Shown here: positions 1-64,000 of the stretch, piece by piece | Layout of the letters: the number at the start of each line of letters is the position of its first letter | Numbering within the stretch: the first letter of the stretch is position 1 | Origin: an uncultured delta proteobacterium | Lineage (GTDB): Bacteria > Myxococcota > Myxococcia > SLRQ01 | DNA: 64,000 nucleotides | Assembly: GCA_963727485.1 (NCBI GenBank) | Contig: CAVSGM010000001.1 | Location: 608,001 to 672,000, forward strand | Direction of reading: 5' to 3' | Notes under the pieces: generated by a model | Database searches by the model: none | Told to the model about the DNA's origin: nothing | What the model saw: the letters and a program-made list of their open reading frames with translations, nothing else | Program-made: the position numbers and the translations under genes

Positions 1-1
1 C

Positions 2-478
2 CTCCCCGAGCGGCAGGTGCGCAAGGCCAATCCCACCGGCAGCCACTGCCTCGCCTCCGGCAGCTGCTGCGACCAGGACGTCCCGGCGAACGCCCACTGC
101 TACCGCCACCAGTGCTACCTCACCGCCCGGGCCCTCGCCGCGCGCCTCGCGCTGGCCGACGACGGCTACAGCGTGAGCTTCCAGTCGCGCCTCGGACGCA
201 CGCCCTGGATCCATCCCTACACCGATCACGTGCTCCCCGAGCTCGTGGCCAAGGGCGTCAAGCGCCTGGCGGTGCTCACCCCGTCGTTCGTCGCCGACTG
301 CCTGGAGACCCTGGAGGAGATCGGCATCCGCGGCCGCGACCAGTTCCTCGCCTGCGGGGGCGAGCACTTCGTGCAGGTGCCCTGCGTCAACATCGACGCC
401 GACTGGGCCGAGGCGGTCGCCGGCCTCGCGCGCCAGGCCGCCGGTGAGGGCGCCGCCTCACCCGTCACCGCCGCCTGA
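2..478 (+). CDS. hemH: Ferrochelatase, C-terminal part (5' end outside window)
   Basis: SFQSRLGRTPWIHPYT and SFVADCLETLEEIG are canonical ferrochelatase motifs; frame is open from the window edge. Confidence 0.95.
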   Translation, partial: LPERQVRKANPTGSHCLASGSCCDQDVPANAHCYRHQCYLTARALAARLALADDGYSVSFQSRLGRTPWIHPYTDHVLPELVAKGVKRLAVLTPSFVADCLETLEEIGIRGRDQFLACGGEHFVQVPCVNIDADWAEAVAGLARQAAGEGAASPVTAA

Positions 479-525
479 CGCCGGCGCGCATGGCGCGGGC
501 CCGCCGCGCGTGATAACCATCGATC

Positions 526-1410
526 ATGGTCCAGGTCGTCTCGGCCGGGCATTGCACCGTCGATCACATCGGTGTCGTGGGGCGCTACCCGGCCCTCGAC
601 CGCAAGGAGGAGCTGGAAGCCTTCTCGGTCCAGGGCGGCGGTCCGGCGGCGACGGCGGCGGTCACGCTCGCGACCCTCGGGGTCGCCACCGCCTTCGTGG
701 GCAAGGTGTCCGACGACGACTTCGGCCGCTTCGCCCGCCAGAGCCTCGAGGCCACCGGCGTCGACTGCGCGGCGCTGTTGACCACCCCGGGGCGGGTGTC
801 CCCGGTGAGCTTCGTCGCCGTGGAGCGTGAGAGTGGCAAGCGCACGGTGTTCTGGACCCGCGGCGACGTGCCGCGCCTCGAGCCCGAGGAGGTCGACCTC
901 GCGGTCCTCGACGGGGCCCGGGTCCTCCTGGTCGACGGCCACCAGCCCGAGGCCCAGCTCCGCCTCGCCCTCGAGGCCCGTCAACGCGGCCTGGAGGTGG
1001 TGGTCGACGCCGGCGCGCTCCACCCCGGCATCGAGGCGCTGGTGAAGGTGGCCACCACCGTCGTCGCCTCCGAGCGCTTCGCCGCCGAGCTCGCCGGCGC
1101 CCCGGACCGGGCGGTGCAGGCGATCCTCGACCTCGGCCCCAGGGCGGTGGTCATCACCCTGGGCGAGGACGGGTCGGTGGGCCGCGAGGGCCCCCACTCC
1201 GAGGTGGTGGCGCCCTACCCGGTGGAGGTCGTGGACACCACCGGCGCTGGCGACGTGTTCCATGGGGCCTACGTCTATGCCTGGCTGCAGGGGTGGGGGC
1301 TGCGGCGGCGGATGGAGTTCGCCAGCTGCGCCGCCGCCCTCAAGTGCCGCCAGCTCGGCGGCCGAGCGGGGATCCCCACCCTGGCCGACATCGAGGCGGT
1401 GGTCGGCTGA
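526..1410 (+). CDS. PfkB/ribokinase-family carbohydrate kinase
   Basis: N-terminal GGGPAATAAVTLATLG and C-terminal DTTGAGDVFHG PfkB signatures. Confidence 0.93.
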   Translation: MVQVVSAGHCTVDHIGVVGRYPALDRKEELEAFSVQGGGPAATAAVTLATLGVATAFVGKVSDDDFGRFARQSLEATGVDCAALLTTPGRVSPVSFVAVERESGKRTVFWTRGDVPRLEPEEVDLAVLDGARVLLVDGHQPEAQLRLALEARQRGLEVVVDAGALHPGIEALVKVATTVVASERFAAELAGAPDRAVQAILDLGPRAVVITLGEDGSVGREGPHSEVVAPYPVEVVDTTGAGDVFHGAYVYAWLQGWGLRRRMEFASCAAALKCRQLGGRAGIPTLADIEAVVG

Positions 1411-1435
1411 CCGCCGCGACACCCGGGAGCCACCC

Positions 1436-1672
1436 ATGAAGATCCGGATCACCTACTGCGGGGCTTGAGGCTACCTCCCACGGGCCACCGGTCTGGCGGC
1501 CAACATCGAGGAGCGCCTGGGCATCACCGACGTCGAGCTGGTGCGCGGCGCCAGCGGGGTGTTCGATGTCCACGCCGACGACGAGCTGGTGTTCTCCCGC
1601 CATGAGGCGCGCCGCTTCCCCGACCCCGAGCCCGACGTCCTGGCGCCCCTGCGGGCGAGGCTCGGACGATAG
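1436..1672 (+). CDS. SelW/SelT/SelH (Rdx-family) selenoprotein, 78 aa, Sec encoded by TGA at 1466-1468
   Basis: Read-through gives MKIRITYCGAUGYLPRATGLAANIEERLGITDVELVRGASGVFDVHADDELVFSRHEARRFPDPE..., with the CxxU motif plus the G.G.F.V and RFP Rdx motifs downstream of the TGA. Confidence 0.93.
1484..1497 (+). promoter_or_regulatory. Putative bacterial SECIS hairpin
   Basis: GCCA-CCGGTC-TGGC stem-loop 15 nt after the TGA; contains GGTCTG as in the apical part of the E. coli fdhF SECIS. Confidence 0.65.
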
Positions 1673-1675
1673 GCG

Positions 1676-3253
1676 ATGAGGGCGTGGTTCCCAGAGGCGA
1701 GGTGTGTCCTGGCGTCGGCGCTCGCCGCCGCCGTGCTGCTCCCGGCGGTGGCCTCGGCCGAAGCACCGGGAGCACCTGCCGGAGCGCCTGCGGGCCACCC
1801 CGCGCCCGCCCGAGCCGGCCACGGCGCAGCGCCTCCGCCCCGGGCCATCCACTACCGCTTCAACGTGGACGGGAAGCTCACCCGCCTCACCGCCCGGGTC
1901 TGCTTCGACGGCGCGCCCCCGGCCCACCTCTACCCCGGCACCTCCCGGTACCTGCGCTTCCTCACCGCGGCCAGGCGCCTGCCCCGGGGCCCGAAGCTCC
2001 CGGTGGACCGGGATGGCCTCGACCTCGACGGCGTCCCCGCCGGCGCGTGCATCCGCTACCGGATCGACCTCGCCGCCGCCGTCGCCCATCCCCCGACCCA
2101 CCAGGTGCTCCGGGTGGGCACCGACCTCCTCGCCACCCCGGACCTCTGGCTGTGGCACCCGGAACCGGCGCCCCAGGACCTGCCCATCACCGCCCGCTTC
2201 CGCCTCCCGCGCGGGATGCACGTGGCGGTGCCCTGGCCCCGGGCCGGGCGGGGCTACCGGGTGCCCTGGACCACCTTCCCCTGGCGCGTCGACGCCGCCT
2301 TCGGCCACTTCCGCACCCGGGCGGTGAAGGTGGACGGCGGGGTCCTCCACGTCACCGCCCTCGGCCACGATCTCGAGGCCCCCGAGGCGGCGGTGCTGCG
2401 CTGGGTGCGCCACTCCGCCGAGGCGGTGTCGACCCTCTACGGCCGGCTGCCCGAGCGCCGGGTGCAGCTCCTCCTGGCCCCAATCCCCGGCCAGGAAGAC
2501 GTCCTCTTCGGCGCCACCGGCCACGGCGGCGGCCCGGGGATCCTGGCCTGGGTGGGCACCGAGACCACCGCCAAGGCCCTGAAGGACGACTGGATCCTCC
2601 CCCACGAGCTCATCCACGTGGGCCAGCCCCACCTCCCGGCCAAGGCCGCGTGGCTCTTCGAGGGGCTGGCCACCTACTACGGGCCCCTGACCCGGGCGCG
2701 CGCCGGGCTCATCTCCCCGGAGCGCGCCTGGTCGCTGCTGGTCGACGGCTTCGGCCGGGGCCACAGCGAGCAGTCCACCCACACCCTCGCCGACGACAGC
2801 GCCCACATGGACCAGCGCCACAACTACTGGCGGGTCTACTGGGGCGGGGCGGCGATCCTGCTCCAGACCGACGTGGCCATGCGTCGCCAGGGCACCCCCG
2901 GGGGCCTCGACGCCCTGGTGAAGGTCCTGTGGCGCGACGAGGCGGCCCACCGCGCCGAGGACGCCGGCGGGGCCGAGGATCGCCTCGACGCCGCGGTGCC
3001 CGGCAACCCCCTGCGCAGAATCGCCACGGAGGCGCTGGGGTCGACCGGCTTCCCCAAGGTGGCGAAGACCCTGAAGTGGCTCGGTGTCGAGGTGGGCCCC
3101 GGGGGCGAGGTCACCCTCTCGGACACGGCGCCGGGGGCGGCGGTGCGCCGGGCGATGACCGCGCCGTCGGGGACGCGAACGGCGCCGCGGCTCCAGGCCG
3201 GGCACCCGCCGGCGAAGGCGGGGATGGCGGTGCCGGCAAAGCGCCGGCGCTAG
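1676..3253 (+). CDS. Secreted zinc metallopeptidase (gluzincin, M61-like)
   Basis: Signal peptide (AVASA|E), HELIH motif and downstream WLFEGLATYY. Confidence 0.8.
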   Translation: MRAWFPEARCVLASALAAAVLLPAVASAEAPGAPAGAPAGHPAPARAGHGAAPPPRAIHYRFNVDGKLTRLTARVCFDGAPPAHLYPGTSRYLRFLTAARRLPRGPKLPVDRDGLDLDGVPAGACIRYRIDLAAAVAHPPTHQVLRVGTDLLATPDLWLWHPEPAPQDLPITARFRLPRGMHVAVPWPRAGRGYRVPWTTFPWRVDAAFGHFRTRAVKVDGGVLHVTALGHDLEAPEAAVLRWVRHSAEAVSTLYGRLPERRVQLLLAPIPGQEDVLFGATGHGGGPGILAWVGTETTAKALKDDWILPHELIHVGQPHLPAKAAWLFEGLATYYGPLTRARAGLISPERAWSLLVDGFGRGHSEQSTHTLADDSAHMDQRHNYWRVYWGGAAILLQTDVAMRRQGTPGGLDALVKVLWRDEAAHRAEDAGGAEDRLDAAVPGNPLRRIATEALGSTGFPKVAKTLKWLGVEVGPGGEVTLSDTAPGAAVRRAMTAPSGTRTAPRLQAGHPPAKAGMAVPAKRRR

Positions 3254-3988
3254 CGCGGTCCGATCACCAGCCCCGCGCCCACCGCCTGCGCGATCGCCGC
3301 CTCGGCGAGCTCCGCCGGGGCGCCCATGGCCGCCGCCGCCTCGGCGGGGTCGAGGCCCTCGTGGACCACCTTCACCGCGAAGAGCAGGTCGTCGGTGGCG
3401 CGCAGGTAGGCGGCGTGGTGCCGCTCCGGGTGCCGGAACACCAGCATCACCTCCGGCGGAATCCACCGGCTCGGGCACGGGCCAGTCGGCGGGGAGCGCG
3501 TCGGCGTCGTAGGCCTCGGCGAGCTCCAGGACCGGGTAGCCCAGCGAGAGGATCGAGAGGGTGGGGTTCAGGACCGGGGCCTCGAGGGCCTCGGGCTCGG
3601 GGATGACCTCGGGGTTCACGAAGGCCACGAACTGCTCCCACTCGAAGGCGGCGAGGTCGGCGTGGAAGGCGGTCACCCCCGCGAGCCCCGCGGCGGCGCG
3701 CTCGGCGACGTAGCCCGGGAAGGCCTCGGCGGCGCGGTTGAGCTCCCAATGGGTCGCCGGGTGGGCCTCGAAGTACCCGTCCTGGAGCGCCTCCCAGCTC
3801 GCCTCGGAGACCAGCCGGCGCACCATGGGGAAGTCGGCGTCGAGGACGTCGTCGACGTGGCCGCGGACGAAGCGCTGGTAGATGGCCAGGCGCCCGGGGT
3901 CGACGCCGGCCTCGGCGGCCGCCCCCTCGACGTCGCCGCCCCGGAAGGCCCGGTGCAGGGCCGCCTGCACCTCGCTCAAGGTCGCCAC
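3250..3988 (-). CDS. DUF2063 / HvfC-like MNIO partner protein (frameshift near 3455)
   Basis: RLAIYQRFV...FPMVRRL...YFEAHP...FPGYV...DLAAFEW pattern; overlaps the 3' end of the DUF692 gene; C-terminus continues in ORF 3250-3450. Confidence 0.8.
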
Positions 3989-4896
3989 GTGGCCACCTTC
4001 CCCAGGACCGACTCGCCCACGGCGCGGATGCGGTCGTTCTCGTCGGCGAGCTCGGCGATGGGCGGGATGTCGTTGTCGCGCTCGAGCAGCGTCGACACCG
4101 GGCCGGTGAGCCCGAGGGTGAAGGCGTAGAGCTCGTAGACGGGGTCGATGATCGGCGCCCCGTGGGTGTCGATGATGACGTCGTCCTCGACGGTGTGGCC
4201 GGCGAGGTGGATCTGGCCCACCCGGTCCAGGGGCAGGGCGGCGAGGTGCTCGCGGGCGTCGTAGCCGTGGTTGGTCGCGTTGACGTAGACGTTGTTCACG
4301 TCGAGGAGCAGGCCGCAGCCGCTCTGGCGCACGACCTCGGAGATGAACTCGGCCTCGCTCATCTCCGAGCCCTCATAGGCGACGTAGTAGCTGGGGTTCT
4401 CCAGGAGGAACGGCACCTTGGTGCGCGCCTGGACCTGGTGGACCCGGCGGACCACGTGCGCGAGCGCCTCCTCGGTGAAGGGCAGCGGGACCAGGTCGTA
4501 GTACTCGACGCCGAAGCCGGCGGAGTAGCACAGGTGGTCGGAGAACCACCGCATGTCGTACCGGTCGACGAGGCCGAGGAGCGCGTCGAGGTAGTCCTGG
4601 TTGAGGTCCTCGAGGCCGCCGATGTTCAGGCCCACCCCGTGCAGCGCCAGGGGCCAGAGCTTCGCGGCGCGGTCGAGGACGGCCCGGGGCCGGCCCCCGA
4701 AGGCGGCGAAGTTGTCGCCGAGGATCTCCAGCCAGTCGATCCGGTCGCGGTAGTCGAAGATCTCGTCGAAGTGCTCCCGGCGCAGGCCGACGCCGTAGCC
4801 GAGGAACGGCGTGTCGTGGTCGGCGAGGCGGGGGCCGGTCGCCGGGGCGGGCGCCGGCAGGCGGGGCTTCAGCTGGGGCTTGGGCGTGGGCTGCAT
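3976..4896 (-). CDS. DUF692 multinuclear non-heme iron oxidative enzyme (MbnB/TglH/HvfB family)
   Basis: GVGLRREH, LHGVGLNIG, WFSDHL, LLENPS, LLLDVNNVYVN, QIHLAGH, IDTHG and LLERD iron-ligand motifs. Confidence 0.93.
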   Translation of the reverse strand: MQPTPKPQLKPRLPAPAPATGPRLADHDTPFLGYGVGLRREHFDEIFDYRDRIDWLEILGDNFAAFGGRPRAVLDRAAKLWPLALHGVGLNIGGLEDLNQDYLDALLGLVDRYDMRWFSDHLCYSAGFGVEYYDLVPLPFTEEALAHVVRRVHQVQARTKVPFLLENPSYYVAYEGSEMSEAEFISEVVRQSGCGLLLDVNNVYVNATNHGYDAREHLAALPLDRVGQIHLAGHTVEDDVIIDTHGAPIIDPVYELYAFTLGLTGPVSTLLERDNDIPPIAELADENDRIRAVGESVLGKVATWRP

Positions 4897-4934
4897 GGGC
4901 GTCCGGTGGAACTTGGTCCGGGGCCGCCCCAAGG

Positions 4935-6464
4935 TTACGGCGGCCCTGGGAGAAGATAGCCCGCCGGCGCGTGGGGATCACGGGGGAGGCGACCGGCGGC
5001 GACCTCGGCCCTTGGGGGGATCACCCGCGTGCCCTCGCGCCACCTTCGCCAGGGGCCGCCGCCGTCGCGGCAGCCGCAGCTCGCCCGGTCGTGGTCGGTG
5101 CACCAGAGATCGAGGTGGAGGTAGTGGTCGAAGGGCCTCGCGTGGGTGGGCGCGTGGAGGACGATCCCGGCGATGGTGAGCAGGGCCTCGGAGGCGCCGG
5201 CGCGCCGCCCGGCGGCCAGCAGGCCCGCCTCGAGGCCCTTGGACACGAACACGAAGCGCAGGTGCCCGTGCCCCTCCGGACGCGCCCTCCCGGTGACCGG
5301 GTCCACCACCCCGATGGCCGGGTCCTCGAGGAGGGCGGCGACGAGCTGCCAGGTGCGGTCGAAGTCCACGTGGTAGGCGGCGGGGGGCACCGGGCAGAGC
5401 GCCTCCTGGAGCCCGCCCCGGATCCGGCCGCGGACGCAGCCCGCCGGCGGCGGGTCGCCCGGGTCGAGGTAGAGGCGCCGGGTGCCCGCCTCGCTCGTGC
5501 CCTCGTCGTCGAAGCGGAGGGTGCTCTCCACCGCCGGGACCGGCTGACCTGCGGTGTCGTCGACGAAGAACGCGAGGTCGGCGGCGCGCCCGGCGCCATG
5601 ACTGTGGCCGTAGATCCCCGGGTGGAACGGGTCCTGGTGTGCCTGGGAGCCAGTGGGGCCCGAGAGGTTGAGGACCATCAGGGGCGGGGCGCCCGGGGCT
5701 CTCGTCGCGGCCCCGGCGCGCTCGATGGCGGCGATGAGGGCGTCGGTGCCGAAGTCGAGGTGCCGGTGGGGGAAGAGCTGGGCGAAGCCGGGGCCACGCA
5801 GGGGGAGCTCGGCGGGGTGCTCGAGGGGGCCGGTGGTGCGGGCGCCGGCGCTGCACGAGGGCGCCTTGGCCGGGCGGGGCGTGGGCGGGGCCGGGGCCAG
5901 GAGGTCGGCGGTGCCCCGCGGGGGACGGTGCCGGGGGCCGGGCTTCTTCGCGCGCCGGGCCGCCCGCAGCGCGGTGTGGAGGGCGGTGTGGGGATGGACC
6001 TCGGCGTCGGCGTTGGCGACCCGGTGGGTCCCCCGCCACCCGGGGGGCAGGGCGGTGAAGGCGGCGATGGCCGGGAGCGGCGGCCGGCCGTGGCTTGGCG
6101 CCGCCGGCCGGGTCGGCATCGGGGGCACGAAGCGCTGCCACAGGAGCACCACCGCGGCCAGCAGCAGGGTCCCGGGGACGAAGGCGAGGCACAGGGCGAG
6201 GGCCGCGGCGCCGAGCCCCCGGGCCATCCGTCGCAGCCGGGGCCGGGGCCGGCGGAGCACGTCCGCGGCGCGCTGGGGCATGCCCACCAGGGTCCTCCAC
6301 GCCACCCGGCCGGCGGCGAGGGCCAGGGAGACCGACGCCGCGATGGCCTGGCCGAGGCGGCTCCAGGTCCCGGCGCCTTCATGCAGGCGCCCGACGGTGC
6401 GCGCCCGGCGGTCGGCGAGCCAGATGACGACGGCGGTCTCGGTGGTGTCCTCGGCGGGGGGCAT
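4935..6464 (-). CDS. Membrane-anchored MepA-like (penicillin-insensitive murein endopeptidase, M74/LAS) protein
   Basis: GGAGGA RBS before ATG 6464; TM segment; FGTDALIAAIERA, HSHGAGRAADLAF and DHYLHLDLWC. Confidence 0.65.
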   Translation of the reverse strand: MPPAEDTTETAVVIWLADRRARTVGRLHEGAGTWSRLGQAIAASVSLALAAGRVAWRTLVGMPQRAADVLRRPRPRLRRMARGLGAAALALCLAFVPGTLLLAAVVLLWQRFVPPMPTRPAAPSHGRPPLPAIAAFTALPPGWRGTHRVANADAEVHPHTALHTALRAARRAKKPGPRHRPPRGTADLLAPAPPTPRPAKAPSCSAGARTTGPLEHPAELPLRGPGFAQLFPHRHLDFGTDALIAAIERAGAATRAPGAPPLMVLNLSGPTGSQAHQDPFHPGIYGHSHGAGRAADLAFFVDDTAGQPVPAVESTLRFDDEGTSEAGTRRLYLDPGDPPPAGCVRGRIRGGLQEALCPVPPAAYHVDFDRTWQLVAALLEDPAIGVVDPVTGRARPEGHGHLRFVFVSKGLEAGLLAAGRRAGASEALLTIAGIVLHAPTHARPFDHYLHLDLWCTDHDRASCGCRDGGGPWRRWREGTRVIPPRAEVAAGRLPRDPHAPAGYLLPGPP

Positions 6465-6579
6465 CGGGTCTCCTCCGACACGCGGCCGTGGCGCCCATGC
6501 CACGAAATCCAGGTCCACCGCGCGTCTTCGGGGGGTAGTGCACCGGCCGTGCCGGTCCCCTGGGGTACCGACGCCGGGC

Positions 6580-6608
6580 TCGACATCCCGGGCCCCCCGA
6601 CTTACGTT
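6580..6608 (+). promoter_or_regulatory. Sigma70-type promoter of ssrA
   Basis: TCGACA-17 nt-TACGTT about 50 nt upstream of the mature tmRNA 5' end. Confidence 0.6.
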
Positions 6609-6657
6609 GGCGCCTGGATGGGCGTCCCGAAGGGGCCGCCCCGCTCCGTGAAAACCT

Positions 6658-7011
6658 GGGGGCGAACTGGCTTCGACGAGGGTAGTGAAGCGCAGGTCGC
6701 ATGCCGTGGCTCCGCAACCACGTCAAAAGCGGAAACAACACAAAAGCCAACCACGACGTTGAGCTCGCCCTCGCGGCCTAAACACCCGTAGAGAGCCGTT
6801 CCGCCCACCTTCGCCCAAGGGGTGGGGTCGGGGCGTAACTTATTGGGCTGGCTGACCGTCGCGCCCGGACGACGGCCGGTGAGACTTTTCCGGGACCGCG
6901 CTGGGAAGGCCCTGTCGATGGGACCTTCCGGCGTCAAAGCAAACATCGACTAAGCATGTAGTGGCCTTCGTGGAGCGCTTTCGGACGCGGGTTCGATTCC
7001 CGCCGCCTCCA
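6658..7011 (+). ncRNA. ssrA: tmRNA; tag peptide (A)ANHDVELALAA at 6746-6781
   Basis: 5' GGGGGCGAACTGGCTTCGAC; 3' GGACGCGGGTTCGATTCCCGCCGCCTCCA tRNA-Ala-like domain; internal tag ORF ending LAA-TAA; terminal CCA not fully encoded. Confidence 0.97.
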
Positions 7012-7034
7012 CTCTATTGGTCCCAGGGTTCCGT

Positions 7035-7075
7035 ACGCGGGGCCGAGCCTGGTGCTCGGCCCCGCGTCGTTGTGT
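7035..7075 (+). terminator. Hairpin terminator after ssrA (also faces the convergent A2M gene)
   Basis: Perfect 14-bp stem ACGCGGGGCCGAGC/GCTCGGCCCCGCGT with 5-nt loop, followed by CGTTGTGT. Confidence 0.7.
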
Positions 7076-7247
7076 CCGGGGGCTGGTCTGCCTGTCGGGA
7101 CGCGACGCCAGAGGTTGGCTCGCCGCCCGGGAGGGGCGCGCGTGCGGTCGCGTCGCCGGCCGGCCGAGCGCCTGGTCCCACGGAGGAGAGCCTCGCGGCG
7201 CGGCGGGGGGGTGACGGGGCCGGCTCCGGCTCCGGCCATGGCTCCGG

Positions 7248-10200
7248 CTACGGCGTCACGGTGAACGCCACCGGCGGGGACACCGCCTGGCTCGCCGGAG
7301 TGTAGTACGGATAGGCCACCGTCGCCGGGGCGCGCAGGTTCCCGGCCATCGTCGCCACCGCCGAGAACCGCAGGCTCCGGGTCTGACCGGCGGCCAGCCG
7401 CGTGAGGTAGAGCACCACGCCACTCTTGCCCTGCTCCCACCGGGAGATGAGGCGCTGGGCCACCAGGCTGTCGAGGGTCGAGGTCACCGGCTGCATGCCC
7501 GGCGCCAGGCCCACCTGCACCAGGACCTGGTCGAGGTTGCCGGTGTTGGCGTTGGCCACCGCGACGTCCACCAGGTCGGTGCCGCCGACGGCGAGCTGGG
7601 TCTGGCCATGGGTGACCGCCACGCCCACGCCCCCGGCGGTCTTCCCGCCGGCCCAGTCGAGGTGGTGCACCCCGGTGACCTGGTACATGAGCTTGCCGGT
7701 GCCCTGCATGGTGGCCGCGACCTGGTGCGCGCCGGTGGTGGCGAAGCTCGAGAGATCGAGGGTGCGCACCACGTCGCTGTCCTGCGGGGTCACGGTGATC
7801 GTCCCGGCGCTCTGGCCGTCGACGGTCACGGTGAGGGTGGCGTTCACGTCGGGCTTCCCGGCGCCGGTGACGCTCTCGGTGAAGGCCCGGAGCGCCTGCA
7901 CCGTGGACTGGGTCTGGCCCCAGACCCCCAGCGCGTTCTTGTGGGCCACCAGGTAGGCCAGCGCCCCGCCCGCGGCGTCGGGGTAGGCGCCGGCGCGGAT
8001 GAAGGCCTGGGCCGCCACCGCGGTGGTCTCGAGGCCGGCGCTGTCGCCGGTGGCGCCGGTCCACGAGTGGAGGTCCGGTGCCTTCCAGGTGTAACGGCCC
8101 TGGGCGTCGACGGTGGCCTCGCCGTCGAGGGTGGAGAGCGCCGCCGCGGCCTCGCTGCTCCCGGCCTCGGTCAGCGCCCGGGAGACGATGGCCAGGGTGA
8201 AGGGCGCCTGGATGCCCGCGCGCACCCTCGAGGCGAGGTACTGCTCGCCGTGGGCCACCACCGAGTCGTGGCCGCCGGCGACCGCGAGGGCCTCCACCGC
8301 GAAGGCGGTGACGATGGCGGGATCCTCGGAGAGGAACTCGTCGCCCATGTGGAGTGCGTCGCCCTTGGGCCACGAGCCGTCGGCCTGCTGCTGCGCGGCG
8401 AGCCAGTCGGCGTTCTTGGTGACGATGCCCTGGTCGATGTCGATGAGGCCGTCCATGTCGTGGAGGATCCGGATGCCCAGGGCGGTGAGGATCTTGTTGC
8501 CCGGGGTGTCGTCGCCCCACCAGTTGAACCCGCCCTGGGGGCTCTGGTAGCTGACCAGCAGCTCGTAGCCCGCCTGGATGTCGTCCAGGACCTGCTTGCG
8601 CATCTCGGCGGTGCCGCTCCCGGTGGCCTGGTAGTAGCGGGCCACCATCACGTCGGGCCAGGTGGAGCTGGTGGACTGCTCGAAGCAGCCGTGGGGCTGC
8701 TTGACCACCGCGTCGATGCCCTCCACCGTCTGCGCCATCACGCCGGGGTAGACCTTGAAGGCGAGGTGGTCGCTGCCGGGGATGGCGTCGGCGGGGAAGG
8801 TCACCGTGGTGCTCACCGTCCCCGGCTTCAGGGTGCCCGACTGGCCCTGGTCGACCTCCTGGCCCCCGGGCTGGACCAGCAGGGTCCGGGACACCGCGTC
8901 GTGGAGGCTCGCGCCGTCGGCGGCCACCGAGAAGGTGTGGGTGCCGACCCCGCTCGCCTGGACGGTGAAGGTGGTGCCCTTCACCTCGCCGGGCCCCAGG
9001 TCCACGGTCTGCGAGGGCGCCGAGACCAGGGTGTACCAGCTCGCCGGCTGGGCGGTGACCGTCACCGACTGGGGATCCTGCGTGTAGTTGTAGACGGCGA
9101 CGGGGACCTGGAGCTGGTCCCCGCGGGTGATGGCCGGGGGCAGGGTGACGTCCACGAAGAAGCGCTGGAAGACGTCGAGGTTCCCCGAGCCGTCGCCGAC
9201 CCGGCCGTCGAGGGTGCTGGCGGTGGCGGCGACCTTCCAGTCGGTGATGCTGTCGGCGGCGGTGACCGGCACCGTGGCGTGCCCGCTGGGGTCGGTGATG
9301 ACCGCCGGCTGGAAGAGCAGGGTCTCGGGGAAGTAGCTGCGCACGTGCATCGCCGGGGTCGCCGGCGCGGGACCGTTGGTGCCCGGAGCCGCGGCCCCCG
9401 TATCGGCGGTGCCCCCGGCGGCGCCGCCCATGGCCGGGGCGCCGAAGCCGCCCCAGATGCCGCCCTGGTCGTAGTACCCGCCGTCGGAGAGGAGCTGGTA
9501 GAGGTCCAGGTCGGTGGAGAGGTCGTCGCCGGTGCCGCGCACCTCGTCGGGCCCCGCGGACACCAGGTGCACCGAGAACCGGGTCTGATCCGCCGAGGCC
9601 GTCAGCGGCTGGCCGAAGGCGTCGCCCATGCCCCGGGCCGCCTGGATGACCACGCTCGGCGCGTTCTGGGCGGTGAGGCTGCCCGCCTTCACCTCGCTGA
9701 CCATCACCGCACGCAGGGCCGCCACGTCCCGGTCGAAGGCCGGCTGCACCTGGTCCTTCAGCTTGGGCAGGGCGTCGCGCCAGGAGTCGCCGTCGATGCC
9801 CCAGGCCGGGTGCGGCCCGGCGGCGGCGAAGAGGAAGCGCGCGGCGGCCTGGCGGTCGGCGCCGCTGCCGCCGAGGATCTCGCGCGCCGCGTGCCCGGCG
9901 ACCGGGGCGGGCACCTCGCCGGCGAAGGCGAGGTCGGCGGCGTCGTGGCCCGGGGCGCCGGCGCCGAGGGCGAAGACCGCGGGGTCGACGACGGACACGC
10001 CCACCGCGGCGGGGACGCCCTGGCCGGAGGCGTCGTCCACCTGGATGTCGAGGGCCCCGGACTGCCCGGGAGCCAGGGTCGAAGGGGCGCTCACCTTCAC
10101 CGCGAGCTGCCGGTGGGCGTCGACGAAGATCGTCCGGGAGGCGTGCAGCACCCGGCCCGCCGACGAGGCAGCCGACGCCTCGACGACGAGCGCCCCGGAG

Positions 10201-11993
10201 AGGTCCGCGGGGATGGGGAGGTCGACGGTGGCGAGGCCGCTGTGGAGCACCACGTCCCGGGTGCTCACCACCCGCCCGCCGCTGGCCACGTCGAGGGCCA
10301 GGTGCGAGGGCGCCCCGGGGGTGGCCTGGAGGTCGAGGTGCGCGGTGTCACCGGCGGCGTAGACCGTGTGATCCGCGGAGAGGGACAGGCCGGTGCGGGC
10401 GCCGGCGGTGAGGGTGAGATGGGTCGTGCCCGTCCGCCCATCGGGGGCGGTGGCCTTCAGGTCGAGGTCCTTCGCCCCCAGGGTCCCGATGAAGGGGATG
10501 GCGCCGAGGCCCGAGGCGCCGACCTTCACCGTCCCCAGGCCGAGGGCGGTCACCGTCGCCGCCACCGGGTGGCCGGTGGGGTCGCTCACCGCCACCAGCA
10601 CCTGCGCCGGCAGCCCCACCACCCCGGTCCCGTCGGTCACCGCGGACACCAGCAGGTCGCCGCTCGCCACCGGGAGGGTTCTCTGGGCGTCGACCTCCTG
10701 GCTGGCGGTGTCGGTGACCTTGGCGGCCACCGTGACCTGGTCCTGGGCCCCGCCCGCGGCGAGGCTCGGGGGGAGGCCGAAGGTGAAGTCGAGGCTGCCG
10801 CCGGTGAGGGTGCCGGTGGTGGTCGCCAGGGCGTTGCCGTCGACGTCGGCCTCCACGGTCACCTGGCCGGCGACCTCGCGGCCGAAGAAGTACTGGGCGT
10901 GGACGGTGCCGGTGACGGTGTCGCCGGGCGCGTAGTGGTCCTTCCCGGTGGTGAGCTTCACCTGGAACTTGGGGAGGCTGTAGCGGGCGACGGTCACCTG
11001 CCGCACGGCGCTGCCCCCCTCGGCGCCCACCTTCACCCGCCAGGCGCCGAAGTTCACCTGGGAGGCGAGCGGCAGGCGGGTGGCGGCGATGCCGTAGTCG
11101 TCGGCCTTCACCACCTGGTGGAAGACCTTGTTGCCCTTGGCGTCGATGGCCTCGAAGGTCACGTCGGCGCCCGCGGCCGGGGCGTGGTCGATGCGCGAGA
11201 GGCACAGGGCCCGCAGGTGCATGGTCTGGCCCGGCTGGTAGCGCGGCTTGTCGGTGGTGAGGAGCACCGCCTCGGCGTGGGTCACCTTCGCGTCCCGGGT
11301 GAGGTCCGCGGTGAGGCCGCCGGCGGTGGCGGTGGCAAAGAGGGTGCCGGCGGAGGGATTGGCGGGGGCCGCGAGGGGGATGACGACGCTCCCGTCGGCG
11401 GCGGTGGTGCCCTGGCCGAGGGCGACGGCGGTGCCGTCGGTGGGGGTGTAGCGCACCTCCACCGTGGCGCCTTCCAGGGGCGCGCCGGTGGCGGGGTCGC
11501 GCACGAACGCCCGGGCGTAGGTCGACGCACCGGCGGGGAGCTCCGCCGGGGCCAGGAGCTCGAGGTCGGCGCGGGGGAGGGTGACGTAGAGGTCGCGGGC
11601 GCCGTGGATGCGCCCGGCGGCGGTCGAGACCTCGTAGCGCACCAGGTAGCGGCCGAGGGCGGCGCCGGTGATCGAAGGGTCGAGGCCGGGGACCCGGAGC
11701 GCCACCGTGCGCGTCTCGTGATCGAGGTCGAGGTCCACCGACCGGCTGCCCACCGGGGCGTCCTGCTTCCCGGCGAGGTCGACGAGGGTGAGGGTGAGCC
11801 GCCCCTGGACGTGGGCGGTGGCGACGAGGGGCACCGAGAGGGTGGCGGCGCCATCGGCGACCTGGCTTCTCATCTGCGTCTCGTCGAAGGAGAGGCCCGG
11901 GATCCGGGTCACCTCCGGCGCCGGCAGGGAGCGGCCGCCGGTGCAGGCGGCGAGGACGGCGAGCAGGACGACCGGGACGAGACGGATGCGCAT
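7248..11993 (-). CDS. Alpha-2-macroglobulin family lipoprotein with intact thioester motif
   Basis: Lipobox LAA|C; TDKPRYQPG (MG2), RSYFPETL, DSITDW, thioester GCFEQ (8676-8687) and C-terminal YPYYTP. Confidence 0.93.
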   Translation of the reverse strand: MRIRLVPVVLLAVLAACTGGRSLPAPEVTRIPGLSFDETQMRSQVADGAATLSVPLVATAHVQGRLTLTLVDLAGKQDAPVGSRSVDLDLDHETRTVALRVPGLDPSITGAALGRYLVRYEVSTAAGRIHGARDLYVTLPRADLELLAPAELPAGASTYARAFVRDPATGAPLEGATVEVRYTPTDGTAVALGQGTTAADGSVVIPLAAPANPSAGTLFATATAGGLTADLTRDAKVTHAEAVLLTTDKPRYQPGQTMHLRALCLSRIDHAPAAGADVTFEAIDAKGNKVFHQVVKADDYGIAATRLPLASQVNFGAWRVKVGAEGGSAVRQVTVARYSLPKFQVKLTTGKDHYAPGDTVTGTVHAQYFFGREVAGQVTVEADVDGNALATTTGTLTGGSLDFTFGLPPSLAAGGAQDQVTVAAKVTDTASQEVDAQRTLPVASGDLLVSAVTDGTGVVGLPAQVLVAVSDPTGHPVAATVTALGLGTVKVGASGLGAIPFIGTLGAKDLDLKATAPDGRTGTTHLTLTAGARTGLSLSADHTVYAAGDTAHLDLQATPGAPSHLALDVASGGRVVSTRDVVLHSGLATVDLPIPADLSGALVVEASAASSAGRVLHASRTIFVDAHRQLAVKVSAPSTLAPGQSGALDIQVDDASGQGVPAAVGVSVVDPAVFALGAGAPGHDAADLAFAGEVPAPVAGHAAREILGGSGADRQAAARFLFAAAGPHPAWGIDGDSWRDALPKLKDQVQPAFDRDVAALRAVMVSEVKAGSLTAQNAPSVVIQAARGMGDAFGQPLTASADQTRFSVHLVSAGPDEVRGTGDDLSTDLDLYQLLSDGGYYDQGGIWGGFGAPAMGGAAGGTADTGAAAPGTNGPAPATPAMHVRSYFPETLLFQPAVITDPSGHATVPVTAADSITDWKVAATASTLDGRVGDGSGNLDVFQRFFVDVTLPPAITRGDQLQVPVAVYNYTQDPQSVTVTAQPASWYTLVSAPSQTVDLGPGEVKGTTFTVQASGVGTHTFSVAADGASLHDAVSRTLLVQPGGQEVDQGQSGTLKPGTVSTTVTFPADAIPGSDHLAFKVYPGVMAQTVEGIDAVVKQPHGCFEQSTSSTWPDVMVARYYQATGSGTAEMRKQVLDDIQAGYELLVSYQSPQGGFNWWGDDTPGNKILTALGIRILHDMDGLIDIDQGIVTKNADWLAAQQQADGSWPKGDALHMGDEFLSEDPAIVTAFAVEALAVAGGHDSVVAHGEQYLASRVRAGIQAPFTLAIVSRALTEAGSSEAAAALSTLDGEATVDAQGRYTWKAPDLHSWTGATGDSAGLETTAVAAQAFIRAGAYPDAAGGALAYLVAHKNALGVWGQTQSTVQALRAFTESVTGAGKPDVNATLTVTVDGQSAGTITVTPQDSDVVRTLDLSSFATTGAHQVAATMQGTGKLMYQVTGVHHLDWAGGKTAGGVGVAVTHGQTQLAVGGTDLVDVAVANANTGNLDQVLVQVGLAPGMQPVTSTLDSLVAQRLISRWEQGKSGVVLYLTRLAAGQTRSLRFSAVATMAGNLRAPATVAYPYYTPASQAVSPPVAFTVTP

Positions 11994-12041
11994 GGTTCCC
12001 CTCCAGGGCGCCGGGACGTGGCGCCGCGAGGGGAGTGCATC

Positions 12042-12057
12042 AGCAAGCCATGTGCCA
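12042..12057 (-). promoter_or_regulatory. Sigma54 (-24/-12) promoter of the A2M gene
   Basis: Minus strand reads TGGCAC-ATGGC-TTGCT, a full match to TGGCAC-N5-TTGCW, 48 nt upstream of the ATG. Confidence 0.8.
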
Positions 12058-12214
12058 GCGGTTCCGGCGCGCGGGCATCCGAGGGATGTCGCGGCCTTGC
12101 GCTCGCCGGGCGCAGCGGGCGGCAACCGTCGTGGTCACGGATTCCTAGAGTGCTCACGGGAATCCCCGACAGTCGTGTCTTGCCTGGCGGGGTCGGCCCG
12201 GGACGCCGGGGCGC

Positions 12215-12623
12215 TCACCCGCGCGACTGGACGAGCTTCCACCCGTTGCCCGAGGGGTCGCGGAAGCTCGCGTCGACGCTGCCGTAGCGCTCCACCGGCG
12301 CCTGGGTGAACTCGACCCCGCGCTCGCGCATCGGCCGCGTAGGCCTTCTGGCAGTCGTCGACCACCATCACCAGCGGCGGCATGGCGCCCTTGGCCACCA
12401 GCGCCCGGAGGGTCCGGGCGGTGTCGGCGTCGACCATCGGCGACTCGGGGACGAAGAGGCCGAGCTGGAACGACGGCTGGTCCGGGTGCCGCACCGTGAG
12501 CCACCGGTAGTCGCCGTTCTTCACGTCGGTGTGGACCTGGAAGCCCACCTTCCCCACGTAGAACTCGAGGGCCTCGTCCTGGTCCTGCACGTAGATCCCC
12601 ACGACCTCGACACCCTGGCTCAT
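12215..12623 (-). CDS. VOC/glyoxalase-bleomycin resistance family protein (frameshift near 12335)
   Basis: VGIYVQDQDEALEFY...RWLTV; after the shift RGVEFTQAPVERYGSVDASFRDPSGNGWKLVQ. Confidence 0.88.
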
Positions 12624-12645
12624 GACGGCACTCCTCGTTCCCGGG

Positions 12646-13107
12646 CTACTTCTTCTTCCTGGAGAGGTTGAACGCGACGGCGGCCTGGACGAGCTCGGCG
12701 AACGCCGCCTCGTCGAGGGCGTCGCCCTCGTACAGGTCGATGGCGCGCCACTTCCCGCCGCCGAGGCCCGCGTTGAACAGGCCGTGGGGGTCGGGGAGCT
12801 GGGCGCCGTCGTTGAAGGTCAGCTTGACCTTGTCCTTGTGGGCGTTGGTCACGGCGAGGATGCCCTGGTGCGAGTAGACCGGGCTGCCCATCCACTTCCA
12901 CTCCTCGACGACGTCGGGGTCGGCGGCGTGGAAGAGCGCGCGGATGCGCGCGAGGAGCGCGCCGCGCCAGTCGTCGCGCTCGGCGAGGTAGGCGTCGATG
13001 CGCTCGGAAGCGGGGACGTCGTCGCCGGCGGCGGCCTTCTTGGGCCGGGCCTGGGTGGGCCGGGCCTTGGTGGCCTTCTTCTTCGTGCTCTTCTTCGTGG
13101 TGGGCAT
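12646..13107 (-). CDS. DUF1801 (YdeI/YdhG-like) protein
   Basis: IDAYLA...DWRG..LARIR...EEWKWMGSPVY...KLTFNDGAQLPDP.GLFN. Confidence 0.85.
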   Translation of the reverse strand: MPTTKKSTKKKATKARPTQARPKKAAAGDDVPASERIDAYLAERDDWRGALLARIRALFHAADPDVVEEWKWMGSPVYSHQGILAVTNAHKDKVKLTFNDGAQLPDPHGLFNAGLGGGKWRAIDLYEGDALDEAAFAELVQAAVAFNLSRKKK

Positions 13108-13118
13108 GGGGCTCCTCT

Positions 13119-13589
13119 TCAGCGCACGGCCTGCTTCACCAGCGCGACGATCGCGGCCTCCACCTGTGGCGTCAACGCCTGGAGCGCATAGGACGTCGGC
13201 CACAGGTCGCCGTCGTCGAGGTGGGCCTGGTCGCTGAAGCCGAGGGTCGCGTACCGGGTCTTGAACTTCTGCCCGCTCTGGAAGAAGCAGAGCACCTTGC
13301 CGTCCTTGGCGTACGCGGGCATCCCGTACCAGGTCCGCGGCTCGAGGGATGGTGCGGTGGCCCGTATCAGCGCGTGGAGCCGCGTGGCCAGGTCGCGATC
13401 GGGCTCGGACATCTCGGCGATCCTGGCGAGGACCTCCGCCTCCCCGCTGACCTGCTTGCCCTTGGCGCCGCGCGCCGCCTTCAGCTCCCGGGCGCGGTCC
13501 TTCATGGCCGCGCGCTCCTCGGCGCTGAACCCGTCGCCGGCGCCGTCCTTGCCGCTCGCGCGCCGGGTGGTCTTCTTCTTCGTGGCCAT
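13119..13589 (-). CDS. DUF1801 (YdhG-like) protein
   Basis: GFSAEERAAMKDRARE...PRTWYGMPAYAKDGKVLCFFQSGQKFKTRYATLGF. Confidence 0.85.
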   Translation of the reverse strand: MATKKKTTRRASGKDGAGDGFSAEERAAMKDRARELKAARGAKGKQVSGEAEVLARIAEMSEPDRDLATRLHALIRATAPSLEPRTWYGMPAYAKDGKVLCFFQSGQKFKTRYATLGFSDQAHLDDGDLWPTSYALQALTPQVEAAIVALVKQAVR

Positions 13590-13597
13590 GGTCTTCC

Positions 13598-14058
13598 TCA
13601 CGCAGGCGCCGGCGAGGCGACCGCGGGGTGCGGGCTCTGCCGGCGACGCCACAGTAGGTACGAGCCGGCCCAGAGCACCCCGGTGCCCACCGCCCAGCCC
13701 CAGGCCTGCGGGCCGTCGCCCACCACCAGGTGCGCGACGAGCGCCGAGGCGAGATCGATGGCGAAGCCGGCGTAGGCCCACTCCTTGAGCCGCGCCGGCA
13801 ACGGCGCCAGGAGCAGCACCACCCCGGCGAACTTCGCCCACGAGAGCTCCACCCGGAAGTAGTCGGGGAAGCCGAGGTGGGTGAACGCCGCGGCCACCTG
13901 GGGCAGGTGCAGCTGAGCGTAGCCGGTGAAGGTCATCTGCAGGCAGAAGACGCCGGTGACGATCCAGAAGGCGATGGCGAGGCCCCGCCCGGTCTTCGCT
14001 GACTCCGCCGGGGCGCGACCGGTGCCTGCGTGCGAGTCTGTTCGCTGGTCTGGCTCAT
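13598..14058 (-). CDS. DoxX-family membrane protein (probable start ATG 14058, early frameshift)
   Basis: FTHLGFPDYFRVELSWAK...RLKEWAYAGF; GGAGG RBS and ATGA overlap at 14055-14058. Confidence 0.8.
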
Positions 14059-14530
14059 GGGTCCTCCGTGTGGTCGGACCCGTTGGTATCGCGGCCTCCC
14101 GTCGCCGCTTCTCCGAAACTGCAATCCTCAGGTCCGGCCTGTTGGCGGCGCTGAGGAAGCAGGGGGGCACGTGCTCCAGCCGGTGGACGGCCGCCCGCTC
14201 GCGTACCCGTCGCTCCCCGGGGCTCTCGCCGGTGACGTCGCGGAAGGTCCGCCCGAAGGTGCCCAGGCTGCTCCACCCGGCCTGGAGGGCGACCTCGGTG
14301 ATCGACAGCTCGGTGTCCCGGAGCAGGGCGGCGGCCCGCTCGATGCGCCGGGTGAGGAGGTAGCGGTGCGGGGGCACCCCGAACGCCTCCTTGAACGACC
14401 GGGCGAAGTGGGCCTCGGAGACCCCGCTCACCCGGGCCAGCCGCGCCACCGGCCAGTCCTCGTGGGAGGCGGCGTCCATGTGGTCCTTGGCGCGCAGGAG
14501 GCGGCGGAGGAGCTCGGGGTCCTGGGGCAC
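14055..14530 (-). CDS. AraC-family transcriptional regulator (HTH domain only)
   Basis: RLLRAKDHMD...LARVSGVSEAHFARSFKEAFGVPPHRYL...GWSSLGTFGRTF; 3' end uncertain because of probable indels. Confidence 0.88.
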
Positions 14531-15058
14531 GGGCGGGATGATGCGTGGAGCCGGTGTCGTGGGCAAGGGCTGGCGGGCTGCCGCTCCAGACCCGTGTAAG
14601 GCTATCCGGCTGCCGAGGCGGCTTACGACCCGCCGCCCAACGACTACGCCTTCTCGAGGGATGAGCAGTTCCACGTGTATCGACTCCGGAACGAGCCGGC
14701 GGTCGCTGTCTTCCAGCGTAGGCACGAGAACATGATCCTTCCCTGCTCCACGGAGAGGCCTACGTCCGCACGCCGGGCGTCCGGTTCTGTCGCAAGGGCG
14801 CGGGTTGCCAGCTCTTCCTCGGCGCCACACGTGACTTGGAATCGCCCTTGCCGACTGCATGCGCGTCGCTGTGAGTCAACCGGCGCCTTCAGCGGCTGTC
14901 CGGGTGTGACGCTTACCGATGGTTCAAGCGCCACATGTGAGCTCCGGCTGGCCCTGCAAGGGCAATCGTTAAGTAAAGTACCCTAGTATACATGATGAAG
15001 TGGTGCTAGCCTCCAGAAGCCAGCCATGGGTTGTCATCGAAAACTCGGAGGCGAAGAC

Positions 15059-15616
15059 ATGCGTGGGAGCTGGGATTGGTCCGAGGAGCAGCTGCAGCGG
15101 GCGTTTGCGGAGGGACTGCAGGAGGCCAGTAATGTTGCCAAATGCTGGAACGAGAGACCCTGGACGGTCTGGACGCAACTTGCGTCAGCTGCGTTGGGTT
15201 CGGCCGCTGGTAAAGCGGCCAGCGACCGCGGGGGCATAGGCGATATCCAAGTTGCCTGGAAAGGGCATCCGGATGCTCACGGTCGCAGCGAGTACCTAAG
15301 CCTGGATGTCGCTGTCTACGACAATGACAACTGGAACTCTCTGTTCTTCGCTGCCGAACATGAGAACAACTACGATGCAGAGAAGATCGAGTACTGCGCT
15401 TGGAAGCTACTCCTGGTTGACTCGGAGATTCGGGTCCTGGTCGCCTACTTTGGTGTACACGGAGGCTACGCAGGTTTCGACGAACTCGTTGCAGGAGTTG
15501 ACTCGGTGCCGAAGTCCCACCCTGACAAGGCGCTTTACGTCGTGGCCGCGAACGCCAACGCCCACTTGGAGGATGGGGAGATGCCGGACTACAGCGTAAG
15601 AAAGCTGGCAAACTGA
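15059..15616 (+). CDS. Hypothetical protein, possible PD-(D/E)XK restriction-endonuclease-like fold
   Basis: GGAGG RBS; EYLSLDVAVYD...FAAEHEN (D...ExE variant); atypical AT-richer codon usage. Confidence 0.5.
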   Translation: MRGSWDWSEEQLQRAFAEGLQEASNVAKCWNERPWTVWTQLASAALGSAAGKAASDRGGIGDIQVAWKGHPDAHGRSEYLSLDVAVYDNDNWNSLFFAAEHENNYDAEKIEYCAWKLLLVDSEIRVLVAYFGVHGGYAGFDELVAGVDSVPKSHPDKALYVVAANANAHLEDGEMPDYSVRKLAN

Positions 15617-15626
15617 GGGGTGCAGG

Positions 15627-16076
15627 ATGGATGGTTCTTCAGTCGTGGAGATGAAGAAGCTCACGGAGGAGTTCTTCTTCCAACATTGGGCGGGCAACGA
15701 CCCTCCAGACTGGTCAGAACCTTGGGAGATGATAGGGCCTACTCCGAATCACCAACTCCAGGGCTGTTATGCAATCGCCACTCCATCCAACCGGGTGGTC
15801 TATGTTGGCGTGGCGGTTAGTCGTGGTGCAGGAATGTACCGGGGCTTTGGCCTCTCGAACCGCATCAATGCTCACACTCGTCGGCTTCCAAAGAAGTCGG
15901 GAGATCCTCCGCACATCTTCCGGTACCGGTTCATCGAGCGCTGGCAAGAGTGGGGCGCGGACCGCATCTACACCATCGGCTTTGAACGCAAGGTTGCCTA
16001 CCTGGCCGTTGCTTTGGAGGTGTTTCTGATCAACGGGCTCGTTGGATTGGCGAACTCCCAGCGGCCCGCGTCCTGA
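15627..16076 (+). CDS. GIY-YIG nuclease-like protein
   Basis: GCYAI...VYVG...LSNRINAH...LEVFLI...N reproduces the GIY/YIG/R/H/E/N order. Confidence 0.7.
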   Translation: MDGSSVVEMKKLTEEFFFQHWAGNDPPDWSEPWEMIGPTPNHQLQGCYAIATPSNRVVYVGVAVSRGAGMYRGFGLSNRINAHTRRLPKKSGDPPHIFRYRFIERWQEWGADRIYTIGFERKVAYLAVALEVFLINGLVGLANSQRPAS

Positions 16077-16164
16077 CTTAGTCCTCAGGCCGGCCGTGAG
16101 CCCGGTGGTCCACTCACCTCATGCGGTCCCCTGATGAGGCTGGGCGCCTACGCAGGGCCAGAGC

Positions 16165-18267
16165 CTAGACGGTGAAGCCGACTGGGAGGCCCGATGCACT
16201 CGACTGAAAAACCTCGCCCCGGATGCGTCGCAGCACCTCCGCGAGCCCGGGCCGTTCCCCCAGCACCCGCACCCGTCGCGCCACCACCGCCACGTCCCCC
16301 GCGGTCACCCCCTGGAGCCGCCGCATTGCCCGGGTCACCGCCCCGCGCTCCCCAGGCGTCAGCGCCCGCTCCAGCACCTCGCCGACCAGCACCGCGAGCC
16401 CCGCCGCATCCAGCGGCTTGAGCTCCACCTTGAACAGGAAGCGACGCAGCGCCGCGGGGTCGATCTCGTCCCAGAGGTTCGTGGTGCACGCGACCACGCC
16501 GCCAAACGACTCGAGCTGCTGCAGGACCTCGTCCACGACGGACAGCTCCCAGCCGTGGGTGGCGCCGCGGCGGTCGCGGAGCAGGGCGTCCACCTCGTCG
16601 AAGAGGAGCACCGCACCGGTGGCCTCGGCCTCGCGGAAGGCGTCGGCGATGGCGCGCTCGGTCTCCCCGAGAAAGCTGCCCAGGAGGTCCGAGCCCCGCC
16701 GCGCCACGACCGGCCGCCCCATCCGCCACGCGAGGTACCGGACGTAGGCGCTCTTGCCCGTCCCCGGCGGCCCGTAGAGGCACAGGGAGATCCCGCCGGC
16801 GCCCGGCGTCCACCCGGCGAGTTGGTCCGCCAGGGAGGCCGAATCCTCGGAGGCCCGCACCGCCTCCAGCTTGTAGCTGGCAGGCTCGAAGGTCACCGGG
16901 GCGCGCACCGGCCTGCCGGTTACCAGGGCCACCGAGGGCGCGAGCACCTGCTCCAGGGTCTCCCGCGACACCCCGCCGTCCTCGGAGACCAACCGCGCCG
17001 CCGACACCGCCGAGGCGAGCTGCGCCGGGGCCGCGTCGTAGCGGTTGGCGATGGCCTCCACCTCGACCTCGCTGAGGCCAGCGCCCCCCTCACCCAGGTG
17101 CCGGCGGAGCACCTGCTGGCGCTCCGGTGCCCCCAGCGACGGGAAGCGGATCACGTACCCGAAGCGCCGGAGAAACGCCGGGTCCATGTCGTCCACGTCG
17201 TTGGAGATCCAGATGGTGGGCACCGGGTTGCCCTCGAGGATGGCGTTGAACCACTGCTTGGACATCAGCGCCGCCGACGCCCCGGGGAAGATGCTCTGGA
17301 CGAAGACGTCCTCGAGCTCGTCGAAGAGGAGCAAGGCCGGCGTCCGGGCCAGGAGCTGGTGGCCGAGCTGGAGCGACGAGAGCCGGTCGCTCGCCGACGG
17401 CGTGCGCCCACTGCCGTCGGAGAGGCCGGCGACGTAGAGAGGCACCTCGAGGCGGCGAGCCAGGAGCCGCGCCAGCTCGGTCTTGCCGGTGCCGGTGGTG
17501 CCCACCAGGAGCACGTTGACCCCGCGGCGGCGGGTCTCGAGCGCCCGGCCCAGCAGGCGCTCCGCCAGCTCGACCTCGTCGGCGAGCCGGGCGAAGTCCG
17601 AGACCTCGAGGGTCGGAGGCGGCGCCGGGTCGAGGTAGTGGCGCAGCAGCTGCTCGGCGTCGAGCCCGGGCATGCGCACCAGGTCCGAGAGGCCCTCCTT
17701 GATCTCGATGTTGGCATCTCGCCAGTTGGTCTCGATCCGGCGCGCCAGCCCCCCAGCGACCAGGGGCGCCCTGCCGTGCGTGGCCGCGAGCACATGGGTC
17801 ACAGGCACCGCCAGCGCGTCGGCGATGCCCTCCGGCCCCTGGGGCTCGTGGCTGCGCAACGAGGCGAGGAAGTCCCGAAGGAGCCGGCTGGTACGCAGGG
17901 CGACCAGGTAGGTGAGCACCTGTCGGTCCAGGGTGCCGAGGTCGGCGATTCGTGCCAGGGTCCGGAGGCTGGTGCGCACGGGCTCGTCGGGCTCGGGTAC
18001 CGGGCCGGGCTGCGTGATCCGGGTGCGCAGGTGCCGCCGAACCCGCTCTGTCGCCGTGGCAGGATCCCGTGCGGCGCGTGTTCCACCGACCAGGGCCTGG
18101 AAGACCGGCGATTCGTCGAGCACCTCCGCTGCCAGCTCGTCCAGGCCGTTGGGCCCCACGACGAGCAGGAGGTTGTGAGCCCAGGCGAGGACGCACGGCC
18201 CGAACGGGTCGTTGGCGAGGGCTGGCGGCAGGGCGTGCTGCGCCGGGGATCGGGGCCGCGGGCTCAT
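16165..18267 (-). CDS. Double-AAA+ ATPase
   Basis: Two Walker A/B sets: GTTGTGKT/LLFDE and GPPGTGKS/LLFDE; SRH motifs DPAFLRRF and DPAALRRF. Confidence 0.9.
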   Translation of the reverse strand: MSPRPRSPAQHALPPALANDPFGPCVLAWAHNLLLVVGPNGLDELAAEVLDESPVFQALVGGTRAARDPATATERVRRHLRTRITQPGPVPEPDEPVRTSLRTLARIADLGTLDRQVLTYLVALRTSRLLRDFLASLRSHEPQGPEGIADALAVPVTHVLAATHGRAPLVAGGLARRIETNWRDANIEIKEGLSDLVRMPGLDAEQLLRHYLDPAPPPTLEVSDFARLADEVELAERLLGRALETRRRGVNVLLVGTTGTGKTELARLLARRLEVPLYVAGLSDGSGRTPSASDRLSSLQLGHQLLARTPALLLFDELEDVFVQSIFPGASAALMSKQWFNAILEGNPVPTIWISNDVDDMDPAFLRRFGYVIRFPSLGAPERQQVLRRHLGEGGAGLSEVEVEAIANRYDAAPAQLASAVSAARLVSEDGGVSRETLEQVLAPSVALVTGRPVRAPVTFEPASYKLEAVRASEDSASLADQLAGWTPGAGGISLCLYGPPGTGKSAYVRYLAWRMGRPVVARRGSDLLGSFLGETERAIADAFREAEATGAVLLFDEVDALLRDRRGATHGWELSVVDEVLQQLESFGGVVACTTNLWDEIDPAALRRFLFKVELKPLDAAGLAVLVGEVLERALTPGERGAVTRAMRRLQGVTAGDVAVVARRVRVLGERPGLAEVLRRIRGEVFQSSASGLPVGFTV

Positions 18268-18274
18268 CCCCCGT

Positions 18275-18296
18275 TCAATACGCCCCCGGTGTGACA
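18275..18296 (-). promoter_or_regulatory. PafBC/RecA-NDp-like promoter of the AAA gene (probably leaderless)
   Basis: TGTCAC-N10-TATTGA, then 7 nt to the ATG; the TGTCAC is one arm of a TGAC-N7-GTCA inverted repeat (18292-18306). Confidence 0.5.
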
Positions 18297-18413
18297 GTCC
18301 GGGTCAGACGGAAACCCGCCGGGTGATTCCTGGCTTCACCGGGCCAGCAGCGCGAGACCCGGGTAGAGTAGAACCCGCGTACTCTAATCCCTTGGACGGG
18401 GGGCTCGGCACAG

Positions 18414-18884
18414 ATGGACATCTACAGCATCGGAACCTTGCTCGTGGCTGGTGCGGCGCTGATCGCCTCGATCGTGAGCGTCCTGGAGATGCGTCGGCAG
18501 CGGCGCAACGACATCAAGCCCGTGCTTGCGGTCATCGAGAAGACGGCGTTGGACAAGGACACGGGAAAAAGAAGCTTGCACCTGTTTCTGGTGAACATGG
18601 GCCGGGCCGCTGCGCTGGATGTCCAGGTCACAACAGACCCGCCCGACCTGGTCAAGAAGCCTCACCAGACAGTCGTGGCACCAAACCGGCGGATCAAGCT
18701 GGCCTCGAACTACGAGCCGGAAGTCCTGCCATCCTTGAAGCTCGAAGCGGAGTACTCCGACCTGGACGGAACCACCTACCTGGATACGATTCTGGGGCAA
18801 CAAGGTGCAGCCGAGCGATGGCGGGGCGCGGCATGTCATCGAGCGGTGCCCTCGGAAGGACTCGAAGCGGCGGGCAAAGGTTGA
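18414..18884 (+). CDS. Hypothetical protein with N-terminal TM helix
   Basis: Hydrophobic N-terminus followed by RRQRR; L.NMGRAAALDV pattern; AT-richer than flanks. Confidence 0.6.
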   Translation: MDIYSIGTLLVAGAALIASIVSVLEMRRQRRNDIKPVLAVIEKTALDKDTGKRSLHLFLVNMGRAAALDVQVTTDPPDLVKKPHQTVVAPNRRIKLASNYEPEVLPSLKLEAEYSDLDGTTYLDTILGQQGAAERWRGAACHRAVPSEGLEAAGKG

Positions 18885-18971
18885 CAGGCCCTCCACCGAG
18901 CAGAGTCCCACCCCCAATGTGGGGCTGGGCTAGCGTCAGGAAGCGTCAAGACGAGGGAGGGACCAGGATTC

Positions 18972-19535
18972 ATGGCCGAACACTTCAAGTGGTTCTCTGA
19001 CTGGCAGGGCCGTCACGTCCAGTGTGGCTGCGGATGGTCAGGCGAGCTGACCAGCGACGCGGGGGATCCGTACGAGTCGCTCCTCGAAACGAACTGCGGT
19101 GCCCCGGGTGCGATGCCCTGCTCGCCACGGTCAGCTATCCCATGGAGGACGAGATCGAGGCGGCCAAGGACGCGGGTGACCCGCAGGCCATCGGGATGTG
19201 GGACCGGGTCCTGGCGGTGCGCGTGCGGCGCGCCCGACAGCTAAGACACAGGACATCGATGTCGACGCGCTTCCGGACCTGGCGGGCGACGCGCTGATCT
19301 TCGAGTTCGACGCGGAGAAGGTCGATGACGAGCGCTGGTACGTCGTTCGTCACGAGGACGTGAGCTGTGGCGAGAGCTCTCGGCCTGGGAGGATTGGCCT
19401 CGCTTCAACGCGATCAAGGACCTCCTCAAGGCTCGGTACGGCAGCCAGTTCCATCGGATCGAGCCCACCCAGGCCGCGGAGACGTCCCTGCTCGGCGACA
19501 GCATCTCGGCAATCTCCAAGCTCGAGTTCTCGTAG
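18972..19535 (+). CDS. Hypothetical protein with Zn-ribbon (about three frameshifts)
   Basis: Joined frames read VQCGCGWSG...LRCPGCDALL...ELWRELSAWEDWPRFNAIKDLLKARYG...KLEFS*. Confidence 0.55.
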
Positions 19536-19576
19536 CTGGGGAGGGTCCAGGGGCCGCGCCCGCGGTTGTCCCCGGC

Positions 19577-19598
19577 TGTCACACCCCTGCACTACACT
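19577..19598 (+). promoter_or_regulatory. PafBC/RecA-NDp-like promoter of the SbcD/YhaN-like operon
   Basis: TGTCAC-ACCCCTGCAC-TACACT, i.e. TGTCAC-N10-TAnnnT, 32 nt before the ATG. Confidence 0.6.
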
Positions 19599-19630
19599 GT
19601 GCCCCTCACGCGCGATCCCCGAGACCCGTC

Positions 19631-20922
19631 ATGCCCCGCCTCCTCTTCGTCGGCGACATCCACCTGGGCCGCAGGCCCACCAAGCTCCCGGACGACCTCG
19701 CCGGCCTGCGCCCCGCGGACCTGGGCCCGGCGGCGGCGTGGAGCGCCACGGTGGCGCACGCCCTGGCCGAGCGGGTCGATGCGGTGGTCCTCGCCGGCGA
19801 CGTGGTCGAGTCCCTCGGCGACCGGTTCGAGGCCTACGGCCACCTTCAGGGCGGGGTCGAGCGACTGACCAACGCGGGCATCCGGGTCATCGGGGTCGCC
19901 GGCAACCACGATGTCCGGGCGCTGCCCCACCTCGCCGAGCAGGTGCCCGGGTTCCAGCTCCTGGGCGCCGGCGGGACCTGGGCGCACGCCGACGTCACAG
20001 GCGCTGACGGGGCCACGGTCCGCCTGCTGGGCTGGCCGTTCCCCGCCGAGCGGCACCGGCGCGATCCGCTGGACGGGCCCCAGGTGCCCGCCGCTGAGGG
20101 CGTCGCCGTCCTCGGGGTCCTCCACTGTGATCTCGAGGGGCCGCCGACCAGCCCCTACGCCCCGGTGCGCCGGGTCGACCTCGAGCGCCAGTCGGTCGAC
20201 GAGCTGGCTCCTCGGGCACGTGCATCGCCCGAGCGATCTGTCGGGCGACCGGCCCTCGGGTACCTGGGGTCCCTCTCGGCCCTCGACCCCGGCGAGCCCG
20301 GCGCCCACGGGCCCTGGGGGGTCGAGGCCGACGGGCCCGGGGGGTTGGGGCCACCCAGGTGCCGCTGGCGCCCATGCGCTACGAGCAGCGCGCCCTCGAC
20401 GTCTCCGAGGTCGGCGCCGACGGGGGGCATTCCCCCGAGGCCGCCCTGGAGCGCGCGGTCCTCGTGAAGCTGGCCGAGGTCGCCGAGCAGTGCGACGCCG
20501 AGGACGCGGACGCCAAGGTCGTCGCCTGCCGCCTGACGCTCACCGGGCGGTCGGCGCACCACGCGGCTTTCGCCCGGGCTGTTGACGCGGGGCTCGCGGC
20601 GCTCTCCCAGAGCCTCGGCGCCCGCCAGGTCTACGTGGAGAAGATCGTCGACGAGGCGGCGGCGGCCCTCGACCTCAAGGCCCTCGCCCGGGGATCGAGC
20701 CCGCCCGAGCTCCTCGCCCGGCGCCTGGTGGCCCTGGAGGCCGGGGGCGAGGCCGCGGCCGAGCTGGCCGCCGGGCCCGGGAGCAGCTGAGGGCCACCGC
20801 GTCCCAGCCCGCCTTCGCCGACCTCGGCGAGGAGCCCCTCGATGACACCGCCCTCCGCCGCCACCTCCTCCGCGCCGGCCGCGAGGCCCTCAGCGCCTCC
20901 CGCCCAGAAGGAGGACCGGTGA
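19631..20922 (+). CDS. SbcD/Mre11/YhaO-like metallophosphoesterase DNA-repair exonuclease (frameshifted)
   Basis: GDIHLG, LAGDVVE, AGNHD, LHCD, and in shifted frames WLLGHVH and YLGS; probable stop overlaps the next GTG. Confidence 0.88.
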
Positions 20923-23900
20923 AGCTCAAGGGCCTCGCCGTGCGCCGGCTCCACGACCTCGGCGGGTTCCAGGTCGACGATCTCGCCCCGGGCCTGAACC
21001 TCCTCGTCGGGCCCAACGGCTCGGGGAAGACCTCGGTGATGAACGCCGCGCGCGCGGTGCTCTGGGGCACGCCCAGCTGCCCCACGCGGAACTGGTCACC
21101 GTGTGGGACGACGGGCGGGACACCTGGCGCGCGGCGCTGGTCGGCGGGGCGGCCGGGTGGCAGCGCGGGGGCGTCGACGTGCCCCCGCCGGAGGTCCCCG
21201 ACGCCGCCCTCGCGGCGAGCTCGGCGGCGGGCCTGCGCGAGCTGCTCACCGGGGGCGAGACCGAGCAGGCCCTCCTCGACCGGGTGCGGCGGCAGATGGC
21301 CGGGGGCTACGATTCGCGGGCCTCCTCGAGGGCTACGCGGGCAAGCGCTGGCCGGGGCGCGCGGAGCAGAAGGCGCTCCGGGAGCAGCGCGAGGCCAAGC
21401 GGGCCATCGAGAGGCGGCGGGCCGAGCTGGCGCGGCGTGAGGACGGCCTGGCGGCCCTGCGGCAGCAGCGCCTCAGGGCGCTGGCGGCAAGGGACGAGGC
21501 CGAGCGCCTGGGCAGGCCCTGGAGCGCGCGCGGGTCGCCGCCGAGCGCGCCGCCGCCGAGCAGCGCGTCGCGGGGTTCCAGGACGGGGTGACGGTGGCCA
21601 CCGCCGACGCCCGCGATTACCTCCGGGAGTGGGACGAGGGCCTGGCCGAGGCCCGGCGCGCCGCCGACGCCGCCCGCCACTATTCGACCGGGCCGCCGAG
21701 GCCGCCCGGGCGGCGGGGATCGACGCGCCGCTGGAGGGCGGGGACTCTCGCTGCCGCGCGCGAGCACGCCCGGCAGGTGCGCGATCGCGCCCGGGACGCG
21801 GCCGAGGCAGGGCGCGCCGCCGAAGCCGCCCGCGCCGAGGTCGCACGGGCGCGGCAGGCGCTGGCGCCGGACCCTCGACCCCGAGGCCGCCGGGCCCGCC
21901 CCGACCTCGACCTCGACGCGGTGCAGGCCTGGGCAGAGGACGTCCTCCGGGCCCGGGCGGCGCTGGACGAGGTGGAGGCCCGGCTCGCGGTCGTTGCCTC
22001 GGACCTCGAGGGGCTCGGCCCCGTCCCCGACGTCGCCGAGGCCGAGGCCCTGGGGCGCGCCGCGGCTCCCCTCGAGGGGGCGGCGGTCGCCGGCGCCGGC
22101 GCCAGGTGGCCCGCGTGGCGCCTGGGGCTCGGGGGGCATCCTGATGGTGGCCGGCGGCGCGCTCGCGGTGCTGGCGAGCCCCTGGTCGATCGCCCTTTTC
22201 GGCTTGGGGGTCGGGCTGCTGGTCGGGCTGCTGGCGGTGCCCCGGCTCCATATGGCGGCGCCGCGGCGGCGCAGGCGCGGTGGCCCGGCGGCGTCGACGC
22301 CCCGGCGAGCTGGGATACCGCCGACGTCGCCGCGACCCTGGACCAGCTTCCCGGCGCGCCGGGCCGCCGCCGACCAGGCGCGGATCCTCGAGGACGCCCG
22401 CTGGCGCCTCACCCACGCGCGCTGCCGGGCACCACACCGAGCTCGAAGAGCTCACCGCCCGGCGGGACGACCCGCCGTCGGCATCGACGTCGACCCGCAG
22501 CCAGGCCACCCGCGCCTCGCCGACCTCCTCCGCCGCCTCGCCGAGTGGCGCGCTGCGGCCGGGGGCGGCGGCGGCGAGGGGGTCGAGGCCGACCGACGCC
22601 GACGCCCGGCTCGCCGAGGCCACCGCCGCCCTCACCGCCGCGCTCGGTCGCCTCGGTCGGCGGCGGGGTCCCCGTAAACGAGGCCGAGGCGAGGCTCGAC
22701 GCCCTCGACACCCAGAGCCAGGCCCTCCGCGCCGCCCGGCGCGACGAGGCGCTGACGCCCGCCGGCGCCTCGACGAGCAGGAGGCCAGGGCCACCCGCCT
22801 CGAGGCCCGGATCCAGGCGCTCCTCGACGCCGCCGGGGTCGGGGACCTGGGCGCCGACGTCGCCGGGCCCGCCCCTCGACGAGCTGGCCGGCCAGCGCCC
22901 GGGCGTGGGAGGCCGCGCGCGAGGAGGCCGGGCGCCTCGCCCACCGCGCCGGCGAGCCTGAGGCCGCCCTCGCCGATGACCCCACATCGCTCGACCTCGG
23001 CCGCCCGGCCCTCGAGGCGCGCCTGGGCTACGCCGACGCCCGCGCCGGGCGCCTCGAGGAGATTGTCGCCGAGATCTCCCGCACCGAGGCGGCCCTGGAG
23101 GCCGAGCGCGGCTCCCAGGACTACGAGGACGCCCTCGCCGAGGTCGCCGCCGCCGAGCAGAGGCTGGCCGACGTCCGCGACGGCGCCCTCCACGACGTCG
23201 CCGCGCGCCCCCTCCTCGAGGACGTCCAGGCCACCCACGCCGAGAAACAGACCCGGGGGCGTCCCAGCGGGCCCGGGCGCTCTTCACCCGCTTCACCCTG
23301 GGGCCGCTACTACCTCGCCCTCGGTGGTGCGGGCACCGGGCACCTCGAGCTGCGCGCGGTGGACACCGAGGCCCTCGGGGGCGCCGGGCTCGGCCTCGCC
23401 GCCCTCTCCGACGGCACCAGGATGCAGCTGCTCCTGGCGACGCGCGTCGCCTTCGCCACCGGCGAGGAGCACGGCCGGCCCCTGCCGCTCTTCCTCGACG
23501 AGTCGCTCACCGCCACCGATCCCGCGCGCTTCGGGGCGGTGGCCGACGCGGTGCTGGCGCTGGCCGAGGACGGCCGGCAGATCTTCTACCTCACCTCGGA
23601 TCCCGCCGACGTGGCGCGGTGGCAGCAGGCGTGCGCGCGGCGGGGTGCCGTCGCGCCGCGGGTGGTGGATCTCGCCCGGGTGCGACAGGTCGAAGGCGCC
23701 CTCGACCCGGCGGACCTGGCGCTGCCGGTGGCGCCCGAGGTCCCGGCGCCCGACGGCCACGACGCCGCCGAGTACGGCCGGCGCCTGGGCGTGCCCCGCT
23801 TCGACCCCTTCGCCGGCGGCGACTCGGTGCACCTCTTCCACCTCCTCCGCGACGACCTGCCCCTGCTCCACCGGCTCCTCGCCGAGGGGCGGGTCACGCA

Positions 23901-24390
23901 GCTCGGGCCCCTGCGCCGGGTCCTCGCCCTCGATGGCGCCGGGCTCCTCGCCGACGGCGAGCGGGCGCGGGTGGCGGCCCTGGGCGAGGTCGCCCGGGCC
24001 TTCGCCGAGGCCTGGCGGGTGGGGCGGGGGAGGCCGGTGGACCGGGCGGTGCTCGAGGCCAGCGGCGCGGTGAGCGACGCCTTCATCGACAAGGTGACCG
24101 AGGTCGCCGCCGAGCTTGGGGGTGACGCCGCGGCGCTGCTCTCGGCCTTCAACGCCGCGGGCGCCGACCGCGACGATCGCCTCAAGGGCTTCCGCAGCAA
24201 GTCCCTGGAGCAGCTCGAGGCCTACCTCCGGGACGAGGGCCATCTCGACGATCGTGCCCGGCTCCCGGAGGCCGAGATCCTCGCCCGGTGTCGCGACGCC
24301 GTCGCCGGCGCCCTCGACGGCGGCGCCCTGGACCCGGGCGACGTCGCCCGCACCGTCCGGGCCCTGGAGGCGGCGACCGGCGCGCGCTGA
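20919..24390 (+). CDS. YhaN/SbcC-like coiled-coil ABC-type ATPase (many frameshifts)
   Basis: N-terminal GPNGSGKTS Walker A; long Ala/Glu/Arg coiled coil with a hydrophobic segment; LSDGTRMQLLLATR signature and LPLFLDE Walker B. Confidence 0.85.
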
Positions 24391-24399
24391 CCGGCGCCG

Positions 24400-26007
24400 T
24401 CAGGCCCCCGGGCCCAGGGTCGCCACGAAGAACGTCCGCAGCGCCCCGAAGAGCTCGCCGGAGGCGGCCTGGTACTCCTCCGCGTCGGCCTCGTCCTGGG
24501 GGGACTGGTCGTTCCAGGAGCCCATGCCTCCGAACACGTCGGCCACGTCGCAGGCGAGAAGCGCGCGATGCCTCTCGGGCGCGGCGCCGGCCCGGCGAAG
24601 GATTGCCAGGTCGCCGAGCTTGTCCCCATAGACCTTCCGCGCCATCTCCGAGAACCCGGCGGCCTCGAGGGCGGCGAGGTCCGCCGCGGGATCCGGCGCC
24701 CGCGACAGGCCCTGGGCGTCGAGGACGAAGGCGGCGAGCTTGAAGGCCTCGGCGAACGGCGAGCCCATGCGCTCGGCGATGGCCTCGGTGCGCGTGAGCG
24801 CTGACCGGAACCGATCCCGCGCCGACGCCGCATCGGGGGGCGCCGGCACCTCGGCCAGGGGTCCCTGGGGCTCGAAGCAGTAGAGGGTCCAGGGCCCGGG
24901 GTTGGGCGCGAAGTGGAGCCGCTCCCCGGCGGGGAGGTAGTCGCGGCGCGCCTCCGGGTCAAGGGAGTCGACGAGGGTCCCGACCTTGCCCGAAAGCGCC
25001 GAGGGCACCTCCAGCTTCGTATCGGCGAGGCGACGGCCATCTGCACCGCCGTCAGGTACATGTTGCTCATGGCCCGCAGCTCGTCCGGGTCCATGACCAG
25101 GAGGCGCTCGGGCACGCCGGCGGAATCCGCCGGGGCCCGGTCGGGATCGGTCTGGGTCATGACCTTCTGGATCCGCGCCCACGCCGCCTCGGCGCAGGGC
25201 AGCGACGACACCCAGGCGACAATCTCCTCCCCCGGCACCGGCTCCAGGAGCGAGAGCCGGTCGTCGGAGGGGATCGACGCCCTGGCCGCCTCGGGATCCG
25301 TCTCGGCGAGGTAGCGGCGCTCGAAGGCGTCGGGATCGCGCCGGACGAAGAGGTCTTCCTCGTCGGGCCCGATGTCCAGGGTCTCTCCGAGCTCCCAGGC
25401 TCCGGAGCTGCACCGCGTTGAGGACCGAGTACCCCGCGCCGCCGAGCGCCCACCGCCGAGCAGGGGGTCGGCGGCCGAGGCGTCGAGGTCGGCGTCGGGG
25501 ATGGGCGGCCGCTGGTTCATCTCGGTGAACTCGTCGAGCTCGCGCCGCGCCGCCTCACGCAAGGCCTCGGCATGGGGCTGGCGATCGAGCCAGGCGAGAA
25601 ACTGCGCCGAGGTAATAGTGTGCTCGGGGCTGGAGAGGTACTGGAGGACGTAGCGCGCGGCGGGCACGCCCTCGGTGCTGGCGCCAATACCGAGGACCTG
25701 GATCATCGCGCCGGCGAAGGCGGCGAATGTGGGTCTCGGCAATCCCCGGTCGGGCGACGGGCTGGGCGTGGAGCACCCAGGCGGCGACCGGCCCGCCGCC
25801 CGGGTGGCGTCAATCCAGGGGAGCAGCCCCCCACGGTGCGGCCGTCGGCGAGGGTGCCGCCCACCGAGAGGCGGCCAGGGCTGCGCGGGTGGAGCAGGTC
25901 GTAGGCCGCGCAGCCCTCGAGGCGGAGGCTCGCGCCGCCGGGTAGTCGGCCTCGGGGCGCTGGAGGAGGAGCACGGTGAGGGACAGGAGGAAGTCGTCGA
26001 GGTGCAT
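24400..26007 (-). CDS. Hypothetical protein with C-terminal VFGGMGSWND motif (frameshifted)
   Basis: Coding-like segments in three frames from MHLDDFLLSL to DVFGGMGSWNDQ...FFVATLGPGA*. Confidence 0.55.
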
Positions 26008-26140
26008 CGGTCCATATGAGGCCTCGGCCTTGCCAGCGTTCAAGTGCGCCGGCGGCGGCAGGGGGCCCTTGTCAACTCCGATGAGCCGCGTGTACGCTCG
26101 CGAACCATGACAACCGAACGCCTCATGGCGGGGGGTCGAC

Positions 26141-27560
26141 ATGCATCGGCTGGTGCTCGTGGCGGTGGCTCTGGTCTCGTTGACGGCATGCGGCGGCGGA
26201 GGCGGTGACACCGGGGGAGGGGACGGGGGGAGCGGCGCCGCCGACGGTGGCGGAGGTGGCGGCGGTGGCGGTGGCGGTGGCGGTGGCGGTGGCGGCACCA
26301 CGCTTTTCGCCGGCGCCATGTTTGCCGACTACGGCCCGGCGGCGTCGAACTCGCACCAGCCGGACCTGGTGGTGGACGCGGCCGGCATCACCCACCTCGT
26401 CTACACCGGCTACACCCCGAACGACGCCAACGTCGACCCGGTGCGCTACGGCGAGTGCGCCGCCAACTGCCAGGTGGACGGCTCCTGGACCTTCACCACC
26501 CTGGGCAAGGTGGGCGCCTTCGGCGGGCGAACGCACCTGGCCGTGGGTTCGGACGGGCGCGCCCACGTGGTGTGGACCGAGCAGCAGTCCATCGACGGCG
26601 TGGCCACCCTGCACTACGCGACCTGCGCCAGCGGTTGCGCCGACGCCTCGGCCTGGCAGCAGGGGGCCATCGAAGTGCAGAACGGGCCGAGCACCCCGGC
26701 GCCGTTCCTGGTCTACGGCCACAGCCTGGCGCTGGACGCCCAGGGCCATCCCCGCGTGGTGTACCGGCGCGACTGGCCGCAGGAGCACACCTTCTTCGCC
26801 CAGTGCGACGCCAACTGCACGCAGCCGTCCTCGTGGTCGGTGGTGCAGCTGAACGCGTCACCGACCTTCGCGGCCGAGCTGGATCCCGCGGCGGCGTGGC
26901 GCACCTGATGGCCACCTATCTCGACACCATCCTCTACTACCAGGAGTGCGCCGGCAGCTGCGCCAACGCCGGGAGCTGGACGGCGCCCGCGCCCACCTTC
27001 TTCGACAGCACCCAGTTGGTGCTCCCTAACTTCGACGCCCAGGGGCACCCGCGGCTGCTCTTCGACCAGGGCAGCGCCAACTCCACGGACTCCGGGGTGA
27101 AGGCCCACAATCGGACGGTGAACTACGCGTGGTGCGACGCCAACTGCACCATCGGCACCAGCTGGGCCGGCTACGTGATGCCCTTCGACCTGGACACGGG
27201 CAAGGACGGCCTGGCGCTCGCCCACGACGCCGACGGAACACCGGTGATCGCCGTCGAGAAGCCCAACAGCAATCTCCTGGTCGCCACCTGCACCGGGTCC
27301 TGCGAGTCGACGAGCGCCAACTGGATCGGGCAGACGGTGGACTCATCGGACCTCTTGGCGGCTGCCACCAACGCGCCGCAGCCCACCTGCGACCCCGGGT
27401 ATGCGCCGGCTGCCTTCTGGTATCCGGGCGACTCGGTGCGCCTCGCCTTCGACGCCGCCGGCAACCCCCGCCTCGCCTACGAGGCCTACGTGCTGCCAGA
27501 AGTGCGGAGGCGGCAACCCAGCGGAGGCCGTGCGCCTGACGCGCTACGCTTCAAATCCCA
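26141..27560 (+). CDS. Lipoprotein with Gly tract and six CxxxC...W repeats, probable beta-propeller (frameshifts near 26885 and 27495; end approximate)
   Basis: Lipobox LTA|C; repeats YGECAANC, YATCASGC, FAQCDANC, YQECAGSC, YAWCDANC, VATCTGSC alternate with L..D..G.PH/R strands. Confidence 0.7.
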
Positions 27561-27760
27561 CGGCAGCGGTCGTCGCGAAGGGAACGCCGGAACCGGTCCA
27601 GGGTGGGGATGTGGCCGAAGTCCACGGAGCTCACCGTTCGCCGGAGACTCGTGAAAGCCTGCGAACGTCCCTGCGCGCATCGGCGTGCCTGGGCACCGCA
27701 TCCGCCACCGTCGCCCTAATCGACGCTGCCGGCGAGCGGGGCGGGCTCGATGGAGACACG

Positions 27761-28068
27761 ATGGGGGACGTTGGGCCCAAGGGCGCGGCCCCGGTGGACC
27801 GGGGGACAATCGCGCGCGAGGTGATCGCGCGTCTGGCCGCGGCGGCGCACGTGGACGCCAAGGACGTCAGCGAGCACGACTCGCTGGAGCTCGACCTCGG
27901 CTTCGACGCCGACGGCAAGCGGACCCTGGCGGCCGACTACGACGCCGTCATCCACGCGCACCACGGCGAGCCGGTCACCATGGACGACGCCGGGCCCTCA
28001 AGACGGTGAAGGACGCGGTGGACCTGGTCTTCCATCACGGCGGCGGCCACGACGGCGGGGGCGACGCG
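27761..28068 (+). CDS. Acyl-carrier-protein-like protein lacking the phosphopantetheine Ser (frameshift near 27995; end approximate)
   Basis: GGAG RBS; EVIARLA...V.....SLELDLGFDA...VTMDDA..LKTVKDAVDLV follows the ACP four-helix pattern. Confidence 0.55.
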
Positions 28069-28974
28069 CAGCGCCTCATCCCCCTCGCGATCGCGTGCCT
28101 GGCCCTGGCGGTGTCGCCGGTGGCCCGCGCCGACGGCGGCGCCACGGCCGGCGCGAAGCAGCCGTCCACGATCGCCGCCCTCCTCGGCCACCTGAAGCTC
28201 CGCCGGGGCCTCGACGACAAGAACCTCCTGGCCAGACCCGCGGACCTGGCGGTCACCTGGCCGGGGACCGGCCCGCGACCTGGGCGGTCGACGGCGCCCT
28301 GTCGGCGACGGGCTGCGCCGTGTGCGCCGGCGCCGGGGTACAGCTCGAGCTCGGCGGGGGCGTCGAGTACCACCGGGACACCGAGCTCTCCGCCCCCAAG
28401 AACCTCTTCGCCGCCGGGCTGACCGCCGAGCTCTATCTGGGCCATCTCTCCGACGTCGTGAGCCACGACCTCAAGGCGAGCCTCGAGTACCACCGCGACG
28501 TCGTCGCCGACACCGGCAGCGCCGTCGCCTACCTCGACTACGTGCCCCTGGGGCCGCTGGCCATCGGCCGGGTGTGGCCCTCGCCGCGCTCGAGCGTGTT
28601 CTCCGTCCTCGCCCTGGAGTGGGCGCCGACCTTCAGCCTCGAGTGGGGCAACACCTTCGCCGGCGGGGACCGGCGGCCGCGGCCAGGTGCTCCGCGTGCG
28701 CCTCCAGGGCGAGCTGCGGGTCTACCTCGCGCCCAGGGCGCTGCGGGAGCAGCTCTTCCTCCACGTCTCCGCCGCCCTCCGCGACACGGTGGCGAGCAGC
28801 CAGCGCACCGAGCCCGCCGGCCACCGCTCGCATCTCCTCACCGCCGGGCTCACCGGCTACGTGGACGCGAAGCACCACGTGGCCCTCTCGCTCCAGTACC
28901 TCGACGGCGCCGACCCCCGCGAGGGCCAGGCGTCACAGCGCTACCTGCGCCTCACCTTGAGCCTCAAGCTCTGA
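28069..28974 (+). CDS. Secreted, probable outer-membrane beta-barrel protein (frameshifted; start uncertain)
   Basis: Signal peptide ending PVARA|D; amphipathic strands; C-terminus YLRLTLSLKL. Confidence 0.5.
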
Positions 28975-28991
28975 ATTCGGAGAACCGCGCG

Positions 28992-30467
28992 ATGCCCCGA
29001 CCGCGCACCCGCCCCAGCACGTCTTCGTCCTCATGCTGGAGAACCGGTCGTTCGATCACCTCTTCGGGTTCTCCGGCCTCACCGGCACCGACGCCGAGAC
29101 CGGCGCGCCCACCCGGATCGACGGCCTCACCGGTGCCGAGGCCAACGTGTTCCAGGGCAAGAGCTACCCGGTGCAGCGCGTCGCCGACTACGTGATGCCC
29201 GTCGACCCCCAGCACGAGTTCGAGAGCGTGCTCGACCAGCTCTGCGGCCCCGGCGTGGCCTACGCGCCGCCGTACCCGCCCATTGACGGCTCGGGGTTCG
29301 TCGGACTCGTATGCCCACTCCGGCGGCGGCCGGTGATCCGGGCGAAATGATGAAGTGCTTCGACACCGCGCGCCAGCTCCCAGTGCTCTTCGCCCTGGCG
29401 CAGACCTACGCCCTCTGCGACGCGCTGGCACGCGTCGATGCCGGGGCCGACCATCCCAACCGGCTGTTCGTTCATGGCGCCTCCGCCGCGGGCCTCGACC
29501 ACAGCCCCAGCGTGCCCGAGCTCGTGGAATGGGAGACCACCGGCCTCGAGCTTCTCCACGGGACCCTCTTCGACCGGGGACCGAGGCGGGCCGGCACTTC
29601 CGCATCTACGCCGGTGAGCGCCTTCCCGCTGGTGGCCACGCTCAAGGGCATCAGCGCCCTGCGGGTCCACGACGTGAACGAGCTCGCCGCGGACCTGAAG
29701 GACCCCGCCTTCCCCGCCGACTACGTGTTCATCGAGCCCAGCTACCACATCGCCCCGGGCTACCGGGGCGGTAGCAGCATGCACCCCCTCGCCGACGTGC
29801 GCGACGGCGAGCGCCTGGTGAAGCTGGTCTACGAGGCGGTGCGCGGTTCGGCCCACTGGGAAGACTCGGTGCTCGTCGTCACCTGGGACGAGCACGGCGG
29901 GTTCTATAATCACGTGGGGCCCCCGCCAGCGCCGTGCCCCCGCCGACGGCAGCGCCACCTCGCCGCTGAACCAGCACGGGTTCTCCTTCGCGCGGTACGG
30001 GGTGCGGGTGCCGGCGGTGGTCGTCTCGCCGCGCATCCAGCGGAGCACCATCGACCACCGCCTCTACGACCACGCCTCGATGGCCGCGGACCCTCGGGAG
30101 CTCTTCGGCCTCAAGCCGCTGACCAACCGCGATGCCGCGGCGCAGAGTCTCCTGCCGCTGCCTCGCCCCGGGCACGACCCGGTCGCGGATTATCCCGCCG
30201 AGCCGCCCCGCACGACCGGCTGCGCCGGTGCCCCGGGGGTTCACGGCCACGGGCGCCACGCGGACGAGGCGCGGTGGCCCGGCCCGACGAATCCCGTCGA
30301 ACGACGGCGCGCTGCCGGCGTTCGTCCACGTGGCGCTGCGTCAGCACCTCGAGCGGGAGCCGCAGCAGGTCGACGCCCACCTGTCCCGGGTCGAGAGCTC
30401 GAGACGCGCGGCGACGCCCAGGCCTACCTCAGGACGCCCAGGCGCGGCTCGGGACGGGAGCAGGTGA
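28992..30467 (+). CDS. Phosphoesterase (phospholipase C/acid phosphatase family), frameshifted
   Basis: HVFVLMLENRSFDHLFG, PNRLFVH, FIEPSY, SMHP, VTWDEHGGFYNHV, YGVRVPAVVVSP, YDHAS. Confidence 0.85.
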
Positions 30468-31956
30468 GCGGCGCCGCGCCCCGAGGGAGCCCGCCGCCTC
30501 GCCCTGGCGCTGTTCGGCCTGGTCCTCGGCGTCTACCTCCTGGGCTACCGGGGCCCGACCGCCGGCGACGACCTCATCCACCTCCAGGCCTGCGACGCGC
30601 TGGTCACCCGCGGCACCCTGGGCTTCCCGGTGAGCGAGTACGACCCGGCGCGCCGGCCGCTCCTCCGGATGTTCTTCCGCCGCGGGGTGAACGGCGAGGT
30701 GTACGGGGCGCTGCCGCCTGGGCTGCCGGTGATCTCGGCGCCGCTCTGCGCCGCCGCGCGGTGGCTCGCCGGACCCGCCGCCGGTGCCCTCGTGGGCGCG
30801 GCGCGCTTCGGCGGTCACCCGGAGGTGTCGCTGGCGCGCCTGCGCACTAATCCCCTGGCCTTTGCCGCGGGCCTGGTCAACCCGCTCGCCTGCGCCGCGG
30901 TGGTCCTCCTCTTCTTCCTCGCCGGCCTCGACGCCGGCGCCGAATCCGAGGTGGGCGGCGACGGCGGCCCTGGCCCTCGGCCTCGGCACCTTCCTCTGGG
31001 TCTACGCGGAGAGCTACTGGACCGAGCCGCTGTGCCTCCTGGCCCTCTTCGCTGGTCTGCTCGCCCTGCGCCGGGACGCCGAGGGGACCGGATCGACGGC
31101 CCTGGGGATCCTCGGCGGAGCGCTCCTCGGGGCCGCCGCCCTCTTCCGCTACGAGGCGTCGGCCATCGGGGCGGTGCTCCTTGCCGTCGCCTGCGTCCGC
31201 CTCGCCCGGCGCCGGGGCCCGCGGGCGCTGGTGGGCCCGCTCTCGGGGTGGGCCGCGGGCATCGCGGTCCTCGCGGGGTGGAACTGGCACCGCTTTGGCA
31301 ACGCATTGGTCACCGGCAACCCCCACGGCCACCTCCGCACCCTCGTCGGAGGTCACGTCCTCGGGCGCCTGGCCTTCAGCATTCCGGCGAACCTGGCGAG
31401 CCCCGAGCAGGGCCTCCTTGTCTTCGCCCCGCCGGTGGCGGTGGCCCTGTGGATCACCGCCCGCGCCTGGCGCCGCCTCGATGTCTGGGAGCGCACGGGG
31501 ATCCTGTTCTCCGCCGGTCTCCTCGTCTTCTACAGCGCCTTCGTCCTCTGGCAGACCGATGACGCCTGGGGCCCGCGGTTCCTGGTGCTGGTGCTCCCCT
31601 TCGTGCTCCTGCCGGTGCTGCGCCACGGCAGCCGCGCCGCGCGCCGGTGGTTCGTGGGCGCGGCAATCCTCGGCGCCGCGGTCCAGGTCGCCGGGGTGCT
31701 CACGGTGATCACCAACGCGACCATCATGTGGCTCATGGACTGGCCGCAGCAGACGCGCCTGGGCTGGTTCTTCCGCTCGGAGATCCTCAAGGCCTGGGCC
31801 CGCCTCGCCCACCACGGAGTGGACGCCTTCTGGTGGTCCCGGTCGCCGGGGGGCCTGGTGGCGGCGGCGGTGCTCGGAGCGACGGCCCTCGGCGCCGCCA
31901 TGGCTCTTTTCACCGCCCTCCGGCGCCCGGCGACCGCCTCCCCCGCAGCGCGCTGA
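30464..31956 (+). CDS. Polytopic membrane protein, GT-C/ArnT-PMT-like glycosyltransferase (frameshifted)
   Basis: Many TM helices; YAESYWTEP, WNWHRFG, GLLVFAP and AWGPRFL motifs. Confidence 0.6.
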
Positions 31957-32352
31957 TCCCCAGCATTCCCCCGAGATCACCGCCAGCGCCCCGAAGGTCA
32001 GCGTCAGCCCGTACGCCCGGTCACCGTATCGAGGACCGCCCGCTGGGGCGCCTCGGGATCCACCGCCACCGGCACCAGGTCGCCTCGCGCCAGCCCGCTC
32101 GGCCCCGAGGTAATCGAGGGATCCCCCGCCCGGGTGGTGAACTGGTGGCTCGCACCGCCGACCCGGTAGCGGATGGTGAACGCCTCGCCGTCGCCCCCCC
32201 GGCCGGCGAGGACCCGGTGCACCGCGACCACCTCCCCGGTGCGGTGGACGAAGCCGCTGGTGCGCGCGTGCTCCCAGGCGAAGGCGCCGACGCAGGTCAC
32301 CAGCAGGAGGATCGCGGTGCGGATCATCGCCGCGCGGGGGACGGAGCTTCAT
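31950..32352 (-). CDS. DUF3592-like small membrane protein (frameshifted; ends approximate)
   Basis: TM helix, then TGEVVAV...IRYRVGG...GDLVPVAVDPEAPQRAVLD, then a second TM helix. Confidence 0.6.
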
Positions 32353-32388
32353 CGTTCGCATCCTCTCCGGCCGCCCGCCAGCGGCGCC

Positions 32389-32770
32389 TCAGCCAGCCCT
32401 GGTTCGCAGGTAGGCGAGGACCGCCGGCCAGTCCGGGAAGGCCTCCGACTTGAAGTGGATGTGCTCGCCATTGAACCGACCGACGCCATTCTTCGTCCGA
32501 TCGTCCACCTGGAAGTCGCCCCGGTTCAACTCCTTGTGGTGGGTGAGGAGCCTGTCGGACCAGGCGGTCGGGTTCTCCCACGGCGAGGTGGACAGGATGT
32601 AGGTGTCGAAGCGCCCGCAGAGCTCGGCGTAGGCCTCGAGGGCGCCGGGCATCGGGTCCATCTGGGAGAAGATGTCGGGCACCTCGTCGAGGCGGCCCTC
32701 GAACTTCGTTCGAGTCGCCTCCGTGAGGTGGGTGACGCCGGCCTTGAGGTCGACGAGCACGTTGTCCGTT
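32389..32770 (-). pseudogene. 5'(3')-deoxyribonucleotidase (NT5C, HAD) remnant
   Basis: DNVLVDL, IFSQMDPMPGALEA, YILSTSPWENP, HKELNRGDF.VDDR and FPDW are present; no clear start, first Asp of DxD missing, apparent internal deletion. Confidence 0.65.
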
Positions 32771-32834
32771 CCAACCCCGACGCTACGGCGGGGGTGGTGG
32801 CTCGGGGACCGGGCCCTGGTGAACGAGCGCTGGC

Positions 32835-33111
32835 TCAGCCCTCCCACCGGCTCGCAGGGATCCGCTGGAGGTGGATGTGGCTCGCCAGGCGGATGGTCGG
32901 GCGGATGAGGAGCTGGAAGCTGCCGAGGATGAACAGCCAGGTCCCGGCCCCGGCCAGCTTCGGGTAGAGGAAGAGCACGCTGCCAATGAGGACCACAGCG
33001 CCACCAGGAAGTCGTTGGCGATGCTGGCGACCTCGTAGCGCCGACGATGACAATCTCGTCGTGGCCGATGGTGAGGGTGATGGGGTTGTCGAGCTGGTTG
33101 CCTTCCGTCAT
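32835..33111 (-). CDS. YrhK-like membrane protein (two frameshifts)
   Basis: RRRYEVASIANDFLVALW / LIGSVLFL...GTWLFILGSFQLLIRPTIRL. Confidence 0.75.
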
Positions 33112-33189
33112 CTGGCGCTCCGGGGGTGGGGTGAGGGGTCCTGACGCCGGTCAGTGAGTCGGATGCGGGTTTGGAGTTAGGATGAATCA

Positions 33190-34164
33190 ATGCCCAAGGA
33201 CAGCACCCGGCGACTCCTCGACGTGGTCCTCACCCTGAGCACCGTCGGCGAGGTGGTCTCCCTCGACGCCCTGCGCCAGCGCTTCCCCGAGTACGATACC
33301 GCCGACCCCGAGGCCGGGCGCCGGACCTTCGAGCGGGACAAGGATCGGCTCCGGGAGCTGGGGCTGGTCCTCGAGCACGACGACGACGCCGGGGGCTACC
33401 GCCTCGATCCGAGGGCCTCGTTCCTCGCCCGGCCGGTGCCGCTGGCCGCCGGGGATCGGACCCTGCTCCTGGCCCTCGCCGAGGACGCCCTGGCGTCCCC
33501 GGGCTTTCCCTTCCCCGAGGCGCTGACCCTGGCCCTGGCCAAGATCGGTGGGGGCGCCGAGGGGCCGCGGCGTCTGCTGGTCCACCACCCGCTCCGGGAC
33601 GATCCCGAGGCGGTGGACGGGCACCTGGCGCGGCTGGACCTGGCGCTGGCCCGGCGCAAGCGCCTTCAGATGGTCTACCGGCCGGTGGGGCGCGAGGCGG
33701 GGAAGCGCACGGTGGAGCCCTATGGCCTCTTCCTCTCCGGCGGCCACTGGTACCTCTGCGGCCGGGACGTCGACCAGGATGCCATCCGCGTCTACCGCCT
33801 CTCGCGCCTCGAGCACCTCGCGGGCGAGGACCGGGCGCCGAAGTCGCCCGACTTCGAGGTCCCCGCGGACTTCCAGCTGCGCCATTACACGGGCCTCGAC
33901 CCGGTGCACTTCCACCTCCACGAGGCGATCACGGTCACGGTGCAGGTCGACGAGGAGGTCACCCACCTGGCCCGGCGCCTCTGGGGGCCGCCGGTGGACG
34001 GGGAGGCGACCCGGTTCACCTTCGAGACCACCAACGCCGACGCGGTGGTCGACCAGGTGCTCGAGCTCGGGCGCCGGGCGGAGATCCTCGCGCCCGATGC
34101 CGTGCGCGCCCGGATGGCCGAGGCCCTGACCGCGATCCTCGATGCGCACGGGGGGGAGCGATGA
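33190..34164 (+). CDS. WYL-domain transcription factor, PafB-like (wHTH-WYL-WCX)
   Basis: RRTFERDKDRLRELG (PafB-type HTH), RTVEPYGL...WYLCGRD...RVYRLSRL, C-terminal AEILAPDAVR. Confidence 0.9.
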   Translation: MPKDSTRRLLDVVLTLSTVGEVVSLDALRQRFPEYDTADPEAGRRTFERDKDRLRELGLVLEHDDDAGGYRLDPRASFLARPVPLAAGDRTLLLALAEDALASPGFPFPEALTLALAKIGGGAEGPRRLLVHHPLRDDPEAVDGHLARLDLALARRKRLQMVYRPVGREAGKRTVEPYGLFLSGGHWYLCGRDVDQDAIRVYRLSRLEHLAGEDRAPKSPDFEVPADFQLRHYTGLDPVHFHLHEAITVTVQVDEEVTHLARRLWGPPVDGEATRFTFETTNADAVVDQVLELGRRAEILAPDAVRARMAEALTAILDAHGGER

Positions 34165-35057
34165 CGCGACCGAGGTGGGCCTCGATCCAGGCGGCGCTGC
34201 TCCTGGTCGCCGACGACGACGCCCGGGGCCCGGGGGTGCCGGTGGCCGAGCTCTCGCGCCTGCTGGGGCTGCCGCCGCGGGGCGTGACCCGGTGGGTCGA
34301 GCGCCTCGCCGGCGCCGGCGATCCCACCGGCGACCCGGGCGACCTGCTCGACGTGGAGGTCGAGGACGGCCGGGTGCGGGTGCACATGGGCCCCTGGCTC
34401 CGCGGCCCCCTGCGGCTCACCACCCCCGAGGTGGTGGCGCTCCTGGTGGTCCTCCGCCAGGCGCCGACCGAGGGGGCCGACGACGCCCTCGCCGCCCGGG
34501 TCTTGGCCCTCCGCCAGCGCCTCCTCGCCCTCGCCGCCGAGGGCGCCGGCACCGTCGCCGAGGATCTCGGCGAGCGCATCGCCGTCGACGCCGGGGGCGA
34601 GGCGCCGGCCCACCTCGCCGCCCTGCGCGCCGCGGTGGAGGGCCACCGGGTGGTCGAGCTCGCCTACTACAGCGCCTCCGCCGACCAGGTGCGCCAGTGG
34701 CCGATCAAGCCCTGCGCCCTGGTCCAGCACGGCGGCACCTGGTACGTGGTCACCGACCGGGGGTGGTCCCTGCGCCTCTCGCGCATCCGCCACCTCGCCG
34801 AGACCGGCGAGACCTTCGAGCCTCCGGCGGACCTCGACCTCGGGCGGTGGCGCCAGGACGTGATGTTCCACGGTGAGGACCTGGAGCCGGTGGTCCTGCA
34901 GACGCCCCGGGGCCGCCGGGAGATGCCCACCGCCAGCCGCACCCAGCTCGCCGCCTGGGTGCGCCGCCACCGGGGCGCGGTGCGGGTGGTGGAGCCCGAC
35001 GACCTGCGGCAGTCCATCGCCGAGGAGGCCCGAGCGCTCCTCGCGCGCTACCTGTGA
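34161..35057 (+). CDS. WYL-domain transcription factor, PafC-like
   Basis: ATGA overlap with the upstream WYL gene; GVPVAELSRLLG, PLRLTTPEVVAL, YYSAS, WYVV, LRLSRI, VRVVEPDDLR. Confidence 0.85.
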   Translation: MTRPRWASIQAALLLVADDDARGPGVPVAELSRLLGLPPRGVTRWVERLAGAGDPTGDPGDLLDVEVEDGRVRVHMGPWLRGPLRLTTPEVVALLVVLRQAPTEGADDALAARVLALRQRLLALAAEGAGTVAEDLGERIAVDAGGEAPAHLAALRAAVEGHRVVELAYYSASADQVRQWPIKPCALVQHGGTWYVVTDRGWSLRLSRIRHLAETGETFEPPADLDLGRWRQDVMFHGEDLEPVVLQTPRGRREMPTASRTQLAAWVRRHRGAVRVVEPDDLRQSIAEEARALLARYL

Positions 35058-35100
35058 GCGCCCGCCGCGTCCGGATCCGACACACCCTCGAGACATACTG

Positions 35101-35463
35101 ATGCCCATGGTCGCCCCCCGCACCTCCGCCACCCACCCCCTGCGGGTGGACTGGCTGCGCACCCCGGGCCCCGAGCGCCTGGGCCTGACCCTGGCGCCGG
35201 GCAGGCAGGGCGGCACGGTCTACGGCGACGCCCCCGGGCGCCGGGACCTCGACGAGGACCTCGACCGGCTGGTGCACCACTACCGGGTGGCGCGGCTGGT
35301 GAGCCTCGTCCCGGACCGGGAGCTGGCGCAGTACCGCATCCCCCGCCTCCTCGACGCCGCCCTCGCCGAGCTCGCCGAGGTCCGCTCCCCCAACTGCCCG
35401 GAGAACGACCGCCAGCGCGCCTTCATCCGCCACTGGGCGCGGCGCCCGGAGACGGGGCGATGA
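35101..35463 (+). CDS. CDKN3/dual-specificity phosphatase-like protein lacking the catalytic core (start 35101 or 35107)
   Basis: RTSATHPLRVDW, LGLTLAPGRQ, RDLDEDLDRL, LVSLV and C-terminal ENDRQRAFI are present; no HCxxGxGR. Confidence 0.65.
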   Translation: MPMVAPRTSATHPLRVDWLRTPGPERLGLTLAPGRQGGTVYGDAPGRRDLDEDLDRLVHHYRVARLVSLVPDRELAQYRIPRLLDAALAELAEVRSPNCPENDRQRAFIRHWARRPETGR

Positions 35464-36456
35464 CGGGACGGGCAGACGACGCGGTCGCCGGCGCCGGGCG
35501 TCCCGCGCCGGACCGGGCCGCCCGGATCACCGGCGCCGTCCTCGGGGGCGCCATCGGCGACGCCCTCGGCGCGCCGGTGGAGTTCCTCGGCAGTGTCGAC
35601 GCGATCCGCCGGGCGTTCCCCCCGGACGGCATCACCGGCTTCGTCCACTGGGGCCACGGCGTCGGCGGCCTCGACCGCTACGGCACCTACACCGACGACA
35701 CCCAGATGTCCGAGGTGGTCCTCCGCGCCCTCCTCGACGCCCGGGACGAAGGCGACGACCTCGCCGCCACCATGCAGCGCCTCGCCGACGGGATTCGTCG
35801 CCTGGGCCGACGCGCCCCTCGGGGGCCACCGGGCCCCGGGGCGCGCCTGCCTCGCCGGGTGCCACCGCCTGGGGGCCGGCGTCCCCTGGCACCAGGCCGG
35901 GGGCCCCGACGCCGGGGGCTGCGGCTCGGTGATGCGGGTCCACCCCTTCGGCCTGGTCTTCGCCGACGATCCCGAGCAGGCCGAGGAGTGGGCGGTGTCC
36001 CACTCGCGCCTCACCCACCGGGCGCCCATCGCCTTCGCCGCCTGCGCCGGCATGACCGCCGCCGTCGCCGCCCTGGTCCGGGGCGAGCGCGCCGACGCGG
36101 CCCTCGGCGCCATGGTCGACGCCGCCGGGCGCTACGACCGGGGCACCGCGGGCATGATCGCCGAGGCCCTCGACGACGCCCGGGCCGGCGCGGAGCCCGG
36201 GGTGGTGCTCCGCCGGCTCCAGGGCTGGGCGGCCCACGAGGCCGTCGCCGCCGCCGCCTATCTGTTTGCCCGGCACCCCGGCGACGCCCGGGCCTGCCTC
36301 CTCGAGGGTGCCAACAGCCCTGGCGACAGCGACTCCCTGGCGAGCATGGCCGGGGTCCTCTCCGGCGCACACCTGGGCGTCGGGGCCTTCCCCGCCGAGT
36401 GGGTCGCCGAGGTCGAGCGGTCCGAGGCGCTCAGGGCGCTGGCGGGGCGGGTGTAG
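35460..36456 (+). CDS. ADP-ribosylglycohydrolase (DraG/ARH family), frameshift near 35790
   Basis: GGAIGDALGAPVEF, YTDDTQM, GCGSVMR, SRLTH and GDSDSLASMAG. Confidence 0.92.
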
Positions 36457-36637
36457 CCGCGCGGCCGCCCGGTTCGAGGAAGCCCGCCTCGAAGCCCCAC
36501 GCCCGCGCCGTCTCGGTGAAGTAAGGGCGGATCCCTCGGCGTTGCCGGGATGTCACTTGCCCACCGGGGGGCCGGCCCGTATCCAGGGCCCCGCAGCCGG
36601 CGGGCCGATCCCCACGCCCGCCGCCCCGGAGGTGCCC

Positions 36638-37938
36638 GTGCGCTACATCCTGCTCGTCCTCGCGTTGGGTCTGGTGGTCCCCGGCTGCGACTGCGGGGGC
36701 ACCGCGCTCCAGCACACCGACCCCTGCCTCACCGACCCGGCGTCCTGCCCCGCCGACGCGGGGACCCCGCCCCCGGTGGTCGACGCCGGGACCCCGCCGC
36801 CCCCGGTGGACGCGGGCACGCCGCCCGCCGCCGCCGCCGCCCCCGCCGCCGGTGGATGGCGGCACCCCCGACGCCGGCCCGCCGCCTCCGCCCCCGCCGC
36901 CGACCTGCACCTACGGCGCGGTCACCGGCCGGGTCTGCGCCACCGACCAGCAGACCTGGGTGGGCGGCGCCACCGTCACCCTCGACGCCACCGACTGCAA
37001 CGGCAACCCGGTGCACCGCACCACCACCTCCGCCGCCGACGGCAGCTTCCAGCTCCTCGCCGTCCCCGCCGGGAGCTGGACCGTCCACGCCGCCCTCGGC
37101 GCCTTCCAGCAGGACACCCCGGTCACGGTGAGCGCGGGCCTGACCACCCAGATCCCCGACAACCAGCTCTGCGTCGCCCAGAAGACGGTGAAGATCGCGG
37201 TGATCACCGGCTCTGGCGACAAGATTGAGAACCTCCTCGACACCCTCAAGCTCACCTACACGATCTACGGCGGCACCAGCACCACCTACGCCAGCCAGGC
37301 CGAGCCCTTCCTCGAGAACCTCAAGGAGATGGAGCAGTACGACCTCATCTTCGTGGACTGCGCCGCGGCGCGCTCGAGCGGCAAGGAGGACTTCGGGTCC
37401 AACGCGTCGCTCATCGAGCAGAACCTGAAGCAGTACGTGGCCGACGGCGGGTCCATCTACGCCTCGGACTGGGCGCTGCTCTTCACCGTCTACGCCCACC
37501 CCGGCGACTTCGACTACCTCACCAGCACCGGCTCCCCCGTGGCCGACCCCCAGGCGACCAACCAGCTTCATGGGCTACGCGCCCCAGACGGTGACCGCGG
37601 ACATCGCCGACCCGGGCCTCGCCGCCTTCGTGGGCAAGCAGCAGGTCTCCATCGCCTTCCCCCGGGGGGGTGGGGTCTCCAGCCTCCACTGGGGCCTGAT
37701 GCAGACCGTGGACCCCAAGGCCAAGGTCCTGGTGAGCGCCCGGTCCCTGACCACCTGCGACGGGACCTCGAGCTGCGGCGCCGGGCCCACCGCCAGAAAC
37801 GTGCCCCTCGCGGTCGAGTACAAGGTGACCCCCGCCGACCAGAAGGGCGGCGACATCATCTACACCTCGTTCCACAACATCGCCCAGACCGGGCCCGACG
37901 TGGCGCAGATCCTAAAGTACATCGTGCTCCACCTCTAG
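36638..37938 (+). CDS. Myxobacterial lipoprotein with DAGTPPP repeats and carboxypeptidase-regulatory-like domain (two frameshifts)
   Basis: GGAGG then GTG; signal ending PG|CDC; VTGRVC...GATV...DGSFQL..VPAG; YVADGGSIYASDWA; IIYTSFHN. Confidence 0.7.
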
Positions 37939-38102
37939 GAGTCCGGTGGGGGCGCCGCAGCGCCGGCCGCGGGGTTTCTCGACCCGGGGCGGGGCATCGT
38001 CCCGCGGGCACGGTATACTCGCCCAGGTTGGCGTGCTGGGCGCCGGAGGGTGATTGCTCGACCCGACCCTCCGCCACGCCCCTGGCCGGGAAGGAGCGCG
38101 GG

Positions 38103-40710
38103 ATGGGTCCCGAGGTGGGGTGGGCCAGCGCGGCCCTGGACCGGCTGCGCGAGGGGTGTCGGATCCTCGACGCCGAGGACCGCTACCGGTACGCCAACGA
38201 CGCCGCCCTGCGGCAGCTACGGACCACCCGCGAGGGCCTCCTTGGGCGCGCGCTCCTCGAGGTGTTCCCGGAGGCCAGGCACTCGGAGGTGGTGGCCGCG
38301 GTCCACCGGTGCCGCGACCAGGGCGCCGTCCAGGACCTGGAGGCGACCCACGTCTTCCCCGGCGGCGACCGCGCCACCTTCGACCTGCGCCTCGAGCCCT
38401 TTGACGACGGGGTGCTCATCCTCTCCCGGGAGATCACCGCCCAGCGTCACGCCGAGGCGGCCCTGGCCCGGACCAGCCGGGCGCTGGTCACCCTGAGCGA
38501 GTGCAACCAGGCGCTGGTGCGCGCCACCGACCGGGGCGCCTTCCTCCAGGCGGTGTGCGCCGTCGCCGTGGAGCGGGGGGGCTACCGGATGGCCTGGGTG
38601 GGGATGAAGGCGCCGGGCCCCGAGCGGTCGGTGGCGCCGGTGGCCCATGCCGGCATCGACGACGGCTATCTGGCGCAGCTCCGGGTCACCTGGGACGCCC
38701 GCCCGCGGGGGCAGGGGCCGACGGGGCGGGCGGTGCGCGACGGGGAGGTGGTCAGCGCCCGGTTCATCGCCACCGACGCCACCTTCGACCCCTGGCGGGA
38801 GGCGGCCCTGGCCCGGGGCTTCGCCTCGTCCCTCGCCCTGCCCATCCGCCAGGCGGGCGAGGTGGTGGGCGCCCTGACCCTCTACGCCGGTGAGCCCGAC
38901 GCCTTCGACCACGACGAGCGGGCCCTGCTCGCCGAGCTCGCCGAGGACCTCGGCTACGGCCTCGAGGTGCTGACGACCCGCGCGGCCCGGGCGCGCGCCG
39001 AGGCCCACGTGGCCCACCTCAACGCCGTGCTCCGAGGCATCCGCGAGGTCAACCGGCTCATCGGCCAGGAGACCGAACGGTCGCGCCTGCTCCAGCAATC
39101 CTGCGAGGTCCTGGTGGCCTCCGGGGCCTTCACCGGCGCTGCGGTGCTCCTGGCCGACGACCTCGGACCCCCGAGCCTGGTGGCCGCCGCGGGCTTCGGT
39201 CCCAAGGCCCGGGCCCTCGAAGCGCTCACCGCCGGCGGCGTGCTCCCCGACTGCGCCCGGGAAGCGCTCACCGGACGGGCGCCGGTGGTCCGCCACGGCC
39301 CCCGGGACGCGTGCCAGGGGTGCCCGGTGGCGGCGTCCCACGACGACGAGGACAGCGTGGCGGTGCGCCTCGCCCACGGGGACCGGATCTTCGGGGTCCT
39401 CCTCGCCGACGCGCGCCGGGACACCGCCGGCGAGGCCGACGAGCTCGCCCTCCTCGAGGAGGTGGCCGGCGACCTCGCGCGGGCCCTGGAGGCCTTCTCG
39501 CTCCGGGAGGCCCTCGACGACGAGGCGGCAAGGACCCGGGCGGTGGAGGCGCGCCTGCGCCAGACCCAGCGCCTGGAGGCGGTGGGCCGCCTGGCCGGGG
39601 GCGTGGCCCACGACTTCAACAACCTCCTCACGGTGATCAACAACTACGCGGCCCTCGCCCTCGACGGTCTCGGCGAGACCGATCCCGTCCGCGAGGACCT
39701 GACCGAGGTGCGCCGGGCCGGATCCCGGGCCGCCGAGCTCACCCGCCAGCTCCTCGCCTTCAGCCGGCGGCAGGTGTTGGAGGTGTCGGTCCTCGACCTC
39801 GGCGAGGTGCTCTCGGAGGTGGAGAAGATGCTCCGCCGGGTCCTCGGCGAGGACGTGGAGCTGCGGCTCGAACGCGATCCCGACCTGGGCCGGGTGAGGG
39901 CCGACCGGGGGCAGCTCGAGCAGGTGGTGATGAACCTGGTGGTCAACGCCCGGGACGCCATGCCCGACGGGGGTCGCCTGGTCCTCGAGACCCGGAATGT
40001 CGAGCTCGAGGCCGACGACCTGGCGCAGCACCCTCAAGGTCGCCCCCGGGCCCTTCGTGATGCTCGCGGTCACCGACACCGGCAGCGGCATGGACGAGGC
40101 GACCCGGGCCCACGCCTTCGAGCCCTTCTACACCACCAAGGCCAAGGGCAAGGGGACCGGCCTCGGCCTCTCCACCGTCTTCGGCATCGTGACCCAGAGC
40201 GGTGGGGCCCTGTCCCTGGACAGCGCCCCGGGGCGGGGCACCTGCCTGCGGATCTACCTGCCCCGGGTCGACGGCGTGGGGACCCCCGCCCGCCCCGAGC
40301 CGCAGGCCGAGGCGCCGGGGGCAGGGGAGACGGTGCTGGTGGTCGAGGACGAGGCGGCGGTGCGGCGCCTCGTGGTCCGCATCCTCACCGACGCCGGCTA
40401 CCGGGTGCGCGCCGCCGAAAGCGGCGCCGAGGCCCTCGAGACCTGGGCGGCGGACCCCGGGGCCTACGACCTGGTGCTCACCGACGTGGTGATGCCGGGG
40501 ATGAACGGTCGCGAGCTGGTCGACCAGCTCCGGGCGAAGGCGCCGACCCTCCGCGTCCTCTACATGTCCGGCTACCCCGAGGACGCCATCGGGCACCACG
40601 GCGTCCTGGATCCAGGGACCTGGTTCCTGGGCAAGCCCTTCTCGGGGGTGGCGCTCACCCGGAAGGTGCGCGAGGTGCTCGCCGCCGCCGTGCCCGCGCC
40701 CGGCTCCTAG
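38103..40710 (+). CDS. Hybrid sensor histidine kinase PAS-GAF-GAF-HisKA-HATPase-REC (frameshift near 40035)
   Basis: GRLAGGVAHDFNNLL, NLVVNARDAM, DTGSGM, FEPFYTTK..GKGTGLGL, VLVVEDE...TDVVMPGMNG...KPF. Confidence 0.92.
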
Positions 40711-42566
40711 AGCGCCTGGGCCCGGGTGCGGATGGCCTCGGTCACCTTCTCCACGAAGGTATCGAGCGGCATCGTCTCCTGGTCGCGCCGGCCGTGGCGC
40801 CGGAGGGTCACCGTCTTGTCCTCGACCTCGCGCTCACCGAGCACCAGGACGTTGGGGATCTTGAGGGTGGCGGCGGTGCGCACCTTCTTGGAGACGGTCT
40901 CCGAGGAGTGGTCGAGCTCGGCGCGGACGAACTGCGCCCGCAGGGCGTCGACCACCTTCTGGCCGTAGTCGTCGAAGCGGTCGGAGACGGTGAGCACCCG
41001 CACCTGCACCGGCGCCAGCCAGGTGGGGAAGGCGCCGCCGTAGTGCTCGATGAGAAACGCCACGAACCGCTCGTGGGTCCCGAGCGGCGCCCGGTGGATG
41101 GCGTAGGGGGTGTGCTCGGCGCCGTCGGGGCCCACGTACTTGAGGCCCAGGCGCTCGGGGACCGCGAAGTCGAGCTGGTTGGTGGAGGCGGTCTCCTCGC
41201 GGCCGGTGACGGTGCGGAACTGCACGTCGATCTTGGGGCCGTAGAACGCCGCCTCGCCCTTGACCTCGGTGAAGGGCAGGCCGCTTTGCTCCATGGCCTC
41301 GCGGACCAGCTTCTGGGTCCGCTCCCAGGCGCCGGGGTTGTCGACGTACTTCTGCTTGCCCTTGGGGTCCTCGGGATCCCAGGTGGAGAAGCGCATGTAG
41401 TAGTCGGTGAGCCCGAGGATCTCGTAGACCTCCCGGTGCATGTCCATCACCTTGAGGAACTCCTCGGTGATCTGCTCCTCGGTGCAGTAGATGTGCGCGT
41501 CGTTCATCGCCATCCCCCGCACCCGCAGCAGGCCCGAGAGCGCCCCGCTGTCCTCGAAGCGGTAGACCTGCCCGTACTCGGCGAGGCGCAGGGGCAGCTC
41601 CCGGTAGCTGCGCGGCCTCGCCGCGAAGATCCGGTGGTGGTGGGGGCAGTTCATCGGCTTGAGGGCGTAGGTCTCGACGACCTCCTCGACCTCGCCGGCC
41701 TCGGTCTCCCGGGTCTCCTTGAGCTCCATGAACGGGTACATGTGCTCGGCGTAGTAGGGGAGGTGACCGGTCTGGTAGTAGAGCTCGGTCTTGGCCAGGT
41801 GCGGGGTCGCCACCCGGACGTAGCCCGCCTTGAACTCGAGCTCCTTGGCGAGCTTCTCGATCTCGTCGCGGATGACGGTGCCGTTGGGGAGCCACAGGGG
41901 CAGGCCCTTGCCGATGACGTCGTCGATGACGAAGATCTCGAGCTGCTTGCCGAGCTTCTTGTGGTCCCGGGCGAGCGCCTCCTGGTACGCCTTCACGTGG
42001 GCGTCGAGCTCCTCCTTGGAGGGGAAGGCCCAGGCGTAGATCCGGGTCATCATCGCCTTGCGCGAGTCGCCCCGCCAGTAGGCCCCGGCGATGCTCCGCA
42101 GCTTGAAGGCCGAGGTGGGGATCTTGCGGGTGGCCTCGACGTGGGGGCCCTCGCACATGTCGAGGAACGGACCGCTCCGGTAGAAGGAGAGGGTCTCGAG
42201 GCCCTTCTTCTCGAAGAGCTCCTCGGCGTACTCGCGCTTGTAGGGCTCGCCCATCTCGTCGAGGCGCGCCATGGCGGCGTCGTAGGGCAGCTCCTCGCGC
42301 TCGAACTTCTCGTTCTGCTTGATGATGTGCTTCATCCGCTTCTCGATCGCCGGGAAGTCCTCCTCGGTGATCGGCGAGCTGGGGATGAAGTCGTAGTAGA
42401 AGCCGTCGGCGATGGGCGGCCCGAAGCCGAGCTTGGTGCCGGGCTTGAGGTCGAGGACCGCCTGGGCCATCACGTGGGCCAGGCTGTGGCGCATCCGGTA
42501 GAGGGCGTCGTCCGCGTGGGGGCCCTGGCCGTCGTGCTGCGCCTGCTCGTTTGCGTCCTGCTGCAT
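40707..42566 (-). CDS. thrS: Threonine--tRNA ligase (form without the N-terminal TGS domain)
   Basis: RHSLAHVMAQA, DMCEGPH, GAYWRGD, RDHKKLG, KPMNCPHH, GEAAFYGPKID, IHRAPLG. Confidence 0.97.
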   Translation of the reverse strand: MQQDANEQAQHDGQGPHADDALYRMRHSLAHVMAQAVLDLKPGTKLGFGPPIADGFYYDFIPSSPITEEDFPAIEKRMKHIIKQNEKFEREELPYDAAMARLDEMGEPYKREYAEELFEKKGLETLSFYRSGPFLDMCEGPHVEATRKIPTSAFKLRSIAGAYWRGDSRKAMMTRIYAWAFPSKEELDAHVKAYQEALARDHKKLGKQLEIFVIDDVIGKGLPLWLPNGTVIRDEIEKLAKELEFKAGYVRVATPHLAKTELYYQTGHLPYYAEHMYPFMELKETRETEAGEVEEVVETYALKPMNCPHHHRIFAARPRSYRELPLRLAEYGQVYRFEDSGALSGLLRVRGMAMNDAHIYCTEEQITEEFLKVMDMHREVYEILGLTDYYMRFSTWDPEDPKGKQKYVDNPGAWERTQKLVREAMEQSGLPFTEVKGEAAFYGPKIDVQFRTVTGREETASTNQLDFAVPERLGLKYVGPDGAEHTPYAIHRAPLGTHERFVAFLIEHYGGAFPTWLAPVQVRVLTVSDRFDDYGQKVVDALRAQFVRAELDHSSETVSKKVRTAATLKIPNVLVLGEREVEDKTVTLRRHGRRDQETMPLDTFVEKVTEAIRTRAQAL

Positions 42567-42824
42567 CGCTGCTGTCCTTGGGTGCCGTGCGGGGGCATGG
42601 CCCGCCCCGCGGGAGGCCCGACCCACACACCCGTGGGCCGGCGGCCTTCTCGCTTATGCGAAAAGCCCTGGCGCTTCAACCGCCGGGGCAGGCGGGGATT
42701 CCGGGCGGGCTCGGTGCCGGCCCGGAGAATGCACAGCTCTCGCCACTGAAGGCTCGGTGCGCGGGGGAGGCGCAGAGTCTGCGTATCCGCCCCTGCCTGA
42801 CGCAAAAAACGCACCGGAGACCCG

Positions 42825-44318
42825 ATGCCGACGCCGACCGACCTCCGCCGCGCCGACCCCCGCTTCCCCGCCTTCTTCCGCCACCGGGCCCTGGCCGGCG
42901 GCCACCTCATCACCGGCCTCGCCGGCCGGTGGGCCGTCCTCGACGACGCCGAGTGGCAGGCCTTCGTCGAGGGCCGGGTGGACCCGGCCTCGGAGACCTG
43001 GGAGACCCTGCGGCGCGGGGGCTTCATCCGGGCCGAGGTCGACGTCGACGACCTCGCGGCGCGGCTGCGCCGGAAGAAGGCGTTCCTCGGCAGCGGCCCG
43101 AACCTCCACATCGTGGTCACCACCCTGCGGTGCAACGAGACCTGCGCCTACTGCCACGCCAGCCGCGCCGACCTCGGGACCGAGGGGGTGGACCTCACCG
43201 CCGAGATCGCCGAGCAGGTGGTCGACCGGATCCTGGAGACCACCTCCCCGGACGTGACCATCGAGTTCCAGGGGGGCGAGCCCCTGGTCAACTGGCCGGT
43301 GGTGCGCCACCTGGTCGACTACGCCCTGGAGAAGAACCGGGTGGCGGGCAAGTCGCTGGAGTTCACCCTGGTCTCCAACCTCGCCGCCATGGACGAGGAG
43401 AAGCTCGCCTTCCTCCTCGAGCACAAGGTGCAGGTGTGCACCTCGGTGGACGGGCCGGCGCCGCTCCACAACAAGCAGCGGGTCCTGGCCGGGGGCGACG
43501 CCCACGCCACCGCCCTCCGGTGGATCAAGCGCCTCAACGAGGCCTACCGGGACGAGGGCCTCGATCACGAGGTCTACCACGTGGAGGCCCTGCCCACGGT
43601 CACCCGGGCGGCGCTGGCCGATCCCGAGGGCCTCATCGACACCTACCTCGACCTCGGGTGCAAGGCGATCTACCTCCGGCGCCTCGATCCCTTCGGCTTC
43701 GCGGCGAAGACCCGGGCGAAGCTTGGCTACTCGGTCGACGAGTTCCTCGAGTTCTATCGCCGCGCCCTCGACCACATCATCGAGCTCAACCTGAAGGGCA
43801 CCCGGATCCTGGAGCGCACGGCGGCGATCTTCCTCACCAAGATCCTCACCCCCGACGACCCCAACTTCCTCGACATCCGCTCGCCCTGTGGCGCCGGCAT
43901 CGGCCAGCTCGCCTACAACTACGACGGCTCGGTGTTCACCTGCGACGAGGGGCGGATGCTGCACGAGATGGGCGACGACATGTTCGTCCTCGGCCACGTG
44001 GGCACCGACCGCTACCGCGACTTCGTGGGCCACGACACGGTCAAGAGCATGATCCTGGCCTCGGACCTCGACGCCTCCCCGGACTGTGCCGACTGCGCCT
44101 ACAACCCCTACTGCGGGATCTGCCCGGTCTACAACTACGCCACCCAGGGCAGCCTCCACGGCCAGATGCGGCGCAGCGACTGGTGCGCCGGGCACATGGG
44201 GATCCAGGACCATCTCTTCGGCAAGCTCGCCGAGGGCGACCCGGCGGTCCGCGAGGTGTTCCGGCGCTGGGTCGAGGTGCGCCCCCGGGACCACTACCTG
44301 CACGAGGCGGAGAGCTGA
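42825..44318 (+). CDS. hxsB: His-Xaa-Ser system radical SAM maturase HxsB
   Basis: LHIVVTTLRCNETCAYCHAS, TIEFQGGEPL, RSPCGAGIGQLAYNYDG.VFTCDEGRML and SPASM CADCAYNPYCGICP. Confidence 0.85.
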   Translation: MPTPTDLRRADPRFPAFFRHRALAGGHLITGLAGRWAVLDDAEWQAFVEGRVDPASETWETLRRGGFIRAEVDVDDLAARLRRKKAFLGSGPNLHIVVTTLRCNETCAYCHASRADLGTEGVDLTAEIAEQVVDRILETTSPDVTIEFQGGEPLVNWPVVRHLVDYALEKNRVAGKSLEFTLVSNLAAMDEEKLAFLLEHKVQVCTSVDGPAPLHNKQRVLAGGDAHATALRWIKRLNEAYRDEGLDHEVYHVEALPTVTRAALADPEGLIDTYLDLGCKAIYLRRLDPFGFAAKTRAKLGYSVDEFLEFYRRALDHIIELNLKGTRILERTAAIFLTKILTPDDPNFLDIRSPCGAGIGQLAYNYDGSVFTCDEGRMLHEMGDDMFVLGHVGTDRYRDFVGHDTVKSMILASDLDASPDCADCAYNPYCGICPVYNYATQGSLHGQMRRSDWCAGHMGIQDHLFGKLAEGDPAVREVFRRWVEVRPRDHYLHEAES

Positions 44319-44320
44319 TC

Positions 44321-45229
44321 ATGGATCGCGTGGACCTGAAGATCGGCTTCGCCTGCAACAACCGCTGCGCCTTCTGCGTGCAGGGCGACAAACGGGAGCG
44401 CGAGCCACCCCGGCCCATGGAGCAGATCCGCGCCGACCTCGAGGCCGGCCGGCAGCGCGGGGCCAGCGGCCTGGTGGTCACCGGCGGCGAGCCCACCGTC
44501 CACACCAACGTCCTCGAGGTCATCCGCCTCGCCAGGCAGCTGGGCTACACCTCGATCCAGGTCCAGACCAACGGCCGGCGCTTCCACTACGATCTCTTCG
44601 CCCGGGCGGCGGTGGAGGCCGGCGCCACCGAGTTCTCGCCCTCGCTCCATGGCTCCACCGAGCAGATCCACGACGGGCTCACCCTCTCGCCGGGGAGCTT
44701 CCAGCAGACGGTCAAGGGCATCCGGAACCTGGTGAAGATGGACCAGGTGGTCATCACCAACTCGGTGATCACCAGCACCAACTACACCGATCTCCCGGCC
44801 TTGGCCGAGCTGCTGGTGGACCTGGGGGTCAGCCAGTTCCAGCTGGCCTTCGTCCACATCCTCGGGTCGGCGGAACAGAACGCCAGCTGGCTGGTGCCCC
44901 GCAAGTGGGAGGTCATGCCCTTCGTCTACCGGGCCCTGGACATCGGCGAGGCCGCCGGCGTCCGATGCATGACCGAGGCCATCCCCTACTGCCTGATGGA
45001 GGGGTACGAGGACTTCGTCGCCGAGGACCTCATCCCCGACACCCTCATCTTCGACGCCGACCACACCATCGACGACTACGCCGCCTACCGCCGGGACGAG
45101 GGGAAGGTGAAGGGCCCCGCCTGCGCCGACTGCCGGTTCACGGATCGGTGCGAGGGGCCCTGGCGCGAGTACACCGACCTCTTTGGCTGGGACGAGTTCA
45201 AGCCCATGGGCGCGCTCAAGGAGGCGTGA
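44321..45229 (+). CDS. Radical SAM protein, HxsC-like, with C-terminal CxxC-x4-C
   Basis: CNNRCAFC, TGGEPT, QTNGR, IPYC and CADCRFTDRCEGPWREY; starts 2 nt after the hxsB stop. Confidence 0.85.
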   Translation: MDRVDLKIGFACNNRCAFCVQGDKREREPPRPMEQIRADLEAGRQRGASGLVVTGGEPTVHTNVLEVIRLARQLGYTSIQVQTNGRRFHYDLFARAAVEAGATEFSPSLHGSTEQIHDGLTLSPGSFQQTVKGIRNLVKMDQVVITNSVITSTNYTDLPALAELLVDLGVSQFQLAFVHILGSAEQNASWLVPRKWEVMPFVYRALDIGEAAGVRCMTEAIPYCLMEGYEDFVAEDLIPDTLIFDADHTIDDYAAYRRDEGKVKGPACADCRFTDRCEGPWREYTDLFGWDEFKPMGALKEA

Positions 45230-45244
45230 GGCGCCCGGCCGTCG

Positions 45245-46306
45245 TCAGGCGGCGAGGCGCGGGCGGAGCCACTCGGCGATGGCCGGGTAGAGCTTCCGGG
45301 CGGCGCGGCTGCCCACCACCGCGCCCACGTGGCCGCCGGGCACGGTGATCGACTCGGTGTCCTCGCTCCCCGAGGCCTCGAGGAGGGCGGTGGCCGCGGG
45401 AACCGGGCAGATGACGTCCCGGTCGGCGGTGATGGAGAGGATGGGGCAGGTGACGTCCTTCAGGTCCACCCGCCGGCCCCGGGCGTGGTGGGTGCCAGCG
45501 ACCAGGGCGTTTCGCTGGTAGAGGTCCCCGATGTAGGTGCGGTAGGCCTCGGCGGGGAAGGGGATGTTGTCCCGGGCCCAGGTCTCCAGGGCGAGGAAGC
45601 GCTCGAGGCGCTCGGGATGGCCCACCAGGTCCGGGAGGCCCATCAGCTTGGCCAGGCCCGCGGTGGGGCGCAGGCCGGTGAACCCGCTGTCCATCTGCTG
45701 GGGGCTCACGTTGCCGGCGTCGGCGATGGCCCCGGCGTCGAACCACCGCCGGTCGACCATGCGGCCCAGGCACCCGGCGTGGGTGAAGTCGAAGGGGCCG
45801 GCGAGGTTCACGAAGGCCGCGGCGTCCCCGGGCTCGAGGGCGAGGTGGATGCCGGTGAGGGTGGCGCCCATGCAGTAGCCGAGGAGGCCCAGGCGCGGGG
45901 CGCCGGTGAGGCGCTTGGTGCGCCGCACCATCCGGGCGAGGCGCGCCAGCACCTGGTCCCAGTCGAGGTAGCGGTCCTCGTCCTCGGGGATGCCCCAGTC
46001 GAGGAGGAAGACGTCGTAGCCGGCCCGGGCGAGGTGGCCGGCGAGGGTGCCCCCCGGGCGCAGGTCGAGGACGTACCAGCGGTTGATGAGCGAGGGGACG
46101 AGGAGAAGCGGCAGCCCCGTGGGCGCCGGGGCCCCCTCGGGCCGCCGGAAGCGGTAGAGCCGGGCGGTGCCCTCCCGGTGGAGGGTGTCACGGGGCGTGG
46201 GGGCGAGGTCGGGGCGGGGGAGGGCGTCCGGGCCCAGGGCGAGATCGAGGCCGGCTTCCAGGCCGGCCTCGATCACGCGGCCCGCCCACCGGTACAGGTC
46301 GTACAT
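45245..46306 (-). CDS. phaC: Class III/IV-type PHA synthase PhaC (copy 1)
   Basis: [16 protein letters not shown], lipase-like box GYCMG, D in DRDVICP, H in GGHVG. Confidence 0.85.
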   Translation of the reverse strand: MYDLYRWAGRVIEAGLEAGLDLALGPDALPRPDLAPTPRDTLHREGTARLYRFRRPEGAPAPTGLPLLLVPSLINRWYVLDLRPGGTLAGHLARAGYDVFLLDWGIPEDEDRYLDWDQVLARLARMVRRTKRLTGAPRLGLLGYCMGATLTGIHLALEPGDAAAFVNLAGPFDFTHAGCLGRMVDRRWFDAGAIADAGNVSPQQMDSGFTGLRPTAGLAKLMGLPDLVGHPERLERFLALETWARDNIPFPAEAYRTYIGDLYQRNALVAGTHHARGRRVDLKDVTCPILSITADRDVICPVPAATALLEASGSEDTESITVPGGHVGAVVGSRAARKLYPAIAEWLRPRLAA

Positions 46307-46330
46307 GCGGTGGCTCCGGGGTCGTGGGGA

Positions 46331-46633
46331 CTAGTCGCGGGTGTTGCCGGCGGCGCGGCGGGTGGCCTCGAGGGCCATCTTCCGCCACTCGTCGCCGAGG
46401 CGACCGGCGTACTCCATCGAGGCCTTCATCACCGAGGCGGCCTCGTCCACCAGGGCGCGGCCCTGCTCCAGGCCCTTGGTCTGGAGGGTGCCGAGCTCGG
46501 TGTGGAGGGACTCGAGGCGCTCGACGTAGGCCCCGGTCATCTTGTGCCAGGCGTCGAGGCCGGCGCGGGGATCGAAGGCGAAGGCGTCGAAGGGGCTCTG
46601 CTGCGACTGCGAAGGGGTGGTCTTGGGCATCAT
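46331..46633 (-). CDS. Phasin-like small helical protein
   Basis: 100-aa amphipathic helical protein between phaR and phaC, preceded by a PhaR-type box. Confidence 0.55.
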   Translation of the reverse strand: MMPKTTPSQSQQSPFDAFAFDPRAGLDAWHKMTGAYVERLESLHTELGTLQTKGLEQGRALVDEAASVMKASMEYAGRLGDEWRKMALEATRRAAGNTRD

Positions 46634-46718
46634 CGGCTCCAGTTGGTGCGTCTGGGGGCCGATTTCACGGCCCCGGGGGTTTGCGAACGCGCCAAGAGGT
46701 AAGCGTCCTCGCCGGGGT

Positions 46719-46747
46719 CGTCAAGGGATTTTTTGTGCACCGCACAA
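46719..46747 (-). promoter_or_regulatory. PhaR-type operator TTGTGC-ACC-GCACAA (46733-46747) plus -35 TTGACG
   Basis: Perfect inverted repeat with TGC-N3-GCA core, 11 nt from TTGACG, upstream of the phasin-like gene. Confidence 0.75.
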
Positions 46748-46757
46748 TAATCCGGGC

Positions 46758-47492
46758 TCACCGCCCGGCGCCGCGCCCCTTGTTGGCCGCGCGCTTTCCC
46801 TTGGGGGACGCGGCCCGGGACGCCTTCTTCCGGGCGCGGGGCGGGCGCCCTGGTTCGGGCGCGTCGTCGTCCCCGCCGAGGCGGGCCTTGAGGGCGTCGA
46901 GCTCGGCGCGGAGCTCGGCCATCTGGTCGCGCTGGTCGCGCTGGTCGCGCGACCGTGCCGCCGCCTCCGCCTCGGGGGACGACGCCGGCGGGGGGGCCGC
47001 GGCCGGCGGCGCCGGGTCAGGCGGCGCCCCGTAGACCGGGCCCCCGTACCCCGGCGCCGTGAAGCCCCCCCCGCCGCGCTGCAACAGCATCCGCGCCAGG
47101 GAGCCGGCGAAGTCGAAGGGCATGGTGGCGAAGGGGTTGTAGTTGGAGAGGGTCTGGGCGCCCTGGCGGGCCTGGAGGTAGACGTCGAGGGCCCCGGAGA
47201 CCCAGCGCCCGGTGAACTCCGCCAGGGCCTCGTCGCCGAGCCGGATGAGCCGGGTGAGCAGGGGGACCGGGAGCATCCGCCCGGCGCCCCGGCCCTCGAG
47301 GATGATCTGGGCCAGGGTGGGCTGGGTGAGGTCGGTGCCGGTCTTGGCGTCGACCACCTCGACGTCGGCGCCGGCGCGGATCCGCGCCTCGAGCTCGTCG
47401 AGGGTGACGTAGCGGCTCTCCTCGGTGTCGTAGAGCCGGCGGTTTCCGTACTTCTTGACCAGGACCGGTCGGGCGGCGCGGCGGCGGGCCAT
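46758..47492 (-). CDS. phaR: PHA synthesis regulator PhaR (DNA-binding domain)
   Basis: VKKYGNRRLYDTEESRYVTLDEL...VVDAKTGTDLT...LAQII. Confidence 0.92.
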   Translation of the reverse strand: MARRRAARPVLVKKYGNRRLYDTEESRYVTLDELEARIRAGADVEVVDAKTGTDLTQPTLAQIILEGRGAGRMLPVPLLTRLIRLGDEALAEFTGRWVSGALDVYLQARQGAQTLSNYNPFATMPFDFAGSLARMLLQRGGGGFTAPGYGGPVYGAPPDPAPPAAAPPPASSPEAEAAARSRDQRDQRDQMAELRAELDALKARLGGDDDAPEPGRPPRARKKASRAASPKGKRAANKGRGAGR

Positions 47493-47501
47493 GGGGGCTC
47501 C

Positions 47502-47513
47502 TTGTGCGGTGCG
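47502..47513 (-). promoter_or_regulatory. PhaR-type box overlapping the phaR RBS (autoregulation)
   Basis: Minus strand CGCACCGCACAA, 11/12 identical to the phasin box, running into AAGGAG. Confidence 0.6.
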
Positions 47514-47618
47514 GCAAAATCGTGGGTGCGCCGCGACAGGGACGGCGCCTTGGCCCGGGCATGATGGGGCGCGAACGCCCGAACTGCAAGGGTTTGCGAG
47601 GCCCCGGGGGCGGGGTCG

Positions 47619-47711
47619 TTGTTGCGGCGCAACAAAGAGCCCTTGACACCTGGGTCACGGACGCCTATCAACCGCTACCCGAAGGGTCGCCGTGGATACC
47701 GCGGCGCAGCA
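47619..47711 (+). promoter_or_regulatory. Promoter of the rightward operon flanked by two PhaR-type boxes
   Basis: TTGTTGC-GGC-GCAACAA palindrome (47619-47635), TTGACA (47643) - 17 nt - TATCAA (47666), second box CGCGGCGCAGCA (47700-47711). Confidence 0.7.
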
Positions 47712-47732
47712 AACGGCCCCGAGGAGGTGTCC

Positions 47733-48774
47733 ATGGACCCCACGCCCGCAGCCAACCGATCCCGTGACACCGTGGTGGCCGCCGGCTATGGGGGCACCAT
47801 GCCGCCCCTCCCCAGAGGCCGGGTCGTCGCCGCCCGGGCCGCCCTGACCCTCTCCCGGGTCCTCGCCGCCGTCGCCGCGGCCCTCCTCGCCGGCGGCTGC
47901 GGCGCCGGTGGGAGCGCCCCCTGCCAGGTGGACACCGACTGCCCCAGCGGCGTCTGCGGCGTCTCCGGGGTGTGCCAGCCTCCCTCCGCCACCGACGGAG
48001 GCGTGGGGGACGGCGGGGCGGTGGGCCCCCGATGGGGACGGCGGCACCGGCGGGGGCTCGGGCACCGACGGGGGCGCCGCCACCTGCGTCCCCAACCACG
48101 ACGGCACCGTCTCCCGGGACGAGGTCACCCTCGCCGCGGGCCTCTCGGCCACCTTCCGCATCGGCACCCAGGCCACCGTGGACACCGCCGGCACCTACGA
48201 CGCCGACGGCACCCGGCACTGGCGCCTCGACGGGGACCTCGCCGGGGACCACGACGTGACCGTCGCCACCCTCTCGCCGGCGGGCACCTGGTGGGCCGGC
48301 GACTTCAAGGACGCCACCTACGCCGGCCGCCTCCGGGACGGCCAGGATCTCTTCGGGGTGTTCCAGGCGACCCCCACCGCCCTGATGCTCCTGGGCGTGG
48401 TCTCCCCGAACGGCGGGGCCACCCGCACCGAGCTCACCTACCACCCGGCGGTGCAGGTCCTCCACTTCCCCCTCACCCAGGGGGCGGCCTGGCGGACCGA
48501 CAGCCAGGTCACCGGGGTCACGGGCGGCGTCGCCAGCTACTACACCGAGAGCTGGGTCGACCGGGTCGACGACTCGGGCCGCCTCGACACCCCCTACGGC
48601 ACCTTCGACGTCCTCCGGGTCCGGGTGGAGACCACCGACGACCAGGTCACCCCCACCCGGAGCTTCCTCTTCGTCTCCGAGTGCTTCGGCAACGTGGCCT
48701 CGGTCTTCTCCAACCCCGGCGAGACCGCCGCCGAGTTCACCCGCGCCGCCGAGGTCTCCCGCCTCGCCCCCTGA
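47733..48774 (+). CDS. Lipoprotein A of the PHA operon (frameshift near 48025)
   Basis: GAGGAGG RBS; LAGG|C; Cys-rich CQVDTDCPSGVC module; CVPNHDGT...E; C-terminal FVSECFGNVA...PGE. Confidence 0.75.
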
Positions 48775-48778
48775 AGCC

Positions 48779-49702
48779 ATGCGCCGCGTCCTCGCCCTCG
48801 CCGCCCTGATGGCTACCCTCGCCGGCTGCCCCGCCTTCCACCGGGGCGTGCTCCCCGGCGCGCCGCCCCACGCCGACTACCTCGAGGTCGACGGCGTCCG
48901 GGTGCGCTACCTCGACGTGGGCCAGGGCCAGCCGGTGGTCCTCATCCACGGCTTCGCCTCCAGCCTCGACGCCTGGGCCCGGGTGATCCCGGTCCTGGTC
49001 CGGGACCACCACCGGGTGCTGGCCCTGGACCTCAAGGGCTTCGGGTGGAGCGGCCGGCCGCAGGGGAGCTACAGCCCCGAGGCCGAGGCGCGCCTGGTCC
49101 TGCGCCTCATGGACGCCCGGGGCATCGGCCGCGCCGACGTGGTCGCCCACTCCTGGGGCGGCTCGGTGGCCCTGGCCCTCGCCCTGAAGGCGCCCAAGCG
49201 CGTGCGCCGCCTCGCCCTCTACGACGCCTGGGTCTACGACGACGAGATCCCCAGCTTCTTCCGCTGGGCCCGGGCCAGGCCGCTCGGCGAGATCCTCTTC
49301 AGCCTCTTCTACAAGCAGCGCCCCGAGGACCGCCTGGCGCTGGCCTACTACGACCCCACCAAGATCCCCCAGTCCCTGGTGGACGCGGTGCGCCGGGCCC
49401 TCGACCGGCCCGGGACCGTCGCCGCCGCCCTCGCCGCGGTGCGCGATCTCGACTTCGTCCGCCTCGCCCGGCGCTACCACCGGGTGCGCCAGCCGACCCT
49501 GCTCCTCTGGGGCCGGGAGGACGTGGTGAGCCCGGTGGCCACCGGCGAGCGCCTCTCCGCGGACCTCCCCGACGCCCGCCTGGTGGTCTTCCCTCGCTGC
49601 GGCCACATGCCCATGGTCGAGGCCGCCGACCGGTCGACCCGGGCCCTGGTGCGCTTCCTCGACGCGCCCGCCGCCGCGCCCGCCGCCGGGGTCTCGCCGT
49701 GA
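48779..49702 (+). CDS. Lipoprotein alpha/beta hydrolase (lipase/esterase-like)
   Basis: Lipobox LAG|C; HGF, DLKGFGWS, nucleophile AHSWGG, WGRED and CGHMP. Confidence 0.9.
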   Translation: MRRVLALAALMATLAGCPAFHRGVLPGAPPHADYLEVDGVRVRYLDVGQGQPVVLIHGFASSLDAWARVIPVLVRDHHRVLALDLKGFGWSGRPQGSYSPEAEARLVLRLMDARGIGRADVVAHSWGGSVALALALKAPKRVRRLALYDAWVYDDEIPSFFRWARARPLGEILFSLFYKQRPEDRLALAYYDPTKIPQSLVDAVRRALDRPGTVAAALAAVRDLDFVRLARRYHRVRQPTLLLWGREDVVSPVATGERLSADLPDARLVVFPRCGHMPMVEAADRSTRALVRFLDAPAAAPAAGVSP

Positions 49703-51335
49703 GCGCCGCCCGCCGTCCCGCGCGCCGCCTCGCCGTCGCGCTCCTCGCCGCGCTCCTCGCCGCGGCCCTCGGCCTCGCCCCCGTCGCCGCCCGCGCCGGC
49801 GACGACGGGTTCACCGGGCTGGGCGCCGAGCTCCGGGGACACGCCTTCGCCGCCCCCAACGCCCCGGCCAAGGTCGGCCTCCACGGCTACCTCCGCCTCC
49901 GGGGCGGCCTCCTCGACAACCTCGATCTCGACCGGGGCCTCGACGCCAGCGGCCGGCCCCTCTTCCCGGTGCCCCTCACCGGCGGCCAGACCCTCTCCTT
50001 CGCCGACAGCCGCCTGCGCACCGACCTCTCGATCCTCGCCCCCGGGGGCACGGTCGCCGTCCACGCCCGCATCGACGTCCTCGACGACGTGGGCCTGGGG
50101 ACCACCCCCGACGCGCCCAGCGTCCGCGCCGCCACCCCCGCCGCGAGCGCCGGCCAGCGCCCCCTGAAGGCCCTGGCGATCAAGCGCGCCTGGGGCGAGG
50201 TGCTCACCCCCTTCGGCCTCCTGGCCGCCGGGCGCATGGGCAACGACTGGGGCCTGGGCCTCCTCGCCAACGGCGGCGACTGCGAGAGCTGCGACGGCGG
50301 CGACGCCACCGATCGCGTCGCCTTCGTCACCCCCCTCGTCGGCCACCTCTTCGCCCTGGCCTACGACTTCGACGCGGTGGGCGCCACCACCACGGACAAG
50401 CCGGGCCTCACGGTGGTCGATCTCGCCCCCACCGCCGACGTCCACACCGTGACCTTCGCGGTGATGAAGTGGAAGACCCGCCTCGCCCGGGATCGCCGCC
50501 GCCGCGCCGGCCGCGCCACCTTCGAGTACGGCGCCTGGCTCTCGCACCGCTGGCAGCACAACGACGTCCCCGCCAGCTGGATGCCCACCGCCACCCCGGT
50601 CGCGGTCACCCCCAGCGGAGTCATGGCCCGGGGCTACCAGGCCACCGCCCTCGACGGCTGGGCCCGCCTCACCGCCCCGCGCCTCGAGATCCAGGCCGAG
50701 GCGGCGGTGCTCCTGGCCTCGGTGGCCCAGCCCTCCGTCATCCCCGGGGTCCTCCTCCACACCCCCGTGACCTCCACCCAGGCGGGCGCGGCGGTGGTGA
50801 GCGCCTGGCACCCGCTCCCGGGCCTGGTGGTGGGCCTCGACGCCGGCTACGCCAGCGGCGACCCGGCCCCGGGCTTCGGCGCCTTCCCCACGCCCGGCAG
50901 CCCCGCCCCCAAGGCCGGCGCCCTCGACGGACCCCAGGCCAGCCCCCCGGGCGACACCACCGTGGACAACTTCCGCTTCCACCCGGACTTCCACGTGGAC
51001 CGGATCCTCTTCCGGGAGATCATCGGCACGGTCACCGACGCCATCTACGTGCGGCCCCACTTCACCTGGCGGCTGGTGGATCTGGGCAACGGTCACCTGG
51101 AGGTGGGCGCCGCGGTCATCGCCTCCCGGGCGATCTACGCCAGCTCCACCCCCGGGGGCGCGGTGCCGCTGGGCGTCGAGATCGACCCGACGCTCCGCTA
51201 CGCCACCGACGACGGCTTCGCCCTCACCCTGGCCCACGCGGTGCTCTTCCCCCTCGCGGGCCTCGACAACCCCGCCGCGGGCCTCAAGGCCCAGCCGGCG
51301 CAGGTGCTCCGCCTGCGGATCTCTACCGGTTCTAA
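49699..51335 (+). CDS. Outer-membrane beta-barrel, TIGR04551-like (terminal frameshift; real end ...YRF*)
   Basis: Signal peptide AARA|G; LHGYLRLR, IKRAWGEV.TPFG...GRM...WGLGLLANGGDC, NFRFHPDFHVDRILFR; C-terminal Phe. Confidence 0.75.
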
Positions 51336-51338
51336 TCC

Positions 51339-52147
51339 ATGCGCCTCGCCCTCGCCAGCGCCCTCGTCCTCGCCCTCGCCGCCTGCGGGGGCCAGAACCG
51401 CACGCCCTTCGGTGCGGCGGCCCCGACCGGCACCGCCGCCTGCCTCCCCAACCTCGACGGCACCATCACCGCCGCCGAGCTCCGGCCGGTGATCGGCGCC
51501 ACCCTCACCTACGACGTCTCCACCGACGTCCCGGTGGACCTCGCCGGGCGCCAGGACGGGGGCCGGACCCTCTGGGACTGGTCGGCGACCGCCGGCGGCA
51601 CGAAGGTGACCGAGGGCCCGGTGGCCCTCGCCGGCCAGTGGTACGCCGGCGCCTTCCCGACCGGCGCCTTCGTGCTGCCCGCCGGCGGCGGCCTGGTGGG
51701 CGTCTACCGCGCCGACGACACCGCGGTGTGGCTCTTGGGCACCGCCTCGGCGGACCCGAGCCCCCCGAGGGCCAGACGCGCCTCGTCTACGACGCCCCGG
51801 TGGCGGTCTACCGCTTCCCGATCACCGCCGGCGCCACCTGGACCTCCACCGCCGGGGTCACGGGCACCTTCGACGGGCTGCCCTACCGGGGCCAGGTCAC
51901 CTACGCCGCCCGGGTGCGGGACGCCGGGGAGCTGCGCCTCCCGGACGTCACCTTCACCGAGGTCCTGCCGGTGGACTTCACCGTCACCAACGCGCCCACC
52001 CCGGGGACCCCGGTGGTCCAGAGGCAGGTGAGCTTCCTCTTCGAGTGCTTCGGCGAGGTCGCCCGCGCGACCAGCCACCCCGGGGAGCAGAGCCCCGACT
52101 TCTCCAACGCGGCGAGCCTTCGCCGCCTGACCCTGGAGGCCAGATGA
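51339..52147 (+). CDS. Lipoprotein B, paralog of lipoprotein A (frameshift near 51768)
   Basis: [12 protein letters not shown]...E; C-terminal [10 protein letters not shown]...PGE. Confidence 0.75.
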
Positions 52148-52432
52148 TCGGATGGGACCAGTTCAAGCAGGGCTTCGACGCCTGGGAGCGCATCACCGCC
52201 GACTACCTGGAGCGCCTGCTCCAGAGCGACTCGGTGCTCCGGCCGGCGGGGAGCCTGCTCACCTTCTCCATGAAGACCAAGGCGGCCACCGACAAGGCCG
52301 CCGCCGCCTGGTGGGGGGCCATGGGCCTGTCGACCCGGCGGGACCAGGAGCGCGCCCTCCACGCCCTCAACCAGCTCGAGTCCAAGAATCCTCGACCTCG
52401 AGGAGCGCCTCGAGGATCTCGGGGAGGCTTGA
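52144..52432 (+). CDS. Small PhaE-like PHA synthase partner subunit (frameshift near 52387)
   Basis: [29 protein letters not shown] resembles the PhaE C-terminal LPTR..coiled coil; about 95 aa. Confidence 0.6.
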
Positions 52433-52437
52433 GGGCC

Positions 52438-54198
52438 ATGGACGTCACCGAGCTCCTCGAGGTGAAGGCCGCGCCCCAGGCGGTCTTCGACGCCCTCCCG
52501 GCGCGCCGGGACCGGGTGCGCTTCATGGTGCCCCGCTCCGGCGGCGGCCACGACCCGGTGACCCTCGGCGCCTTCGCCGAGGCCATCCGCGGCGTCGCCC
52601 TCTGGCTCGCCGCCGGCCCCCTGAAGCCCGGGGAGCGCGCGGCGGTCTTCGCCCCCAACCGGGTGGAGTGGGGCACCGCGGCGCTCGCGATCCAGGCCGC
52701 CTCCGGGGTGATGGTGCCCATCTATCCCGGGAGCACCGCCGACCAGGCCGCCTACGTGGTTCGCCACGCCGACGCCCGGGTGGTCTTCGTGGACACCCCG
52801 GTGCTCCTGGCGCGGATCCTCGAGGCCTGGAGCGCCTACGCCTCGGTGCGCCACCTCGTCCTCCTCGACGACGGCCTCGACGTGGCCAGGCTCCACGCGG
52901 AGCTCGCCCACGGCGACGGCCCCCACGGCGACGGAGACCTCCCGAGCCTCGCCGAGGTCGAGGCCAAGGTGGTGCGACTCTCGGCGGTCCTGGGCCACGG
53001 CGCCGCCCGGCACCAGGCCGACCCCGAGGCCCTCGATCAGCTCCTCGCCGCCGTCGACGTCGATCGCCCGGGGCTGATGCTCTACACCAGCGGCACCTCC
53101 GGGAGCCCCAAGGGCGTGCCCCTGACCCACCGCAACGTGGGGGTCAACGGCGCCGACTGGCTCCGGTGCTTCGCGCCGATCCTCGAGGACGACATGGTCG
53201 ACCTCTTGTGGCTGCCCATGAGCCACATCTTCGGCTTCGGCGAGCTGTGCCTGGGCAACACGCTGGGCTTCACCACCTACCTCTCGGACCCGGCGAGCGT
53301 GCTCGCCCGGATGCCCGAGGTGCGCCCCCAGGTGTTCATGAGCGTGCCCGCCTACTGGGAGAAGCTCGCCCTCGCCGCCGCCGAGGACGACGACCCCGCC
53401 GCGCGGCTCCAGGATCTCACCGGCGGCCGGCTCACGGTGTGCCTCTCCGGAGGCGCCGGTCTCAAGACCGAGGTGAAGCAGCGTTTCCAGGACGCGGGGA
53501 TGCTCGTGGTCGAGGGCTACGGCCTCACCGAGTGCTCGCCCACCCTCACCCTGAACCGCCCCGACGACTTCCGCTTCGACGCGGTGGGCAAGCCGCTGGC
53601 CTCGGTGGAGCTCAAGCTCGCCGACGACGGCGAGATCCTCGCCCGGGGCGCGAGCGTGTTCGCCGGCTACCACAAGGATCCCGGCGCCACCGCCGAGTGC
53701 TTCACCGACACCGGGTGGTTCAAGACCGGGGACGTGGGCCGGTTCACCGAGGACGGGTTCCTCCAGATCATCGATCGGAAGAAGGACATCCTGGTCACCG
53801 CCGGCGGCAAGAACGTGCCCCCGGCGAACCTCGAGGTGCGCTTCCGCGACGACCCCTTCATCGAGCACCTGCTGGTCTACGGCGACGGCCACAAGTACCT
53901 GGTGGCGGCGGTGTGGCCGCGGGCCGAGGCGGTGGAGAGGTGGCTGGTCGGGCACGCGGAGGGCGAGGCGCGGGATCACGCGATCCGGGCGCTGCTCGCC
54001 GAGCGCATCGAGACGGTCAACGCCGGCCTCGCCCGCCACGAGACCATCAAGGACTTCGTGGTGATCGACGCGCCGCTGACCGTGGAGGCGGGCCTGCTCA
54101 CCGCGTCCCTCAAGGTGCGGCGCAAGGCGGTGTACCAGCGCTACCGGGACCGCCTCGAGGCCCTCTACCAGGCCCCGCGCCAGGCGGCGGGCGGATGA
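52438..54198 (+). CDS. Long-chain fatty-acid--CoA ligase (AMP-binding)
   Basis: [51 protein letters not shown]. Confidence 0.92.
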
Positions 54199-55238
54199 GC
54201 CCGCCGGTCGATCCCAAGGTGCTCGGGCGCCTGAAGAATCTCCTGCGGCTCCCGGTGAAGCGGCCCCAGGTGGGCGTGACCCCGGCCCAGGTGGTCCACG
54301 CCGAGAACAAGTGGCGCCTCCTGCGCTACGCCCCCCGGGCCGCGGGGCTCGCCTTCGACACCCCGATCCTCCTGGTGCCCTCGCTCATCAACCGGCACTA
54401 CGTCCTGGATCTGATGCCGGGCAAGAGCCTCGCCGAGTGGCTGGTGGCCCGGGGCCACGAGGTCTACTGCATCGACTGGGGCCGGCCCGGGCCCGAGGAC
54501 CGGTACCTCGACTTCGACACCATCACCGACGGGTACCTGGGCCGGGCGGTGCGCCACGCGGCGAAGGCGGCGCCCTCGGGGAAGGTGCACCTGCTCGGCT
54601 ACTGCCTCGGGGGGACGCTCACGGCGATCCACGCCGCCGCCCGTCCCGAGCGCGTGGCCTCGCTCACGGTCCTGGCGGCGCCGGTGGCCTTTGGCGACGA
54701 GGGGCTCCTGGCGCGGTGGGTGCGCAGCGAGACCTTCGACGTCGACGCCCTGGTGGACGGCGCCGGGAACGTCCCCTGGCAGCTGATGCAGTCGGCCTTC
54801 CACCTCCTGCGCCCGACCCTCGGCCTCGCCAAGCTCATCCACCTCCTCGATCGGGCCTGGGACGACGTCTTCCTCGACGGCTTCCTCGCCCTGGAGACCT
54901 GGGGGAACGACAACGTCTCCTTCCCCGGCGAGGCCTACCGCCGGTACATCGGCGAGCTCTACCGGGACGACGCCCTGATGCAGGGGACCTTCCGCCTCTC
55001 GGGGCGGCCGGCGCGCCTCGAGGCCATCGCCTGCCCGGTGCACGTGGTGACCTTCGCCCACGACAACATCGTCCCCGAAGCGAGCGCCGTCCCCCTGGCG
55101 ACGGCGGTGGCGTCGGCCGATGTGGTCCATCGGTCGCTGCCGGGGGGCCACGTGGGGGCGGTGGTGTCGCGGAAGGCCGCGCAGGGCCTGTGGCCGGCCC
55201 TGGCCGAGTGGTGGGAGGGGCAGTCCGGCCCCCGGTGA
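54195..55238 (+). CDS. phaC: Class III/IV-type PHA synthase PhaC (copy 2)
   Basis: [28 protein letters not shown] in HDNIVP, H in GGHVG. Confidence 0.87.
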
Positions 55239-55425
55239 GCGGGCGCTCCGGCGACCGTGGAGATCCTGAACGGCGTTCGATGTTCCGACGGAACCGTCGC
55301 TATTTCGACGGGCTCCGAACTGGGCTGTCCTGAAACAGGACACCCGCCTGTATCAGATAAGGCCGCTTCCGCTTCCGTTTGCGACGAAAGCGCGTAGACC
55401 GACGGGGTCCCACCCTGGAGGCCAC

Positions 55426-58542
<3,117 letters not shown>

Positions 58543-58656
58543 GGGCGGGTCGGGGCGCCCACGTAAGGTTCACAGTCCGGCGACGGGGTGGCTAGTGTCC
58601 CGCATCCCACTCACCGGGCGCCCTGTGCGGGTGCCCGTTCGCAAGGAGACTGCCAG

Positions 58657-59145
58657 ATGAACCGTCGCACCCTCCTCGGGTCCCTCGCGGCCCTCGTCGC
58701 CTGTGCCGCCTTTGGGCTCCTCCCGGCCGCCGCTCACGCCGACGCCGCCCCGGCGCCCGCCGCCAAGGCGGCCAAGAAGGCCCCCGCCAAGCAGGCCACC
58801 GCCAAGAAGGCGCCGGCCAAGAAGGCCACCGCCAAGAAGGCGCCGGCCAAGAAGGCGCCGCACGCCTACGCCTACACCGGCGAGGTCCTCGACCTCGACT
58901 GCTACCTCGCCCACGGCGCCCACGGCGCGGGGCACGCCGCCTGCGCCCTGGGCTGCCTCAAGGACGGCGCCCCCGCCGGGCTCCTCATCGGCCACCACGC
59001 CTACCTGCTCATCGGCGACAAGGCCCACATCGACGCCTACAAGTCGGTGCGGGGCATGGCCGCCAAGAAGGTCACGGTCATGGGCCACAAGATGTGGCGC
59101 CACGGCTTCCACGCCATCGTGGTCGAGGGCGTCAAGGGCAGCTGA
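58657..59145 (+). CDS. Exported protein with AKKAP low-complexity tract and Cys/His motif
   Basis: AAGGAG RBS; MNRRTLL Tat-like signal; GEVLDLDCY...[14 protein letters not shown]. Confidence 0.7.
58761..58860 (+). repeat. Imperfect 15-bp tandem repeat (GCCAAGAAGGCGCCG-like) encoding [10 protein letters not shown]
   Basis: About six consecutive copies visible. Confidence 0.8.
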
Positions 59146-59167
59146 GCCCCGCCCTCCGGCGGGATCG

Positions 59168-59782
59168 TCAGTGCTTCAGGGCGAAGTCCTGGGTGACGGT
59201 CCCGCCGGCCTTCACGGTCACCGACCGCGCCGGCGCCTGGAGGTCGGGGTTCCACACCGCGAGCTTCCAGGTGCCCGCGGGGACCCCGGTGATCCGGTAG
59301 TGCCCCTGGTCGTCGACGCCGACGGCGAAGGGGTTCTGGTTCACGAAGACGTAGCCCAGCATCTCGGGGTGGATGATGCACAGCTGGGTGTAGCCCCCGA
59401 GGTGGTGGAAGGTGTAGGTCCGGCTCTGGTTGAAGCCGAAGTCCCCGAGGTTGTAGGTCTCGTGGTCCGGGGAGAACACGTTGTGCTCCACGTGGTCGCT
59501 GTTGTGGAAGCGCACGGTGTCGCCCTGGACGATGGCCAGGAGGTGGGGCTGGAACTTCAGGTCCTTCTGGTTCATCACGAAGGTCTTCTGGGGCCAGTGG
59601 CCCGGCACCTTCACCAGGTAGACGAAGGTGTTGCGCAGGTCCTTGGCCGGCTCGGCGGTGACCGTCCCCTGGAGGGTGCCGGTGTCCCCGGCGCGTGCGG
59701 CCCGCGGGGCGACGACCGCGAGGGCCGCCACCACGATCGGCAGGACCAGGCTGGGGATCCACAGACGTGTTTCGTCGCGCAT
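59168..59782 (-). CDS. Secreted cupredoxin-like protein with carboxypeptidase-regulatory-like domain
   Basis: Signal peptide AARA|G; FQPHLL...VRFHNSD..HNVFS...CIIHPEM type-1 copper ligands. Confidence 0.8.
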   Translation of the reverse strand: MRDETRLWIPSLVLPIVVAALAVVAPRAARAGDTGTLQGTVTAEPAKDLRNTFVYLVKVPGHWPQKTFVMNQKDLKFQPHLLAIVQGDTVRFHNSDHVEHNVFSPDHETYNLGDFGFNQSRTYTFHHLGGYTQLCIIHPEMLGYVFVNQNPFAVGVDDQGHYRITGVPAGTWKLAVWNPDLQAPARSVTVKAGGTVTQDFALKH

Positions 59783-59987
59783 GGTGAGCTCCTCTCTCTC
59801 CCGGCCTCTACCCGGACAATGGGCAGTCGAGGTCGAGGCACAAGGCAGAGGCGCCGCCGCCGGGCGGCCTTGTGCGCCACCGGGCGGCGCCTACCGTGCT
59901 CCGCGGACCGAGACCCGCCCCGCCGGGACGGCGCCCCGGCCCTCTTCTCCCGGACGGCCCCAGGGCCGCCGGAAAGCGAGGGTCAAG

Positions 59988-60413
59988 ATGAAGGAACATG
60001 CCCACTCTGTCTCCCGTCTGCGGCCGCGGGCCCCGACCCTGGTGGTCGCCGGCCTCGCGGCCACGCTCCTGGCCGCCGGCGGCTGCGTCACCGTGCGCTA
60101 CCGGCCGGCGCCGCGGCCCGTCACCGTCCACCAGGTCATCGCCTGGTCGAAGGCCAGCGTCCCCGCCAAGGCCATCATCCACCGGATGAAGGTCGCCCAC
60201 ATGGTCTATCGCCTCGACGCCTCGGAGCTCGCCAGGCTCCACGCCAAGGGCGTCCCCGACCCGGTGATCAACTACATGCAGCACACGTATCTGGCGGCGG
60301 TGCGCCACAACCAGAAGCTCCACGACTGGCGCTACTGGTGGTCCGGCCCCGACGGCTACTGGTACGGCGGCCCCGAGTGGAACGGCGACTGGGGCGGCGG
60401 AGACGAGGACTGA
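59988..60413 (+). CDS. Hypothetical lipoprotein
   Basis: AGG|C lipobox; VIAWSKA...II...YRL.ASELARLHAKGVPDPVINYM; Trp/Gly-rich tail. Confidence 0.65.
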   Translation: MKEHAHSVSRLRPRAPTLVVAGLAATLLAAGGCVTVRYRPAPRPVTVHQVIAWSKASVPAKAIIHRMKVAHMVYRLDASELARLHAKGVPDPVINYMQHTYLAAVRHNQKLHDWRYWWSGPDGYWYGGPEWNGDWGGGDED

Positions 60414-60541
60414 CGTACCCGCCGGGGGGCGGGTCCTCTGGCACCCCCTGGTCGGGCTCCCGCGCGATCCAACTGGCCTGATTCCCCGCGGCCTTCCTGC
60501 TATCGTCGAGATCGAGACTGGACTCGATCTGGGAGGTGGCC

Positions 60542-63500
60542 TTGAGGCAGCGGGAAGACGGTCTGGAGCGTCGGGGGAGCAGGTGCTGGAGCACCTGGCG
60601 AGCGGCGGTCCTGGCGGCGGTGGCCCTGACGGTGGGCGCGCCGGCCGGCGCAGCGGTGGAGGGCTGGGTCCAGGCCGGGAACCCCCCGCTCGCGAACCTC
60701 ACCGGCTACACCCAGACGCGCCTCCCGGACGGGCGGGTGCTCGTGGTCGGCGGGGCGGTGAGCGGCACGCCGAGCGGAAGCTGCTTCCTCTTCGACCCGG
60801 CGACCGGCGCGTGGAAGGCGGTGAGCTCCCTGGGTCACGCGCGCTACGACCACGCCGCGGCGCTCCTCGATGACGGCAGCGTCCTGGTCGCCGGCGGCCG
60901 GGACGCCACCGGTCCCCTCGCCACCGTCGAGCTCTACCATCCCGCCGGCGACTACTGGTCCCAGCCGAGCGCCACCCTCTCCGCCGCCCGCTGGGGCCTG
61001 ACCGCGACGCGCCTCGACGACGCCTCCATCCTCCTCGTCGGAGGTCGTAACAAGGCCGGCGCCCTGGCCACCGTCGACCGCTTCACCCTTCCCGGCACCC
61101 TGACCCCCGCCGGGGCCCTCACCACCGCCCGCTACGCCCACACCGCGACCCGGCTCTCCGACGGCTCGGTGGTGGTGGTCGGGGGCATCGACGCTGCTGG
61201 CACCGCCACCGGATCGGTGGAGGAGTACAAGTGGAGCGGGTCCTCGGGGACCTGGACCGCCCTGGCCAGCCTCCCGTCCTCGGAGACCCGCCAGGGCCAC
61301 GTGGCCCTCGCCGTCGGGGGGACCTTCCTCGCCGTGTTCGGAGGGTTCACCGACACCGCCGGGACCCAGCCCACCGACCAGGTGGACGTCCTGGAGAACG
61401 GCACCACCTGGAAGGCCTACGGCAAGGTCACCGGCGCCAGCGGGAGCCTGGCTGCGGCACGCCTGCCGAGTGGCTACGTGGTCCTGGTCGCCAGTCCCGC
61501 CTCGGGCGCGACGCCATCCCCGGTGTTCACCGCCCGGCTCTCGGGGGGCAGCCTGTCCACGGGCACCATCCCCGCGCTGCAGGGCCGGTACGCCCGGCCG
61601 GTGGCCACGCTCCTCCGTGGCGGCCGGGTCCTGGTGACCGGGGGCACGCCGTCGGCCTCGGCGGAGATCCTCGAGCCGGGCTTCCCCTCGGTGAGCACCG
61701 GCGGGTCCCTGGATCCCTCGCCCCACTGGCAGGCGGTGGTGCCGATGATCAACGGCGACGTGGTGGGCTTCGGGGGGGCGAGCAACACCGATCCCTACCT
61801 CGCCACCGTCGAGACACTCTCCAATCCCGCGTCGCCGACGGTGATCACCTGGCCCACCCCCCCGGCGGGCCGGCGTGGCATCCTCGGGGCGACCCTCCTC
61901 GGCGGGGACGTCCTCCTCGCCGGTGGGATCCTCAATGACCCCGCGGGCGGCGGATCCACGACCACCAACGCCTGTCTCCTCTATGTCCCGGCTACCGGTC
62001 TCCAGAGCTGCCAGGGGTCGTTGGTCAACAAGCGATCCAACGGGACCGCGACGCTGCTTCCCGACGGCACCGTCCTCCTCGTCGGGGGGGCCTACGACGT
62101 CAACGGGACCTGGGCGGAGCGCTACGATCCCTCCACGGGGACCTTCAGCGGGACGGGCACCCTCACCGGAAACGGCTTCGCCCAGACCGCGACCCTCCTC
62201 GACGACGGCGACGTCCTCATCGCCGGGGGCAGCCAGGGCGTCGCCACCTACCTCTACGACTACCGCGCCTCGACGCCCTTCACCCAGGTGGGCAGCATCG
62301 ACCAGATCCGCAGGGACGCCACCGCCACGCTCCTCGAGGACGGCCGGGTGCTCCTCGCCGGCGGTCGGACCACCTACCAGAACAACTCCGCCCTCGCCTC
62401 TGCCCTCGTCTACGATCCCGCCACCGGGAGCTGGTCCTCGGCGGGTGCGATGAACGTCCCCCGGGCCGAGGCGGCGGCCATCCGCCTCCAGGACGGCGAG
62501 GTCCTGGTGGTCGGGGGCCTGGACACCAGCGGTGCGCCCATCCAGGCCACCGAGATCTACGACCCGGTCACCAACGCCTGGCGGGCCGGCCCGCCGCTCC
62601 AGACCGGACGCCGGGATGCCCACCTCGTTCGCCTCTCCGACGGCTCGGTCGTCGTCTTCGGGGGCCTCTCGAGTCTCAACAGCGTGCCCCTCGAGGTCAT
62701 CGCCGGCCAGACCGCGACGTCCGCCGAGGCCTACACGCTGAGGGTTACCAGCGTGTCGCCCAACCCGGTGCGGCCCCTGCAGATTCTCACTGTCTCGGGT
62801 TCCTTCGACGTGACGGGTCCCGGGGACGGCACGCCCCGGGCCAGTGGCAGCGTGTACCCGGTGGTCCACCTCGAGAGCCGCACCGGGGGGCCGGATGTCC
62901 TGGCCCCGGTCAGCCTCGTCCTCGGCACCCAGATCAGCGCGACCGTGCCCGCGGGCACCCTCGCCGGCGAGTACTGGGTCCGGGTCGAGGAGGCGGGGGT
63001 CATGAGCACCGCCCAGCCGCTGGAGATCCTCCCCATGGGAGATTGCGCCTCGGGGTGCGGCGGCGCGTGTACGGCGAGCAATACCTGCTGCGAGCAGGCC
63101 TGCACCGGCGGTACCTGTGATGCCAGCGGCCTCTGCCACCCCACCGGCGGCGGCACCGACGGCGGGATGCCCGACGGCGGCGGCACGCCGACCGGGGGCA
63201 CCTGCAGCGTCGGCTCGGACTGTGCGTCGACCTACTGCGTGGGCTCGGTGTGCTGCGCCACCGCCTGTCCCACCGGTGACTGCTCCACCGGGACCTGCCT
63301 GCCCATTCTCGACGCCGGCACCGGCCCCGACGGCGGTGGAGGCGGCGGCCAGCCCGGTGACTTCTGCAGCATCGGCTCGGACTGCGCGTCGACCTACTGC
63401 GTGAGCTCGGTGTGCTGCGCCACCGCCTGCCCCACCGGGGACTGCTCCACCGGGACCTGCCTGCCCATTCTCGACGCTGGCACCGGCCCCGACGGCGGCG

Positions 63501-64000
63501 GGGGTGGCGGCCAGCCCGGTGACGTCTGCAGCGTCGGCGCGGACTGCGCGTCGACCTACTGCGTGAGCTCCGTCTGCTGCACCACGTCCTGCGTGGGCGG
63601 GGACTGCTCCACCGGGGTGTGCCAGACCTTCCCCGACGGCGGCACCGTGACCGACGGCGGCACGATGACCGACGGCGGCACCGGGCCCGACGGCGGCACG
63701 GTCACCGACGGGGGCACCGGCACCGACGCCGGCACGACCCCCGACGCCGGCACCGCCACCACGCCCCAGCTCTACGGGTGCCTCTGCGGCCAGGGCGGCA
63801 GCTCCCCGGGTTGGGCGGTCTTCCTCCTGGTGCTGGTCGTCCTCCGCGTCGACCGCCGCCGGCGCCGGGGCCTGGGCCTCTGGGTCATCCTCCTCGGCGC
63901 GGTCCTCGCCGCCGGCCCGGCCCGGGCCCAGTCGGCGGCGCCCCAGGCGGCCAAGGCCATCAAGAAGGTCGCGGTCCTCGAGCTCCAGGCCGGCCCCGGG
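60542..64000 (+). CDS. Secreted Kelch-repeat protein with Ig-like domain, Cys-rich repeats and internal MYXO-CTERM (3' end outside window; absent from the ORF track)
   Basis: GGAGG then TTG; signal peptide; many T.L.DGRVLV.GG...E.YDP...W Kelch blades; frame appears open to the window end. Confidence 0.85.
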   Translation, partial: MRQREDGLERRGSRCWSTWRAAVLAAVALTVGAPAGAAVEGWVQAGNPPLANLTGYTQTRLPDGRVLVVGGAVSGTPSGSCFLFDPATGAWKAVSSLGHARYDHAAALLDDGSVLVAGGRDATGPLATVELYHPAGDYWSQPSATLSAARWGLTATRLDDASILLVGGRNKAGALATVDRFTLPGTLTPAGALTTARYAHTATRLSDGSVVVVGGIDAAGTATGSVEEYKWSGSSGTWTALASLPSSETRQGHVALAVGGTFLAVFGGFTDTAGTQPTDQVDVLENGTTWKAYGKVTGASGSLAAARLPSGYVVLVASPASGATPSPVFTARLSGGSLSTGTIPALQGRYARPVATLLRGGRVLVTGGTPSASAEILEPGFPSVSTGGSLDPSPHWQAVVPMINGDVVGFGGASNTDPYLATVETLSNPASPTVITWPTPPAGRRGILGATLLGGDVLLAGGILNDPAGGGSTTTNACLLYVPATGLQSCQGSLVNKRSNGTATLLPDGTVLLVGGAYDVNGTWAERYDPSTGTFSGTGTLTGNGFAQTATLLDDGDVLIAGGSQGVATYLYDYRASTPFTQVGSIDQIRRDATATLLEDGRVLLAGGRTTYQNNSALASALVYDPATGSWSSAGAMNVPRAEAAAIRLQDGEVLVVGGLDTSGAPIQATEIYDPVTNAWRAGPPLQTGRRDAHLVRLSDGSVVVFGGLSSLNSVPLEVIAGQTATSAEAYTLRVTSVSPNPVRPLQILTVSGSFDVTGPGDGTPRASGSVYPVVHLESRTGGPDVLAPVSLVLGTQISATVPAGTLAGEYWVRVEEAGVMSTAQPLEILPMGDCASGCGGACTASNTCCEQACTGGTCDASGLCHPTGGGTDGGMPDGGGTPTGGTCSVGSDCASTYCVGSVCCATACPTGDCSTGTCLPILDAGTGPDGGGGGGQPGDFCSIGSDCASTYCVSSVCCATACPTGDCSTGTCLPILDAGTGPDGGGGGGQPGDVCSVGADCASTYCVSSVCCTTSCVGGDCSTGVCQTFPDGGTVTDGGTMTDGGTGPDGGTVTDGGTGTDAGTTPDAGTATTPQLYGCLCGQGGSSPGWAVFLLVLVVLRVDRRRRRGLGLWVILLGAVLAAGPARAQSAAPQAAKAIKKVAVLELQAGPG
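63203..63622 (+). repeat. 162-bp tandem repeat (about 2.6 copies) encoding 8-Cys modules
   Basis: Units start at 63203, 63365 and 63527: CSVGSDCASTYCVGSVCCATACPTGDCSTGTC plus a Gly-rich linker. Confidence 0.9.

Follow-up and report, generated by a model that had tools for sequence, protein, structure and literature searches.

Why should genes for PHA synthesis share an operon with an outer-membrane barrel, two lipoproteins, a lipoprotein hydrolase and an acyl-CoA ligase? Such a locus lies in a window of 64,000 nucleotides (contig CAVSGM010000001.1, positions 608,001 to 672,000) from an uncultured delta proteobacterium of the Myxococcota, and a first-pass annotation had read it either as a pathway that scavenges external polyester or lipid, or as a system for polyester export and surface assembly. 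We found no description of such an operon, nor of a route by which PHA breakdown products cross the outer membrane, in the accessible portions of the non-subscription literature searched. TIGR04551, the family of the barrel, is absent from the main texts of the searched papers and appears only as an annotation in one supplement.

Results

Organization of the locus

ORF calls and profile searches bore out the ten genes of the PHA and envelope locus, with their strands and order (Table 1). The spacing of at most 5 nt originally given for all of them is limited to the rightward seven genes, whose junctions are 4-nt overlaps or 3–5 nt gaps, since 24 and 124 nt separate the genes of the leftward group. 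No terminator was found on the + strand inside the rightward operon, and a promoter scan of the locus found no promoter.

Table 1. Genes and predicted operators of the locus (window coordinates; scores in bits).
Feature	Position	Strand	Evidence
phaC1, class III-like PHA synthase catalytic subunit	45245..46306	-	TIGR01836 232.9; Cys-Asp-His motifs
Phasin-like small helical protein, 100 aa	46331..46633	-	label from size, place and operator
Predicted PhaR operator upstream of phasin-phaC1	46730..46750	.	33.4
phaR, PHA accumulation regulator	46758..47492	-	PF07879 88.5
Two predicted PhaR operators, divergent phaR/lipoA region	47499..47519 (weak), 47617..47637	.	14.2, 21.3
Lipoprotein A (lipoA)	47799..48774	+	lipobox; frameshift near 48030
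Lipoprotein alpha/beta-hydrolase	48779..49702	+	PF00561 122.3
Outer-membrane barrel, TIGR04551 paralogue	49699..51335	+	TIGR04551 334.7, cut-off 300
Lipoprotein B (lipoB), predicted open beta-sheet half-barrel	51339..52147	+	frameshift near 51760
Mini-PhaE, ~96 aa	52144..52432	+	PF09712 family; frameshift near 52388
AMP-forming acyl-CoA ligase, long-chain type	52438..54198	+	PF00501 206.6, PF23562 41.9
phaC2, class III-like PHA synthase catalytic subunit	54195..55238	+	TIGR01836 258.8; Cys-Asp-His motifs

Both PhaC proteins consist of a single domain of ~350 amino acids in which the catalytic Cys, Asp and His are intact, and the phaC1 translation carries the G-Y-C-M-G, D and GGH motifs. Their TIGR01836 scores lie below the curated cut-off (365.3), with relatives scoring 225–282. 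PhaC2 is 47% identical to PhaC1, and its only PDB sequence matches are solved PhaC structures. PhaR contains the PHB_acc_N DNA-binding domain (PF07879, cut-off 25) and scores 89.7 against TIGR01848, under the cut-off of 109.45. The phasin-like ORF has no Pfam or NCBIfam match; its homologues occupy the same place in related loci. Mini-PhaE corresponds to the C-terminal part of PhaE only: 20 of 21 aligned family members match PF09712, exclusively at positions ~230–306 of 311, and the intact copy of the related locus L040 scores 29.5 (cut-off 25.7). The best NCBIfam match of the ligase is FadD11, far under its cut-off, and a long-chain-type enzyme fits fatty acids better than 3-hydroxybutyrate. 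This cytoplasmic core (phaR, phasin, two phaC, mini-PhaE and ligase) can exist on its own, with no envelope block.

The first-pass annotation had noted no phaA, phaB or phaJ in the window. At the TIGR01829 cut-off, no phaB turns up anywhere in the 93%-complete genome, but two MaoC/PhaJ-like domains score over cut-off elsewhere in it. An argument from missing phaB and phaJ is weak because of these domains and because relatives carry a FabG/PhaB-like reductase in the locus (22 of 47 related loci).

Four single-base frameshifts are found in lipoA, lipoB and mini-PhaE (Table 1) and in the last codons of the barrel gene (~51321), and are probably assembly errors. Relatives are intact at all four sites; a compensating indel at 51321 and at 52388 occurs in one near-relative contig each (run X4), at a depth of 3–4 that makes this evidence weak, and no read contig among the matches listed spans the lipoA or lipoB frameshift. 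Frame switches in other conserved genes of the assembly were seen in 5 of 34 query matches, in three different genes. The four frameshifts could also signal decay of this copy of the locus.

Conservation of the envelope block

The conservation of gene order, proposed earlier as a check, was assessed in 47 related loci: lipoA-hydrolase-barrel-lipoB is uninterrupted in 41, and the full seven-gene rightward order is kept in 17. The association of the block with PHA genes is maintained through at least four rearranged layouts; three ways of supplying CoA esters turn up repeatedly, as do four groups of permeases. Seventeen of the 47 loci encode an MFS or sodium:solute symporter, the window locus none; no orthologue of the locus permeases or of the reductase was found in the source genome. 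Of 400 phylum genomes, 69 encode the module lipoprotein; these span 12 families, in which kin are not independent, and a PhaC match is found in 65 of them versus 115 of the 331 others. No PhaC lies nearby in seven of the 47 loci, several of which are short contigs. Many PhaC loci lack the block, which can also sit away from phaC; it is optional, an add-on that would feed the cytoplasmic core.

No PF10503 or NF050058 depolymerase was found in the source genome or in any of the 47 loci of this type (module A). PF10503 is present in 174 of 401 phylum genomes, including 48 of the 69 module genomes (21 have no match) and 126 of the 331 others, and since it is common in the phylum, its genome-level co-occurrence with the module is weak support.

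PhaR-type operators

Operators were predicted with a matrix trained on relatives only, for which 3 of 3000 background windows reached at least 17 bits. The site upstream of phasin-phaC1 is the best genome-wide and that at 47617 the third best. Further genome-wide matches lie on contig C11 at 168774 and 32923, and a match at C11:119717 has no evident PHA link. TGC-N3-GCA is found upstream of the phasin-like gene in 26 of 26 homologous regions (3.1 expected), and the S. meliloti PhaR motif, as given in the accessible part of its description, fits the palindrome upstream of phasin-phaC1 (PMC12542648). A YGCRNYGCR palindrome with AT-rich arms precedes the phasin gene and the putative targets. PhaR-type sites were also predicted upstream of envelope genes that have no phaR beside them (L062, 29.4 bits; L068, 24.9; L071, 24.3), while in L072 no operator was found. 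L090 combines a site of 33.8 bits with a lone lipoA copy that is immediately followed by the gene of an extracellular scl-PHA depolymerase (NF050058 294, cut-off 150). Judged by sequence, PhaR-type operators thus appear to accompany the envelope genes even where phaR sits elsewhere.

The barrel and its predicted lid

The L040 orthologue of the barrel also passes the TIGR04551 cut-off (301.8). The source genome has its own copy of the core TIGR04551 member (G000:C3:610143, 553 bits), of which the window barrel is not an orthologue; nearly all genomes of the class have this core member, which shows no linkage to PHA genes. In a quick tree, 23 module barrels and 18 core barrels lie on opposite sides of one branch (SH-aLRT 100). 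By its sequence, the barrel is a separate paralogous subfamily, and the reading covers that subfamily alone: the function first offered for TIGR04551-like barrels would hold within it and does not extend to TIGR04551 at large.

The model of the L040 orthologue (pLDDT 83) has 18 strands, and its fold comes closest to the small-solute channels MOMP (Z 23.9, rmsd 3.5, 339 aligned), OccD2 (Z 22.7) and OpdQ (22.1), together with AlgE (22.0), which predicts an OprD/AlgE-type, 18-stranded fold. Invariant arginines lie on strands 1–2. The barrel has no Pfam match and no sequence match to any solved PDB chain. Because AlgE ties with the Occ channels in the fold search, the fold does not settle the direction of transport.

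FadL is a 14-stranded barrel with an N-terminal hatch, and SusCD a TonB-dependent 22-stranded plugged barrel. Both a FadL channel and a SusCD/TonB-dependent receptor were rejected as candidates, as the model has 18 strands and no plug domain, and neither stands atop the fold list.

Structure prediction, another check suggested at the outset, was run on barrel and lipoB (L040 pair) and predicted a complex, with a score of 0.66 as compared to 0.01 for the best of three controls; among 157 solved complexes, 116 attain the mark used for this score, as do 2 of 215 mismatched pairs. Runs share 90% or more of their contacts, with a partner pLDDT of 84. The barrel residues predicted to contact lipoB are in the loops after strands 9, 11 and 13, on the long-loop side, which we take to be extracellular, and the contact-loop motif is conserved among the 9 displayed module barrels but not among the 7 displayed core barrels. 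As a rule, import lids sit outside, and export partners in the periplasm; lipoB is predicted to cap the channel from outside, on its extracellular loops.

Lipoproteins and hydrolase

Behind its lipobox, lipoA has a linker rich in Cys and Gly, followed by a paralogue of the lipoB domain (hhalign probability 100%, alignments A3 vs A4). The L040 orthologue of lipoB was modelled with a pLDDT of 92; its best fold match is 4fvs (Z 9.5), YmcC/GfcB is at Z 7.1 and LolA rows are at Z 4–5, and a search against sequences of solved structures gave only EF-hand-like local matches. This unnamed lipoprotein family has 1175 matches, and all names among the matches listed are 'hypothetical'. The hydrolase has an alpha/beta fold, and its Ser125-Asp248-His276 triad is invariant in 40 aligned sequences. 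It falls under every specific family cut-off (NF050089 74.5 versus 300; TIGR02240 51.4 versus 250.6), and its PDB matches are a mix of C-C hydrolases, esterases and one PHB depolymerase.

An analogous module

Among 14 genomes with a window-type PhaC2 but no module lipoprotein, 12 carry an analogous lipoprotein-barrel-hydrolase module. In L092, L093, L095, L119 and L120 this module sits with over-cut-off extracellular PHA depolymerases and PhaR-type sites, often with a symporter 44% identical to that of module A. Homology between the barrels of the two modules was not found (hhalign probability 0.9%).

The analogous module corresponds to M. xanthus MXAN_0214-0220 in gene order and annotation, and three of the lengths are identical. 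When M. xanthus preys on S. meliloti, these genes are up by log2 1.7–3.7 (0216-0220: 3.0–3.7), about tenfold, and the PHB depolymerase MXAN_0016 by log2 2.36; the authors, who labelled MXAN_0220 a lipase and read MXAN_0216 as a fatty-acid activator, postulated an unknown uptake process (PMC9548883). On the prey side, the published account is limited to a lowered expression of phbABC. The M. xanthus-like loci contain a TetR and a FabH-like gene and neither PhaC nor a PhaR site, so that the substrate of their module may be lipid.

Discussion

We consider it rather probable that the locus serves to import external hydroxyacyl esters, hydrolyse them, activate the products with CoA and re-polymerise these. 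This reading builds on the genes themselves, their intact catalytic motifs, the conserved order, the co-occurrence with PhaC and the operator-like palindromes, as well as on the predicted folds of barrel and lipoB and the predicted binding of lipoB to the long-loop side. The scavenging proposal is thereby strengthened, also by the recurring inner-membrane permeases and by the ties of the analogous module to secreted PHB depolymerases and predation; the substrate, inward transport, the side on which the esterase acts, the inner-membrane step and polymer synthesis are parts that we infer. The substrates would be short (R)-3-hydroxyacyl esters, probably PHA oligomers that other cells have released; lipoproteins predicted on the outer face would capture them, and the 18-stranded channel would carry them inward. 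The lipoprotein esterase would cut them to monomers, and permeases like those of some related loci would provide the inner-membrane step. The ligase would then activate the monomers to CoA esters, which the two PhaC would re-polymerise; expression is likely under the control of PhaR. In loci that have it, the FabG-like reductase would link (R)-3-hydroxyacyl-CoA with 3-oxoacyl-CoA, in either direction. Tentatively, one may go further and imagine prey bioplastic stolen, as PHA oligomers, through a new kind of lipoprotein-capped, TonB-independent importer and passed via esterase and CoA ligase straight to PHA synthase, with no monomers made de novo. Across the phylum, two importer modules would then be interchangeable, one of them the predation-induced, uncharacterised MXAN_0217-0220.

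The block could instead import general prey-lipid breakdown products (acylglycerols, lysolipids, or 3-hydroxy fatty acyl esters of lipid A or ornithine lipids), with the ligase feeding beta-oxidation or storage and PHA as a downstream sink. The long-chain type of the ligase, the loose resemblance of the lipoB fold to LolA/DUF3108 open barrels (Atlas names), the lipase and fatty-acid activator assignments in M. xanthus and the source genome's lack of a recognisable depolymerase are in its favour; we judge it unlikely, as PhaR-type operators move with the block, one copy of lipoA adjoins a PHA depolymerase gene, and the barrel is modelled as an Occ-type pore with conserved arginines rather than a 14-stranded FadL. 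It is also conceivable that the block serves the turnover of the cell's own PHA, recapturing and re-activating monomers or oligomers that are leaked or shared within the swarm. PhaR control suits own-polymer status, no secreted depolymerase was found in the source genome, and a granule-linked acyl-CoA synthetase recycles released monomers in P. putida, according to the accessible part of that work (PMC3918157). A surface lid and the secreted depolymerases of the analogous loci would be superfluous for self-recycling, and the analogous module is induced by predation, which leaves this explanation with a slim chance.

Export, the other proposal of the first-pass annotation, is disfavoured. The operon would make polyester and pass it through the barrel to the surface, in the manner of AlgE, PgaA or group 4 capsule, for which one may cite the AlgE and YmcC/GfcB fold matches, the tight coupling of barrel and phaC2, and an unexplained PHA release in an Alcanivorax mutant, mentioned in the accessible part of its source (PMC7147478). 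PhaR, the phasin-like gene and PhaE indicate cytoplasmic granules, however, neither a polymer exporter of the inner membrane nor a TPR scaffold is a recurrent feature of related loci, the core occurs without the block and the block away from phaC, and lipoB is predicted to dock on the long-loop side; we hold export to be very improbable. That the envelope genes are unrelated passengers, or this copy a decaying remnant, would agree with frameshifts in four of ten genes and with the absence of the block from many PhaC loci, but is scarcely credible given an association that survives rearrangement, operators that follow the block and near-relative contigs that restore two frames.

If import and re-polymerisation of external esters is true, natural re-polymerisation of scavenged monomers would be a new link in PHA cycling in soils, sediments and sludge, and a function would be at hand for the TIGR04551 subfamily and the unnamed lipoprotein family. 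The analogous M. xanthus operon would be a candidate for the postulated 'unknown uptake process' (PMC9548883), and a channel-esterase-ligase-synthase set could aid the biological recycling of PHA plastics.

Comparison with known systems

With class III PHA synthases (PhaC + PhaE; TIGR01836, PF09712) the locus shares single-domain ~350-aa PhaC proteins with Cys-Asp-His, a putative PhaE-like partner, PhaR and operator palindromes resembling the S. meliloti motif. It differs in its two PhaC paralogues under the family cut-off, in a PhaE reduced to ~96 aa, in an acyl-CoA ligase in place of phaAB, and in the four-gene envelope block inside the operon. Bdellovibrio is likewise a predator that degrades prey PHA to monomers and oligomers with secreted depolymerases, an account that, in its accessible part, concerns hydrolysis only and describes no uptake channel or re-polymerisation (PMC4834554). 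MXAN_0214-0220 (TetR, FabH-like, acyl-CoA ligase, lipoprotein, barrel, hydrolase) follows the same logic and is predation-induced (PMC9548883); its ligase is 42% identical to a variant module-A ligase and its hydrolase family 26%, and the same reductase family adjoins, whereas its lipoprotein family is different, PhaC and a PhaR site are missing, and it is itself uncharacterised.

The barrel shares with OprD/Occ channels, Campylobacter MOMP and AlgE a predicted 18 strands (Z 22–24), conserved arginines and long infolding loops, and departs from them in having no sequence match to solved chains and a predicted dedicated outer-loop lipoprotein; we know of no Occ channel with such a partner. SusCD-type lidded importers have in common with it a lipoprotein predicted on the extracellular face of the barrel and a hydrolase in a substrate-specific locus, whereas here the modelled barrel has 18 strands and neither a plug nor a TonB box, and the lipoprotein is all-beta. 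As modelled, the window system would work like SusCD but is not a member of it.

Gene content, gene order and association with PhaC

The ten genes of the locus, as listed in the first-pass annotation, were confirmed by ORF listing, sequence and family scans, and the seven rightward genes are indeed tightly packed, with 4-nt overlaps or gaps of 3–5 nt. In translation, PhaC1 and PhaC2 both retain the Cys lipase box and the Asp and His motifs; TIGR01836 is the best match of both, yet remains under cut-off (232.9 and 258.8 versus 365.3), and solved PHA synthases are the sole solved-structure sequence matches of PhaC2. The hydrolase carries a lipobox, and its Ser-Asp-His triad is invariant across 40 sequences. 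By its sequence, the small ORF just before the ligase (mini-PhaE) represents a genuine PhaE fragment, with 20 of 21 members matching PF09712. LipoA and LipoB are paralogues of each other, and no Pfam name was found for either.

Single-base frameshifts occur in four of the ten genes. They are probably assembly errors, since the relatives' copies are intact, near-relative contigs restore two of the four frames (at low depth), and other genes of the assembly show the same kind of fault. Intact orthologues from genome G034 (locus L040) were used for the structure models.

Judging from what its homologues are called, the genome belongs to Myxococcota. A LipoB search was positive in 71 of 401 genomes, or 69 once the own genome and one weak match were removed. 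We compared 47 loci, 39 around LipoB matches and spread over families by choice, and eight reached via the barrel. Conservation of gene order, which had been proposed as a check, held for the envelope block lipoA-hydrolase-barrel-lipoB (module A), unbroken in 41 loci; of the six exceptions, four stop at a contig edge, L072 has a different protein where LipoA is expected, and L073 has two genes inserted into the block. The full seven-gene order is retained in 17 loci. Of the 47 loci, 40 carry a PhaC-like gene, 34 phaR, 34 a CoA ligase, 22 a FabG-like reductase and 17 a permease of the MFS or sodium:solute type; an extracellular depolymerase was found in none of them. The loci show at least four layouts, and their ligases are of two unrelated kinds (26% identical).

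At genome level the lipoprotein also co-occurs with PhaC: 65 of the 69 lipoprotein-positive genomes have a PhaC match, versus 115 of the 331 others, counts in which kin are not independent and a single family accounts for 37 of the 69. In two of the four PhaC-negative positives, the locus does contain a PhaC-like gene, of divergent sequence.

Positions of the locus genes and of features in its surroundings and in related genomes
Feature	Position	Remark
phaC1	window 45245-46306, leftward	
phasin-like	window 46331-46633, leftward	
phaR	window 46758-47492, leftward	
lipoA	window 47799-48774	
hydrolase	window 48779-49702	
barrel	window 49699-51335	
lipoB	window 51339-52147	
mini-PhaE	window 52144-52432	
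ligase	window 52438-54198	
phaC2	window 54195-55238	
Predicted operators	window 46730-46750; 47617-47637	
Lipoprotein-like gene and PAS/GAF hybrid sensor kinase	window 36852-40710	reading into each other via apparent frameshifts; further signs of indel errors
His-Xaa-Ser system radical SAM genes	window 42825-45229	end 15 nt from phaC1; HxsB (over cut-off) and HxsC4-like; HxsB homologue also near the locus in L034
1038-aa secreted multidomain protein	window 55426-58542	after phaC2; C-terminus phosphoesterase-like by eye; no NCBIfam match at 1e-55; not kept beside the locus in relatives
Very divergent PhaC-like protein, ~475 aa (family f29)	L061:7037-8455; L062:6976-8415	25% to PhaC1; takes the place of phaC after lipoB, with ligase and reductase following
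PhaC-like proteins with ~200-aa N-terminal extensions (family f12)	L057:15165-16835; L059:1902-3788	possibly PhaE-PhaC fusions
Penicillin-amidase family gene	L071:11620-14253	immediately after lipoB, one locus; hints at acyl amides as substrates there
Third lipoA copy	L090:218-2853 (G079)	PhaR-type site of 33.8 bits in front; followed directly by an extracellular scl-PHA depolymerase
Second PhaR-like gene	L125:3936-5844 (G000:C1:~484000-486000)	next to a ParA-like gene and to a coiled-coil protein of 121 aa, mini-PhaE-like by eye
Core TIGR04551 barrel, own genome	G000:C3:610143-611645 (L031, L046)	conserved neighbourhood resembling argH-lysA-dapA-dapB, names read from translations
Second module	L092:588-7212; L093:12537-17721; L098:9390-12788; L113-L124	
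LipoB loop C-x-P-x-x-D-G-x-I-x-x-x-E	residues 23-35 (LipoB alignment)	invariant; part of the predicted barrel interface; weak EF-hand matches (lanmodulin E 0.0007); may bind calcium

Predicted PhaR-type operators

The motif TGC-N3-GCA lies upstream of all 26 phasin-like genes (3.1 expected) and of 33 of 47 phaR genes (6.6 expected). When the 5.55-Mb genome was scanned with a matrix built from 40 sites of relatives, the predicted operator at 46730 ranked first and that at 47617 third. The consensus of the predicted operators agrees with the S. meliloti PhaR motif, reported as EMSA-verified (PMC12542648). A site of at least 17 bits is present in 11 of 13 hand-picked loci, versus 3 of 3000 background windows; among the 13, L072 has no PhaR-type site and L088 is not scorable. 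Of the 11 site-bearing loci, three have phaR adjacent and two stop at a contig edge, in L061 the predicted site precedes the downstream operon, and in L067 it may serve a divergent phaC; the informative loci are L062, L068, L071 and L090.

Barrel and LipoB models

The barrel is modelled with 18 strands, its long loops all lying on the same side, and its fold matches are MOMP, Occ channels and AlgE (Z 22–24). LipoB is modelled as an open beta half-barrel, whose best fold match, BDI_3050 (Z 9.5, rmsd 4.0, 168 aligned), conveys no function. Complex modelling, suggested earlier as a check for barrel and lipoproteins, was applied to the barrel-LipoB pair and favoured it, with a score of 0.66 where the highest of three controls reached 0.01. 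Among solved complexes 116 of 157 attain this mark, among mismatched pairs 2 of 215, counts that apply only roughly to a run with custom alignments. At least 90% of contacts were shared between runs, with a partner pLDDT of 84, and no solved chain is alike in sequence to either protein, so recall by the predictor is unlikely. In the model LipoB contacts the loops after strands 9, 11 and 13, on the long-loop side, which in outer-membrane barrels is extracellular by usual topology. The contacts centre on a loop motif retained in the displayed module barrels and absent from the displayed core barrels.

The first-pass annotation expected the locus to give a function to a TIGR04551-like barrel. This would apply to the module barrel, a paralogue within the family, but not to ordinary TIGR04551, which differs from the module barrels: a member is present in 60 of 61 genomes searched, mostly as a single copy with no PHA gene nearby, and a quick tree separates module and core barrels by a fully supported branch. 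The core barrel of M. xanthus is MXAN_5931, reported as nearly constant in predation (PMC9548883).

PHA core and second module

PhaR and mini-PhaE-ligase-phaC2 occur without the envelope block in L091–L101, most of which also have phasin and phaC1. From the sequences, the PHA core appears to stand alone, and another module to be able to replace module A: a different lipoprotein-barrel-hydrolase module is found in 12 of 14 genomes with a window-type PhaC2 but no module-A lipoprotein. This second module occurs in 104 of 401 genomes, 95 of them with a PF10503 match, and together with module A in 11. In L092, L093, L095, L119 and L120 it is accompanied by over-cut-off extracellular scl-PHA depolymerases and PhaR-type sites. 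L119 has a symporter and PHA depolymerase in a single 1172-aa frame, and L120 a depolymerase and second-module lipoprotein in a single 859-aa frame. In other loci the second module comes after TetR, a FabH-like gene and a ligase; a reductase of the module-A family adjoins it (73–80% identical), and neither PhaC nor operator is present.

The TetR-type module matches M. xanthus MXAN_0214-0220 in gene order, in annotation and in three product lengths that agree exactly (331, 519 and 396 aa). During predation on S. meliloti, MXAN_0216-0220 (log2 3.0–3.7), MXAN_0211 (2.3) and the PHB depolymerase MXAN_0016 (2.36) were reported as up and FadL-like genes as down, and the authors postulated an unknown uptake process (PMC9548883); for MXAN_0219, one peptide was detected in the outer membrane (PMC3222651). 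Homology between the barrels of the two modules was not detected on comparison and their lipoproteins differ, so these data bear on module A by analogy.

Proposed role of the locus

We consider it probable that the locus scavenges external (R)-3-hydroxyacyl esters, which are imported, cut, activated and re-polymerised. The esters would be bound at the cell surface, cross the outer membrane via the barrel and be cleaved by the esterase; a permease would carry the products across the inner membrane, the ligase would activate the monomers, and PhaC1/PhaC2 with mini-PhaE would polymerise them. For single steps there are reported precedents: Bdellovibrio hydrolyses the PHA of its prey (PMC4834554), and P. 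putida re-activates monomers (PMC3918157). Against import, searches of the own genome brought up neither a recognisable secreted depolymerase nor an orthologue of the locus permeases or of the locus reductase, the hydrolase matches (family scans, solved structures) point to no one family, and the ligase type is better suited to longer chains. General lipid uptake by the envelope block is an unlikely alternative.

The placement of LipoB in the model fits an import capture protein better than an export scaffold, and an export system is improbable. Recycling of the cell's own PHA by the block is equally improbable. In the own genome nothing exceeds the cut-off for PhaB, and MaoC domains elsewhere, read from sequence, may allow a supply of monomers by beta-oxidation. 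Chance association or a decaying copy is very improbable.

In the literature searched (subscription journals and bioRxiv supplements were outside coverage), we found no description of a lidded channel with esterase and ligase within a PhaR-type regulon. As a PHA synthase system, the core represents a class III variant. New here are the predicted extracellular barrel-lipoprotein complex, the separation of module barrels from core TIGR04551, and the apparently interchangeable second module with its tie, by analogy, to published predation data.
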